Shown here: piece by piece, positions 1 to 64,000 of the stretch
Layout of the letters: each line of letters begins with the position of its first letter
Numbering within the stretch: position 1 is the stretch's first letter
DNA from: Vitrella brassicaformis CCMP3155
Lineage: Eukaryota > Protista > Chromerida
Direction of reading: 5' to 3'
Length of the DNA: 64,000 nt
NCBI GenBank assembly: GCA_001179505.1
Contig: CDMY01000878.1
Location: forward strand, 62,001 to 126,000
Made by a program: the position numbers and the translations under genes
Notes under the pieces: model-generated
Databases searched by the model: none
The model's input: only the letters and a program-made list of their open reading frames with translations
Told to the model about the DNA's origin: nothing

Positions 1-3000
1 CTCACCTTCACAAGGCTGTGAGGCCGTCGCTGCGCCAACGCCATCGCAATAGAATCCCGGCCTGAAGGGTTCAGCAACAATCAGAGGGCAGGGTAGTGGT
101 TCTTTCTGCTTCTTTCCAGCGGCAGCCAGTGACACCGACTCACGGGCATGTAATGCATGAAGAGTTGTCTACACCAAGAATCCACACAAAGCCGTTCACG
201 AAGTGAATGCGAGAAGACACTGCATCTGTGTGAGTGGCAACAGCTCACCTTTAGCGCCCTCGAAGGGATTGTAGAAGCCCTCTCTGACACACACAACGTT
301 GACAACCATCCCTTGAACACCCTCCTCGGCCTTTTGTGTATGTGTGATTACGAGCATGCGGTCGGCTCGCTGGACCCGGCAGGGCAGAAGCCGCCCACAG
401 AGCAGATGTTGCCAGTGATATTGTCTCGTGGGGCGGGAGACACGGCCCGGCCAGCGCAGTAGAAGCCAGGATCGCAGTCGCCTTTTGGGGCCGTCAGACC
501 GTAGTGATCACAGTACATCCCCTCCTGGCCAATCAGCATCCATCCATTCATCCAAGTACCATCATCCTTTTCGTCTCGTCTCACTGTGCAGTTGGTGCAG
601 TCGGACGCCTGTGTCAAGCCCATCGTGTCGCTGCAGCAGAACACACCGCGTCAGTGGATGGCCTGTCTTTAAGTTTCGTCTCACCCAAATGTGCCCGGTT
701 CGCACGGCGACGGGTTGTCAGTGCCATCGGGACACCAATAGCCGTAGGGACACGCTTCATGGTCCGTGCTGGCCAGGTTACAGAAGGAGCCGGCTGGGCA
801 TGAGGCGCAATCTTGAGCGCTTGTCGCCGCCGGCGCATTGCGAAAAGTCCTGGAAGAAAAAGGCCACAGCAATGAGAGAAAAGGGCCTGTGTTTCTGCCA
901 TGCACCCACCCACCCAGGAGGACATGGCTCTTGCGTCGACGAGAAGGAGCCCTGTACGCATCCGTTCATGAATGGTGCATGTATGTATGCCTCGACATGT
1001 TTGGGTGAGCGTGAGTACTCACCTCCGGGCAGAAGTATCCCGCGGCGCATTCACCGGTTTTGGGAGAGCCCTCGTTAGAGGCTATTGTGGCAGCTTGTGA
1101 GTACCTGCCGGCGGGCATGGCTTTGCAGTCACTCAGCGCCTCCTTCTGGTAATCGTCATTGTACGTCCCTGTTGCAAAGACGCATACTCGGGCACGAATG
1201 TGTCAGTGTAGTGTGATGGAGCCGACCAGCAGGGCATGGTGTGGGGTCGATAGATCCCCGAGGACAGTAGTGGCCTCGCGTGCATCGGCGATCTACGGGG
1301 GTCTGGGCTGGGACCGTGTCTGTGATAGAGGGAAAGACAGACCGATGCGGCGAAATCTTCCACACCTGACACTTAGCCTCACCTATGCCGTCTTCGGCAC
1401 AGAAGAAGCCCGCGGGGCATTCGTTAGCAAGCATCTGGACCTCAGTCGTAGCCGTCGCATCGCAGTAGTGGCCCTAAGGTGCAACCAACACACACGCGAA
1501 CATAGCACTTGCACTTGTGTGCTTGTGATTTGTTCATGTGCACCTTTGGGCACGGTGTGCACGCATTTTTTCCCTCTGACGAGTACTCGCCCTCTAAGCA
1601 ATCTGTGAAACTGCACACAAGAAAACGCAATGAAGGGCATGCAAAGGCCTCTTCTTGCAGTCTCCTTACTTGCCGTTGGTGCAAGAATACCCCGCCGGGC
1701 AGATGATGCAGAAAGGAAACGCAAGGCCAGGACCTGGGACACACACACCATGTGTGAAAGCTCAGTCTTGATACGAAGGAATCGCGCGATTACCTCTTGC
1801 CTCAAAGTTGGTGTCGTTGGAGTAGGATCCCTCGGGACACTTCGTCTCTGCTTCTGCGGCCTCGGGGCAGTAGTTGGTTGCCGTGCATTCTTCGCAGTCC
1901 GAGAATGCAGACTGACCGGTCTGGTCGTTGTAGGTGCCCGCAGGACAGGGATACTCAGTCGCGCTACATCGCACAATCACCCAGAGACACACAGAGAAAT
2001 GCCTTAGGGAGAGGTGTGGTCGGGATTTGAAATTAGTACTTACTAGGTAGTGCCTTGAGGGCAGTAGTAGCCTGCACAGCAAGCCGACACGCTCATATAT
2101 GGGGAATGCATATACATATGTAGTTTCAAGATTTCCTTTTCATACCCATTGGGCATGGCCCAGATTCAGCCGTGTCGCCCCCTGCATCACACACATAGAC
2201 AGATGAGAATGTCAAAAAGCCTTTGCCAACCTCTCTCCCCGTGTGTTCTCCCCTCCCTCCCTCCCGTTGCCAGCCGACCGTGGCAGTAGGATCCACCGGG
2301 GCAATCAGTGCAGTCCGCCGCTTTTTCTTGGTTGAGGGCCAAGGGATCTCCGTATGTGCCCGGAGGACAAGGGTAGGCATCGGGATGCTCCGTCCCTGAA
2401 CGCCAGCCACGGCAAGTCAAATAAATAAAGTGAGACCGATAAACAAAGGAGACACGTGTGAGCCTCTGAGAGATCCCTTGCCTTCGAGGCAGAAGTGTCC
2501 GGCGGCGCAGTCCTGTGCTCCCTTGATTCCCACCAACGTAGCTGACAAGAGCACACACAAAGACAGCCACCCGTGAAGTCCGTGTCTCCCATAGCAACAG
2601 GCACACACTCACTGCCGGTGGTGCCCCAGTCGCAAGCGTATCCGGCAGGGCACGCTTTGCACTCATCCTCTGACTTGTATGAGGTCCCATCGCCGTACGT
2701 CCCTGGCGGGCACGGATGGGAATCGGGCTGCGCTGTCCCCCGCGGACAAAAGTGACCTTGGGGACACCTGTTTGTTGAGATCAGAATATCAGTGCGTCTT
2801 ATGCGTTTTCTTCCCGATGATTCTTGTGCGGCTTACGAGAGTGAAGGAAGCGCGCTTTGGCCGTAGTGAGGGCAGCTGAAGCCCTCGGTACAGAGCTGGC
2901 AGCTCTCGAGAAACCCCACCTTGTCTTGGTCGTTCCATGTGCCAGGTGGGCACGGTGTGGGCACTGTCGACGACAAGGGGCAGTAGCTGCCTGGCGGGCA

Positions 3001-6000
3001 GTCCGTGCAATCCTCAGGGTGCTCCAGGCCTGATACATAAATTGCACGGAGGTCTGACGGCTTGATCCCTCACCCCTCTTCCCTCGCTCTCTCCTTGTTA
3101 TCACCTTCCGCATCGCTGTAAGTGCCCCTTGGGCATGGCGTTGACGTGTAGTCCAGCGATGCATAGGCGCACCAGTAACCAGGCGGACACAACACGGGCG
3201 CCGTCTGCAGAATGAATGCATCGGACGTTGGCAGTCATTTCGCGGTGACATATGCCGTGCTTCGTACCCTCCCAGGCGTGTCACAGTATGTGCCGGCCGG
3301 ACATGGCTTGCAATCATACTGCACACAATAGAATAGTCAACAAACACGCGCTGTGTGGTTGGCAGCGAGCATCATCTTCGTGTGTGCCACTGATGCGAAG
3401 GCGTACCACGCTCACAGAACCGATCTCGTCATTGTATGTCCCTGATCAATCGTGCATACGCGTGTATTCAAATGGCTTTCACATGTCGTGTCTCTCGTCC
3501 CTGTGGTCTAACCTTGTGGGCACACTGGGATTGCCGATGCCTGTGTCCCAGGGGGGCAGTAGGACCCAGCCTGCCCAGATAGATGTGCACGCGCACAACG
3601 ACCATGACATTGATTCATTGTGACTGTATTTGTTCTCAATCACCGGGCAGACGTTGGCATCAGGGACCGACTGGCCCGCGTTGCAGTAATAGCCTGCACG
3701 AGTCAATGAGAGAGAGGATCAGGAAGACCAGCGGAACGAAGATGTTTGGCGGGAGGGACCTGCTTGAGTGTCGTATACTGACCTGCGACACACTGCTGAC
3801 AGTCGCCGATCTGCAGACAAAGGAGACACCACACGTAGAAATGAGCAAGGCAAGCTGTGATCCTGGTCACTCTTGTTTGCATCTCTTACCTCCCCCGCTC
3901 CTCTCTACACCATGACAAGGGCATTCATAGGAAACACAGATAACAAGCAAACAGACAGACCGACACTCATTGCTGCTATTATCAACCAGCCGTCTCACCT
4001 GAGGGCCCCAAGTGCCTTCCTGTAAGGACAGCAAGACAGCAAGACAGACAGACAGACCAACGCAAAACCGTCTCCGCGTCTTTGGCCGCCATGTGCACAC
4101 TTACGGGGCATTGCGCTGGCGAAATGGTAAGTAGGTCGGCTTCGGTAGTGCCGGCTGGGCAGTAGCTCCTGATCAAATCAGAATCAAACCATGGACGTAC
4201 TTGTATTGTTCGTCGATCGCCTGTGAATGTCCTCCATTCACTGCATTGGCTCACCCCTTTGGACACGCATAGGCAGCGGGTCGCGGAGACGTCGACCCCT
4301 GCTGACACACATATCCCGGAGCGCAGGGCGTGCAAACGCCTACAAACAGAGGCGGAGACAGACTGTGGCCGATGCCTTGCTTGAGCTGTTTGGTTTGTTG
4401 TGAGAAAGTGACCTTCTCCCTCGTATGAGTATTCCCCCTCGGCACAGACAAGAGGCGAAGTACCACTCGCGATCGGATCAGGGCACTCATAGCCTGCTCG
4501 CAATGTCACATCAGCAAGTGAGCTCTGATGCTCATTATCCATTCTTGCTTGAGTCATTCGCCCACCGGCAGGGCATGGAGTGCATTCGGTCTGTCCCGGG
4601 TGGCTGTAACTCTGGAGGTTCTCACATGGCTGTAGACACGTTTTGACACGAGTTACGGCTGCAGGGTGACTCGGTGGGGGGGCCTACGATTGGGTCGAAG
4701 GCAGGATCCGGGCAGTAGCTCCCCGCTGGGCATGTGATGCACGATGCCTCTCCAGGAGGAGAATATGTCCCGAGAGGGCACACCTCCGTCGGGCCGGTGT
4801 CGTTGCACGCCACGCCCCACGGGCACATGGTACAGGCTGTCGATCCTTCGAGGGCGTAAAAACCAGTGAGAGGGGCGTATACCGCTAACGCTGTGCAATC
4901 TTCCGGAGTTGCTATATCCTACGTTGGTCATCACACACATTGGCACAGATGGATGGTCAGATGTGGGTGCGCGGTGTGCCGTGGGCTGTTCCATTGTGTC
5001 TCTCTGTCTCTCCCACCGGTGTGGGGCACTGACTGCCCGCCGGGCATGGGATGCAAGTCTCGGAATTCAAAAGGCTGTATGAGCCCAATGGACACTCAAG
5101 CTGAAAGGCAGAGCCGCTGCCTGACACACACGCGCACACGGAGACCGAGCGGTTGCCAGCGAGACACCACCACGCCCAACGCAGCAGCGGGCTTACCAGT
5201 ATTGTTGCAGAAGAATCCCGCAGTGCACGGGTTGCACTGCAAGCAACCAAAGTAAGCCAGCCACAATGAGCCCGCCCTATGCATGGCATCTCTGCCTGAG
5301 GTAGGCAGAAGCTGCTGTGTCATGTCTGTCTCACCGCAGTCGAACGATAGTCCGAGTACTGTCCATTAGGGCACTGCACAGTGCGAAAGCAAGGACAATG
5401 CTGCGTGACTGCGCGAAGTGGCAGGGTTCTTGCGTCGCCTACCTGAACGATACCTGACCCATCAAGATTCGGACATCGCGATCCAGCCGGGCAGGGGGTG
5501 CAATAGGTCTCGCTGCCCACTGAGCCAGTGAAAGACGCATGTGCACAATACAACACAGTGAGCAAGAGCAGAGGTCATTCTTGCACAGAGGCATGCACAT
5601 ATGGCTCACAAGAGTACTCTCCGGCCAGACAGGCTACGGGCGCGAACGATGGGTCGGGGCACTCGCTGCCTGCCGGGCATGCCTGACAGGTGGAGTCTGG
5701 GGCAGTTGGTAGGTCTGCGTATGTGCCGATGGAACATGGGGTCATAGTATTATTGGTACACTCGGAGCCCGGCAGGCAAGGGAGACAGTCGTGCCTGACA
5801 CACGACACAAGGACAGGCGAAGATGAAAGTACATGTGAACACGCCGATTGTTCATGTCTCCGAAGCGTGGCCTGCATGCTCACGCGAAGGTCCCGTCGGC
5901 ACATGCCCTTCGGTAGAGAGTGATACTGACGGAGCCCGGGCTTCCCTCTGGCAGCCCATTTGGAGGCGAGCGATATACATCGTCGGTGACCGACGTAATG

Positions 6001-8824
6001 CTGGCTTGGCATTTCACCGTGTACGACAGAACGGTGTCGGGTGGCTCGGTTGCCGTGCTGGGAGTGAGAGTAAAAGGAACGCCGTTGGTCCATTCCGGTG
6101 AAGGGAAAGCATCAATAGTGTCGGGGCCGGAGGGGGTGACGTAGTTCGTTGGGCTGCAATCGAGCTGGATCGTGACATCATTCTCCGGGGCCGTCGTCAG
6201 TCGCACTGTGGTTGTCACTGCAGTGCCGCCTTGGAAGGCAACGATGTGGTTCGGCGTCCATGTCACCTGACTCCACAATTGTAGCATCACCAACCGGTCA
6301 TTGCATGCTTTTTCATGTGTCTCTATTGCTCACCCCGGGCACGACGTCATCGAATACCGACACCTCAAAGGGGTCCGGGTAGTGGTTAGCATTGCTGAGG
6401 TCACCAAAGCTGGGGTCACCACCACCAGTGATCGCAAAAGTGATCTCATCGATCCTGGCACCACCGACGTAGGATATGTCGTCAGTGACGCCCGCGATAA
6501 CCACAGGCTTCGGAGTGGCCCAATCGCCACTTGGGCCACTGGTGAACGTGAAGCTTGCCGCGGCGGGGACGAACGTCACATGGCCGTTCGCAGATGCAAG
6601 TGTGACCGTTGTATCTAGGGACGGTTCCGAATCCAACACAATGGTGAAGGCAGTTTGCTGCAGAAAGAGGAGAATGCATCAGCTTTGAGTTGTCCTTTTG
6701 CTTTGTTTCGCTGACTCACTGATTGTCCTTCGACGACCCATCCGTCGCCGGATACGATGACGTATTTGAGGTCGTCGTCGAGCACGGTGACCTGCACATC
6801 GCTGCTGGGCGACCAGCTGGGGGGATTCCATGCATCAGGCGCTGAACCGATGGCGTGGGTGATGGTGAAAGACCCGTCGCTGTCTGCCGTCACGTTGACG
6901 TACTGGTGCTTGTTGTAGTCGACCGGTGTGAAGACAAGGCTTGTCGGGTCCACCGTCAGCCCCAGGCCGGCTATGTTGATGGTGACATCACTGTTTGGCC
7001 TTGAATTTAGCACCACAGAGTAAAATCCTGTACGACAAACAGCAATCACACGACAAGGAACGTGAGAGAAACACAAGCCAGAAAGGTAGGCAGGCAGGCA
7101 GGCTGAGGGGCCAGCAAGTACCAGGCGGCCCGTTCTCTTTGATGACAGGGCAGCCACTCAAGACGACTTGCGGGCCGCCTGTCACAGCAATGACTGCGCT
7201 TGTCGCGGTGGCGCCGCTACCGCCGGCACAACTGCCTGCGTTGGCCTGGTGACAAACAAAAACACACACACAGAAGGAAACAAGTAAACAAACAATCAAA
7301 CAAACGGCAGCCTGAGACAGGCGGTGCAGGCGATCCCTTCTCGTATCTCACCTCTATCGAGAAGGAACCGCTCCTGTCGATTGAGAGGTGATTAAACGTT
7401 GCAACGCCAGTCGTGGCATCACTGAAGACATCCGTGGGGCCCGATAGAATGGCCAGACCACCCGTAATTGAAAGACCGACCGCATTCGACCCAGAAACGG
7501 TGTTGTCGTTGGCGTCTTTCATCACCACCTGAACCCCGAACTCTTCCTCCGCCTGCACAGTCGACGGCGGCTCGGTGGACAACTCAATTTGACTGCAGGA
7601 GCCAGGAGTGATGTCGAACGGGTCGCTGGTGACGGTCAGTGTCCCATCAGTAAAGTTCAGAACATAGTTGCTTCCAGCTAAGATGCATATGCGGCACAGC
7701 AACAAGGGACAGACGGTGAACGTATGTGGAGTCGCCTGTTGTGTCTCAAGCCATACCGAAGTCGATCCGCAGGTCGTCGAAGTCGGCATCACCATTCACT
7801 GCAGGTTCTGAGTCCGTGCTACTGGGTAAGAAGGCGGCCCCACACGTCCCGCTGCCTGCTGCGATGCTTGCAACAATTGGACCACCAATTGGATCTGTGT
7901 ACGTGGCCACCTTGTTTCCAAGACCATCGACGGCCGTCACTATAATCGAAGGCAAGAGGGCCCCCGCCACTGCAGATGCCGGGGGCTGGGTTGTGACGAT
8001 GAGGGCAGCGGCCGGCAGTGGGTCGATGTCGAATTCGGCGCTAGCAACACCGAGACATTCATCACATGTGAACGTCAGCGTGTAAGTGCCCGCGACCTGG
8101 ACGCTCAGGTCGGTGAAATCCACAATGCCGCCCATGCCAGTTGCATCCACGGCCACCGTACCGGAGAGCCCTCCAGTGGGTGGGTTCAGTGCGACATAGA
8201 CGTTCCCAGCGTAAGCGGGATCAATGGCGCCGCCCGTATGCACTTCTACTTGCACGGGATTAAAAGAAGGATCAGTGATGATAGCTCCAGCGGCGGCATC
8301 TTGGGGCTGCTGCGTCATGACCACCTCGTGCGAGGTCAGGTTCGTGACCTCCAGCGTGTAGTAGGCCTCAGCGTACTTTCCATCAGTGGTGTCACATGGG
8401 CCACTGGCGGCATCACTGCACCAGCAGACCCTGTATGTGCCGGTTGTGGGGATAGATCGAGACGAATACGTCTGCTGAGTGGCACTGGATGAGCCAGAGT
8501 CAGGGCTTATCGGACCCGTTCCAGAACCCGTGTCGCCACAGACAGTGGTGCTTGCCACGATGGTAATACAATCGTTGTTGTTAAAGGTAGCACTACCAGC
8601 GGCTCGACGCAACACGATGTCAAAGTCGCGACTTGCGACGACATACTGCAAAGAGAGAAGAACCCTTGCCGTACCCCAGCCAATGGTCAGATTCTTTCGC
8701 TCACTTTGATAACTTGGTCCTCTGCCTGCGGTCCGGCAGTATCCACCCACTTGACAAGGCAGGCGAGGAGAAACCACAGAAGGAACACCAGAGGGGCACC
8801 CCGCATCCCCCTCACACACATCAT
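1..8824 (-). CDS. Giant secreted cysteine-repeat surface/wall protein: signal peptide, YRVCWC-type Cys domain, 3 bacterial-style Ig-like repeats, 3 Calx-beta-like domains and many GCC2/GCC3 (ephrin-receptor-like) Cys repeats. 3' end lies outside the window.
   Basis: Exon 1 (8824-8705) reads MMCVRGMRGAPLVFLLWFLLACLVKWVDTAGPQAEDQVIK (hydrophobic signal peptide; ATG at 8824 or 8806). A 59-nt GT-AG intron (8704-8646) joins it in phase to YVVASRDF. About 25+ further minus-strand GT-AG exons encode CPAGSYC/CPPGTYG/CPKGHYC repeats down to position 1. Confidence 0.85.
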
Positions 8825-10232
8825 AAGGGGTGCGGCAGTCGCACCCAGCCTGACATGAGCAGCCACAAAGAAAGGAAAACAGTGACAAACACACGCAAGT
8901 CTGAGTGGAATGGCCGCAAGCAGCCACGCACCGCTGAGACTGGCTGAGACGGGCTGTGACCAGGACTGCCCTCAGAGGGGGAGGGGGAGGTTCGTGCGTC
9001 AGGGATCTTGCGGAGTGCTGTCTTAATCACTCAGTGAAGGCGCTCTTCCTTCCACTCCTAACTCACAGAGGAATGGTCTGCAGCTGATGGCAAATGTTGG
9101 AGAAGCGAATTCTTGGGCGAATACAGCACTTGGATGCAAGTGCAGGTTGATCTTGGTCCCGGCAAAAGACAGAATGGCGGTGCTTCGCAGCGTCTCCTGG
9201 GGGCTTCATGGGGGCCTCCAGTCTCGGGGGACTGAAAGGAACTTGAAGGCAGTCACGGCTCACTCGAATAGAAACGGCACCTAGTTAAGCGAGACAGACA
9301 GCCAGACGAGCCATTTTTTGTTGCCTTTGGTCGTCAAGCTGTCTGTACTATCTGCCTTGCCGGACTCTTTTCCCCACCGAATGCGTGTTTGTCCGGCTGT
9401 CCGTATGCTCGATTCGTGAATGGGCGTTTGCTATGATTCGTGAGCACGGGAGATGAGAAGTGGGCAGATAGACGGTACACACAATTAATGTGAATGTGGA
9501 GGTGTGATGGCTGGCTGGCTGGCTGAGTGCACACCATGGGATGTGTGTGTGGATGGAGTGGGTGGTCAGACAGCATTGTTCCTTTCATCCGTCCTGGACT
9601 GTGTGTCATCAAGTAAGTAGAGCAGGTAGGTGGAGTCATACCGCGGCCGTTGACGTGCTGCTGTCATTCCATGTGAATGTGTGTGTGTGTGTGTGTGTGC
9701 GTCCATTTTTCGCAGGCAAAACACGTGACGGGATACGGGGACATGACTTGACGCGATCGCCATCGAGTGACTTGTGCATTCGTGTATGTGTAGGCGAGTG
9801 ACTTATGCACCACTTGCGTGGACGGGGGTTGGATGGATGGAAGACACGCGACGGGGAGGGGCACGATGAGATTAACTCGGTACAGAGAAACGGTCTGAGG
9901 CTAAGCTTCGGAATATGTCTGCAGCAACGGACTGTACACGCACTGAAAGAGGCATACATCTTTTAACAGAACCACCCACACACTCCCAAACACACAGCGC
10001 GCACCTATGCCCTCACGCAAGCCAAGCCGAAAATGTGTTCCGTGGTGGTCGGGATCCGTCAAGCGGCAGCAGGTCACGCACCAGGGGAGAGACGAGGGTC
10101 GACCCCTCCCCCAAGACGTGACCGAGTACCACTACACGAACCAACGGCCACAACACGCCAGCACACCACTGGCGGGCGACAAATCCGCCAGTTAGGAAAA
10201 CGCGACAGCAGCGCATCTGTCGATGAAGCTCC

Positions 10233-10932
10233 TCATGTGTCCCCATGATGATCTCTATTCTTCTGGATGTTGCCGACTATGTCATGGCCCTTCCACATCC
10301 AGCCCTCTCGCCTTGATGTCAGACACACACACAAAGCATACCATGACGGCCCTTCCACTGGGTGATGCCCTCCGCCCGCCAAGTTACCTGCCCTTCATGT
10401 GTGACGCCAGCTGCAGCCTCTCCATCTCTGACCTCTCCTCTGCCCCACTGCCAGCCGCCCCGCCAGCTATCCCCGCCTCAGGGAAGGCCCTCGCGAGCAC
10501 AGCCAGCACGCTGTCCTTCCCCACCACGATGCTCTCTCCTCCCAGCTCAACCGCTGGTGTCAGCTCGTCGACTGCCCGCGCCCCGCCCGCCTTGGTCATG
10601 AGCGAGATCCCTTCTTCGTCAAAGTTGTCAGAGATCACACAAGTGGTGACGGCGATGCTCTTGTCAGACAGCAGCCGCAGCAGCTCCTCGCTGTCAGGCT
10701 GGCCGGCAAGGACGTAGAGTTTGCTGATTTGGAGGCCGCCGCTGAGGGCAATCATCGCCTGTTCGAGGCTGTAGACGGCTGAGAGGGCTGATGGTGAGGC
10801 GGCCTTCCTCCGCGACGGGCTGACGGCTGCGATGAAACCACTGCTGACAAAGCGCGGCACCTGTGGCTGCCGTACTGCCTGACTCGGAAGAAGGGGCAGG
10901 GAGAAGAGCCCGATGATGAATGTGGCACCCAT
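10233..10932 (-). CDS. Putative plastid-targeted GST-N/glutaredoxin-fold protein, about 208 aa
   Basis: ATG 10932 gives MGATFIIGLFSLPLLPSQA (signal-like), then a Ser/Arg/Ala-rich acid-free stretch (transit-like). KLYVLAGQPDSEELLRLLSDKSI...TPAVELGGESIVVG..VLAVLARAFP resembles the GST N-terminal pattern. One 76-nt GT-AG intron (10387-10312) extends the frame to TGA 10235-10233. The fold call is by eye. Confidence 0.55.
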
Positions 10933-11140
10933 CTTCTTCAGATTCAAACACTGCCTGGCACGTTGTAGGCTACAAGTGAGTGGATCTGGGGACAGGGCAG
11001 TTCACTCCTTCGTTTTGAGCTCGCAAACGCAAGCTTAGCCAGATGGCGTTTTCTCCGATCCGCACGGCAAGTGTCCTTTTGGATCTCCGTGTGAGCAGCG
11101 CGTCCCTCCTGTAGTGCATTTGCACTGGCACCTGTCCGCA
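10933..11140. promoter_or_regulatory. Putative bidirectional promoter (GST-like/CFAP46), 208 bp, AGCTCGC at 11018-11024
   Basis: Short gap between two divergent ATGs; motif seen directly; function inferred. Confidence 0.5.
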
Positions 11141-14100
11141 ATGGGGGCGGTTGAGCGTCAGCTGCGTGCGCTGATCCATCGTGCCGCAACAGCGAATCCG
11201 GCGGACCCCGAGGACGACCCGCACGCACACATCAACGCTGCATACACCCTCATACAAGAGGGCAGCGACTCGTTCGGAGGGGGCATCGGTGCAGGTAGAC
11301 AAACACTGTCTGGTGGCGTAGGGGAGACGGCATGTTTCTTCTCGTGTGTTGTGCAGATGTGTTGGTGGTGTTTGCTGAGGCGGCCGCTGCACTGGGCCAC
11401 CATGAGGAGCAGATCATTCGTGCGCTGGAGGTACGCGAAGCCGGCCAACCTCTTATATGGCGTGGCCGTCTTTGTGTGTGCGGCAGTTGTTTGAGCGTTC
11501 GGAGCCCGAGGATCTGCAGTGGAATGCGAGGGCCAACATCGTCAGGTAGTGCCTGGCCAGTCGGGGGGTGCATGTGGCCGTCTGTATGTATGTATATGGG
11601 TCACAGGTGTCTCTACGAGGGGCGCAAGGCATTGAGAGACAAGTGCCAGGGGGATGATCTCGTTGAGCAGATCCACTTTGCCCTAGAAAGCCTCACTCAG
11701 GCACTGCAGATCGCCGCCAAGAGCGAAAACAAGGCCAGGTAGGCAGGCTTTACACATCCAGAACAACCGCCGCACAGCCTTCTGTGTTCAGGTATGCATT
11801 TGTGGTGTACAATGCGAGTTTGGTGTTTGTGGAGGTGGTCCGCCCCCTGCTGCGGCCTGGGTGGTGCAAGCACCTCGTCGAGCCGCTGCAGAGCCTCATC
11901 AATGCTCTCAAGTAGCAACCTCATGGAACACGTACGCTCCATGCAGGCGACAGATGTCGAATGTCTTCCCTCCGTGCAGCGCTGCCTCTCCAGCTGTCGG
12001 TGATGTGAAAGACAGCAAGAAAGGTGGCGGTGACGCATCGGCGGCGTCTCAAGGCGTGCCATGCCCTGTGGACACCATGTGGAGGGTGGAGCTACTGCTG
12101 CAGCTTGCATTCTGCCTTGAGGACGACAGCAAAGCCGCAGAAGCACAGAAGGTCATGCAAACCAGTAGAGGCCTGAATAGACAGCGTCCCACCTGGCTGT
12201 CTGTCTGTGCGTGTTTGCAGGCGCTTGATGAGGCCGTTGCCAAAGTGAAGGGCTTTACTGACATCCAGAGCGAAGCGCCATGGATGCCTCTCCTGATAAT
12301 CAGGTGGGGCACGCGCACTCAATTCCATTCATGCAGTGCAAAACGAGGGCGTGTCTCCTTTTCTTCTTTCTGTATTCAGTGCTCGCTGCTACTTCTGCCG
12401 CACCAATGCCAATGGACAAGCAGCCCTCAAGAAGGACGTCGAGAGCTCCAAATGGATGAAAGTGGCCACCACGGTAAGGTACACAATACACTTACCGATA
12501 CACTCATGGGCAGGTGTGATTGTCGATGACCCTGACCAGGGGTACCTAGCCATGTATGGCGGCATCGAGAAGGACCTGGACACAGAGCTTGTCAAGACCT
12601 GGGCCCTCATCGATCAGCCTTTCGAAGACACACTCAAGCAGGCAAGCGCCGCCCCGCCCCTCACTCCCGCCGCCCATGCAGCGGAGAGCAAGCAGAAGGA
12701 CATTGAGGCCGACGCTGCGGCCACTGACACACCCAAGAGCCTGTCGTCGGATGAGAACATCGCTATGGCTCTTCTGCTGAGGGCGGCGGTGAGACGGCAG
12801 CTGTGGGGCATCGCAAGGGGCATGGCGGCTCGATTGCAGCGGTAGGGATCAAGGAAAACGACGGACGAACAAACAGACAGACAGACAGACAGACAGGCAG
12901 ACGCAAATAGTTCTGTGCAGCTTCCGTGCTCTGCCGCCGCGTGCTCGAGTGCTGCTGGACATGAGCCGCGCTGAGCTCATGGTCCATCGTGTGACGACTG
13001 AGCGGTGGACCGATGCAGCGACGGGATTTCTGCTCTCGCGGAGTCAACAGAAGGAGGGGGAGCTCGACGAAAGGTGTGCTGCTGTGAGACTGCTCGAGCA
13101 GGTCGGCTGCTCCACATGAACACACTTGCAAGTCTCTCACTCATTGAGTGAATATATCATTGCCGCATCTGCTGTGCAGTGCATGACGGCGGCGACGCGC
13201 ATCCCGAATGGCTATGACCTGATAGAGGAGTCGGCATGCCTGCTGTGGCAGGCAGCCATACCGCTCTGCAGACAATCGCACAGACCCAAGATCCAACGGG
13301 CGCTGCAGAAGGCGGTGGACGTGTTGGCTGACCTGCAGTCGACACTCCACGAGCTTCGCACGAACCTGCTCTTCCAACTCGCAAAGTGCGAAGTGAGCCA
13401 CACACATCGAGACACGGCAGAGACAGACAGCCAAACCATGTCTCGCTTGCTTTGGTAGTTGTCGAAAGATCTGTTGTCGAGCGCGCAAAGTCTGCTGGAG
13501 AAGGCGACGTGCATCGATGCGACGCTGCTGCCCTCCCAGGCCCCTGTGGCCCCACCTGATCCGACCGCTCATGAAGCGACAGAGTATCTGCGGCCCCTCG
13601 ATCGCTACGTGAAGCCCCTGCAGCGGCATTTGCACTGGAAGCTGGTTCTCTACGAAGAGCCGAGTGAAGCCACAGACAGAGCAGCGCTGCTCATTGACCA
13701 GGTGGGAAGGTTGTGGAGAGAGAAACACGTCGTTCCGAATGGCTTGTTTGTTCACCCTCGCTGCTGCAGATGCGTGCGTCTCGCGACGATGGAGTAGTCA
13801 AGACTTTGTTACATCGCGTGGATCAAGTGTTGTCGGGCGAGCTCCACCAGCTCATGGAGAAACACCAACAGGACAATCCGGATGACCATGAAGCTGCTGC
13901 ATCGCCAGAGCTCGCTGCAAAGCTCAAACGAGTGGTAAAGCACGGGATTGCCAATCCCGAAGCACGGGATTGCCAATCCCGTTTCTCTCCGATGCTTTCC
14001 AATTCTCCTACTTGGTGCAGAGCATGTTGATGTGCGACTTGGCCGAGCAGGCCTCTGCTATCGGCGAACATGATTCTGACCTCCAGTATGCGGGCCGCGC

Positions 14101-17100
14101 CCGCCTGCTGGTCGCCAATCACAACGCGGTTAGTCGCGAGCTGTGGGATGCGTCGCCGTACGCCGCGACATGTGGCTCTCTCGCTGAGCTGGCCTTGCCG
14201 TCCGTCGAGCTCAGCGTCCCGCTGGACGTTGAGGTCGCCATTGCCCTCGCTGAGGCCGCTTATACACAGGTAACATGGCATGGGCGGGTGTGGACAAACA
14301 AACGGTCCGCTGGTAATTGTTGTCATCTTCGCGCAGGCTGCGTGCTTATTCGATATGTTGTTGGATGACTGGGATGTGTGTCCTGGCGTGATGGAGGAGG
14401 AGGTCGATGCGTCGGCCACCAGCAGAAGGAGATCCGTCGCCTTCGGCGGAGACGCGGTGTGTCTTAAGTCTGTCGTCCTGTCCACTGACGGGCTTGTCTC
14501 TCGTGTGTCAGGGCGAGCCAGAGGAGCCGCGGTTGAGCCCGGAGGAGCGGCAGAAAGTCATGGACATGAAGACACACCTCCTCAGGCACATCGCATTCGG
14601 AGTGCAAATCAGGTAGAGCTGTTTGTGTATGAGAGGCCGCAGCTGCAGACGTAATAACTCCTGGCTTTTGGCTCGCTCAGTATGGATTTCGGTCAGCAGT
14701 GGCTGGCATCCAATGGGGCGGCTCACTTGTGGAACTTCCACAGAGATGTGATGGAGGGCGAGCTCGTCCAGCGGGCCATGCCTTTGCTGATCGACACGCT
14801 GCAGGTCAATCGCTCGTCGATGACATGATCGTCTGACTGTGTTTGGTGTGGCATCGGTCGATTGCAGAGCATTCACGAGACACTGACGGGCCTACCTCTG
14901 GCCCAAGTCGACTCCCAGCTGTTGATGAGCCTCACAACCCTGCACTGCAGATGCCTACAGGTATCCATTCCGCAGTGATACCCCTATCTGTCTGCATTTC
15001 TTCTCCCTTTCTCTGCACTCTCTGCAGCACAGTGATCCTCCCAGAGTGGCTGATGCCGAGACAGTTGCCCTGGCAGCCCTTCCCTTGCTTGAAGCCGCCC
15101 AGCGCAAGCAGCTGACCGAGTGCTTGTCAGACATATGCACCAGCGCTTCGCGGCCCGTCCCTGCCATCCCCGCACCAGCGGGCGAGGGCGGTGGCGGCGG
15201 CGGTCCCGATGTGGCCGGCAAGAAGGATGCCGGCAAAAGTAGGAAAAAGGGCAGGGCGGAGGCGGCCTCACCGGTTGCCGCAGGGGCCAAGGGCATGGAG
15301 GGGGAAGCCATGAGAATCATGCAGGTAACCTGGTTGGAAGGTGATGCTATTGATTGTGTGTGATGGGTGTCATGTCTATGTCTTTCGTGTTGAGGTGTTA
15401 GGGCATTGCTTCTGAGACATCTCCGGATGGTCGCATGAAGCTTGCACAGCAGGCCTTAGGCCTGCTCAAGGGCATGGAAGTCACTCAGGGCGACGAAGAA
15501 GAGGTGAGGCAGAAACACGTGCACATTGGCTGTGATCGATTTCTTTCGCCCGGTGATCAGCTGAGCCTGCACACGGAGCTATTGGCGCGTCTCGGTCAGC
15601 ACTGCCTGTCCATTGGTACCAAGGACGGCGGCAAGCTCGGGGTCTCGGCAGCGCTGCACGCTCTCGGGGGCCCCGATGAGTGCGATAAGGCCCTGACGGT
15701 GCCGGCAAACGCCTCACCCCGTCGCCTCCACTGGATGGGCGCCTGCCATCACATCATGGGACGGGCCCTCGCCTCACTCATTGACCCAGAGAGACAGGAG
15801 GAGCAGTCGATATTGAGTCTTCGCCAGTCGGCGCTGAAGCACTTCATGGCTGCGTGTCAGTATGCCTGCGCTAGCCACTCGAAGCGGTTGTGCGGGAGCG
15901 CTGCCTGTGGGCTGTGGAACGTTGCTGTTGGGCTGCTGAAGGAGGGACAGCGGGGCGAGGCAGTGGAGGCTTTGCAGCTGGCGGTGTCGTCCATGGCGGC
16001 CGTGCAGCTGAAAGACCTCTATGAGTTCAGGTGCACACACCAGACACACACACACACAGACATCCCTTCCTTGTGTATGTCTGTCACATGAATGTGTTTC
16101 TACAGAGTGAACATGTATGCTGCGTTGTATGACTGCTACGCCGAGACCAGCAACTGGTCAGCGATCGATGCTGCGCTCGATGAGGCCTTCAGGAGTCTGC
16201 CCACCGCACATCACCGCCGCATATGGGCACTCAAGCTCCTCTCGCTCAGCAAACAGGTCCATTGACACGCAACAAACATCCCGACACACATGTGTGTCTT
16301 GTCCGTGATGGGCAGGGAAAGGATGTGGTGATAGCTATGGGCAAGGTCAAGGAGAGCCAGGCCAACGTCCAGGCGAATCTGTGGCTCACACTGGCACACT
16401 CCTACCCGAGCACACAGCACACCGCCCACATGCACGCCTACCAGAAGGCCCTGGAGCTGCTCGAGGGCGCGCAGCAGCTCTCGGCCGTCGAAGTTCGCAT
16501 AGAAATTGCCGACTGGCTGGTGAATCCACACACCTTACACCCGGATACACGGATGGCCACTTGCGTGTCTCCATCTCACTAGTTGCGGAACTACATGGCG
16601 TTTGGTGCTGCCCGGGATCAGCTGCAAGTGGCCATCACGTCCCTGTACGAGATAGAGGAGGAGGGCGAGGAGGAAGAAGGACCTGCAGATGCGGCACAGG
16701 AAAGAAAGTGAGAAGCCAGCAGCGCACCACTGCACAGTAAACACGTATCTCGGGTCATGTTTGCAGGTCCAGTCACTCCAGGCGCAGCAGCAAATCTGGA
16801 GTGTCACGCAAATCGGGCAGGTAGGTAGCCTCGCGACGGCCCAATTCTGACAGGCCAAAAATGACGGATTCTCATGCTTTTCAGGTCAGTGTTGTCGAAG
16901 CGGTCCCGTCGGTCCAGCGGTTCATCGAGAGACAGGCGGTCGGCCAAGTCGGCCAAGTCACTCAAGTCACGCCGGTCATCCGCATCCATCTCTGCATCGA
17001 AAAAGTCCGTTTTGTCGCGGAAGTCATCCAAGATCGAAAAGGCCGCCAGCAGCCATCATGATGAAGACGCTGAGGTGAGGGCAGCTGGAGAGCAAGTCCT

Positions 17101-20100
17101 CTGTACTGTGCTTGTTGTTTCGCTCGGGTCTCGCTCTCTGTGTGGCAGCCTCCGAATGTGCTGCATAGCGGTCATTACGAGATGCTGTGTCGGGCGCTGG
17201 TTTTGGCGTCACGGGTGGCGCCGACAGGGGGCGAGGCCATGCAGTTCGCTACGTCTGCCGTCCATTTCATCGTCCGGACCTTCGAAGTGGCGGGTAGGGG
17301 CACGCAGGCCGTATCGTGCACGCTTTATCGTCGTATCACTTCCTGCTGGCGTGTATTGCACAGCGCGCCAGGCCACGTCGATCGAGCGGAGAGAGTACGA
17401 GAGGCTGATAGAGGAGCGGCAGAAGGCCAAGAAGAAAGAGATGCTCGAGAGCGGAGACAAACCTCCAGCCGATGCTGGCGAGGACTCTGCGGTAAGCCGC
17501 AGTCGGCTTCCCCACAGCCCCTTTGTACACGTGTGTGTGTGCAGAGGGACGACAATCTGCCGGAGGTTCCCGTGCCCCACATGATTCCCTCAACTCTCGA
17601 GGATTGGTGCGAATCGGGGAGGCGTCTGCTGCCTTCGTCCATTGTGGAGGCGGTAAGGCGCATGCAGTGGCTGGGTGACGTCCCGGAAGGGGCCGAGGTC
17701 ATTCTCTCCCTCAACAACGACCGCGTCTTCACCAGGCCTTCCCTGTCCCACTACGCCCTCTCCTCTCTCGAGCGCTATCTCTTCGACCACGGCCTACACA
17801 GCTTCGCCCTCCCGGTGCTGCAATTCCACCGCCACCTCGTGACGCAGATCAGTCCACCCGACGAGGGTGAGACAGATGCGCCGACAGCCACGCCCACGTC
17901 CACGTCTCCCCAGACCTCGCCACGAGACGAGGTGGGTGCCTTCCCCTTGGGTCCACTGCCGCCCGTCACGCCGCTGCAGGAGTGTGTCTCCGCCCTGGTG
18001 GAGCTGCGGATGGCCAAGGCGGCACATTTCTGTGGCGTCACGGACACCGAGCAGCAGGTGAGGTGAAGGGTGTGTGCATGCGTGGCAGTGTGTGACGTGT
18101 TCCCTGTCAGATTCTTGGCAAGGTGAGGCCTCTGTTGGAAGAGAAGATCTCAAACCACATCGAGACGTGGAAGGCCGCAATGCCAACGATGCCGTCCTCA
18201 TTCGACGAGACCACAGGGGACATCGAAGTCGCTGAACCGCCAGCGGTGCTGACGGCAGGGGCAGAGCAGTGGGTGTGCAACGATGTACAGCCTGCAGACG
18301 TGAGTGTATGCAGCACGCAGCGACATCCATGTGTGGATTTCGCTCTTGCAGGTGCTGGTTGAGATCGCAGATGAATGCTGGCAACGAGGAATGCTGCGCC
18401 AAGCCTCCTTCTTTGCGGAGGCGGCACACGCCCTGTCACCCAACGAAGCCGCTCGGCGACGGGCGAGTGTCATGGTCGGCCGCATATGGCTTGCTGAGGG
18501 CCGCCACCGCACAGCGCTGCAAAGCACAGCGAGTGGGATCACTCGCAGCCCCACGCCGTGTGCAGTGGATGTCACTCTCGACGCTGTGGAGCTTCTCACG
18601 GTAAGCAGAAAGGGAGAAAGGAGTGGTGAAGCTTGATTAATGATGGCGGCCCTGCTGCATGCGCTATGCCAGGACGCCTACACGCAATCCGGCCGTGGCC
18701 CCTTTGCCGAGCAGCTCATCTCGCAGACAGAAGCGGCACTGTCGAAGCTGACGCGGCCCAAACCACCAGCACAGGAGAGGACATATGCGCCTTCATCTCC
18801 CGCGCCCTTCCCTCCCCCTCTCCCTGCAGTGGCCCAGTCCAGTCGCAAAGCACACACATCTGCCGCCGCCCCAGTTGGCCGTCCCCCTCCCGGCTGGCCC
18901 TACCCACGTGCAGAGTGCCGGCTCCTCGTCATGTCAATCATGCACAAGCTGCACCTGCTCGCCGCGCCGCAGAGTGTGCCGCTTTCGTCGGACTTTGTGA
19001 AGCACTGCAGCGAGGTGCAGGAGGGGATGCAGCAGCTGCTGGACTGTGTGATGCGTGGGGGGCTGTACTGGGAAGGCGTACAGTGCATGGTGCGGTGTAT
19101 TCGGGCGGCTTTGGGGATGGTGGAGGAGCGGATCGAGGCCGCTGTGTGGCGAGACGTGGGCGCCAGCGGGGCCGTGGAGAGGTGGAGGTTCTACGAGAGC
19201 TACCTGCAGAGCATGTTGGGGCACCTGGACGTAAGAGGGACACACACTCAGATGATGCACTGACATGTCTTCCCTCATTCAGGCTCTCAGGCCGGCTATT
19301 GGACACCTTCTGCCGCTGAGCGCCCCCTATCTGTCCCCCTCTGCCGACTCCCCGCCCACCAAGACGGCCACAAAGCACCTCATCGACGATTGGAAGGCCG
19401 TTCAATGCCATCTCATCCGCCGCCTTGAAGAGGCACACAAGAATCAGCGGCGTGTCAGGGACGGGCGAATGTGGCGGCGTGTGATTCTCCGGCCTGCAGA
19501 GGTGGATGAGAGTGATCTTGGGGGGATGACTGCGGAGGGGGACGGAGAGAACAGTGTGACCAAGTGGCTGCGGGCGACTGCGTTGGAGCTGGAGAAGGCT
19601 CGAGCCACTGGCAAGGTGGCTGTGTCCCTCGACGCGGCTGGGGAGAAAAAGGAAGTCGCGACAAAGGACACTACCTCACGTACGGCTGCCTTCGCTTGCT
19701 GGGACACGCTCACAGAATGGTGTCTGTGCGTGTTCTGTGTGCAGCTGCCGCATTCACCATGACGTCTGACCCTCTGATCTCCACACCCGCCACACGCTAC
19801 GCCCGCGGCCACTCTCGCGCCGAAGACGCCCTCCTCTCCCTGTCCGACACATCCGTTCCCACCCCACCTCAGGCCTCGCAGTGCGGAGTCATCCAGGGCT
19901 CCTCCCTTCTTCTGCAAGAGCCATCCTCCGAGACTGCACCAGCCGTGATGCGGCAGTCTGTGTGGTTGCATCCGGTGTATTGCCGCGTGTTGGCGGAGAA
20001 AGCGGCGCTGCAGCTGAGTGTGTGGCGCGGAAAGGAAGCGAGGGGATGGGTGCAGGCGGAGGACGAGGCGCAAAGGCCGCTGGATGGAAAGAGGCTGCAC

Positions 20101-22678
20101 GTGTGGGAGAGCATGTCTACAGAGGAAATCGAGCGGAAGTGCATGGAAGTCGAAGACAGACTCAGCAAAGCGGCAGAGGTGCGCAAATCCCACACATAGT
20201 AAGTACACTAACGTCATTCCTTCCTGTCTCTCTCCTCGCAGATGGCTGCCGGCTCTCGAGCAGAGGAGCCTTTGTTACCTGACGACTCCTCTTCTGCACC
20301 TGTGCCTCCTCGGCTGAAGGGTTCTGTGGTGTCAATCGGCAATCCGATCACAGAAGTGCCTCCGGGGTGGAGGGAAGCAGCGGCGGCCTACCATGACGCA
20401 GCCATACAGAGATGCCTTGCCATGAGGCTCTTCCGAGAGGTGAGTGGATGGATTGCTGGGGAGGGAGACATGGGTGCGGACATCGATGTCGTGTGTCTGC
20501 AAGGCGTCGTTGACGGCGATGCATTTGGCGGTCGAGGGCACCGGCAACTGCACTTCGGCAGAGAGGCAGCTGTCCTTCGCAGCTCTCACCATCAAACAGG
20601 CAAAGAAAGCCACCTGGCCGTTGCTGTGTCTTGTTCCAATGTTGCGCTGCCCTCTCTTGCAGTCGAGCGAGGTCTGCGAGGAGGTGTTGCACCTGTGCCG
20701 CGCCGGTGGTGCGATGGCCCCCGACCACCCCGACATGGTGCTGCTGGAGAGGCTGGGGGCCATGGAAGTGGAGTGGAGGGACGCATCCACCCTCGACGCA
20801 TGGGGCAACATCGAAAGATCGCTGTGCCAGAAGTCGCCCCTCTACACGATGCTTCAGTGCTGGCAGCTGAGCGTCCCACAGCTGTGCAACGACATGCTCC
20901 CGAGGTCACTGATGGTCATGTCGCTCCAGCTGCACGACGGCCACCTCTACGCCGCTGTGGCCGTCACGCCACCGATGCCCGAGCAGACAGGGGGAGGGGG
21001 AGGGGGGAAGGGCAAGGAGGCCAAGAAAGACTCCAAGAAAGACGCGAAGGGGAAGGCCGCAAGCCCACTGCCGACAGAGGAACTGGTGAGGTAATTGAAG
21101 CACTCGGCGTGTGTGCACACATATGGATGGCTTCTTCCTGTGTCTACAGCCCCCTCCCGAGACACGGTATCGTGTGTACCGTCTTCCGCTCCCGCCCTCT
21201 CTCCTGCTGGACCGCATCGACGGCCTCAATGAGGCGGCTGCAGCCATGCGGACTCACCTCGTCTTTGCCGACCACGTCCCGACAACAACACAAAATCGCA
21301 CGCAGGAGGTCCTGGATGCTGTTGACAGGCTGATTTCGCCCATTATGCACTTCATCGAGGCTGATTTCTGGCCCCTGGGGCGGTTCTGGCAGCACTCCCT
21401 GTCGCCCACGCATCTGCTGTACCTGCCCTCGCGTGAGCTGCGGGGGCTGCCTTTCGAGCAGCTGGCATGTGTCAAGGGTAAGCAAGCAGATCCGTTTGAA
21501 GAGAGGGGTACATGTTCTGCTGCGCTGTCTGTGTGTGCAGGCATGTTTGGTCACAATGTGACGCGTGACTTCTCGCTCCACCTCTTCGTGCACCGGATGA
21601 CCATGCCTCTGCTGCAGTCCAACCACGAGGAGGCCATTACGGCCTTCCAGACGGCCATGCGCTCATCCACAGTGGAGACGCTCACCATGCCCGAGACACA
21701 AGTGGAGAGGAACAAGGTCACTCTCGTCTCCGATCCATACAATGAGGACACCCTCAACACCGACGGAGAGACCCTCATCGACACACACAAGCGGATTGTC
21801 CAGTCCGAGAACCTCTCATCTCCCTTGCACTTCACCGGCGACACCTACACGCCATCGCGTGACGACTTCAACCGCATTTTGATGGAGTCCAGCGGCCTTG
21901 TCTACACGGGCTTCGGCCGCGTGCTGAGTGCGTTTGGCGGCAGCAAGGTGGCAGGGAATCTCCACCTTGGGCACATGAAGATGGTGGCTTTGCTGGTCAT
22001 GGCGTCCAACGACGCTGCCGTCAGGAGGTATGCACAGTGTGCCTGCGGAGGTGTGTGTGGGAAAGAATGATTGGGCGCGTCTCTGGGTTTCAGGCAGACG
22101 AAGAGTGACTCGACTAAAACGCTCGCAGAGCTGAAGACCGACCAGGCACACGCAACTGCCCTCCTGCTGTCGTTCAGAGGTATGACAGCGATGAGAGACA
22201 CCATCTGAATGTCTCCCGTGTCCCTTGCCCGAGTACAGGAGTGAGAAGTGTGCTGAGTGTAATTAGCCCGGTCCCGACATTGCTCATCCAGAAGGCCGCC
22301 GACAGCCTTGTCACGTCAATGGCCAAGAACAAAGAGCCCGTCTTCGCTGCAAGGTGATTTATACAAACACGTGGATGAATGCACTGCACGTGTCTCTCGT
22401 GACCTTTGCTGCCTGTATGCACCAGGAAGAGCCTGCTGCAGCATGAAGTGCCAGTGGTGGAGCGGTATCAGCGCATCGGCCAGACCGAGGCAGCACAGCT
22501 GCCCCCCGACATGGCAGAGGCGCCCCAAGGAGACGACAGTGGTAGTGAAGGGGAGAAGACGGCCCTGTTGTTCGACGCCTACAGCGCCTCATCGTTGGTG
22601 TGTTACGGGCTGCCGTGGGTGCGGGTGGCGGTGGGGGAAGCTACGGGGAAGGGCGGGGCAGGCAAGGGCAAGAAGTGA
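11141..22678 (+). CDS. CFAP46: Cilia- and flagella-associated protein 46 (TTC40)-like; large helical-repeat central-apparatus protein
   Basis: About 11.5 kb multi-exon gene from ATG 11141 (MGAVERQLRALI) to TGA 22678 (GKGKK*). C-terminal segments LLYLPSRELRGLPFEQL, VTRDFSLHLFVHR and LVYTGFGRVLSAF match my recollection of the CFAP46 C-terminal domain. Size and TPR-like helical exons fit. Confidence 0.75.
13938..13981. repeat. Tandem 22-bp duplication, each unit holding an 8-bp-arm palindrome, inside a CFAP46 intron
   Basis: aagcacgggattgccaatcccg x2. cgggattg-c-caatcccg is a perfect inverted repeat. It lies in intron 13935-14020 (gtaaag...gtgcag). Confidence 0.9.
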
Positions 22679-23142
22679 GTGACAATCTACGTATCGATGC
22701 GTTCATATGAACGGCGTTTGCATGCCTGGCCGGTGGAGAGGTGATGCATCGATGAAGGATTGATGAATGCACTCATTAATACGAGTCTGTCGTCATTGCC
22801 ATGAAAGCGTTTGCATCTAAACACGATGTCTATGCACAGAGGGGTGGGCCCCGGACAAGCCTGTCTGCTAGGCTATTAGCTACTTACTGTACGTTCCGTC
22901 AGCTGCACACCTCCAGAGGCTGACCTACCCGTCCTGACGACAATACACGCCTCCATCCCATCTGCCTGTATCATCCACTCTCGCCAATCACATCTTCGCT
23001 TCGTGCAAGTACACCAACCCCATCTCTGCCGACGCCACTTGTTGCGCAGACAGACCACCCCAAGTCTACTACTATACTACAGCCGCTGCCCAGTCCCATC
23101 CCGTCTCGGCCACTATTACTACCTCGGCTCGACACTGCTACA

Positions 23143-25509
23143 TCAGACCATCTGCATGTTGTCGAGGATGCGGTCATCGTCGTTCAGCCCGTGCCTGAGC
23201 GACAGCTCGATGCCCCAACGCTGCGCCTCTGACCGCACGGCGCGGTAGAGCACCTCGCAGACGCTCATGCACCGATTTGCCACACCTCCTATGGCGAACG
23301 GCCGCAGCGGTGGCTGGCCCGGCCCGCCCACCACATGGACGTTGCCGTCCTGGATGATGCTGCGGCTGGCGGCCGTCACGTACCGCTGAAGCGCCCGGTC
23401 GATGCGTGTGCCGAACGGCTTCTCACCGATGGGGAGGGAGGGGGAGGCGGTAAGCAGGGAGGCGATCGTCGTCTGGATCTCGGGAGGAAGAGTGGCATGT
23501 GTCGTCTCGCTGATGGGGATGGGTTGGGCTAGCGAGGCCGCGATGGAGCGGCTGGGCTGCAGGGCGGTGTTGATGGCCCGGATGGTCTCATGAGGGACGG
23601 TGGTGTTGACGAACGTCTCGTATGCCCTCACGATCCTCCTCAGGGGCCAGTTTGCCTCGTCCTCCTCGTCGCTGTACTCGTCGACGTAGCCCCTCATCCT
23701 CTGGCAGCGGTCGCAGTCCTCATAGTCGTAGTCGATGTCCATGAGCATGTCCCTCATCATATCGCAGCCGCGGCAGGGCTCTCTCTCACGCTGCTCAACC
23801 CCGGCCTCTCTGATGGCCCTCTGTGGGGTCACGCCGGCAGCCGTCAGCGAGGCACCGTGCGTGAGCAAGTCCAGCAGACCCGGCTCGACAGGCACACCCG
23901 AAGGCTCGTACTCGTCGTCGTCAGTCATCTCACGCGCCAGGTCCCACAGCAGAGTGCTCCCGCTGCTGTCGGGCGTGTTGATGTGCTCTGCTGCACCGAG
24001 GTAGTAGAAGCGTTGGATGGTCTCTTTGCGGCCCGTGCGGCTGAGGGGCCATGAGAAATACGCGTCCCACAGCGGCCGCCTGCCGTCACTGTCAGTTGCG
24101 TTGACGATGTCGCGCCCGCACATCTCGACAAAGTAGTCGATGAGCTGCTCCTGGCACTTGGGGTCGGGGAGGGTGTGCTTGCAGTAGCAGTGGATGGGCT
24201 GCTTGCCGTTGCCGTGCACTTCTGTGAGGACAGAGCGGTCGCGCTTGGCGATCTTCTTGACAATGCGCAGGTGGGCAGCCGGCGACAGGCCCTTCGCTTC
24301 GCCCTCTACGGCCATCTCCGACAGCAGCTGCATGCCGTTGACGGCGGCCTTGTACTGCGGCTCGAGCAGGATCTCCAGCAACGCCCACCGCCCCTCTCTG
24401 ATTGCGACCTCGATGGTCGTGCGGCCCTCGGCATGTGCGCTCGCGTCGATAGGCGCCCCGGCGTCGAGGAGTGCTCGGAGCACCTTGCCAGCGGCTGGGC
24501 CATGGTGGTATGCAACCACCAGCCCCACCAGGCTGAGCCTGCGTCCATTCCCGTCTTCGACGCCGTCCTTGATGTTGGCCCCCTGTTCGATGAGGCCGCC
24601 CACCGCGACTTCGTTTACGGTGCCGCACGCAACGTTGGTGGCCAGTCGCTTGGTCAGATGGCAGGCACCAGCCTCGAACTGCAGCGTGACGGCCTTGCTC
24701 GCGGACGTGTGGATGGTGGCCGTATTGGGGAGCGATGCAGGGAGGGCGTCAGGGTCTGGCAGGAGTGTGAAGGGGGACGGGCGCTGGGTGCTACTGAAGA
24801 GGGCTGACGCGGTGAAGGCATGCTCAAACTCCTGCACATCGCACAAGCAGAGGATTTCACGCGACTCCAGCCTTTTTTCGCGTTGTGCACCTGCTCGGAG
24901 GGCGTCACGGAGGCCCAGTTGCGCTTGAAGTCTTCAAACGTGTCCATGACGATGAGTAGAATGGCTGAGCGGCGGGTGGGTACACTGCGCTTCATTATCT
25001 GGGGCGTGCGGCCAGCGGAGCGTCCGTCCTCGCCCTCCTCCTTCATGTGCTCGTGGCGCTTGAGCACGCTGTTGGTGTCAGTGACGGCGTACTGGTACTG
25101 GTGCTCGCCCGGCGGGATGGCCACACACACTCGCCAGGCGTCGCATGCGGGTGAAGGAGGGGCCATGCGATGAGTTTTGCCACCGATGAGCAACGAAACT
25201 GATAGATCACAAGCCGCACCCATTGCTCTGCATAGATCTGACTCCATTCGTTATCCTGCCCGCCTCTGTACCTGATTCGTCATGCTTGACGTCCTCAGAT
25301 GCCGTCAGTTTGAAGACTACCGGGATAGTGTGCTTCTGGGTACCAGATGTCCGGCCCTCGTAGATGTCAGGCGGCGCCGATCTGCCACTGCCACGATGCT
25401 GCGCACTTGGCTGCACACGAGTGAGATTTGCACACAGCAAGCATAGGTGACATCATTGTTGCTTTTGTTGGTGCATCACCTTTCGAAAAGTCTGTTTCGT
25501 GCGGGCCAT
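23143..25509 (-). CDS. About 720-aa protein: histone-H3-tail-like N-terminus, CBM48/AMPK-beta-like beta-sandwich, ankyrin repeats and a lineage-typical C-terminal domain
   Basis: Exons 25509-25480, 25410-25272, 25198-24891 and 24831-23143 are joined by GT-AG introns of 69, 73 and 59 nt, all in phase. Translation starts MARTKQTFRKPSAQHRGSGRSAP, then IPVVFKL...IPPGEHQYQYAV. Ankyrin-like motifs follow: GRTTIEVAIREG, NGKQPIHCYC, DGRRPLWDA, SGSTLLWDLA. Confidence 0.8.
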
Positions 25510-25691
25510 TCTAGTCGCCCTTCTAGCTATAGCTCGCAGCCGGTGCCGCTCCGTGTTCCCTCTTCTTCCTAGCGCAGCAGGAGCCCCGTGCTGTCCCCCA
25601 GAAGGCTCTTTATCAATTGCAGCAGGGGGGAGCGGGGCTGCTTGAAATCGAAGCTGACGCTCTCTCTCATCAACGTAATCTGCAGGAAGCA
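25510..25691. promoter_or_regulatory. Putative bidirectional promoter (ankyrin/PPR), 182 bp, AGCTCGC at 25531-25537
   Basis: Short gap between divergent ATGs; motif seen directly; function inferred. Confidence 0.5.
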
Positions 25692-28600
25692 ATGAACTCG
25701 ACGACGGCGGCGGGCCATGCTTTCAGTCGTTTGCCAATGTGTCCACTATCGTCGTCTTCGTCTTCCCATTCCGCTTTTCTGCCCCTCGCCGACGCCGCCA
25801 CTTGCACTGCGGATGGTGGTGGGCCCATGGACGCCATTGGAGGCTGGGCCGTCGTTTATCGCCTCCTCTCGGAGGTGTTCATCTTTGTACTGATACTGCA
25901 GCTATTCGGACTCGCGGTATCCACACACACACACACACAGGGTGAGACATGCTCTGACTTTCCCCCTAAGGCTTCCCATTTTTGCAGCTTGTCCTTTATC
26001 GCAATGCTCGCCATTTCTGTGACAAGGGGCGGAAGACATCGCAACAACAGCAGCAGACGCAAGAGGAGGAGCAGACTGTGCCGCCGCCTGCCCAACCCCA
26101 GCGACAACAGCAACAGCAACAGCAAGACCAGACCCCCGCTGCCAACGCCACCCCAGCTGCCCACCATTCTTGCCCTGCCGCACCAGCCAAACCAGTGTCG
26201 TCCCACCCCGCCCCTCCTTCGCCGTGCCCGAGGGTGCCCGACCCCCAGACACGATCCACCACGGTCACTTCAGAGGGCAAGCAAGACGGCGACGCCTCTC
26301 CCAAGTCAGCCGGTGGGTCACCGCTGCTGAGGAGCCCACAGGGCAGTAGTGAGTGCCTACACGCCGCACCTCAGCCTCAGGTGATTCGGCCGGCATTCCC
26401 CGTCAAAGCGCCTGTCCCTGTGGCTTCGGCTATGGTTGCACCGAGCCAACCGCAGCCACCACAGCCGATGAGAGGGCGAGATGGTGGAGAGGATTTGTTT
26501 CTGAAGGCGGCCAGGAGATTGGCCGATGAGGAGAGATATCATGAACTCTGGGAGCTGTGGAAGGGCCTCCCGACGCTCAGCCAGATCCCCAGCAAGAAGA
26601 ACGCTCTCGATTGGTTCGTGCTGCTGGCCGAGGCGACTTGTGCTGGTGGTGGGGTCACCCCTGATGGCCGCATGAGCGGCCGCATGACGCCGTCGCGCCC
26701 ACCGGAGGCCATCGACATGGGCGAGCTGGAGACAGCTTTTGTGCCTGCGGATCGTCCGAGGGCTGACCTGATTCGGCTGCTCAAGGCAGCTGAGACGCTG
26801 CTGGCCCATGAGAACAACGTGGACGCGCGTCAGCAACTCTTCGCCTCCATGGTGGCGAGCCTCGCGCGGCTGGGCCAGCACAGCCGTGTGGCCGACCTGT
26901 TGCTGATGGCCACCCACCAGTCGATCCTCATCCCCTCATCCCTCAGCCCCCGCACCCTCCTGGCCCTCATGACCGCCCTCGGCGAGACAACCCGCATCGA
27001 CGCGGCCGGGACGGTGTTTGCCATCGCCAGCAGGAGGCCGGACAACACCCTCACAGAGGCCTTCGTGCTGTCGTATGTCAAGTGCTGCCTTGCCAGTGGG
27101 GCGGCTCAGCGTGCTGAGGAGGCGGTGAGGGTGGCGGGTCAGCGGGGGTGCGCCACCAGCCGGGTGTTCCAGACCTTGCTGCGGCACTATGGCAAGAAGG
27201 AGAACTGGGGTACTGTGCTGAAGCTAATACGGCAGACGCCACCGTCTGCTTGTTTTGGTGTGGGCGTCAAGAGAAATTTGCTGCTCAAGATCGCAAGCGA
27301 GAGGGGCGACGTGGAAGAGGCGGAAAAGGTTCTCAGGGACACGGAGAGCCGAAGTGAGTCACTGGGAGTGACACCACAGAGATAGAGACACGATGGCGTT
27401 TGATGTGCCTGTATGTATTTGTTGCACACAGAGGCCGAGTACGATGAGTACACGTACTTCCATCTGCTGAAGCTCTATGCATCGACGCACCACCATGCCA
27501 GGATGGAGGCGCTGCAGCGAGAGATGGCCGCCAAACACATCCGGCCATCCACTGCCTGCTTTGTGGTCCTAATCGACTATTACTTCCGGTGGGGCGACGT
27601 CGCGTCGGTCTTGCGGATATTTCGGGAGGCCAAGTCGGCGGGCCGCACCAATCTGACCCTGTACGCGCAGATGGTTCGTCACTTCACGTATCTGGGTCAG
27701 CTGGACCAGGCCATGAGCCTGTTCTCCGAGATGAACAGCCACGGATACGCCGACCTGGGGGTCTACACGCTTCTCGTCTGCAAGCTGCACGAGGCCAACC
27801 GACGACAGGACGCCCTCAGGGTGGGTGAGACCACTGACACAAACACACACACACACACCACACACACACACACCTCTGACAAATACGGCAGTGGATGTCT
27901 CCTTTCGCTCCTTTCGTCTTGTGTGTGCGTGTGTGCGTGTGTGTGTGTAGGTGCTGAAAGACCAGCGGCCTCGCGTGACGGGGCCCCGTGGCCCTCTGAA
28001 CAGAGATAGCGGTCAGCAGCAGCAGGGGATAGGGGGTGGAGGGGGGGCATCCTCATCGTCGTCGGAGGGAGGGTGGATATCGAGCTACATGGCGTTGATG
28101 CGGTGTGCCGGGCAGCTTGGGGCGCTGGATGTGGCCTTCGATCTGTTCGACAGCTACTGCAGGAGTGGGGAGAGCCCCGACTCGCTCATGTACAATTGTC
28201 TCTTGGACGCCTGCGTGACGTGCAAGGCCCCCCAGAGGGCCATCGACTTCTTCAACAAGATGAAAACCTCACAGGTTCGTCCACTCCACACACGCCTCGT
28301 GGTTAGTCGCTGTGCTTTTGGTTTCATCTGTGTCTACGACGCTCAGGTGCGTCCCGACTGTGTGACGTACAACACGATGATCCGGGCCTACAATGTTGCA
28401 AAGGTATAGGACGTCCGACCGCATCGGTCTGTAATGTCAGCTGGGCCACTTGAACCGACCTTCTTGTAGCACCTGGATGGTGCCTTTGGCCTGTTGGAGG
28501 AGATGATGGCCAAGGGGACGCATCCCAACGTCGTCACCTTCAACTCACTCATTCACGCGTGTGTCATGAACAGAAACAACGACAGTAGGCACATCCACAC

Positions 28601-29074
28601 ACACACCACCGACAGTCAAACCTCCATATCTGTATGTGTCTGCCTGTGCAGAGGCGTGGCGTGTGTTGCCTTTGATGAAGACCTCTGGCGTCGAGCCCGA
28701 CAGCGTGACCTACTCGACCCTCATCATCGGCATCAAAAACGACCGCACGGGCGCCACACTCGCAAGGGGCTTCTCATGCCTCGACCAGCTGCTCAGCACA
28801 GACATGCAGCCTGACGAGGCAAGGCACACACACAACATAGAGAGACACACACAAAAGGATGCCCAGATGTCCCTCCGTCTGTGTGCTTTGTGTGTACAGG
28901 TGTTGTTCAATTCGTTGATGGATGCGTGTGTGCATTTCGGCGAAATCCGCAAGGCCGAGACGGTCTTTCAGCGCATGATGGCCAGCGGCATCTCGCCATC
29001 CACAGTCGCATATGGCATACTGATGAAGGTGACCTGACCCTCCCAACCGCAAGAAAAATTGCGACAATGCATTG

Positions 29075-29110
<36 letters not shown>

Positions 29111-31115
29111 TGTGTATGTTTGTGTATGTGTGTGTGTGTGTGTTTGATAGGGTTATGGTGTGGTTCGTGATTTGCCCCGTGCGCTTCAGTGCAAGGGCGA
29201 CATGGAGGAGGCCGGCCTGCAGTCTAACGCCGTTGTTTACGGATGCCTCATCGACGTCGCACTCAAAGGCAAGCAGTCACATGACAAGCCAATGTGTTCT
29301 CTTCATATGGGTGTGGTTGATTCACTGGCTCAGTGGGTGAGGACGCTGTGGCCGAGGGGCTGTTCGACGAGATGCGCTCCCGGGGCATCCAAGGGACGGT
29401 GGTCACCTACTCGCTCCTCATCAAACTCTTCGGCAGACAGAGGAACATCGACAAGGCCTTCGCGGTCCGTTCATGACACACAGACACACACACAGACACA
29501 CATAGACAGGGAGAGATTGCATGTGTGTGTCGTGTGCAGGTGATAGAGGAGATGAAATCTCAGGGTCTGTCGCCCTCGTCGGTGACCTACAACTCACTCA
29601 TGGACACACTCGCAAGATGCAGAGACATGAGGGTATGTCAGTCACAACTGCCAACCAAGACGCACACACGCAGGCCTTCACCAAGTGCCCTTCTGCTTTG
29701 CTCTCTGTTCTCAGAGCGCCCCTCGTCTGCTGGCTCTGATGCGGCAGGACAAGGTCTCGCCGGACCTCATCACATACAGCACCATATGCAAGGCAAGTCA
29801 CACACAGATGCGCACATGCACCACCGGGGAATCGTGTGTGCATTCCTTGCTTCGATCAGGGTTACTGCCACAACGGTGAACTGGAGCGTGCGCTGGACGC
29901 CTTCGCCGCCATGAAGCACGAGGGCTTCAAGGCAGACGAGATCATCTACAACTCACTCATCGACGGATGTGCCAGAAGGGGAGACCTCAACACAGCCAAG
30001 AAGGTACGGTCTCTCCCCGGCCGCCCGTCCGTCAGTCAGCCCTGCCTGCTATCTTGCCAATGTGTGTGTGTGTAATGCATGTCTCACTCAGTTGGTGCAG
30101 GAGATGCGTGGGGGCGGCATCCAGCCCTCCAACGTGACCTACTCCATCCTCATCAAGACTTGCGGCGTGGCAAAGGAAATCGACCACGCATTCGACGTAC
30201 CGATGGATGGATGGATGGATGTGTGCATGGTCATTCAGGCAATGGTCGGGTGTGTGTGTGGTGGTCAGGTGTTGGAGATGATGGAGGAGGACTGCGTGAG
30301 GCCTGGCAAAGTCGTGTATACGTGCCTCATACAGGTGACAGGGAGGGGGAGAGGGAGAGTAAGCGACACACATGCACACACGAATGGCTCGTGTCGGGTG
30401 TGTGTAGGCGTGTGTGTGCAACGGTCGTCTGGATCGCGCGGTGTCGGTGTTCCACGACATGCACGCCCGCCAGATATTCCCCGACGGCGTCACATACGGC
30501 GCACTCATCGCCGGCTGCATTCAGGGAAACGACCTCCGACAAGGCAAACAACCCATCTCATCACACACAGGACGACGGCTGCTGACATGGTTCCTTTCCC
30601 CTTGTTCTTCGTCGTGTGTTTCAGCTGTGGCTCTTACCGAGCACGCCTCCGCCCAGGGCACTCAGCTGACGACCCGCACCTACCAGCAGCTCCTCAGATC
30701 ACTCAAACGGGTGCGCACGTCTCATTCACACACCCCACCCACGTGAATGCAATGCGTGTCTTTGCGTGTCTTTCCATCGATCAACCAGGCCAACATGCTG
30801 CCCGAGTACCAGCGTGTTGACGAGCAGATGGCCCGGGAGGGTGTGGACAACCGGCGGCTGCCGGACAGACCCACACAGCGCTTCGGCGACAAGAGCAGAC
30901 ACCATAATCATGGGTTTGACAATGACTGTGAGGAGGATGCCGATGAGTCATACCAACAGCCATACCCGTCTCAACCAGCACCGAACCAGGAGCCCCACCA
31001 GCAGTATCAACAGCACCATCAGCATCCATCGAGTGCTGCTGCTGGAGGTGGTGGTGGTGGTGGCGGGCCACACGTGCGGCGAAGGGCCGGGGGGCCGTAC
31101 TGGAGACACAGATAG
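25692..31115 (+). CDS. P-class pentatricopeptide repeat (PPR) protein with N-terminal transmembrane helix
   Basis: 17 introns spliced by hand give about 19 clear 35-aa motifs (e.g. PDEVLFNSLMDACVHFG, PDLITYSTICKGYCHNG, ADEIIYNSLIDGCARRG) plus about 4 degenerate ones. The N-terminal hydrophobic segment VYRLLSEVFIFVLILQLFGLALVLY spans intron 25917-25987. The start could instead be ATG 25737 or 25827. Confidence 0.92.
29076..29145. repeat. Intronic compound (CT)n(GT)n microsatellite, one example of many in the window
   Basis: ctctctctctctctctctgtgtgtgtgtgtgtgtgtgtatgtttgtgtatgtgtgtgtgtgtgtgt inside a PPR intron. Similar tracts occur at 33365-33394, 37115-37137 and 47586-47635. Confidence 0.9.
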
Positions 31116-31441
31116 GACTGATTCATTGCTGCTCCTGCTGCTGCTGCTGTCTTGCCAAAGTGCGGACGGACGGCTGTATGTGCATTTCTCTCTCTCGTCA
31201 GTCCGTCAGTGTGGCGTCACAGTCTTAGAGAGTGTCACTAGGGAATATAGGAAGAATAAGTGGCAAGACCTCATTCATGCGCCTGATCAGCATTAAATAC
31301 GGTCTCCGATCGATCGAATGCACTCACTCCCTGGTCTGTCAGATCGAGGGCTTTATCCAATTCGCATATACAAACATACTTACACACACGTGTGGTGTCA
31401 GTCACTGTGTCCATCCATCCACCCACCCTCCCATCCTCCGG

Positions 31442-33363
31442 CTACGTGTCCAGGTCCCATGCATCTGGTTGCCTGTTGTTTGCCTGGCTGTTCCCCTGGC
31501 AGCTGCCTCCGTTCATCTCCACCCCGCCCTCTATCCTGTCGCCCAGAATGTCCACACCCTCGTCGGGCGTGAAGTCGTGCGGGGGAGATGTCGGCAGACG
31601 CGCCGTCAGAATCTGTACCCCTGCACACAGACACGGATGTCCATCCACAATTGACAAGAGGAGATAGATGCAATCCAATCGATGCGTTGGTGATCCGATC
31701 CTATGTCGTACCGGTTTCCGTGATGAGCAGTGTGTGTTCGAACTGTGCTGAGCGTTTGCCGTCGACTGTCACGGCTGTCCAGTCGTCGGGCCACGTCCGG
31801 TCCTTCCATGTACCTGGACACACACACACCAAACCAACGACACACACAGATCAAGGCAGGGAGGGACCTTTCTGCGTGCGTAAGGTAATCTTAGCTCCTC
31901 CCCCCTCCCCTCCCCCATCCCATCCTCCCACTGCACTGACCCATGTTGATCATGGGCTCGATCGTGAAAGTGTGGCCGGGCTTCATCAGGCCTACCTGAA
32001 TCGAATGAGCAACAAGGTGAGTGCAGTGTAGTGCACATCCCATCCTTATCAGGACAGGCCGGTGTCCGTCTGTGTGCCCACCGCTTTGTTCTTAGCGTAG
32101 TGCGGCACGTTGGGTGCGGTATGGAAGAGGTTGCCGATGCCGTGGCCGCAGTAGGACCGGACCACCTGCAGCCCGTACCTCGCGGCCGTCCTCTGGATCA
32201 CGTTGCCAACCTCACGGTACATCATGCCCGGCTTGCACTGCACGAACGAGGACAGACAAACAGACAGACAGTACACACACGGAGAGAGGGGGATGTGTGT
32301 GATGATGGCTTGGCTGCACGTGTGTGTGCGTGTGGCTGCTCCGCTCACCAGCCTGATTGCGTCCATTAGGCAAGCGTAGGCGCCCCTGACCTGCACAGAC
32401 AGACAGACAGACAGACAGAGAGGCGCATGGGCGTGGCGTTTGTCCGTGTGTGTATTGTATGTGTTGGCCGCCCGGCTGCCGACTGACTGACTGACCAGTT
32501 TGTGCGAGTCTTTGTCGACCTTGCCGACGAAATACGTCTCGTTGAGGTCACCTACACGACACGCCCGCACCCACTCTCTCGTTGCTGAATGGCTGCCTAC
32601 CCCACACCCATGGCCTGCCTGCCTGGGATGTCTGGGATGTCTACCTACCTACCGTGCATTCCTTTGTAGAAGACGGTGATGTCCACATTGACTATATCAC
32701 CCTCCTCTAATGGCCTGAATGACGAAGGGGGAGAGATGTTTGTTTGTGTGTGTACGAGCTGAGCTGCCTCAGGCCGGCCACCTGGTGTCTGGGACGCCGT
32801 GGCAGATGACCTCGTTCACAGAGCTGCGTACATTACATTCACACACACACAGGCAACAGGCAGGCCACCAGATGGATGGGGCGCCCGTCGTCTCCCTCCA
32901 TCTTTGCCATTCGTCGCGTGCTCACTCACGTGCAGCAAGACTTCTTGAAGTGCATGTAATTGAGTGGAGAGGGGTAGCCATCCCGCGACACAATGAACCA
33001 GTGCACCTGCAATGCGACACACACTATTCCAGCACTAGTGTAGGCTGGCTGAGCCTAGCGGGCTAAGTACGTGTCGGTGGTCAGTCAGCAGATTGGTTAC
33101 CTTTTCGTCGATTTCGTCACAGGTGACGCCGGGCCTGATGAGGCTGTGGGCGTAGTCGAGCGCCTCACGCCCTAGGCGGCACGACTCACGCAACCTCTGA
33201 CGGACGGAGGATCCGATCCACATGCACCACACGACACAGATGCAATCCAGTAGGTAGGTAGGCAGGCCCTCACCCCACGGCCCGCCGCACCTGGATCTGC
33301 TCTTCTGTCTTAATCTCTATGCCAGGCTTCTGACGAGCCATCTCCTCACTCAGAGGTATGCCT

Positions 33364-33397
<34 letters not shown>

Positions 33398-34060
33398 GCA
33401 ACGAGTTGAACGGAATGAGTGCACCAGACACCCGGACAGAGACTGACCTTTCTCGGCATAGTCTGGCCGCTCGATGTGTGTGGGCACTTGTCTCCTCGGC
33501 GAGATGGGCCATGGCCTCAACGGCCCAGAGAAAATATAACCACAGAACACACTGCCACGCATCCACCCCATCCCACCCCACAGTCAGTTCTAAAAGGAGG
33601 TGTGCCTTGCTTCGACTCCTCTCCCTCCCTCACCGACCGCATGTGCTCATCGGTCCTCCATGGGACACCTCCCGTGACCTCATCGTCCTTGATGGCACTG
33701 ACAGCATGATCCGCCGCAGCTGACACAGCCAATGCCCTCTCCGCTGCCTTGTGCACCTTCTTGTGCTTGGCCCAGCTCTCACGGAAACACTCCTGACCTG
33801 ACACACACGCGCACACACACACATTCAGACACGAAAGAGGAGGTGTCATGACTGTCTGTCTGCTTGTGTTGTGCACCTAACCTACCGCAGAAGATGGCCT
33901 GTGGGAGGTCCAGTTTGATGCAGGTGGGGCATGACATTGTCGACTCTGTCATTTTGCCGCATCCCGCGCAGGCCTTGCCCTCTGCTGCTGCTGGACCATC
34001 TGCCGCACCTCCATTCATCGCAGCAGCGGCAGCTGGAGATGATCTCTCCACGTCAGCCAT
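31442..34060 (-). CDS. MAP1: Methionine aminopeptidase 1 (type Ib, N-terminal zf-C6H2)
   Basis: [32 protein letters not shown] zinc finger; [23 protein letters not shown]; [28 protein letters not shown]; [28 protein letters not shown]; stop at 31442. Confidence 0.96.
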
Positions 34061-34337
34061 TTGAATCAACAACCTGGTGATGGCCGCATGAGGAGATCTC
34101 TCAACAGATTATGGCAAAACGTTGCTCCGGTGGTTGAACACAAGCAAGAACGTCGGAAAAAAGAGCCGATCCGCGTGCGAGCTTGGCTTGCAGACCCCCT
34201 TCTCTCCTTCTTTCTCCTTCGGTGCGCCAAAGAGGCTCTGGATGTCGCATTCCTGCAGTTCTGCATCTCAGCAAAGCAGCGCGGGCTCTCAACGAACGAT
34301 CTTCCATACATCTCTACTTCTCATCCTTTTGGCGACA
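34061..34337. promoter_or_regulatory. Putative bidirectional promoter (MetAP1/HprA-like), 277 bp, GCGAGCT at 34177-34183
   Basis: Short gap between divergent ATGs; reverse-complement motif seen directly. Confidence 0.5.
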
Positions 34338-35859
34338 ATGAGGCTGCTGCAGTCAGCTCAGGCATTCCAAAGGCACCTGCCATCGCACCCGCTGCTGCGC
34401 AAACCGTCCAACCGCTCACCACTTTCTGTCCGTCGCGCAATGGAGATGTCGTTGAGTGACCAGCGGAGATCTGCCTCCGCCTGGCTGGCGGACGGAACCG
34501 CGCCGCGCATTCGTGTGCTGGACAGCTTCACAACAGGTGAAGAGCCTCACTCAGACATTCATCGGTAGATCCGTGAATGTGTGTATTTGTGTGTGCAGAT
34601 GCGGGCACTCTGTCGTGGGGTCCTGTGGAGGCGTTGGGTGATGTGAAGATATGGCCGCGGACGGCGCCCGAGGAGGTGGAGGAGAGGATACGCGACGCAC
34701 ACGTCATCCTCACCAACAAGGTGCCCATGGACGAGGCTACTATGAACCTGGCGCCCTCTCTCTCATACGTCGGCAAACTCGCCACAGGTATTCAGCACAC
34801 CACCACAGGCACTACAGACAGCAGACAGATAGCCACATACACACACCGCTCTGCCGCATCTCTCTGTTGTCTGTCCTACCTTCTGCCATCGTCCACCAGG
34901 TTACAACGATGTCGACCTGAACGCAGCCAAAGACCGGGGCATTGCAGTGAGCCATCCACTCCATCCATCCATCCATCCATCCATCCATCGGCCAAAGGTG
35001 CGCTTCTCATCTCATTGGTTGCTCGGCTGGTTGTGTGTCAGGTGACGAACGTGCCAGCGTATTCGACCATGTCAGTGGTGCAGCTGGTGTTCGCCTTCAT
35101 GCTGCAGCACTGCGTCGATGTGACCTCCCACGCAGAGTCGGTCAGGCGGGGCGAGTGGGCCTCGAGCGCCGACTTCTGCTACACACTGCGGCCCGTCCCA
35201 GAGATCAACAAGAAGACCCTCGTGATCGTCGGCACTGGCTCCATCGGCTCCGCTGTCAAGACCGTCGCTGAGGCCTTCAACATGCGGGTCGTTTCAGCAC
35301 AGGTACGTTCACATCCACAGACACACACACATACACACACACAGGGTTGATGGATGCCGGCCATGTCCTGTAGGTGCCCGGCCGGCCGGCGTCTGCTGAC
35401 CGAGTGAGTCTGGACGAGGCGTTGCCGCAGGCCGACTTCATCACGCTGCACTGCCCCCTGACGGCCGCCACCAACATGCTCGTCAGCGATGACTTCCTCA
35501 GCAGATGCAAACAGGGCGCCGTGCTCATCAACACGGGACGCGGCGCACTCCTTGACGAAGCCGCAGCTGTGAAAGCGCTCGACTCGGGTGCGTGCCTTCA
35601 TTCATCAACACACACAATCACACACAGGCCAAGAGCGCGCGTGTTGATGTCAGGTCGGTTGGGCGGTGTGTATGTGGATGTGCTGGCCAAGGAGCCGCCG
35701 AGAGATGGCGCGTCGGCCGAGCTCATCAAGCACCCCAAGGCCACGGTGACACCCCACATAGGGTGGATGTCTGTCGAGGCGCGCACACAGCTGATCACCG
35801 AGGTGGCGCAGAACGTCCAGGCCTTCATCAAGGGCGACAAGAGGAATCGCATTGTATAG
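34338..35859 (+). CDS. D-isomer-specific 2-hydroxyacid dehydrogenase, glycerate dehydrogenase/hydroxypyruvate reductase (bacterial HprA-like), with N-terminal presequence
   Basis: [34 protein letters not shown], Rossmann GTGSIG, LHCPLT, INTGRG, KEPP and TPHIGW, so the catalytic Arg/Glu/His are present. Leader MRLLQSAQAFQRHLPSHPLLRKPSNRSPLSVRRA is Arg-rich and acid-free. Confidence 0.92.
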
Positions 35860-36516
35860 GCTGACTGAGTGGCTTGTTTGCTTGTTTCTGCTGAATCGTG
35901 CGTCTGTCGATCGCTTCGACGAGCGCTTGTTTGTGGACGTAGTGTGGTTGAAACCAAGGACGGCCTTTGGAGTAGGCGGCTCCATCGGGTTCGACTGCGT
36001 AAGCCATCACCGACGAGTGTGATGGTTTTCGCTATCAAACTCGCGTGTGTCGGTTACTCTAAGGCCGTCTGGTGTTGGTGAAACGGCATGTGAGAGATTT
36101 TTTGGTGAAATGGCGATTGTGACTTCTTTTGATCTATAGAATGGCCATTCACGGATGCGACAGAGTCATGCATGAACACTCTGTGCCGCACGCAGCCGTG
36201 AAAGCAACCCCCTTCTCCACCCCACCCCACCCCACAAAGAGAATGCGATACACACATACACACACACATGCACACACACAGACACACAGACACAGAGAGA
36301 TGTAGGAGCTAAAGAAAGAGCTGCCTGCCATAGAGAGAGACGTGTGCAAAGCTGCGAGGATGCGAAGTCCCTCCCTTGTTTTTCGATATGAGTGAGGCAG
36401 GTCTGTCTATTGTACACACACGTACACATGTACATGGAGGCATTCACGGACAAACGACGGCGGAAGGAAGGGGCCGGGGGGGCGGTGGGGGAGAGGTGTT
36501 GACATCGTAGGATGGA

Positions 36517-37448
36517 TCACATGCTGCACCCATCAGAGACACATCCCGGCATCCATCCATCCATCCATCCATTGGGCAGCGAGACCCGACTGCGTGTGCA
36601 TGTGTCTCCTTCTATGTATCTTTGTTTGTCCACTCACTCTCTGTCGGACATGAGCTCCTTGTTCCGCGTGATTCCATGGCCGTGGTTCACACCAAACCTC
36701 TCCAAGGACCTCCTGCACACACACACACAAACACGTCTCCCCGTTTCCCTTATGGTAGGCACCCCTGCACCCACCTCCAGCCGAGCTGATTGACCGCAGG
36801 TTGAGGTAAAGTCGGCGTATCAGGCAGAAGTAGCATGGTGACAGAGTAGCAGGTGAGTGACCAGTAGATACACACACACACACAACGGAGACACGTGTGT
36901 GTATGCGTACTTGCAGTGAATTGATGATCGATCCATGGTGATATGCTTGCATTGCCTCACACGCCGATTACCTTTACCTCTTGGCTAGTGGTCATTGGCC
37001 GCCTGAGTTTCTCCTTTGGCGTCTTGGATGCTATCATCTGGTACCTGAACCGACCGTGGTGCATCAGCTTCGCCAACTCATCCTCGGGGATGCTCGTCGA
37101 TTCCACACGCAACTACACACACACACACACACACACATCCACGCAGTGTACGGTGTCTCTGCTGGCATACAACGTACGTACGTCTGCTCTGTTGTAGGTG
37201 GAGCCCAGGGTGAGTGTGGCTCCCTCGCCGGTGAGCTGTCTCGCTGCCCCCACGAGTGAGGGGCGCGACTGTAGGTACGCCGGCCGAGATCTGGGCGGTG
37301 GGTGGGGCCTGGCACACACAGTACAAACACACATGGAAGGTAGCGCTGCTTTCTCCTTCTTGTCATCTCTCAAGTGCCGATATGAGGATCCAGCGGACCT
37401 TGGCAGTGCCTGCAGGACATTGCCGCGTTTGGTTTGTACTGCTGTCAT
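36517..37448 (-). CDS. Small (about 135 aa) protein with a ciliary microtubule-inner-protein-like motif (FAM183/CFAP144- or LLC1-like)
   Basis: Six minus-strand exons, including an 11-nt microexon (36785-36775), give ...LAKLMHHGRFRYQMIASKTPKEKLRRPMTTSQELGWRRSLERFGVNHGHG...SDRDM*. The P.TTSQE.GW motif is typical of MIP families. Start could be ATG 37448 or 37574. Confidence 0.6.
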
Positions 37449-37884
37449 TGCAGATGGTGGTGGTCGGGTATGTAAGTATGTTACCAACCTACCAGTAGGA
37501 ATCCCCAGCTGTCGTGCCACTCTTTCTGCAGTTTCAGCTCCTTGCCCACACGCTGCGCCCAGATCTGCACACATAGTAAAGCAGAATCGCCACCGGAGGA
37601 GAGAGGCATGGCTCCCACACCTGTCGACTTACCGCCTGTTCATGGACGATATTCTTCAAGCGAGGGTCGCCGCCCTTGACTTCAGCGCTCATCTCTGCCC
37701 AAATTGCCTCTGCGTTCTGTGCTCTTTTGCAGTGCAAGCTCGGCGTCTGAGCGTGGGGGCCACGACAGCGCCCCCAGTCCCAAGTCGGGTGTAGATGGAG
37801 ATCTGTGCCCTGGAACAACAGTATCTGAGCTTTTGGAGCTGAACGTTCTCTGGTCCTCGCCGTTCTCTTCATCGAGCAGCAATT

Positions 37885-40800
37885 ATGGTATTGCTCCGTC
37901 TGAGCGTCAAAGGCAACGGTCTCCGACCAAGGCATCTCGAGAACCTCCTCGCCATCACCGCACTGCACGACGGACTCGTCAGCCGTAAGGGAAGAGATAA
38001 CTTGCAAAGGACCTCTTTCTTCTTTCATTCATTCCTTTCCTTGCATCTCTCAGTGAGCCTGAGCACCAACCTGCTGTCGACGTATCCACGGGGCGTCGGG
38101 GGCGTGGTGCGCGAGGCCGCTCATACGGCTGCTGATGGCGGCCCGGGCGGCACCTCAGCTCCCGACGCATCGGGGCACATAGCGGTGCTGGCGGATGTGA
38201 TAGGGAGGCTGCGGGCGCTCGACCTGTCGGGCAACTACCTCACGGAAAAGGGCGTCAGGGTGAGGAAGCCACCCGACCAGACACACAAACAGCTTTTGCT
38301 TTGTTGTGTCATGTGGGTGCGTGTGTATGTGTGTGATGGCAGGATTTGTTTGAGCTGCTGCTGAGCAGGGACAGCCAGCTGTGGGACCTCAATCTCGCCA
38401 GCACACAAGTATGAACAAATGGGATGCCATTCATTTGCAATGGACACAGGTTCATCGGTGCGTTTGTGTGTGATCGGTCAGCTATTTGATGGGATGTCGG
38501 CCCTGGGTCAATACTTGGCCACGCCGCAGTGCCCGCTCTTCAAACTGGTTGGCATGGCACACGTGGGTGCCTTCACTCATCCCCCTCTCTCATTTGTATG
38601 TGCTGCATGCCTTTTCTTGCCGGCAGGACCTCAGCTACAATTTCCTAGCCACCGAGACCTTCAGGTGCGGCGCCCTGCTGCTGACGGACGGCCAAAGAGT
38701 GTTAGCTATACCGTCCCGTTAATTTTCCTATGGCAGGACTCTGGTGGCTGCACTGCGCCAGAACCGGCAGCTCCGGATACTAAAGCTCGGTCAGAAGATT
38801 GTTTCTGACAATAATGGCTGTTACCGTGTCTCCCCCTTTTGGTGTGCAGTGCATTGCGGCCTGAAGGAGGACAGCATCAGGATTCTTGCTAACGCAGGTG
38901 GGCAAGAAAGACCCACCGGGGAATCTTGATGAAGACTGCCTGGCCGCTTATCATTTCCGCCATGGATCAGATCTGACCCACTGCGGGCTTCAGTCCCTCA
39001 ACCTGGAGCGCAACCGGCTGGGCCCCTCCGCCATGCTGCCTCTCGCAAAGTGACTGACTGAGTCATCAAGAAATAAGACAGAGACAGCCAAGCCATATAC
39101 ACCTGCGCTTCTTTCTCATCCTCAGGGCCTTGACGAGCCCGTGGGGCCAGCAGACGCTGGCGCACATCAACCTGTCGCACAACGACCTGTCTGACCCCGA
39201 CCGGCACCTCGCTGAGGCGTTCGAGAGATACCCTCCAGAGGGCTCTGTCAGACGACTTGAACTGCGGAACACACGGCTGGCATTCGACGCTGATGTGCGT
39301 GAGTACTCATTCACTCATTCACACACACACATGGACGAGTGTGTGGCCGGCCAGAGGACTTACTGTTTGCTCGGCTGTGTGTGTGTGCAGCTGGTGGGTG
39401 TGCAGCCGAGCATTGTGCGGGCGCTGAGGACGGGCACGTCGTAAGTGACGCTAGCTAGAGGGGCGCCTGTCCGTGAGTGCGTATTTGCTCACTCACTCTG
39501 ACTGGCAGGGTCTCGTCCCTCGACGTCTCGGAGAACGACTTCTCTCCCGCCATCGTACAAGCGGTAAGAAGGCAGGAAGAGTGGCAAGAGCACACCATAA
39601 GGGTCTTTGCCTGCCTTCATTGCCTCAGCTTGCCAAGGGTGCCACCCACTTGACCGAGCTGACGTTCAATAAGACGTCCAGAGGTGAGTGGGAAACGGGA
39701 GACGGGACTCGCCCACAGCCTCCTTGTCTGTCTGCCTGTCTGCCTGCCTGGTTGTCTCAGCGATCTTGTTCATTGACGGGCTGAAGAAGGAGCTCTTCAC
39801 CTTCCCCACAAAGGCATACCAGCTCAACAAACTGTCCCTCGTGAGTCGCACCCAGTCGACAACAATTAGACCAGCGACTGTGTTGTGCTGTTTGTGTCTG
39901 GCCATGTAGAGTGGGTGCGAGTTGCGAGACGAGGGCGCCTCGCTGTTGTCGGATGTGCTGCTGGCCAACCAGAAGAGGCTCAAGAGCCTCTCATTCGACC
40001 CGCAGGCCCCACCCAGATCTGACGCGCCTCCAGCTGCCAAGGGTGCTCCTGTCAGTTCACCGCCTTCAGCTCGGACGACAGCGTAAGAAGAAGCACACAG
40101 ACCACGAACAAAGCGCCGCTTGAGTGACCTTGCTCTATATGTGTCCTTTCAGGGAGCAGCAGACGAGCCAGCCGAGTGACGCTGATGCGCGAGCCACGAT
40201 TGGGGAGGCGGGCGGCCCTGAGGCCACCACTGACGATGGCGCTGCTGCTGCTGCTGCTGCTGCTGCTCCTGGTCCGGCATCTTCATGGTCAGCCCTCGAG
40301 TGGTTCTCTAACGCGCTATCGCAAGGCGCCCGAGTGGCCTCCCACTCCATTCAGGTGCTCAGCCTCTCACACAACGGCATCACGGCCAGGGGTCTGCTGC
40401 GGCTGCTGAGATGGGTCAAGGACAACAGGCACCTCAAGGTGCTGCAGCTATCGCACAACAAGCTCAAGACCGAGGGAGCCAAGTACCTCGCCGCCATGCT
40501 CAAGGACATGACCGAGAACGGCATGACCTACCGCCTTAGCTACCTGGGCGTCGGGAGCTGCGCCCTCGGGTCACAGGGAGCGTTGTCCCTCGTCCAATCG
40601 GCCGCCCCGAGCCCGGTGCAAAAGCTCGACATCAGCGGCAACTTCATCGATGACTCCGTCGTTCCCGCCATGTGTGCGGCTCTCGCCCCGCCAGCCGAGC
40701 CATCGCCGCCCACAAGTCCCGGCAGGAGCAAACCCTTTGCACCCCTGCTCGCACTGGACGTGTCGGGCAATCCGGGCATCTCACCGACCGGTGTGGAGGC

Positions 40801-43800
40801 CATTGCGGCGATCGCCTTGGCGGCGGCGAGCCCACAGCCCTGGAGGTATCTCGGCATGAGGGACCTGCGTCTGGACGCCAAGAGTGCTGCACAGATCCTG
40901 TCAACCATCAGCTCGCTGTGGGTGGGCGCCCCCGACGCACCCCTCGTCGTCACCCCCAAACCAGTCACGAGCAACGTCGACCAAGACGACCATCGGGAGA
41001 CAGGAGACGACGTGACGGGTGAATTGGGGAGAGAGCTGGAAGGGCTGATGAAGAGGGATCTGTGGGGCGAGAGCTGGGGCGAGGGGGAGCTGGAGGCGCT
41101 GCTCAGCGATGAGGAGGTCGGCCGCGGAATGGCTGGGGGCGGCGATGTGGACGGCGAGAGAGTGCATCAGCCGCTGCAGATGACGCTTGACCTTTCCGGC
41201 AACGAGCTGCACAGGATGGGACCTGTTGCTGACCTGCAGCACCTGCTCGGGTGACTGACTACACATCAAGATGACACTAAGTAACGAAGCTCCGTCTTTG
41301 CCCCCTTGCTTGTTCTGTCAGGACGCTTCACAGCTTCCCCCAGGAGATGATCTGCCACCTCTCCCTCGACTCCTGCCGCCTGGCGCCCCTCCTGGCCGAC
41401 TCCTCTCTGGCCCACCCCTCTTTCATCAACCAGCAGCCCTCCGGCATTCTGTACCGTGCTCCCCCTCCCCCCTCCCTCCTCCGCAGCATCGCAAGCAGCA
41501 CCATAGCCCCCCCTGCAGACAGAGACGGGGACCGGCCGCCCTCGCCTCTCATCCCGCCCACTTCACACACGTCGCGGCAAGACACACTTCCCAAGATCCG
41601 GGCCCACCTGAAGGAGGCGGTGCACGTGGCCTCGATGACATCGCAGAAGCCCTACCACTGGATCGATCGCAATGGCCGGGTGTCCACCATGCCTGTCCCC
41701 GCCACGCCTCATCGGGTGCTCATCGACCTCGGCCACGTGCCGCCGAGGAGGCGGGTGCAAGTGCTGCCGGACAACAGCGCCGACACAGCTGCTGTAAGTG
41801 ACGTCAAGGACAAGACCTCGGCGCGTCAGAGCCCGTTTCGGCGGACGAGCAGAGTGACCACAGCCACCACAGCCGGAACGACGCCACTCAGCCGTCCGTC
41901 GCCCGGAAGGTCGTCGGCTGCGCCACCCGCCCCTGCCCCTCCGTATGCAGCCCTCAGGTCGCCCCTCGCCAGGACCGTCCCCGCCCCAACACAGGACAAG
42001 AGGCAGTCGCCACCCCTTTTCGTGCCCATCTTCTCTCGGATCAGCCTGCCGGCGACCGACCGCCCCAAGACGCCCACACGCGTCATCACGCTGATCCCCC
42101 CCAGCCCCACACCGAAGAGCAGGCCGACGTCTCGAGCACGGCTGGTCGGCTCATCTGTCCGGCTGTCTGGCGCACACACGCCGGTCAGCGATTCCCCTGC
42201 GTCAGCGAGAAGGCGCAGAGGTGCGCCGATCGAGCCATGGGACAACAGCACCAAGAGCAGATCGCCATCCCGAAAGAGAGGCCCTCACGAGGGCGAGCAG
42301 CCCACATGGAGGTCTCCCTTGTCCGCGGCAGATGGGTCGCTGGATCTCAAGTGCGAGGGCGTAGTGATGGACGCCATCAAGCTGAGAGACAGCCTTATTC
42401 CTCTGGTGGATGACACCAAGGGCGGGCCGCCGGGGGGCTATGCAGGGCTGCTGGGGGGAGTGGTCGGGGGGATGGGGGCGTCTCTTGCTGGGCCTGTTGC
42501 TGGCTCGCTGCGGTCGATGGTGCTGAGGAGGTGTGAACTGGACGATCGTGCCGTCAAGGTAGGCATCTGCCTGGCCGCTCTTCGCAGAGAAGGCACATTC
42601 GTTGCTCTCTTGCTTTTTTCCCAGATGCTTTGTGACTGCCTACGAGAGTTCCCCTCCCTCACAGCTCTCGACATCTCTCAGAACAAGGTAGGTATCGACA
42701 TCCCCTCTCACACACGATAACGATCACATCGCTCCCTGTCTGTTTCCTCTAATTGACCAGATCGGCCATCTCGGCTGCCGGTCTCTTCGCGCCGTCCTCA
42801 GCGAGGGCACGAGGGACCTCCGGGCCAGCCAGACCTGCCTCAGCAATGAAGAGCGGCGCGACCGCCTCAGCGAGACCCTTACCACGTCTTTGCTGGAGAG
42901 CGCCATCGACGAGCCGCCGCCTGAGTCGAGGATGGGTGAGGTGCGGGCCAGGACGCGGCCCTCGACGGCGAGGTCGACAGAGGGGAGACGGGTGGGGAGG
43001 TACGTCCACGAAGACACGGGGTACCCGAGGCTGAGAGAGCTGAGACTCGACGGCAACTCCATCCGCGCCAATGGGCTGCAGAGCCTCTTTGATGTGAGCT
43101 GACCTGACCTGACCACAAAGGGAATGGGCCTCCCTCCATGTGTGCTGTGCTGTCTTGTCTGTGTGTGTCCTGACTGACAGGGAATCTTGCTGGCGATGCA
43201 TGGCCCGAGGGGGCCGAGCCTTCGGTTCCTGAGCGTGTGTGACAACCAGATCACCTATCCCGGCGGCTTCCTCGCCGCCAAGTTCCTGTCCTTCCCGTGC
43301 TGCCCACTCCTCTCATTCGAGATGGCATCAAACCCCATCGGCGCCACCGGCATCGTCGCCATCCTCCAGGTGGTGGTGGGGTGTGGGATGGGGTGGCCTC
43401 ACACGCCGAACATCACACACGTGCAGTGCATGCCTCTGTGTCTACCTCTCTGTGTGTGTGTGATGCAGACGGTTGCATCGAACCCCCGCCTGCAGGAGGT
43501 CGATCTGTCCTTCTGCGGAGGTGCGTGAGTGAGTGAGTGAGGCAGAATGGGATTGACGCGGCGGAGTGCGTGGCTGTGTCTCGTTTCTTCGTTCGTTGAT
43601 TCATTCAGCTGAGCCGTTTGTGGGCTTGCACATAGCTGACTGTCTCAACGGCCGCTCCAGGTAGTCTGTCTCCCTAATGACATACATGGCTGGGGGCTGT
43701 TTGATGGAGAGTGTGCCTGTGTGGCTGCAGCTTGCGACGCTTGCGGATGCTCGACCCCTCCCTCACAGATGTAAGCTACGTTGTAAGCTCTCATGACTTG

Positions 43801-43998
43801 ACTTGCATGCTGCTCTCACTCGTCTCGTGGACGTATGTCTGTCTGTCTGTCTGTCTCTGGCTGGATGTGTGTGTGTGTGTGTGTGTGCAGGATCCGTCTC
43901 ACCGTGAGCTGTTGCTGCCGTTCATACGGGAGGGGCGCTTCGTGACCACGTCACTGCAGCATGGACATCACACCCTTCTGCATCATCATCGCAGATAG
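37885..43998 (+). CDS. Large RNI-like leucine-rich-repeat protein with a central Pro/Ser/Arg-rich disordered region
   Basis: LxxLxLxxNxL motifs recur across about 20 exons (LRALDLSGNYL, LQSLNLERNRL, IQVLSLSHNGI, LKVLQLSHNKL, LTALDISQNK, LRELRLDGNSI). The last exon ends HHHRR* at 43998. The 5' end is uncertain; exons near 37641-37788 are possible. Confidence 0.85.
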
Positions 43999-44635
43999 AC
44001 GTTGAGGGAACGGCAAGTGGTGGTGGTGGGTGTGCTTATTTGTAAGCCAGAGAGTGTCGCCGAGGGGCGACGGACGGACGGGGCCGGTCGATGACCGTCT
44101 GTGTCTGTGTGTCTGTTGTATTCTGAGCGGACCGATCACCCTCAACGGCCAATGAGTGTGTTGGGTGATAGCACCCACACCATCACCGTCTGTCCAGATG
44201 GTTCAATCCACCCTGCTCCCTCTCCTCTCCTACCACCATGACATGAGTCGTTCACCGGACCAGTGAGTCAGACAGACTCGTTTGCGTGAGAACGCACGAC
44301 CCCCAGGTCAACCACCGATTTGATCCCACAGACGCTCCACACGCCACGGAATCAACAGAGAACAACCGTCCCGCTGCAGATGGAATGCGCTACCTCGGTG
44401 TGGTCATCGGCTGTCGTGTTGCCTCATACCGCAGCGCCTGAGCGAGCTCCAGTCACGTGTTCACAACAGCGACCAAACGAGCAGACTCAAGTGCTTCGGC
44501 TTCAGACAACACGACCGCCTCCAACACCACACCCACACCAACACTGACTGACGCAAGACTGACTCGGAAAAGAAAAACCCGGTGAACCAACACAAGACGA
44601 CACTACTCGACTCAACTGAACAAGGCAGCCGGTGG

Positions 44636-45744
44636 CTACGCCTCCTCCCTGCCTCTCTTGTGCCCCTTGCCGCCCTCCCCCGCCGCCATGGCCAGCTCCT
44701 TGGCCTGCTCCGTCTGCTCCCGCAGCTGCGGCGTGGCGTACTTCTCCAGCAACGCCTGCTTCTTCTTCTCCAAGATCAGCTCCTTGATCTCATCGCTCGT
44801 CGGCACCGCCACATAGGCCTTGAAATCGGCGGCCGCTGCAGATGAGGAGGGTGGGGGCTGGGAGAGATCGGGGTCGAGGTCGAGGGATTCGGAGGCCACC
44901 TGGGCGAGTGTGTCGTGCAGTGAGGACGGCTGGCTCGACTGGGCCGTCTGGTGCTCGGTGCGCCACTTCTCAACGGCATCAGCCTACACACACACACACA
45001 GCAACAGACGGATGACGACATTTGCCCCCCGGGTGTTTGTTTTCGGTTCATTCATTCATTCATTCTCCCTCCCTCACCCTGAGCTCAGCTTCTTTGGCCT
45101 GTTCGGCCAGCAGGATGGTGGCGTCCTCCTCGTCCCGCCAGCCATAGTAGTCGGGTGTGATGCCGCGGTAGAGTTCGGCACGCAGCCGTTTCGGTGCCCG
45201 CGACCCAGCGTCCTTCTCGAAGAGCTCCCGCACCCCGGGGAGGTCCTTGGCGGCACCGAAGTACTTGTACCCGCCGTGCCCGGTCAGCTCAAAGCCGTGG
45301 GCGTCCAGCGCTCGAGGGGCACTTGCCTTGTAGTCGGGACCACCCAACTGAGGGGATGAACGGCACACGGCGTGGCAGGAACACACAGGCAATGCATGTG
45401 TGGACGAGTGTGCGTCGTGTCGGTGAGATCTTCTTTCTCCCCTGCGCGCAGGTACCTACCTGTTTGATGCGTTCCTCCCAGTGGTGTCTCTCCCTCAGCA
45501 GCTTGTTGATCTGGTCATTGAGATCTCGCAGCCGGTGCTCGCCCAGGCCGGCGTTCTGGATCTCCTGGATTCTGCGTGAGGTCTCCTTGACGATCTGCCG
45601 CCGCCAGAACTCGCAGTCCTCGACGTTGCTGCATTGGGTGGACAGCCGCGGCCGCCTGCCGGCAGTCACGCCCTTGGAGATGCCCGACTTTAGGCTCACC
45701 CATCGATTCAGCATCGACTGGGCCTTCTCGGCGTTACGAGCCAT
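44636..45744 (-). CDS. ISY1: Pre-mRNA splicing factor ISY1 (NineTeen complex)
   Basis: MARNAEKAQSMLNRW, IQNAGLGEHRLRDLNDQINKLLRE, LGGPDY, GYKYFGAAKDLPGVRELF, YYGWRDEED, VPTSDEIKELILEKKKQALLEKY; two GT-AG introns. Confidence 0.97.
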
Positions 45745-45906
45745 GGTGCTGGTGAGGGTAGATCAGAACAAGAGAGGCAAGAGGCTGCTGTGGATGCTGG
45801 CTTGACGGATCTGCACGAAGAGGACGCCGACTTCACGCGTCAGAGACCGTCGTTGACAGCGCTATGGGGAGGGAGAGAGGAGGAGCTCGTTCTTGCAAGC
45901 TCGCCA
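45745..45906. promoter_or_regulatory. Putative bidirectional promoter (ISY1/DASS), 162 bp, AGCTCGC at 45898-45904
   Basis: Short gap between two well-supported divergent ATGs; motif seen directly. Confidence 0.55.
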
Positions 45907-48275
45907 ATGGCAAGCTCGCACGCTTCCGACCGAGGCAGCGTTTCTGCATTGCTGAGTGAGGCTCCAAGGCGGAGGATGGCTACAGCAGAGGAAAGAAAAG
46001 ACGAGAGGCTTCCGCTGGTCAGCGGGGATCATGGAGATGACAAGCACGTGGCAGCGGAGAAGGCCCACTTCTCCTGGAGGGCGCTGTGGCCCAATCTCGG
46101 CCTGCACGACTGGAAGGGCATCGCTATCCTGCCCTTCCTCATCACCCTCATGATTGGCGGCGTCGTGTGGCCGCTCGTGCCGCCTGGGCTGCCTGCCAAG
46201 GTCAGAACTGAGTGCAGCGCGCGAATGCATTCAGGAAAGGGCTGTTGTTGATGCTGTTGTTGTGGCGCAGACGTGGCATTTGTTCGTTATATTCGCTTTC
46301 ACCATCTTTGGCATCATCACAGGTCAGCCATGGAAGCAATCACACGCGTCGGGCGTCATGGAAGCAACATTCCCAATCCTGCGTGTCTGTCTGTCTGTCT
46401 GTCTGTCTGTCTGCTCGCATCGCAGCCCCCCTGCCAGTGTCGGCCGTCGCCATCGTGGCCATCGCCGTGTCGCTCACCACCCGCACCCTCCCCATCGCCA
46501 GCGCCCTCTCAGCATTCGGCGCGCCCGTCGTGTGGCTCATCGTCTTCGCATTCTTCATTGCACGGGGGTTCATCGTCACCGGCCTCGGCAAGAGGCTGTG
46601 CTACATTGTGCTGGGGCAGGTGGGCCAGTCGTCACTGGGGCTGGCGTATGGTCTGACAGTGGCTGAGTTGGTGCTGGCGCCTGCTGTGCCGTCCAACACG
46701 GCGAGAGGTGCGGCGGTGCTGCTGCCGATACTGCAGCCGCTGCTCAAGGACGCGTTTGCGTCGGACCCTGCGCTGAAGACGGAGAAGAAGATCGGCTCGT
46801 TCCTCGGTCGGTGACTGACGGATGGGGGGAGGGAAGGACTGCACTGCATGTGGCAGATGTGCGTTTGTTGTCCTCGTGTGTGTGTCTTGGGGGGGCAGTG
46901 ATGGTGGCTCTTCACGCAAACTGCGTGACGTCGGCTCTCTACCTCACTGGCTGCGCCGCATCCGCCCTCACCGCCAGGATGGCACTCTCAGCCCTCGGTG
47001 GGGTCGGTGGGCGGACAACACCCAGACAGACAGACACCGTGGTGCATCAAAGACGAATATGCGTCTCTCTCTCTCTCTCTCTCTGGCTGGCTGTGTGTGT
47101 GTGCACAGGTGTGGAGCTGGGATGGATGCGTTGGTTCATGGCGATGAGTGTGCCGGGTGTGCTGGACGTCGCCCTGATGCCTTTGGTGCTCTACTGGGCA
47201 TACCCACCAGAAGTCAGGACCACCCCCGAGGCCCCACAGCTGGCGAGGGAGAAGCTCAAGGAGATGGGCCCGCTCACCAGGAAAGAAATCATCATGATTG
47301 GTCCGTCATGTCAGCCGGCCAGCGGCCCATTCACTCACTGACACACAGAGAGAGAGGAGAGGTGGATGGCCCAATGTGTGTGTGCAGGTACGTTCGTGTT
47401 GTTGATATTTTTGTGGATATTCGGTGACCTGTTCAAGTTCATCGACGCGACCTCGACCGCCATAGTGGGTGTGGCCATCCTGCTGCTGACCGGTGTGCTT
47501 GACGTCACCCAACACATCATCACAGAGAAGGCCGCTTACGACACAATGCTCTGGTTCGCAACCCTTGTCATGCTCGCCGGTAGAAACACACACACACACA
47601 CACACACACCCCGAGAGAGAGAGAGAGAGAGAGAGGGCGGGATCGAGACATTGTTTTGTTTGTGTGTGTGGGTCCAGGTAATTTGACGAAGGGCGGTTTC
47701 TTCGACTGGCTGTCTGGTCACGTGAGCCCCACTATGTCGAAGCTGCCGTGGCTGGTGGCCATGATCGTCCTCTCGCTCCTCTTCTACTTCTCACACTACG
47801 CCTTCGCATCGCTCACCGCACACACCGCGTCGCTATTCAGGTGAGTCTGTGTGAGTGTGTGAGTGTGAGCCGCCCCCCCGTGGATGGATGGCCTGAAGGA
47901 AGGGATTGTGATCTTGGGTGTGTGTCGCATGTCGATGGATGCAGTGCCCTGGGTGTGGTTGCTGTGAGTGCTGGAGCGCCGGCCCCTGTGGTTGCTGTGA
48001 TGTTTGCCGCCTACTCGCCTCTCAGTGGATGTCTCACACAGTACGGCAGCGGACCATCGCCAGCGTACTTCGCAACGGGGTCAGTAGTAGAGACAGCACG
48101 AGAGACCTCTCTTTGCCCTACTCTCACCATGTGTGTGTGTGTGTGGTGTTTGTGTGTATGCAGGTATGTGTCGGTGGTGGACTGGTGGAGGGTGGGTCTG
48201 ATTGTGTCTGCGTGGCACCTGCTCGTCTTCAACACCGTCGGCCTTCTATGGTGGAAGGTCATCGGACTCATGTGA
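45907..48275 (+). CDS. DASS-family (CitT/DiT1-like) 2-oxoglutarate/malate-type di/tricarboxylate transporter
   Basis: VWLIVFAFFIARGFIVTGLGKR, LAPAVPSNTARGAAV, YPPEVRTTPEAP..A.EKLKEMGP, WFATLVMLA, YFSHYAFASLTAH, LTQYGSGPSPAYFATGYV, WWKVIGLM*; multi-exon. Confidence 0.95.
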
Positions 48276-49727
48276 TACGACGATGTGAGCAACGGCCCTG
48301 GTCCTGGTCCTGCCTGCCTGTCTGTGCAGCTGTGTTGCTATGCTATGTGAGTGTTTCTTCCACCTCTGAGATGATGAGCCGTGCGTCCGGTGGATTCATT
48401 CGGTGATTTCTCTGTGTGTGTGACAGTGTCGGCTGTCTGTATGTCTGTCTGTCTGTCTGTCTGTGTAAGGAAGAAACGGCAGCGCCCTGCCCCCCTCTGT
48501 CTCTCTTGCGTGACCTGGGATCTCGATGCAGCCGATATAAATGGAGCCAGCCAGGCAGCCAGCCAAAGTCTGTGAGATGACTGAGTGAATGGATGGATGG
48601 ACGGACGGATAGCAAAGACACGATGACGCATGGGTTCGTGTGGGGCTACCGTACGTGTGAATGCGATGAATGAATGCGATCAATCGTTCGTCAGGCCCCT
48701 AGTAGCGGCATGTATGTTCCGTCCCCTCCCCCTTCCCCTCCCCCCCCCCATGGTCAAATATCCGCGTCACGGTGCAAAGCTCAATCAAAAGCTGACACAG
48801 ACAACACCACACAGATACACCCACACCCACACGGCACACAGCGTGAGAAAGGGGAAAAATTCAACGGCACCCATAAGTTCATTCATGCATGGATATATGG
48901 GTTGGTTGCATCTGTGTTGGCTGACCTCCTCCGGCTGGGCGCATCTGTGTCGCCGCCTCGTGTGTGTCCGTCATGAAACGGTGCACACAAACAAACATGA
49001 GAGACGGTCTGATCATCTCTCTCTACATACTATGTGTGTCATGAAACAAACGACCACCCAGCCACCCCACCTGTCCAGGTACATGCTGTCGTTGACAACA
49101 CCACACACGCACGGCCAGCAGCACTGGAAAAAAACTCAGACATCGCCCCCCCCTCCCCTCACAGACAGACAGACATGACATGCAGGCGTCGCCCCACGCT
49201 CAACACATGCATAGAGGAATCGGGCCTCGCCCGCGCTCCACGAACGGCCTCGCCCCTGGCCCACTTGAAAGACACGCACACGCTCTCACAAGACACAGCC
49301 AGACAGACGCACAAACATGCACACATGGATGGATGGATGGCAGGTGGAGTGATTAGTCAGTCGTGCAGACACTCGCCGACTGCGTCGGCACCAGTTTGCT
49401 TTGAAATAGCCAGCACTGAAAAACACTCAAACACTTACACATATAGACGTATACCCCCGCCCACCCCATGCACTTGGTCACACAACACACACACACACAC
49501 AGAGGTACGTAGAAAGCAGCTCCTCTCGCCGCGGCGTGAAGTGCTACTTGCGCTCAAAAAATTGCCCCTGTGCATCTCCCCTCCCCTCCCCTCCCACATG
49601 CCATGTACCATCTATGCTATATGCGTGCATGTGTGTGCTGTGGATGTCATGTGTGTATCAGTGTGTGTGGCTGCATGCCTGCCATTTCGCAGCAGCCAGC
49701 CATTTGGTGAGGGTCTTCTTGGGTGGA

Positions 49728-51521
49728 TCACAGCTTGCTCTTGTACGGCGCGTCGTACGGCATCCTGATGAGGTCGCGCGGGACACTCGACACGTTCGTC
49801 GCACTGTTCACATCACACACAGCCAACACACACACACATAAGTGGCCATCGTCCGCACCCCTTTTCCTTCCCCCAGCCACCCTCCCTCCCTCACCCCGAG
49901 AGCTTCATTGCGAGTGAGAGTTCGTCCTTCATCATCTGCAGCACCTGGCTGACGCCCTCCTTGCCATTGTACGTCAGGCCCCACAGCGCCGGCCGCCCAA
50001 ACGCCACCGCCCTCGCCCCCAGTGCGAGCGCCTTGAGGATGTCGGTGCCCCGCCTGATGCCGCCGTCGAGGTAGACCTCGATGCTCGTGCCTCGGAGGGC
50101 ATCGACCACCTCCTCCAACACCTGCAAACAGGACAGGACGACACACATGCACTGGGGGTTCGTGAGTGACAAGGGGGGGAGAGGGGGGTTACGTCGATGG
50201 TGGCGTCGACGCCGTCGAGCTGCCTGGCGCCGTGGTTGGAGACCCACACGGCGGCCACGCCCTGCTCCTTGGCCAATATGGCGTCCTCGGCAGTCATGAC
50301 GCCCTTGACGACAATCGGCAGGTTGGTGATCGACTTGAGCCACTTGATGCTGACCAGTGAGTTGACACACAGACAGACATACATCTTGACGTCCATTGCA
50401 ATGCAACCCTCCCACCACCCTGCAAATGTCATGTCCCCCACCTGTCCCAGGTCAGGGATGCGTCGAAGAACTTGGTGGTGTAGGCGCTGAGTGCGCTCCT
50501 GGAGTCGCTGTGGTCGGCCATGCCCTGCTTGGCCGCGATCCTCACCGCCTCCCTCGCATCGCTCAGGTTGGTGCCCTCACTGCCTAGCGTCGACTTGGCC
50601 TTCGGCGCCTCGAAGTTGGCCAACGACAGGCCGGTGGGCAGCGAAAACTGGTTGCGGATGTCGGCATTGCGCCTGCCGAGTGTGGGTGTGTCGACGGTGA
50701 GGACGAGGGCCTTGAAACCGGCCGCCTCGGCGCGCTTGACGAGGTCGTAGGTGATACCGCGGTCGCTGCATCCATCAGCGGATGGATGGATGGATGGTGT
50801 GTGGTGAATGGTGTGTGTGTTACCGAAATGTGTAGAGCTGGAAGAATCGGAGGCCTTCCCCGCCGCAGTTGGCCGACACGTCCGTGACACTCGTCGTGGC
50901 CAACGTCGAGAGGGTCATCGCTGCCAGACAGACACACACCCATACACACAGACGTCCACTGCATCATTCGTGTGTGAGTGTGTGTGTGTGCTTACGGATG
51001 CCCATTTCCTTGCACGCGATGGCGACGCCCGTCTCGCCGTCGGGGTGGGCCATCTTCTGCATGGCCGTGGGGGACACTATCAGCGGCATGCTCACGTTGT
51101 AGCCCAGGATGGACGTCTGTGCATACACACAAATGACACACACGGCCATGCCTCTGCTCAGTGACCACCTGCACTCATGTGGCACCTGACCTGCAGCTGG
51201 ATGTTGTCGACGTCGATGAGAAACCGCGGGCGCAGTCGAATGCGCTCGAAGGCGACACGGTTCTCACGGAGAGAGACCTCATCGTTGGCACCCGATGAGT
51301 AGTAGCCGTGGACAGCCTTGGTGAGCCTCTTGCTGCACAAACCAACCACAACAGACACACACGCACACAGACACACACACCATCACACACGCATCGCCAT
51401 GGCTGTGGTGAACGTGTGCGTACTCTGCAATGCGCTCAAAGTCGTCGAGATTGACTGGGACCGACTCCTCGGCGCTGGCCTGCACACACGGAGAGACAGA
51501 GGGAGAGGGGTGTGGCGCCAT
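49728..51521 (-). CDS. HAO: FMN-dependent (S)-2-hydroxy-acid oxidase (glycolate oxidase/lactate oxidase family), peroxisomal PTS1
   Basis: [81 protein letters not shown]. Last exon ends PYKSKL* (PTS1). The 5' end is uncertain; extra upstream exons at 51540-51790 are possible. Confidence 0.95.
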
Positions 51522-51913
51522 CAAGTGTACAGGGGCACTGCAAAGGGGCCAGCGTGAGCATATGCCTTGCTGAGGCTGTCTAAGCGGGTCAGGCGTCCAG
51601 CGAAGGCTGCGACAGAACAGGCCGTCTCTCTAGGCCCTCTCTGACTTCCACATCAATCACTTGACTAGCTTGCTGCCGCTCCTATCCCTCACTGCATGGC
51701 CTTTCCCAGTGGCAGCCAAGAGCCTGATCTTCCCTCACTGAACAATGTGTGTTCGCTGCGCTTACTTTTGATCTGCTCATCGACATAGCCACCCAAAGCA
51801 CCAAGGCCGACACACCTGCCCTGTAGATCTGACTGAAGGGTGCGGGGGAATTGCGAGGCAAACAAGTCAACCGTCGCGAGCTTGCACGAAGGAAAAAGGC
51901 GAGGGAAGAAGCG
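51522..51913. promoter_or_regulatory. Putative bidirectional promoter (HAO/pseudouridine synthase), GCGAGCT at 51876-51882
   Basis: Gap between divergent genes, both starts somewhat uncertain; motif seen directly. Confidence 0.4.
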
Positions 51914-53778
51914 ATGCTGGACCCTCTGTGCGTGGAGGTAGCTGCAAATACCGCATCGACGGCAGGGCGCTACTTTCTTCGTCTTGTGCAACGCTGGGCG
52001 AGAGAAGGGGCTGCTGACGGCCCAAGGGGGACCTCCATCTGCCTCATAGCTGCCTATGACGGCGCTGACTTTCGTGGTTTGCAGAGCGTGGAGTCAGAAC
52101 TCGCCTTGGCACTGCTCGAATCAGGTGTGGACAAAAAATGACACTGTGTGGATGGGCTCCTCCTTCATGTATGTGTTGTCTGTGCGCAGGCCTTATCGAC
52201 CATCGTCAGCACGCCGATTTATGGCGCATTAGCTGGTGCCACGCCGTCCGCACCGACAAGGGGGCCCACGCAGTCTGGCAGCCCATCTCGTGCATACTTG
52301 ATCTGCACGAGCGGCTCAGGGGCACCACCCTCCAGCCACTGGACAGCCTCCCTCGCGGCATCTCGCCCCAGCTGTTCTGGGCCGACGGGCAGCAAGACGC
52401 AATGGAAGATTTGCTGGACGGGCTGACGCAGTCCATCAACAAGCACTTGCCTTCGTCGGTGAGGGTGCTGGGCATCGACCGAGTGGGCCGATCCTTCGAC
52501 TGCCGCTATGCGTCAGCCAAGACCTACGAGTACCTGCTGCCGCTGCCCACAGGCGACACGCCCACGTCTGCGGACGATGCGAGCGCTGCGGCGGCCGTAC
52601 CTTCTTCCCTCGACTCAAGCGCCGTCACCAGCAGCACGTCACAGGCGTCTACCGGGGTGTCATCTGTGATGGATGTGGACAGGCTGGCGAGTGCGTTGGA
52701 TTTGTTTGTCGGCGTTCACGACTTTCGCAACTTCACGACTGGCGGCGGCGGCGGTGCTGGGCAGGGTGCCCAGCTGCGGGAGGTGACGAGCGCGTCCGTC
52801 GTCAAAGTTTCTATCGGCCGGCGGGTCTTCCTGCGCCTCACCATCTCAGGCACGGCGTTTCTCCGGTACCAAGTGCGCAAGATGGTGTCGCTGGCCGTTG
52901 CGGTGGGGGCGGGCTGCCTCCCCCTCGAGGCCATCACCCTCGCCCTCCGCCCCTCAGTCGCCACACATCTCGACATTCCATGCGCCCCTGCGTGTGGACT
53001 CATACTCGCCCACGTCGACTACTCTGGAAGTCGACGCTCGTCTACGGCATCGTCCTGCCCGCCCTTGGACTTCGAGAAACGGTCCCTCACGTCGGCGCAT
53101 TTTCTCGACTTCAAGAGGCGTCTCTACGCGTCGATCGCCGAGCGTTCATCGCCCGAGCTCTCACGGTGGCTGGCGAGCCTCATCTCCGCCCCATCTTCCC
53201 CCTCCCTCCCCCCGCCCCTCTCGCCGTCCGGCCGTCTCCCCCCAAAGGATGGCGCCCTGCGGCTGATGCTTCAGAGACGATTCGTGCTTGAGAGCGGAAG
53301 CGACAGCCCACGGTCGGCCCGCGACGACCTCCTGTTGGCGCGTGACTCGAGCGCGCAGCAGGGGGGAGGGGAGGAGGATGACGCCGTCCCATCCCCGGCA
53401 ACCAGATCGCCCCCTCGAGCAGCGAGGAGGAGGACGGTCGAGTCGATGGCGAGCGATTCCCCGCCCGACCGGCGGCCGTCGAGCCGTCTGTCGATTGATG
53501 TGATTCGGCTGCCCGACGACGCGACGTCCAGCCGGCAGGTCGATGCGACAGGCCTGCACGCCATCCAGGCGCCCGAGGTGTTCTCGCTCGACTCGTCTGT
53601 GCAGCCGCACTCGCCCAGCACGTATGGGTCCATGAAGACCGAGGAATTCAACATTGCCACACCCAGCAACACACCGCCCCCCTCCCCGCTGCTCGGGAAG
53701 CAGGCCGATCGGCCACCGCCGGAGGAGACCTTCAGAGGCTGGCCTGCGGTCCGTGAGCAAGACTACACAGCACACTAG
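51914..53778 (+). CDS. TruA-family (Pus1/Pus3-like) tRNA pseudouridine synthase with a disordered C-terminal tail
   Basis: IAAYDGADFRGLQ, catalytic RTDKGAHA, KTYEYLLP, FVGVHDFRNFT, FLRYQVRKMV, APACGLIL. One intron, 52125-52189. ATG 51914 is the first in-frame ATG. Confidence 0.9.
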
Positions 53779-54447
53779 GGGCTGGTGCGCCGTTTCATGC
53801 TTGTCTCCCTCCTTGTGGTGATGGTGCGTGCAGGTGTTGGTTCATGCGGAGAGTGTAGTGAGATATCTGCGACAAGAGGACGGCAGATAGACATGTGGGA
53901 CGGTGTGGGGTGGTATGGGGACATTTTTCCCTTCGCTGCTTTGACCGACCTTTGACCGGCCTGCCTTTGTACAGACAGCGGGGTGTCTTGTGTGTGTGTG
54001 TCTGCCGGAAGGCACGATGCGATTGCCATGCCATCGGCGGTCCGGGTAAATGCACGGCCTTATGCATGTGTGACTTCGCACTCTCAGACCTTCATCTTTC
54101 ATTGAAGTTCTCTCTTGCCATCCAAGAAGGCACATCAAAACGTCCCACACAAGCTGAAACCATCACTTACACACCAGACCTCCCCCCATCAGCCAATAAG
54201 ACTCACGAAGGAGGCGGCAGACCACTCAAGCACACGTATAGCGTCTCCGAGTGGCAAAATCAGCCGTGTATAGCTAGACGGGTCAGACCACTTCATCATT
54301 TGTCATCTCGTCCGTACAGACACAGGCAGTGAATGAAAAATGTCACGGCATCCGCACCACTTGCAGAAAAAACACATCCACCGTGAAGCTGCCCATGCAC
54401 ACGGCAGACACGATGTAGCACTGCTGTGCGTTGACCTGCACCGCGCT

Positions 54448-56403
54448 CTATGTGTCAGCTGTGTCCTCGTGGTCACTCACGGGGGCATGCTGGCGCCTAT
54501 CACGCCATCCGCCCACGTCTCCTCTTCCGACTGAAGCCCACTCAGACACACAGAAAATGCCTGCGATGGGCCAGTGTGTGCCTGGCGTGACTGCTGCATC
54601 GCGTCGGTGGCCGAAGCTGTGAGCTGGGCCATCGGGAGCACACCGAAAGAACAGTCAATTTGACCAGAGACGATGGGGAAGAGCCACCAGTGCCGTGTAC
54701 CGTCCTCAGTGTCGCTGCCCCATGCCACTATTGAGCCGCCGCTATTCGGCTGATCACCGGGGAGTGGCCTGCGTGCAGATGGCACCATGTACACATGCGC
54801 CCTCTTCTGATGTCGTATGCTGCTTACGGTGCCATGTAGCTGGACTGAGTCCACATGTCCGGTGCCTGCTGCTCCACAAACGGGTTTCCGTCGACATCCA
54901 GCACGTCGAGGGATGGCCTGCATCCACAGATAGCCGCAATGCCCATATAGGCACGCCACTCATCTGCTTGAGACGTCCCTCTGCTTACGGTGTCGCCTCG
55001 CCGTCGGTGCTCGATGTCCCAGCTGCTGCGTGGCTGCCGTAAATGCCGCCTTGTGCATGATTGATCACCATGCCGGCAAACACGAAGGCCGGCGGGGCTG
55101 CACAACCAACAGACACAATGGAAGCGGGAAGCTAAGAGAAGGTGACCTTCTTACGTACGTGTGTTTGTGACGGTCATCGGCGGCAAGGGCATGGTAGCGG
55201 TAGCACGCTCCTATATGCACCAAACCACAGCGCAAAGAGAGCATGACTAGATCTAAGCGGTGCCAACGGCCTGCTCACTGACCTGTAGGTCGGCCTTCGT
55301 TAGTTTGTGTGTCTTCTGCATGTGCGAGTTTACGACATTGCGGAACGTGTTCTGCTTGCCGCAGATGCCACTCCCGCCAGCACACTGCACCACACACGTG
55401 GCGCACAGCTTGTCGCTCGGGCCCTTCTTGACTGGCACATAGGGGACCACACACACCAGCCGCCCTCCATGGTACACGCGCATGCAGCATTGGATGTCGA
55501 AGTCCGTCGCCTGCTCGCGCGGATCCATCGCCGGCTTGCGGAACACCTGCAGGCGATACAGGTTGCGGAATGGCCGATGGCGGCTGTCCTCGTCGATGGC
55601 GGCCGGCAGGAGGGCCACCTGGTACCCCGGCTGACCGATGATGCGCTCGGCACTCGCCACGGTGAGCCACACGTGGCGGTGCTCTGCGGGGGCGTCCATG
55701 TTCGTGGGGTCGGCAATCGACTGGGAGTGTTTGCGGTCTATCTCGGCGGGATCCCACTGGTCGCGGAGGCCACGGAGAAGAAAAGCATATGGCAGGCCAC
55801 CTGCACAACATACACACCAGTCAGTCATGCAATGCTTACTTTCTTCGGTCTGTGTGACGTACCCTCCATCTCCCAGTGCCCGCCAAGGCCAGACTGCAGA
55901 GGGGTAGAAGCGACTGGCAGACCGGCTGGACGACCACACAAGCAGGATGCCCACGCAGCGCAGTGCACGCAAGTGTGTGACGTACCACTCATCCCGCTGG
56001 GCTGCTGACGTCCACGCGAGCCACATTCCTGCACAGATGTAAGTACGCCTGTAGCTGTAAGTATGTCTGAAGGTGTAAGTCCGCCTGAAGCTGTAAGTAC
56101 TTCCACAGGTGTAACTACTACCAAGATCGAGAAGAGAAAAGAGTGGGTGATTGTGAGAAGCCTTGTTCTTTTCGTCTGGATCTCTTCTCGAACCAACAGA
56201 GGCCGGCTGCGTACGCAGCACAGATGAGGAGCGGCTGCGTCGCTCTGACACCACCGCTCCCGCGACAAGATCTCGTCCTCTGCTGAGGAGGGGGGACCTA
56301 CAAGCAACACACCACGCACAAAAAGAGGACATTCAAGCGTCGATTCAGCGCAGCCGCGGCTGCACGCCGATCGGGAATTCGATCGGAAAGAGGCATTCGT
56401 CAT
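54448..56403 (-). CDS. Hypothetical multi-exon protein with an atypical C2H2 zinc finger
   Basis: A chain of minus-strand GT-AG introns (e.g. gtacgt...gtccag, gtcagt...catatag, gtaagc...gatgcag) keeps one frame. It contains CAGGSGICGKQNTFRNVVNSHMQKTH (Cx6Cx12Hx4H). Both ends are uncertain; the start may be the internal ATG near 55992. Confidence 0.55.
56039..56116. repeat. Degenerate 18-bp tandem repeat, 4 units plus a partial fifth; the four full units start GTAAGT
   Basis: gtaagtacgcctgtagct / gtaagtatgtctgaaggt / gtaagtccgcctgaagct / gtaagtacttccacaggt / gtaact. Confidence 0.85.
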
Positions 56404-56424
56404 TTCGACGAAGGAGGGCTTGCA

Positions 56425-59400
56425 ATGAGCACATCAGACAACACACACCCGCAGGTAGCGCTTCGTGAAGGCCCACACCACCTCTGTGGCTGATCTCTGG
56501 TGTTCCTCCAGGCTCTGGGGGTCAACTTTCCGCCGGATGTCGGACCATCCAACGATCACTACGATGTCACTGAAGGCGCACACTCACAGGTAATGTGCTT
56601 TAAAGCATCACGCGTGTCTGACCTTCTATGCGTTCGACAGGTGGGTGGTGGGATGATGGCTGCTGCGCCAGTCAACGAGCACCATGACGGCCGCCACACA
56701 CAGGTGCGAACATTCTTGAGATCCTGCCGCCTCAGTCATTGGTTGATTGTCTGTCCTCAGGCTGGCGGTGGTGACGAGATGGTTAGTTTCGCCGCAGCCG
56801 AGTTGGATCGTCAGGTAATGCACGGAAGTGAGTGTTTGGTGTGGTGTACGTCAAGGTAATTGCCTTTCTTTCATTTGTCAGACGGGCCATGTGGCCGTGA
56901 ATGTGGTTGCTGGACCGCCGACACTGTCGCTCAGCGGCCACAATGACGAGCAAACGTCGTCCCATGTGCAGACGTGTCTTCCACCACAGATCAGCATTGG
57001 CGTTCCGGTCGCCAGCCCACCACCACCACCACCACCAGCGGCAGCAGCAGCAGCAGGAGGCCATTTTTATTATGAGCATGACTCCGAACCCATAACAGAT
57101 ATACACCACGCTGTCGCTCAAGTGAGGGAGGCGTCTATCTGTCTGGCGTATGTATATCTCTCTGTGTGTATGTGTGCGTGTGTGAGTCAGCCCCACCCTG
57201 ACCACGCCTCGCCGTTCCCTCCCTCGCCGCCCCGCACGCGGCAGCGGGCACAGTCCCTCCCACCCCGATCCTTACAGGTCAATTGTACGCCATTGAATCA
57301 ATCACGATCTTACCTGTGCATGTATACAGGGGGAGATCTCTGTCGGCGAGAGGCAACAACTGGTTGACGAGTTTGATCAACGGAAGCAAAGTGGTGGAGA
57401 GCCCATCTCGATGCCTCAGTTTGCCAAGGAGAAGGGTATTCCTCTGTGGAAGTTCAAGCAGTGGTACTATCCCATCAAGAAACAGAGAGAGGAGGGCAAG
57501 CAGGTGGCGGACCCAACCAAGAAGCGCAACAGACAGCCCAAGTATGCGCAGATTGAGGATGAGATACGCAAGTGGATGGCGGACCACGATGACCCCGTGA
57601 GCATCCCTACGAAAGACATCAAGGCCAAAGCCTTTCAAATAGCCAATCAGCTGAGCATCAGTGGCTTCAAAGCGAGCGATCCCTGGGTCGGAGACGTGAA
57701 GAGACGATATCAACAGGTAACAGGTTGAGATGCATTTTTGCTTCGTTTCCATGATGCTTGCTTCTCGCCTTCGCAGAGTGTTGCTTCGCCGCCTCAGCCG
57801 TCTGCAGCCGCTGAGCAGGTTGTCACACCGGCCCCTGCTGCAATGCATCCCCCCCACCCCCACCCCTTGCCCAAGCCCCTCGTTTGGCATGCCCCTCTGG
57901 GTCCGCAGTCACCTGCACAGGTGCAACAGACACAGATCCTAATGCATCCGCCCCATCCACGCCCTCTATCCATCCCCCTTACCCACCAGCCGGTGACACA
58001 CATGTCAGCAGCAGCAGCAGCAGCAGCAGCGCCAGCACCAGCAGCGCATTCGGACACAAGTGGCCTGAGCAGACAGGTACGCAGCACACAGCCACATGCG
58101 CTTTCAGTAGTATATTTCTCTGCTCGCAGAGCGCAGCACCTGCCCCAGCACCACCATCCAGCAGCGACAGGCACACCGACTCACAGGTGGGACGCCAAAT
58201 GATCTACGAGCTGCTTGTACGATTTTCTGTGTTGCACTGCAGGGCCAAGTGGCTGGTGAGCCGGATGCAGTGCAAGTGGCGGATGGATTCATCGGCCGTG
58301 GCTCTAACGATGCGGTAAGCCGAGACGACACGAAGGCGACGAGAGAGGTCATGTGTCTTTGCTTGGTTGATTGCAGACCAATGTCTATTCAGCAGACGCT
58401 CAGCCGGCTGCTGCTGTCGATCAGCAGTCTGAGCAGCGCTGGCAGCCCTCAGAGGGGCGCAACACGATGAGCGTAAGCCATGTCGATGCCCGCTTCTGTT
58501 GGTGATAGACGCATGTATCATGCTCCGTTTGCTCAGATGGAAGCATCCGTGAGTGGGCAGACAGGCGAGAGGCCGCCAGCGAAGATCCCAAGGAGCGACA
58601 ACCGCAGCCATCGAGACGCCCCACCCTCTGTGGTGAGCCGACTGCATTGCGAGATGCTATCACATGCAGGCATGCACCTCTTGTTTCGATGTATGCAGGT
58701 GTTGTCTCATTCATATGCCGAGACTGCATTCAGCATCACGGCGGATGATCATCGGAGTGATATACAAGAGGTCACATTGAGAGAGGACCCAGCTGCATTG
58801 CCAGCAACATGCTGTCTGTGCGTGTGATTCCGTCATCAGGTTGATGACATCAGCGACCTATCGACATGCGACCCATCAGAAGAAGACATGCGTCAGCAGA
58901 CAGAGGTCTGTCATTGCACGTGTGCATGGCAGACAAGACCTTGCGTGAGTGCTTCGGGGACTCTCGCCATCTGCAGGTGATTCCAGGCAGCAGTCTGAGT
59001 GCGTCAGAATTCGCGACCCTCTACTCATTGTCCGTGCCATCGATCGGCGACGTATGCGTCTTCACACTGCTGTACAGGTAGATGCATACCAATATGGTAT
59101 TGAAGCACTGAATGCTGGCCAGCATTACGCTAATTTTCATACATATTGGATCGCTTCCTTGTTCGGCAGGGCCTCTGTTGACGGCGGTAGCTACAATGAC
59201 CTCATTTCCTGTGTTGGTGACACAACGAGCCTTCTTTTTGTTCTTCGGAGGGGACGGGATATCATCGGCACTTATATGCGCGAGGCGATTAAGCTACCCA
59301 TCGATTCAACCGACGAGAACAGCTACGACTCTGACATCTGGCGGTTTTCCCTCGCGAAAGAGCCCGGACTTCAAAACGACTGGCAGCGTGTGAGCGTGGC

Positions 59401-60437
59401 AGGTCGGGATGGTGCTGTGGACGGAGTGGCTAAGATGCGTCTGGGATCGCGCTTGTGGTTGGGTTGCGGTGATCGACATCCTGGTCCCGCAGCTGACATG
59501 CGCAGCTATCGACTGTACACCCCAGCAGATCACGACACTGCACCGGAGGGGTATCAGGGGACGATGGACGCTAGATTGAGGATGACTGAGGCGTGCGAGG
59601 GGACAGACGTGTTCCTTGCTGATGAGTTGGAGGTGCTTCATGCTGACACCAGCAACAACATCCAGGTAACAGCTGCAAGACAGAAACAGGCTGCTTTGAT
59701 CGCTCCGTGGGTTCTTGGCAGGACTTCATCGGGAAACTCGTCTCATATCTCCTCAAACACGGAGTCAAGTAAGTATATACAGACTCGCAGACACAGACAC
59801 GCACAGACACATCCATACAAGAACGAAAGGATCGACGATATCACAATGCATTCCCGTAGGGCGAGTCAGATTCGCGTCATCACGCCATACGCTGCCCAGC
59901 GAGACCACATCGCGCCGCTCCTCCAGCGGCCATTCTCACCCATCAGCCAGGAGCTGTACAAGGACATCGAAGTCGCATCCGTCGACGGATTCCAGGGGCG
60001 GGAGAAGGACTTCATCCTTATCTCATGCGTCAGATCGAACCTAGAAAAAGGTCACACGTCCAACCACATGACACATGCGCCACGCTACATGAGGACGTAT
60101 GCCTGGCTGGCGGTGTGCAGGGATTGGGTTTCTCAAGGACTCCCGTCGTTCGAATGTGGCCCTCACGCGTGCGCGCTACGGCCTTGTCATCTGCGGCGAT
60201 GCCAGAGTTCTGATGCAAAGTGAGAAAGGATCAAGCAATGAATGGCAAAGACGGCACGTTTCCGTCATGTATCATTTGTGTTTGTCAGACCCGTTGTGGT
60301 GCAAGTTGTTGAACCATTTCGACCGATACGAGCTGGTGGTGGACGGCTCGCTGTTCAACCTGAACCTGAAGCCTTTGTCGACCACGTCAAAAGCATTAGG
60401 CACGGCGCGACGGAGGCACAGCGCGGCCTTTGTATAG
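56425..60437 (+). CDS. Chimeric protein: low-complexity N-terminus, bipartite CENP-B/pogo-type HTH DNA-binding domain, linker, TLDc-like domain and C-terminal fragment of a UPF1-type SF1 helicase
   Basis: One open frame through about 20 GT-AG introns. HTH in exon 57330-57716 (QFAKEKGIPLWKFKQW; RNRQPKYAQIEDEIRKW...IKAKAFQIANQLSISGFKASDPWV). TLDc-like LLYRASVDG...VFLADELEVL at 59050-59640. UPF1-like VKASQIRVITPYAAQR, EVASVDGFQGREKD, GIGFLKDSRRSNVALTRARYGLVICGD, PLWCKLLNHF at 59722-60400. Confidence 0.75.
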
Positions 60438-60476
60438 TGGGTTTTTCATCTCTCTGCTCTGTGTATGCGTGTGCAG

Positions 60477-61628
60477 CTAACATCCCTTTAACCTGGATCA
60501 CCACCCTTGCAAGGTCAGGCACTCAGACGGTGCGCACAGCGGTACGAATGACTACTTTCCCATTCTGCCTTTCTCACTGCAGCACTTTCAGCACTACGGG
60601 AACATCGTGTCAGCGATGGTTCCTCGTGATGAGCTCACTGGCGGTAGCAGGGGCTATGGCTTTGTGTGCTATAGCTCACACAATGCGCGCATTCTTCGCA
60701 CAGATGCGCGTGTGTAGAGAAGGGGCAGAGGAAAGAGGAAAAGAATGGCTGCATGCATGTCAGGGTCGTTGCCTGAAGGGCAAGAATTGCACCTATGCTC
60801 ATGGTGAGAATGTCTTGCCCAAGAAGAGGGGGGCGCTTCCGGTTCTGCTTGGCTCGAGCGTCTCGCGGCCAGCGGTGCCTCCTTCACTAGAACAGCGACG
60901 GATGAACGGTCCTGGATATCGCCATTCGGGACGGCATCCCTGCTGCTGTCGACTGGCTGTGTCGACGCCTCGGGGCCGACGAGATAAACAAGCCCGGCCG
61001 GCCGGCGGCAGCGATAAGAGTGCATGCGGCCGTTTGGCTTAGTGACAGGAGGAACGAAGGGGCCTTACCCGAAGACATCGAAGCCTACCGCCAGGTCATC
61101 CGCACCCTCCTGAAGCGCGGTGGGCCCGTCAGGTCCCTCCCCGCCGACACGCCAAAGGACCGCTATGCCCGCCGCCTCATCCTTGAAATCCACCAAGAGA
61201 TGCAGCAGCAGCAGGCTCAGCACCACCAGCAGCGGTCAACACACCAGCTGCAGCTGCAGACCAAGTCGCAGAAGCGCACGGCACAAAAGAAGAGGGCTAA
61301 GGAGCACATCGCCAACAGCCTGGCCGACGGAGATGCTGAGAACGCCATACCGGCCACTGCATCTGCTCCGGCAACCGAGACGTCAGCTGCGGTCCAAAAT
61401 GGTGCTAGTCCCACCCCTGACGAGCAGCTGTGGGCTTCATCGACGTTTACAGGGCCGAGCAGGAACGCATCGGCGGCAAGCAGAGCCGGCTTGACACGGT
61501 GCTCAGCCTGGCGCCCAAGAGGCTGGCACAGAGTAGGAAGACCGACACAGAGGAACACAGCGTGTTCGTATTGTATGTTCGTGGTGTGTGGTTTGTGGCT
61601 TCCTTTTGGTTGCTCGCTGTCTGCTTAA
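60477..61628 (+). pseudogene. Decayed mosaic of RRM, CCCH zinc-finger and ankyrin gene fragments
   Basis: RRM half HFQHYGNIVSAMVPRDELTGGSRGYGFVCY (60583-60672) stops at 60717. An out-of-frame CCCH relic TMRAFFAQ/GRCLKGKNCTYAH lacks its first Cys. An ankyrin relic SDG*TVLDIAIRDGIPAAVDWLCRRLGADEIN has an in-frame TGA at 60903-60905, followed by YRQVIRTLLKRG. Confidence 0.55.
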
Positions 61629-62226
61629 CGTCCTGCACGCCTGTCTGCGCCAGTTGCTATCATCGTACTGCTGCATTGGCAATTTGTCTTGTGCAGCGTG
61701 ATGGAGCCACACACTCACGGCTGCGTGTCTGCGTGAGGCAGTGCATGCACTGATTTATTCATTCCCGATCGCATTGCGATCGATTGAACGTGTGGGACGC
61801 CTGGCGTGGGACCTGGGCATGTCAGTGGGTCCATCTGGTCGATATTTATCAGTGATTTGGCTACAATGGCACTGCCTGCCTGTGTGTCGCAGTGTGTCTG
61901 GGTGCGTATGAGTGTGAGTGTATGTGATCGTGTATCTCCTCATATGTGAGATGCGTGTGTGTGTCAGTCTGCAGCGTTTTGCGTATAAGTCCATCACGGT
62001 GTTTTCACTGACCCAGTGTCCATCACGGAGTCCACCCATTGTGAGCACCCACCAGAGAGCAAATGACAGCCAACACACCCACGGCAGATGAATACACATA
62101 CGACACAAGGTGAGCAGCGCTATACACACACGCTCTAGGAAACCGCCGCGGCATACACGAGAGGGAAACAACCCAATGCCGCCTTTACGACCGTATTGAT
62201 AAAAGATTGACCCACCCAGGCATACT

Positions 62227-63837
62227 CTACAGCCCCTTCTTCCTCCCTACCCTTCCCCCTCCCCTCCCTCTCTGCTGCTGGTCTCCACCACTAGTACCAA
62301 AGCTGTTGCACTCCGGGTGCTTAGCGAACCACTTGAGCGTCCTGTCCATCCCCTCAGCCACGGTATAGAGCGGCCGGTACCCCAGCACGTGCCTCGCCTT
62401 GTCCCACTTGATGGTCTGCGTGTAGCACAGCGCGTCCACGGCGATGGTCGTCAGGGGCACAAACATCCGCCCCACCAGCAGCGCCCACAGCTCCGCCAGC
62501 AGAGCGAACAGGTAGCAGATCCACCACGGCAGATAGACCGAGGGGAGGGTGTAGCCCGCCTGCTCGACAAAGGGCCGATTGAACTCAAAAAAGCTTTGCG
62601 CCGGCGTGTCGTCGGACAGCAGGAAGACCTCCCCGTCAAGACGACCATTGCTGTCGTCTTGCTTCAGTGCGTGGAGGGCCAGAAGGTGTCCGAAGCAGAT
62701 ATTCTTGACATAGGCGAAGTCCATCAGGGCGTGTTTGGGGTGGCCGGGAGGCGCGCCGATGAGCACCGTCACGATGCGCCGGCGGATAGAGTGGATCAAG
62801 TCACCGATGTGCAGCTGCAGACAAAAGGACACACACAAACTATTCGAGCGATGCATCCATTGAAGTGTTGGCTGCGACCGGTTCGCTCACCTTATCGCCC
62901 TCGCCATAGAACGCCACTGGACGCAAAATGATGATTCGCACACGGCGGCCGTCAGATGTCTGTGCGTGGCGGCGCAGGAGCCTCTCGGCGTCGGCCTTGG
63001 TTTGAGCGTATCGCTTATAGAGGAAGTGCCGCAGTGAAGGCGGATAGGGGGCGTCCTCGGTCATCTCCACGTTCTGATGAAGGCCGTTGATCACCTCCAC
63101 CGTGCTGCAGCAGGCAACATCAGTAGGCCGACACAAGAGAGTGCTTTCTGATGTCCATCTTTCCTCCGTGTGTGTGTGAGTACCTGGTGTATACGAGGTG
63201 TGGGATGCTGGCTCTCTCGCAGGCCTCGAGCACGTTGCGCGTGCCCTGCACATTCACCTCCCTCACCCGAGAGGCAGGCATGTCGCCATGCACGTCGATC
63301 ATTGCCGCTGAACACACACATATACAAACACACCCAATCACACGCACAGAGCACTCCAGAGGCCCATATGTCTGTATCTGCCCCCATATATCTCCATCCT
63401 CACCGCAGTGTATGCAGCTGGTGCATCCCTCAAGGGCCCTGCAAAGGGCTTCCATGTCCAGGATGTCTCCCCGGACATAGGAGAACTTGGCTGGGGGTGA
63501 CGATGACACCTTCTCCCGCCTGCCCTCGTCCATCTGCATCTGCTCGAACAGCAGGGCGGTGGGCGGGGCCACGTCGTACACACGGATCTCTCTCACAACG
63601 CCGTGAAGCATCCCCACCAGCTGCACACCAACAACACACAGACAAAGCAGCACACACACACCTCCCTCTCTGCATGGATCTTCGCGTGCTTGTGTGCAGG
63701 AAGCGCACGTGTGAGCCGAGGTAACCGCAGCCGCCAATGACGCAGACGACCTCCTTTTGCAGGCCAGCGGCCACCTCTGCAAGTTGCGATGGCTGCCCGC
63801 CATCCATGCCCTCGTCGGCACACAGATGTCGCGGCAT
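62227..63837 (-). CDS. 3-beta-hydroxysteroid dehydrogenase/C4-decarboxylase (NSDHL/ERG26/SDR42E-like) extended SDR
   Basis: VCVIGGCGYLGSH (GxxGxxG), VRGDILD, HCAAMID, VNVQGTRNVLEAC, YAQTKADAE (YxxxK), LRPVAFYGEGD, DFAYVKNICFGH, WDKARHVLGYRP; C-terminal hydrophobic stretch LPWWICYLFALLAELWALLVG. Confidence 0.9.
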
Positions 63838-64000
63838 GGCTTCTGGCCAAAGAAATGTCGGATCCTGTAAGGTACCCACTGCAGCTACCAGGGTCTGCAA
63901 GCCGCGTGCAGATCTCGAGCTCGAAAATCTCTGCGAGCTTAGGGTGTCAGGGCGCTCCCTGAAACCGCTGCTGCTGTTGCTTTTCGCTGCTTCTGTGAGG

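What the first reader, a model, noticed from the sequence alone, without database searches (positions are those of the whole stretch)
25411..25509. Hidden first exon encodes a histone H3 N-terminal tail mimic (MARTKQTFRK) on a non-histone ankyrin protein
Seen: ATG 25509 in good context (agaATGG) is the only ATG in its open frame. The 30-nt exon encodes MARTKQTFRK and ends at AAG|gtgatg. A 69-nt intron ends gtgtgcag| and joins in phase 0 to PSAQHRGSGRSAP, then the CBM-like and ankyrin exons. Known: H3 starts (M)ARTKQTARKSTGGKAP, so this is 9/10 identical, sits at the true N-terminus, and keeps R2, T3, K4, T6, R8 and K9. PHD-type readers and H3K4 enzymes need that free N-terminal Ala. Histone mimicry is known for influenza NS1 and G9a/GLP, and G9a/GLP ankyrins read methyl-H3K9. 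Inference: this could be a decoy or substrate for chromatin writers/readers, perhaps with its own ankyrins reading the modified tail. Alternatively, an H3 first exon was captured by exon shuffling. The ORF track hides this because the motif sits at the end of a TTG-started ORF.
Basis: partly seen in the sequence, partly recalled or inferred. Interest (0 to 1): 0.85.

Follow-up and report, generated by a model that had tools for sequence, protein, structure and literature searches.

The report
Histone H3 tail on algal ankyrin
One gene of the alga Vitrella brassicaformis splices a 30-base first exon that copies the tip of histone H3 onto an ankyrin-repeat protein whose close relatives lack it, so the exon was likely captured recently and would let the protein attract histone-reading proteins, though no function or selection is shown.

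Summary
The minus-strand exon 25509-25480 encodes MARTKQTFRK (8 of 9 H3 residues after Met; chance about 1e-9 per N-terminus). One contig in one run is spliced across the 69-nt intron and both later introns. The four-exon model equals a public annotation, Vitrella brassicaformis CEM36108.1 (unnamed, 721 aa), so the exon is unnoticed rather than hidden.

The tip is private to this paralog. None of six full-length family members carries it, H3 likeness stops exactly at K9 and the exon end, and no H3 core lies in the window. Real H3 genes elsewhere have an intron at this codon, so capture of an H3 first exon is the likeliest origin; Vitrella's own H3 introns could not be checked. Constraint is undecidable (one change in nine).

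It meets the sequence rule for H3 N-terminal mimicry proteins, so H3K4-type readers would likely bind. Reading by its own ankyrins in the G9a manner is unlikely, because S10-G13 is missing. My scans found H3 tips on other unrelated eukaryotic ORFs, and this scan has noted the same kind on other DNA before. Verdict: real, young, function untested.

The parts
25480..25509 (-). Exon 1, 30 nt: start codon plus H3-like tip MARTKQTFRK (H3 1-9 with A7F)
   Evidence: spliced contig in run X7 covers 25480-25512
25411..25479 (-). Intron 1, 69 nt, GT..AG, phase 0, directly after the K9 codon
   Evidence: joint 25410/25480 in 1 contig of X7
25339..25410 (-). 5' part of exon 2 (about residues 11-34): linker private to this paralog, not H3-like, predicted disordered
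   Evidence: paralog contig diverges at 25338 (table 7); shuffle test; pLDDT 24-32
25050..25326 (-). Beta-sandwich, CBM48/AMPK-CBM-like (about residues 39-106), split by intron 2 (25271-25199); shared with paralogs; a lead only
   Evidence: Pfam AMPK1_CBM E 0.093, below cut-off; Atlas features 0.90; intron 2 spliced in X6 and X7
24832..24890 (-). Intron 3, 59 nt
   Evidence: spliced in X6 and X7
23779..24666 (-). Degenerate ankyrin repeats (about residues 215-510), in exon 4
   Evidence: Pfam Ank_2 E 3.8e-4, below cut-off; Foldseek DARPin/ankyrin E 1.6e-7; pLDDT mostly 70-90
23143..23670 (-). C-terminal helical domain shared by many Vitrella-type ankyrin proteins; no family or fold assigned; stop codon at 23145-23143
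   Evidence: alignment of 26 rows; model pLDDT 84; no clear fold match
25510..25630 (.). About 120 bp between this start codon and the divergent PPR transcript; probable shared promoter and short 5' UTR; no GT donor on the - strand from 25657 to 25510
25631..30072 (+). Divergent neighbour, a PPR gene (transcript from 25631 or earlier, likely ATG 25692, first intron 25917-25987; 3' end not mapped). It limits room for an upstream exon
   Evidence: X2 contig 14, X6 contig 21

Best explanation
This is a spliced chimeric gene in which the first exon of a histone H3 gene was likely captured by one recent paralog of a Vitrella CBM-like/ankyrin family, and after predicted removal of Met the exposed A-R-T-K-Q-T tip would act as bait or tether for H3K4-type readers and writers. 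Shown: the exon, its splicing, its restriction to this paralog among the annotated family members, and the end of H3 likeness at the exon boundary. Inferred: (1) origin by copying from an H3 gene with an intron after K9; (2) translation from 25509 and Met removal, which Ala at position 2 permits; (3) binding of PHD/Tudor-type proteins or K4 methyltransferases to the free tip on a floppy 35-residue stalk, bringing them next to the ankyrin scaffold; (4) any benefit to the cell. The K4 side (R2, T3, K4, Q5, T6) is intact. The K9 side is degraded (A7F; S10-G13 absent), so K9-centred readers would bind poorly.
For: Spliced joint in X7. Model equals CEM36108.1. Chance 1.4e-9. Tip absent from P0002, P0004, P0005, P0009, P0011, P0012, and no N-terminal match above 4 of 9 in 156 other stored proteins. 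The tree nests P0001 beside P0002/4/5 at 97/99, with P0009 outside at 100/100, so one gain explains it. H3 likeness ends at K9. In the metagenome scan 16 of 96 loci continue after an intron at this same codon with the H3 sequence (one of them cut short), and 3 more (L002, L076, L096) do so but go on into non-histone sequence. The iM-Z-R-X-K rule is met, and all seven human peptides tested bound H3K4me3 effectors in vitro (PMC8166343, abstract, sections 12 and 17). Residues 1-38 are unstructured in the model.
Against: No sign of constraint: with 0.13-0.26 changes per site, 1.1-2.1 changes in 9 are expected, and one or fewer has probability 0.70-0.35. It is a single gene in a single strain; no ortholog with the tip was found. 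The joint rests on one contig. That contig ends at 25512, on an AG that could be an acceptor, so an upstream exon is not formally excluded. No donor was seen: nothing else was laid over 25264-26050 in the unspliced run X5 at 80%, though a 30-nt match would probably be missed. Vitrella's H3 intron positions were not testable. No nuclear localisation evidence; the only other basic cluster is KRDR at 355. Chen et al. found no direct in vivo K4me3 on their mimics (PMC8166343, section 17). Phage-like ORFs also begin MARTKQT, so the first seven residues alone can arise without histone ancestry.
Confidence: 0.42

Rival explanations
1. Neutral passenger: the H3 first exon was captured, but it only supplies a start codon and splice donor to a 5'-truncated duplicate; the peptide has no selected role and is decaying (A7F).
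For: Private to one paralog on a branch of 0.26 changes per site. One change in nine fits drift. Paralogs do without it. H3 genes are abundant donors of 5' ends (general knowledge).
Against: No longer flanking copy (promoter, UTR, intron) was laid at 80% in run X5, as if only the coding 30 nt stayed recognisable; weak. The K4-side residues are all intact. Similar tips recur on unrelated proteins.
Confidence: 0.35
2. Convergence: the tip evolved stepwise from non-coding DNA beside the PPR promoter under selection for a basic, H3-like N-terminus (mimic or nuclear import signal), without copying.
For: Best DNA identity to any fetched H3 start is 25 of 30 (other organisms only). Leader GC3 is 19 of 33 against 541 of 663 in the gene body (p 0.002). 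Phage-like ORFs reach MARTKQT too.
Against: Eight matching residues on one short branch are hard to build stepwise. The match ends exactly at an exon boundary used by real H3 genes. The GC3 dip also occurs at the start of the neighbouring PPR gene (18 of 31), so it is not diagnostic.
Confidence: 0.1
3. The tip is not at the true N-terminus or is rarely made: an upstream exon splices to the AG at 25512-25511, or most transcripts start further downstream.
For: The X7 contig stops on that AG, and the X6 contig stops at 25412. A shorter gene call on a spliced public contig starts at the Met in exon 3 (P0008).
Against: No GT donor on the - strand from 25657 to 25510. The divergent PPR transcript begins by 25631. 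The X7 contig has no loose letters beyond 25512 (591 = 558 + 33). There is no in-frame ATG upstream.
Confidence: 0.08
4. Self-reading switch: the protein's own ankyrins bind its methylated K9 as G9a/GLP ankyrins bind H3K9me1/2.
For: The ankyrin fold is real; EHMT1 appears among the matches (rank 28, 15% identity).
Against: The GLP ankyrin needs K9-G13 with G12-G13 (PMC2887955, passages); this tip continues P-S-A-Q. EHMT1 ranks below DARPins and ankyrin-B and is not among the 60 best of 163 sequence matches shown. Paralogs have the same ankyrins and no tip.
Confidence: 0.05

Closest known systems
H3 N-terminal mimicry proteins (H3TMs: VRK1, BCL11B, TSHZ1, MEF2C, PCLAF, MAPK8, HIVEP1; Chen et al. 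2021, PMC8166343; abstract, sections 12 and 17 read)
   Same: Non-histone protein with N-terminal Met-small residue-Arg-x-Lys on a disordered end; predicted Met removal; candidate ligand of PHD/Tudor domains and substrate of K4 methyltransferases.
   Different: H3TMs are defined by a loose four-residue rule and include conserved chromatin or transcription proteins. This tip copies 8 of 9 residues, fills its own exon, and sits on one young paralog of a lineage-specific ankyrin family with no known chromatin role. No binding was tested here.
G9a/GLP (EHMT2/EHMT1) automethylated histone mimic and methyl-K9-reading ankyrins (PMC2887955; passages read)
   Same: H3-like motif and ankyrin repeats in one polypeptide.
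   Different: No SET domain found. The mimic covers the K4 side and lacks the S10-G13 stretch that the GLP ankyrin needs. No special likeness to EHMT1.
Influenza A H3N2 NS1 histone mimic
   Same: Short H3-tail copy on a non-histone protein that could divert H3 readers.
   Different: NS1's motif is a short C-terminal viral sequence. This one is a cellular, N-terminal, exon-encoded near copy.
Other H3-tip carriers found here: L002/L076 (upstream of DUF4062/STAND-like ORFs), L004 and L033 (DUF7025/AAA), L038 (linker-histone domain)
   Same: H3 tip on ORFs without an H3 core; L002/L076 also have an intron after K9.
   Different: Unrelated partner domains and hosts; A7 is kept and some extend to about residue 18. 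Their gene models are inferred from DNA only, and I found no description in print.

Membership tests
H3TM (Chen et al. 2021) | iM-Z-R-X-K at the protein N-terminus (Z = A, G, S, C, T, P, V) | tested here: met
   M-A-R-T-K at 25509; rule from PMC8166343 section 12
H3TM (Chen et al. 2021) | Motif is the true start of the expressed product | tested here: inconclusive
   Spliced contig covers the ATG plus 3 nt; little room upstream; no 5'-end or protein data
H3TM (Chen et al. 2021) | Not a histone H3 or variant | tested here: met
   No histone family in Pfam; no H3 core in the window, best tblastn E 0.11
H3TM (Chen et al. 2021) | Disordered N-terminus | tested here: met
   Residues 1-38 without secondary structure, pLDDT 24-32; shallow alignment, so moderate weight
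H3TM (Chen et al. 2021) | Binds PHD/Tudor readers or is methylated at K4 | not testable with these tools
   Needs peptide binding and mass spectrometry
G9a/GLP-type methyl-K9 reader with own mimic | K9 followed by S-T-G-G (G12-G13 needed for ankyrin binding) | tested here: not met
   P-S-A-Q follows K9; requirement from PMC2887955
G9a/GLP-type methyl-K9 reader with own mimic | Aromatic cage in the ankyrin repeats | tested here: inconclusive
   No residue-level alignment to EHMT1 obtained; EHMT1 rank 28, 15% identity
G9a/GLP-type methyl-K9 reader with own mimic | SET domain | tested here: not met
   No SET family in Pfam at E up to 1
Histone H3 variant (including CenH3) | Histone fold after the tail | tested here: not met
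Ankyrin repeat proteins | Tandem ankyrin fold | tested here: met
   Foldseek E 1.6e-7, 271 matches at E up to 0.001; Pfam below cut-off
CBM48/AMPK glycogen-binding module | Beta-sandwich profile match and sugar-binding residues | tested here: inconclusive
   Pfam E 0.093; Atlas 0.90 with 142 of 256 features shared; low pLDDT; binding residues not checked
Ankyrin/F-box (PRANC-like) SCF adaptors | C-terminal F-box | tested here: inconclusive
   An LP-x-E-I-like motif (recalled resemblance) is present at about residue 607, but no F-box family in 22 proteins and no F-box among fold matches

The most novel reading that the evidence does not exclude
Eukaryotes repeatedly graft the first exon of histone H3 onto fast-evolving, defence-like scaffolds (ankyrin here; STAND/DUF4062 and DUF7025-AAA proteins in L002, L004, L033) as integrated histone decoys that catch H3-tail readers or H3-targeting parasite and virus proteins. 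This Vitrella gene is a birth of such a decoy caught on a single branch.
Probability: 0.2. Interest if true: 0.8.

Novelty: new variant of a known kind. Interest (0 to 1): 0.47.

Why it matters
If the tip is functional, a ten-codon exon is a portable module that plugs any protein into the histone code. That would extend H3 N-terminal mimicry from loose motifs in human chromatin proteins to exon capture in the closest free-living relatives of apicomplexan parasites. The gene has near-identical paralogs without the tip, which makes a clean natural control. In practice, such tips can cross-react with anti-H3K4 antibodies and confuse peptide assignment. If neutral, it is still a clear example of a chimeric gene born from a histone exon.

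Tried and rejected
No genome assembly is held for this window, so the proteome-wide search for other H3 tips and Vitrella's H3 intron positions stayed open.

The look-up of sequencing runs listed no RNA holder on record; this is not used as evidence. X1 and X2 have no contig over exon 1 and X6 stops at 25412; lack of cover is not evidence.

The complex of residues 1-30 with 195-510 gave no verdict (score 0.00, alignment not used); not evidence either way.

A donor H3 variant sharing the 34-residue leader was not found among proteins of 30-395 aa (the search did not even return H3, so it is insensitive to the tip alone) or of 396-1262 aa (4 hits, all known paralogs plus itself). The 30-residue tip found nothing in the PDB or by Atlas features. 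The family alignment found no locus in metagenome contigs (0 of 195 stretches confirmed).

Extension of H3 likeness past K9 was rejected. An H3 remnant elsewhere in the window was rejected. Terminal or target-site repeats around the gene: only short chance-level pairs. GC3 as a sign of foreign origin was rejected by the neighbour control. The F-box idea for the C-terminal domain found no support (best Z 6.6, rmsd 4.6, 110 aligned, generic helical bundles); absence of a match does not show a new fold.

Literature: searches showed, by listing, no paper on this gene, on Vitrella H3 mimics or on H3-exon capture. One search was swamped by an author name and 88 by chemistry abbreviations. Supplements were not read, and the Vitrella genome paper was not consulted.

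Full report
1. Is it there? Yes. On the minus strand, ATG 25509 opens a 30-nt exon reading MARTKQTFRK, followed by a 69-nt GT..AG intron in phase 0. Four exons (25509-25480, 25410-25272, 25198-24891, 24831-23143) translate exactly to P0001. P0001 is the public protein CEM36108.1 of Vitrella brassicaformis CCMP3155, 721 aa, unnamed. The annotation therefore already contains the exon; what I did not find in print is its H3 likeness. Against H3 ORFs fetched here (34 of 36 with Ala7) the tip matches 8 of 9 residues after Met. The chance of 8 or more matches is 1.4e-9 per N-terminus, about 3e-5 for a recalled 23,000 genes.

2. Is it spliced? I laid contigs of 7 runs (X1 twice). One contig of X7 (591 nt, depth 17.4) removes all three introns, including 25411-25479, with 33 letters on the exon-1 side. 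X6 removes introns 2 and 3 and stops at 25412. X3, X4 and X5 run through unspliced. X7 has no recorded type, so RNA is inferred from the splicing. The X7 contig ends at 25512 without loose letters, on an AG that could be an acceptor. An upstream exon is unlikely: the divergent PPR transcript starts by 25631 (X2; 25638 in X6), there is no GT on the minus strand from 25657 to 25510, and no in-frame ATG lies upstream. The start site itself is not determined.

3. What is the protein? Residues 1-38 are unstructured in the model. About 39-106 is a probable CBM48/AMPK-type beta-sandwich (Pfam E 0.093; Atlas 0.90; a lead only). About 215-510 are degenerate ankyrin repeats (Foldseek E 1.6e-7). The C-terminal 175 residues fold confidently with a 26-row alignment (pLDDT 84) but match nothing clearly. 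All closest relatives that carry a name are Vitrella proteins.

4. Is the tip conserved? No. Six full-length family members with the N-terminal beta domain (P0002, P0004, P0005, P0009, P0011, P0012) begin differently, and none of the 156 other stored proteins matches more than 4 of 9 at its N-terminus (most of these are distant ankyrin hits or fragments). The paralog starts rest on annotation. For P0004 a contig of X6 leaves this locus at 25338 and continues with the annotated P0004 leader (table 7, translated by hand); what lies further upstream in it I could not see. A tree of 11 rows places P0001 beside P0002/4/5 (97/99) with P0009 outside (100/100) and a terminal branch of 0.26 (midpoint root, P0002 cut before its duplicated end). 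One gain on that branch is the simplest reading. One change in nine residues is what drift would also give (probability 0.35-0.70), so selection is neither shown nor excluded.

5. Where did it come from? H3 likeness ends at K9, which is the exon end. Residues 11-34 are no closer to H3 than shuffles (p 0.83-0.91), and the window holds no H3 core. A metagenome scan for the H3 tip followed by GT returned 96 loci (the pattern selects for GT, so this is no census). By tblastn, 11 are contiguous H3, 22 have an H3 core further down, 34 have 400 nt or more and no core, and 29 are too short to tell. In 19 of the 96 an intron after K9 is followed by the H3 continuation. Sixteen of these look like H3 genes (mostly one closely related, fungal-looking group; one cut short), and three (L002, L076, L096) turn into non-histone sequence after about residue 18. 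So an intron at this codon exists in real H3 genes, and capture of such an exon has a parallel. Whether Vitrella H3 has this intron could not be tested. No longer donor copy was laid at 80% in X5, and no short protein with the same leader was found (insensitive to the tip alone).

6. How common are such tips? The 34 core-less loci fall into 9 groups by the residues that follow. One multi-copy family makes up 23 of them, and in 22 of those the motif has an upstream in-frame Met. Others lie on or just upstream of DUF7025/AAA ORFs (L004, L033), DUF4062/STAND-like ORFs (L002, L076) and a linker-histone domain (L038). In viral contigs (120 rows, scan cut at its limit) many hits are true H3, one with Phe7 (L203), but phage-like ORFs also start MARTKQT, so seven residues alone prove little. 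Earlier notes of this scan report the same kind on other DNA, including an amoeba ankyrin family, fungi, marine protists and giant viruses. These are unchecked AI notes and are not counted as support. None concerns this sequence.

7. How it most likely works. Ala at position 2 permits Met removal, and the tip meets the iM-Z-R-X-K rule whose human members bound H3K4me3 effectors in vitro; no direct in vivo K4me3 was found for them (PMC8166343; abstract, sections 12 and 17). The K4 side is intact, so PHD/Tudor readers and K4 writers would be the likely partners, tethered by a floppy stalk to the ankyrin scaffold. The K9 side is degraded. GLP-type ankyrin binding needs K9-G13 with the diglycine (PMC2887955; passages), which is absent, so self-reading is unlikely. 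All binding steps are inferred. I give 0.42 to a captured exon working as a mimic, 0.35 to a neutral captured exon, 0.10 to convergence, 0.08 to a different true start and 0.05 to self-reading.

8. Novelty and verdict. It works like an H3TM and meets the sequence rule; the biochemical features were not testable. It is not an H3 variant and not a G9a/GLP-type protein. Ten literature searches (listings only, apart from the three papers opened) showed no description of this gene or of H3-exon capture. PMC4751559 (passages) uses Vitrella H3 only as a tree reference. Supplements and subscription papers were not seen. Class: new variant of a known kind. Interest 0.47: real and spliced, with natural paralog controls, but a single young gene with no evidence of selection or function.

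Noticed in passing
L002 and L076 (match at 2501-2532), L096: H3 tip, an intron after K9, then H3 residues to about 18, followed on the same strand by DUF4062-like (E 7e-5) and nSTAND1/NACHT-like (E 8e-8) ORFs: a possible H3-tipped STAND protein in an intron-rich eukaryote. The join into one gene is inferred.
   Followed up: partly
L004:1717-2532 (-) and L033 (match at the start of the oriented stretch): Two fungal-type DUF7025/AAA ATPase genes carry MARTKQTARK at or near the start (L004 has an upstream in-frame Met).
   Followed up: partly
L020, L055, L061 and 20 more loci: A multi-copy, often broken family with an H3 tip inside a long ORF, followed by an R/S/P-rich stretch and a C2H2-like finger; looks like a mobile or repeated element; no Pfam hit for L020.
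   Followed up: partly
L038:2501-3319 (+): ORF with an H3-like tip to about residue 19 and a linker-histone H1 domain (E 1e-11), no H3 core.
   Followed up: partly
L203, L041, L051, L054: Divergent H3 proteins: L203 has Phe7 as in this tip; L041, L051 and L054 keep residues 1-9, replace the rest of the tail and carry long extensions around a histone fold.
   Followed up: no
window 23146-23670 (-): A conserved C-terminal helical domain shared by at least 25 related ankyrin proteins, confidently modelled (pLDDT 84) but without Pfam family or clear fold match.
   Followed up: partly
window 25631-30072 (+): Divergent multi-exon PPR gene whose N-terminus has a hydrophobic, membrane-like segment; about 120 bp separate its transcript from the ATG at 25509.
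   Followed up: partly
P0003 and P0008: These public proteins are identical to P0001 up to about residue 430 and then follow paralog P0004: probably chimeric transcript assemblies, or gene conversion.
   Followed up: no
P0002: The annotated paralog carries an exact tandem duplication of its C-terminal domain, possibly an assembly artefact.
   Followed up: no
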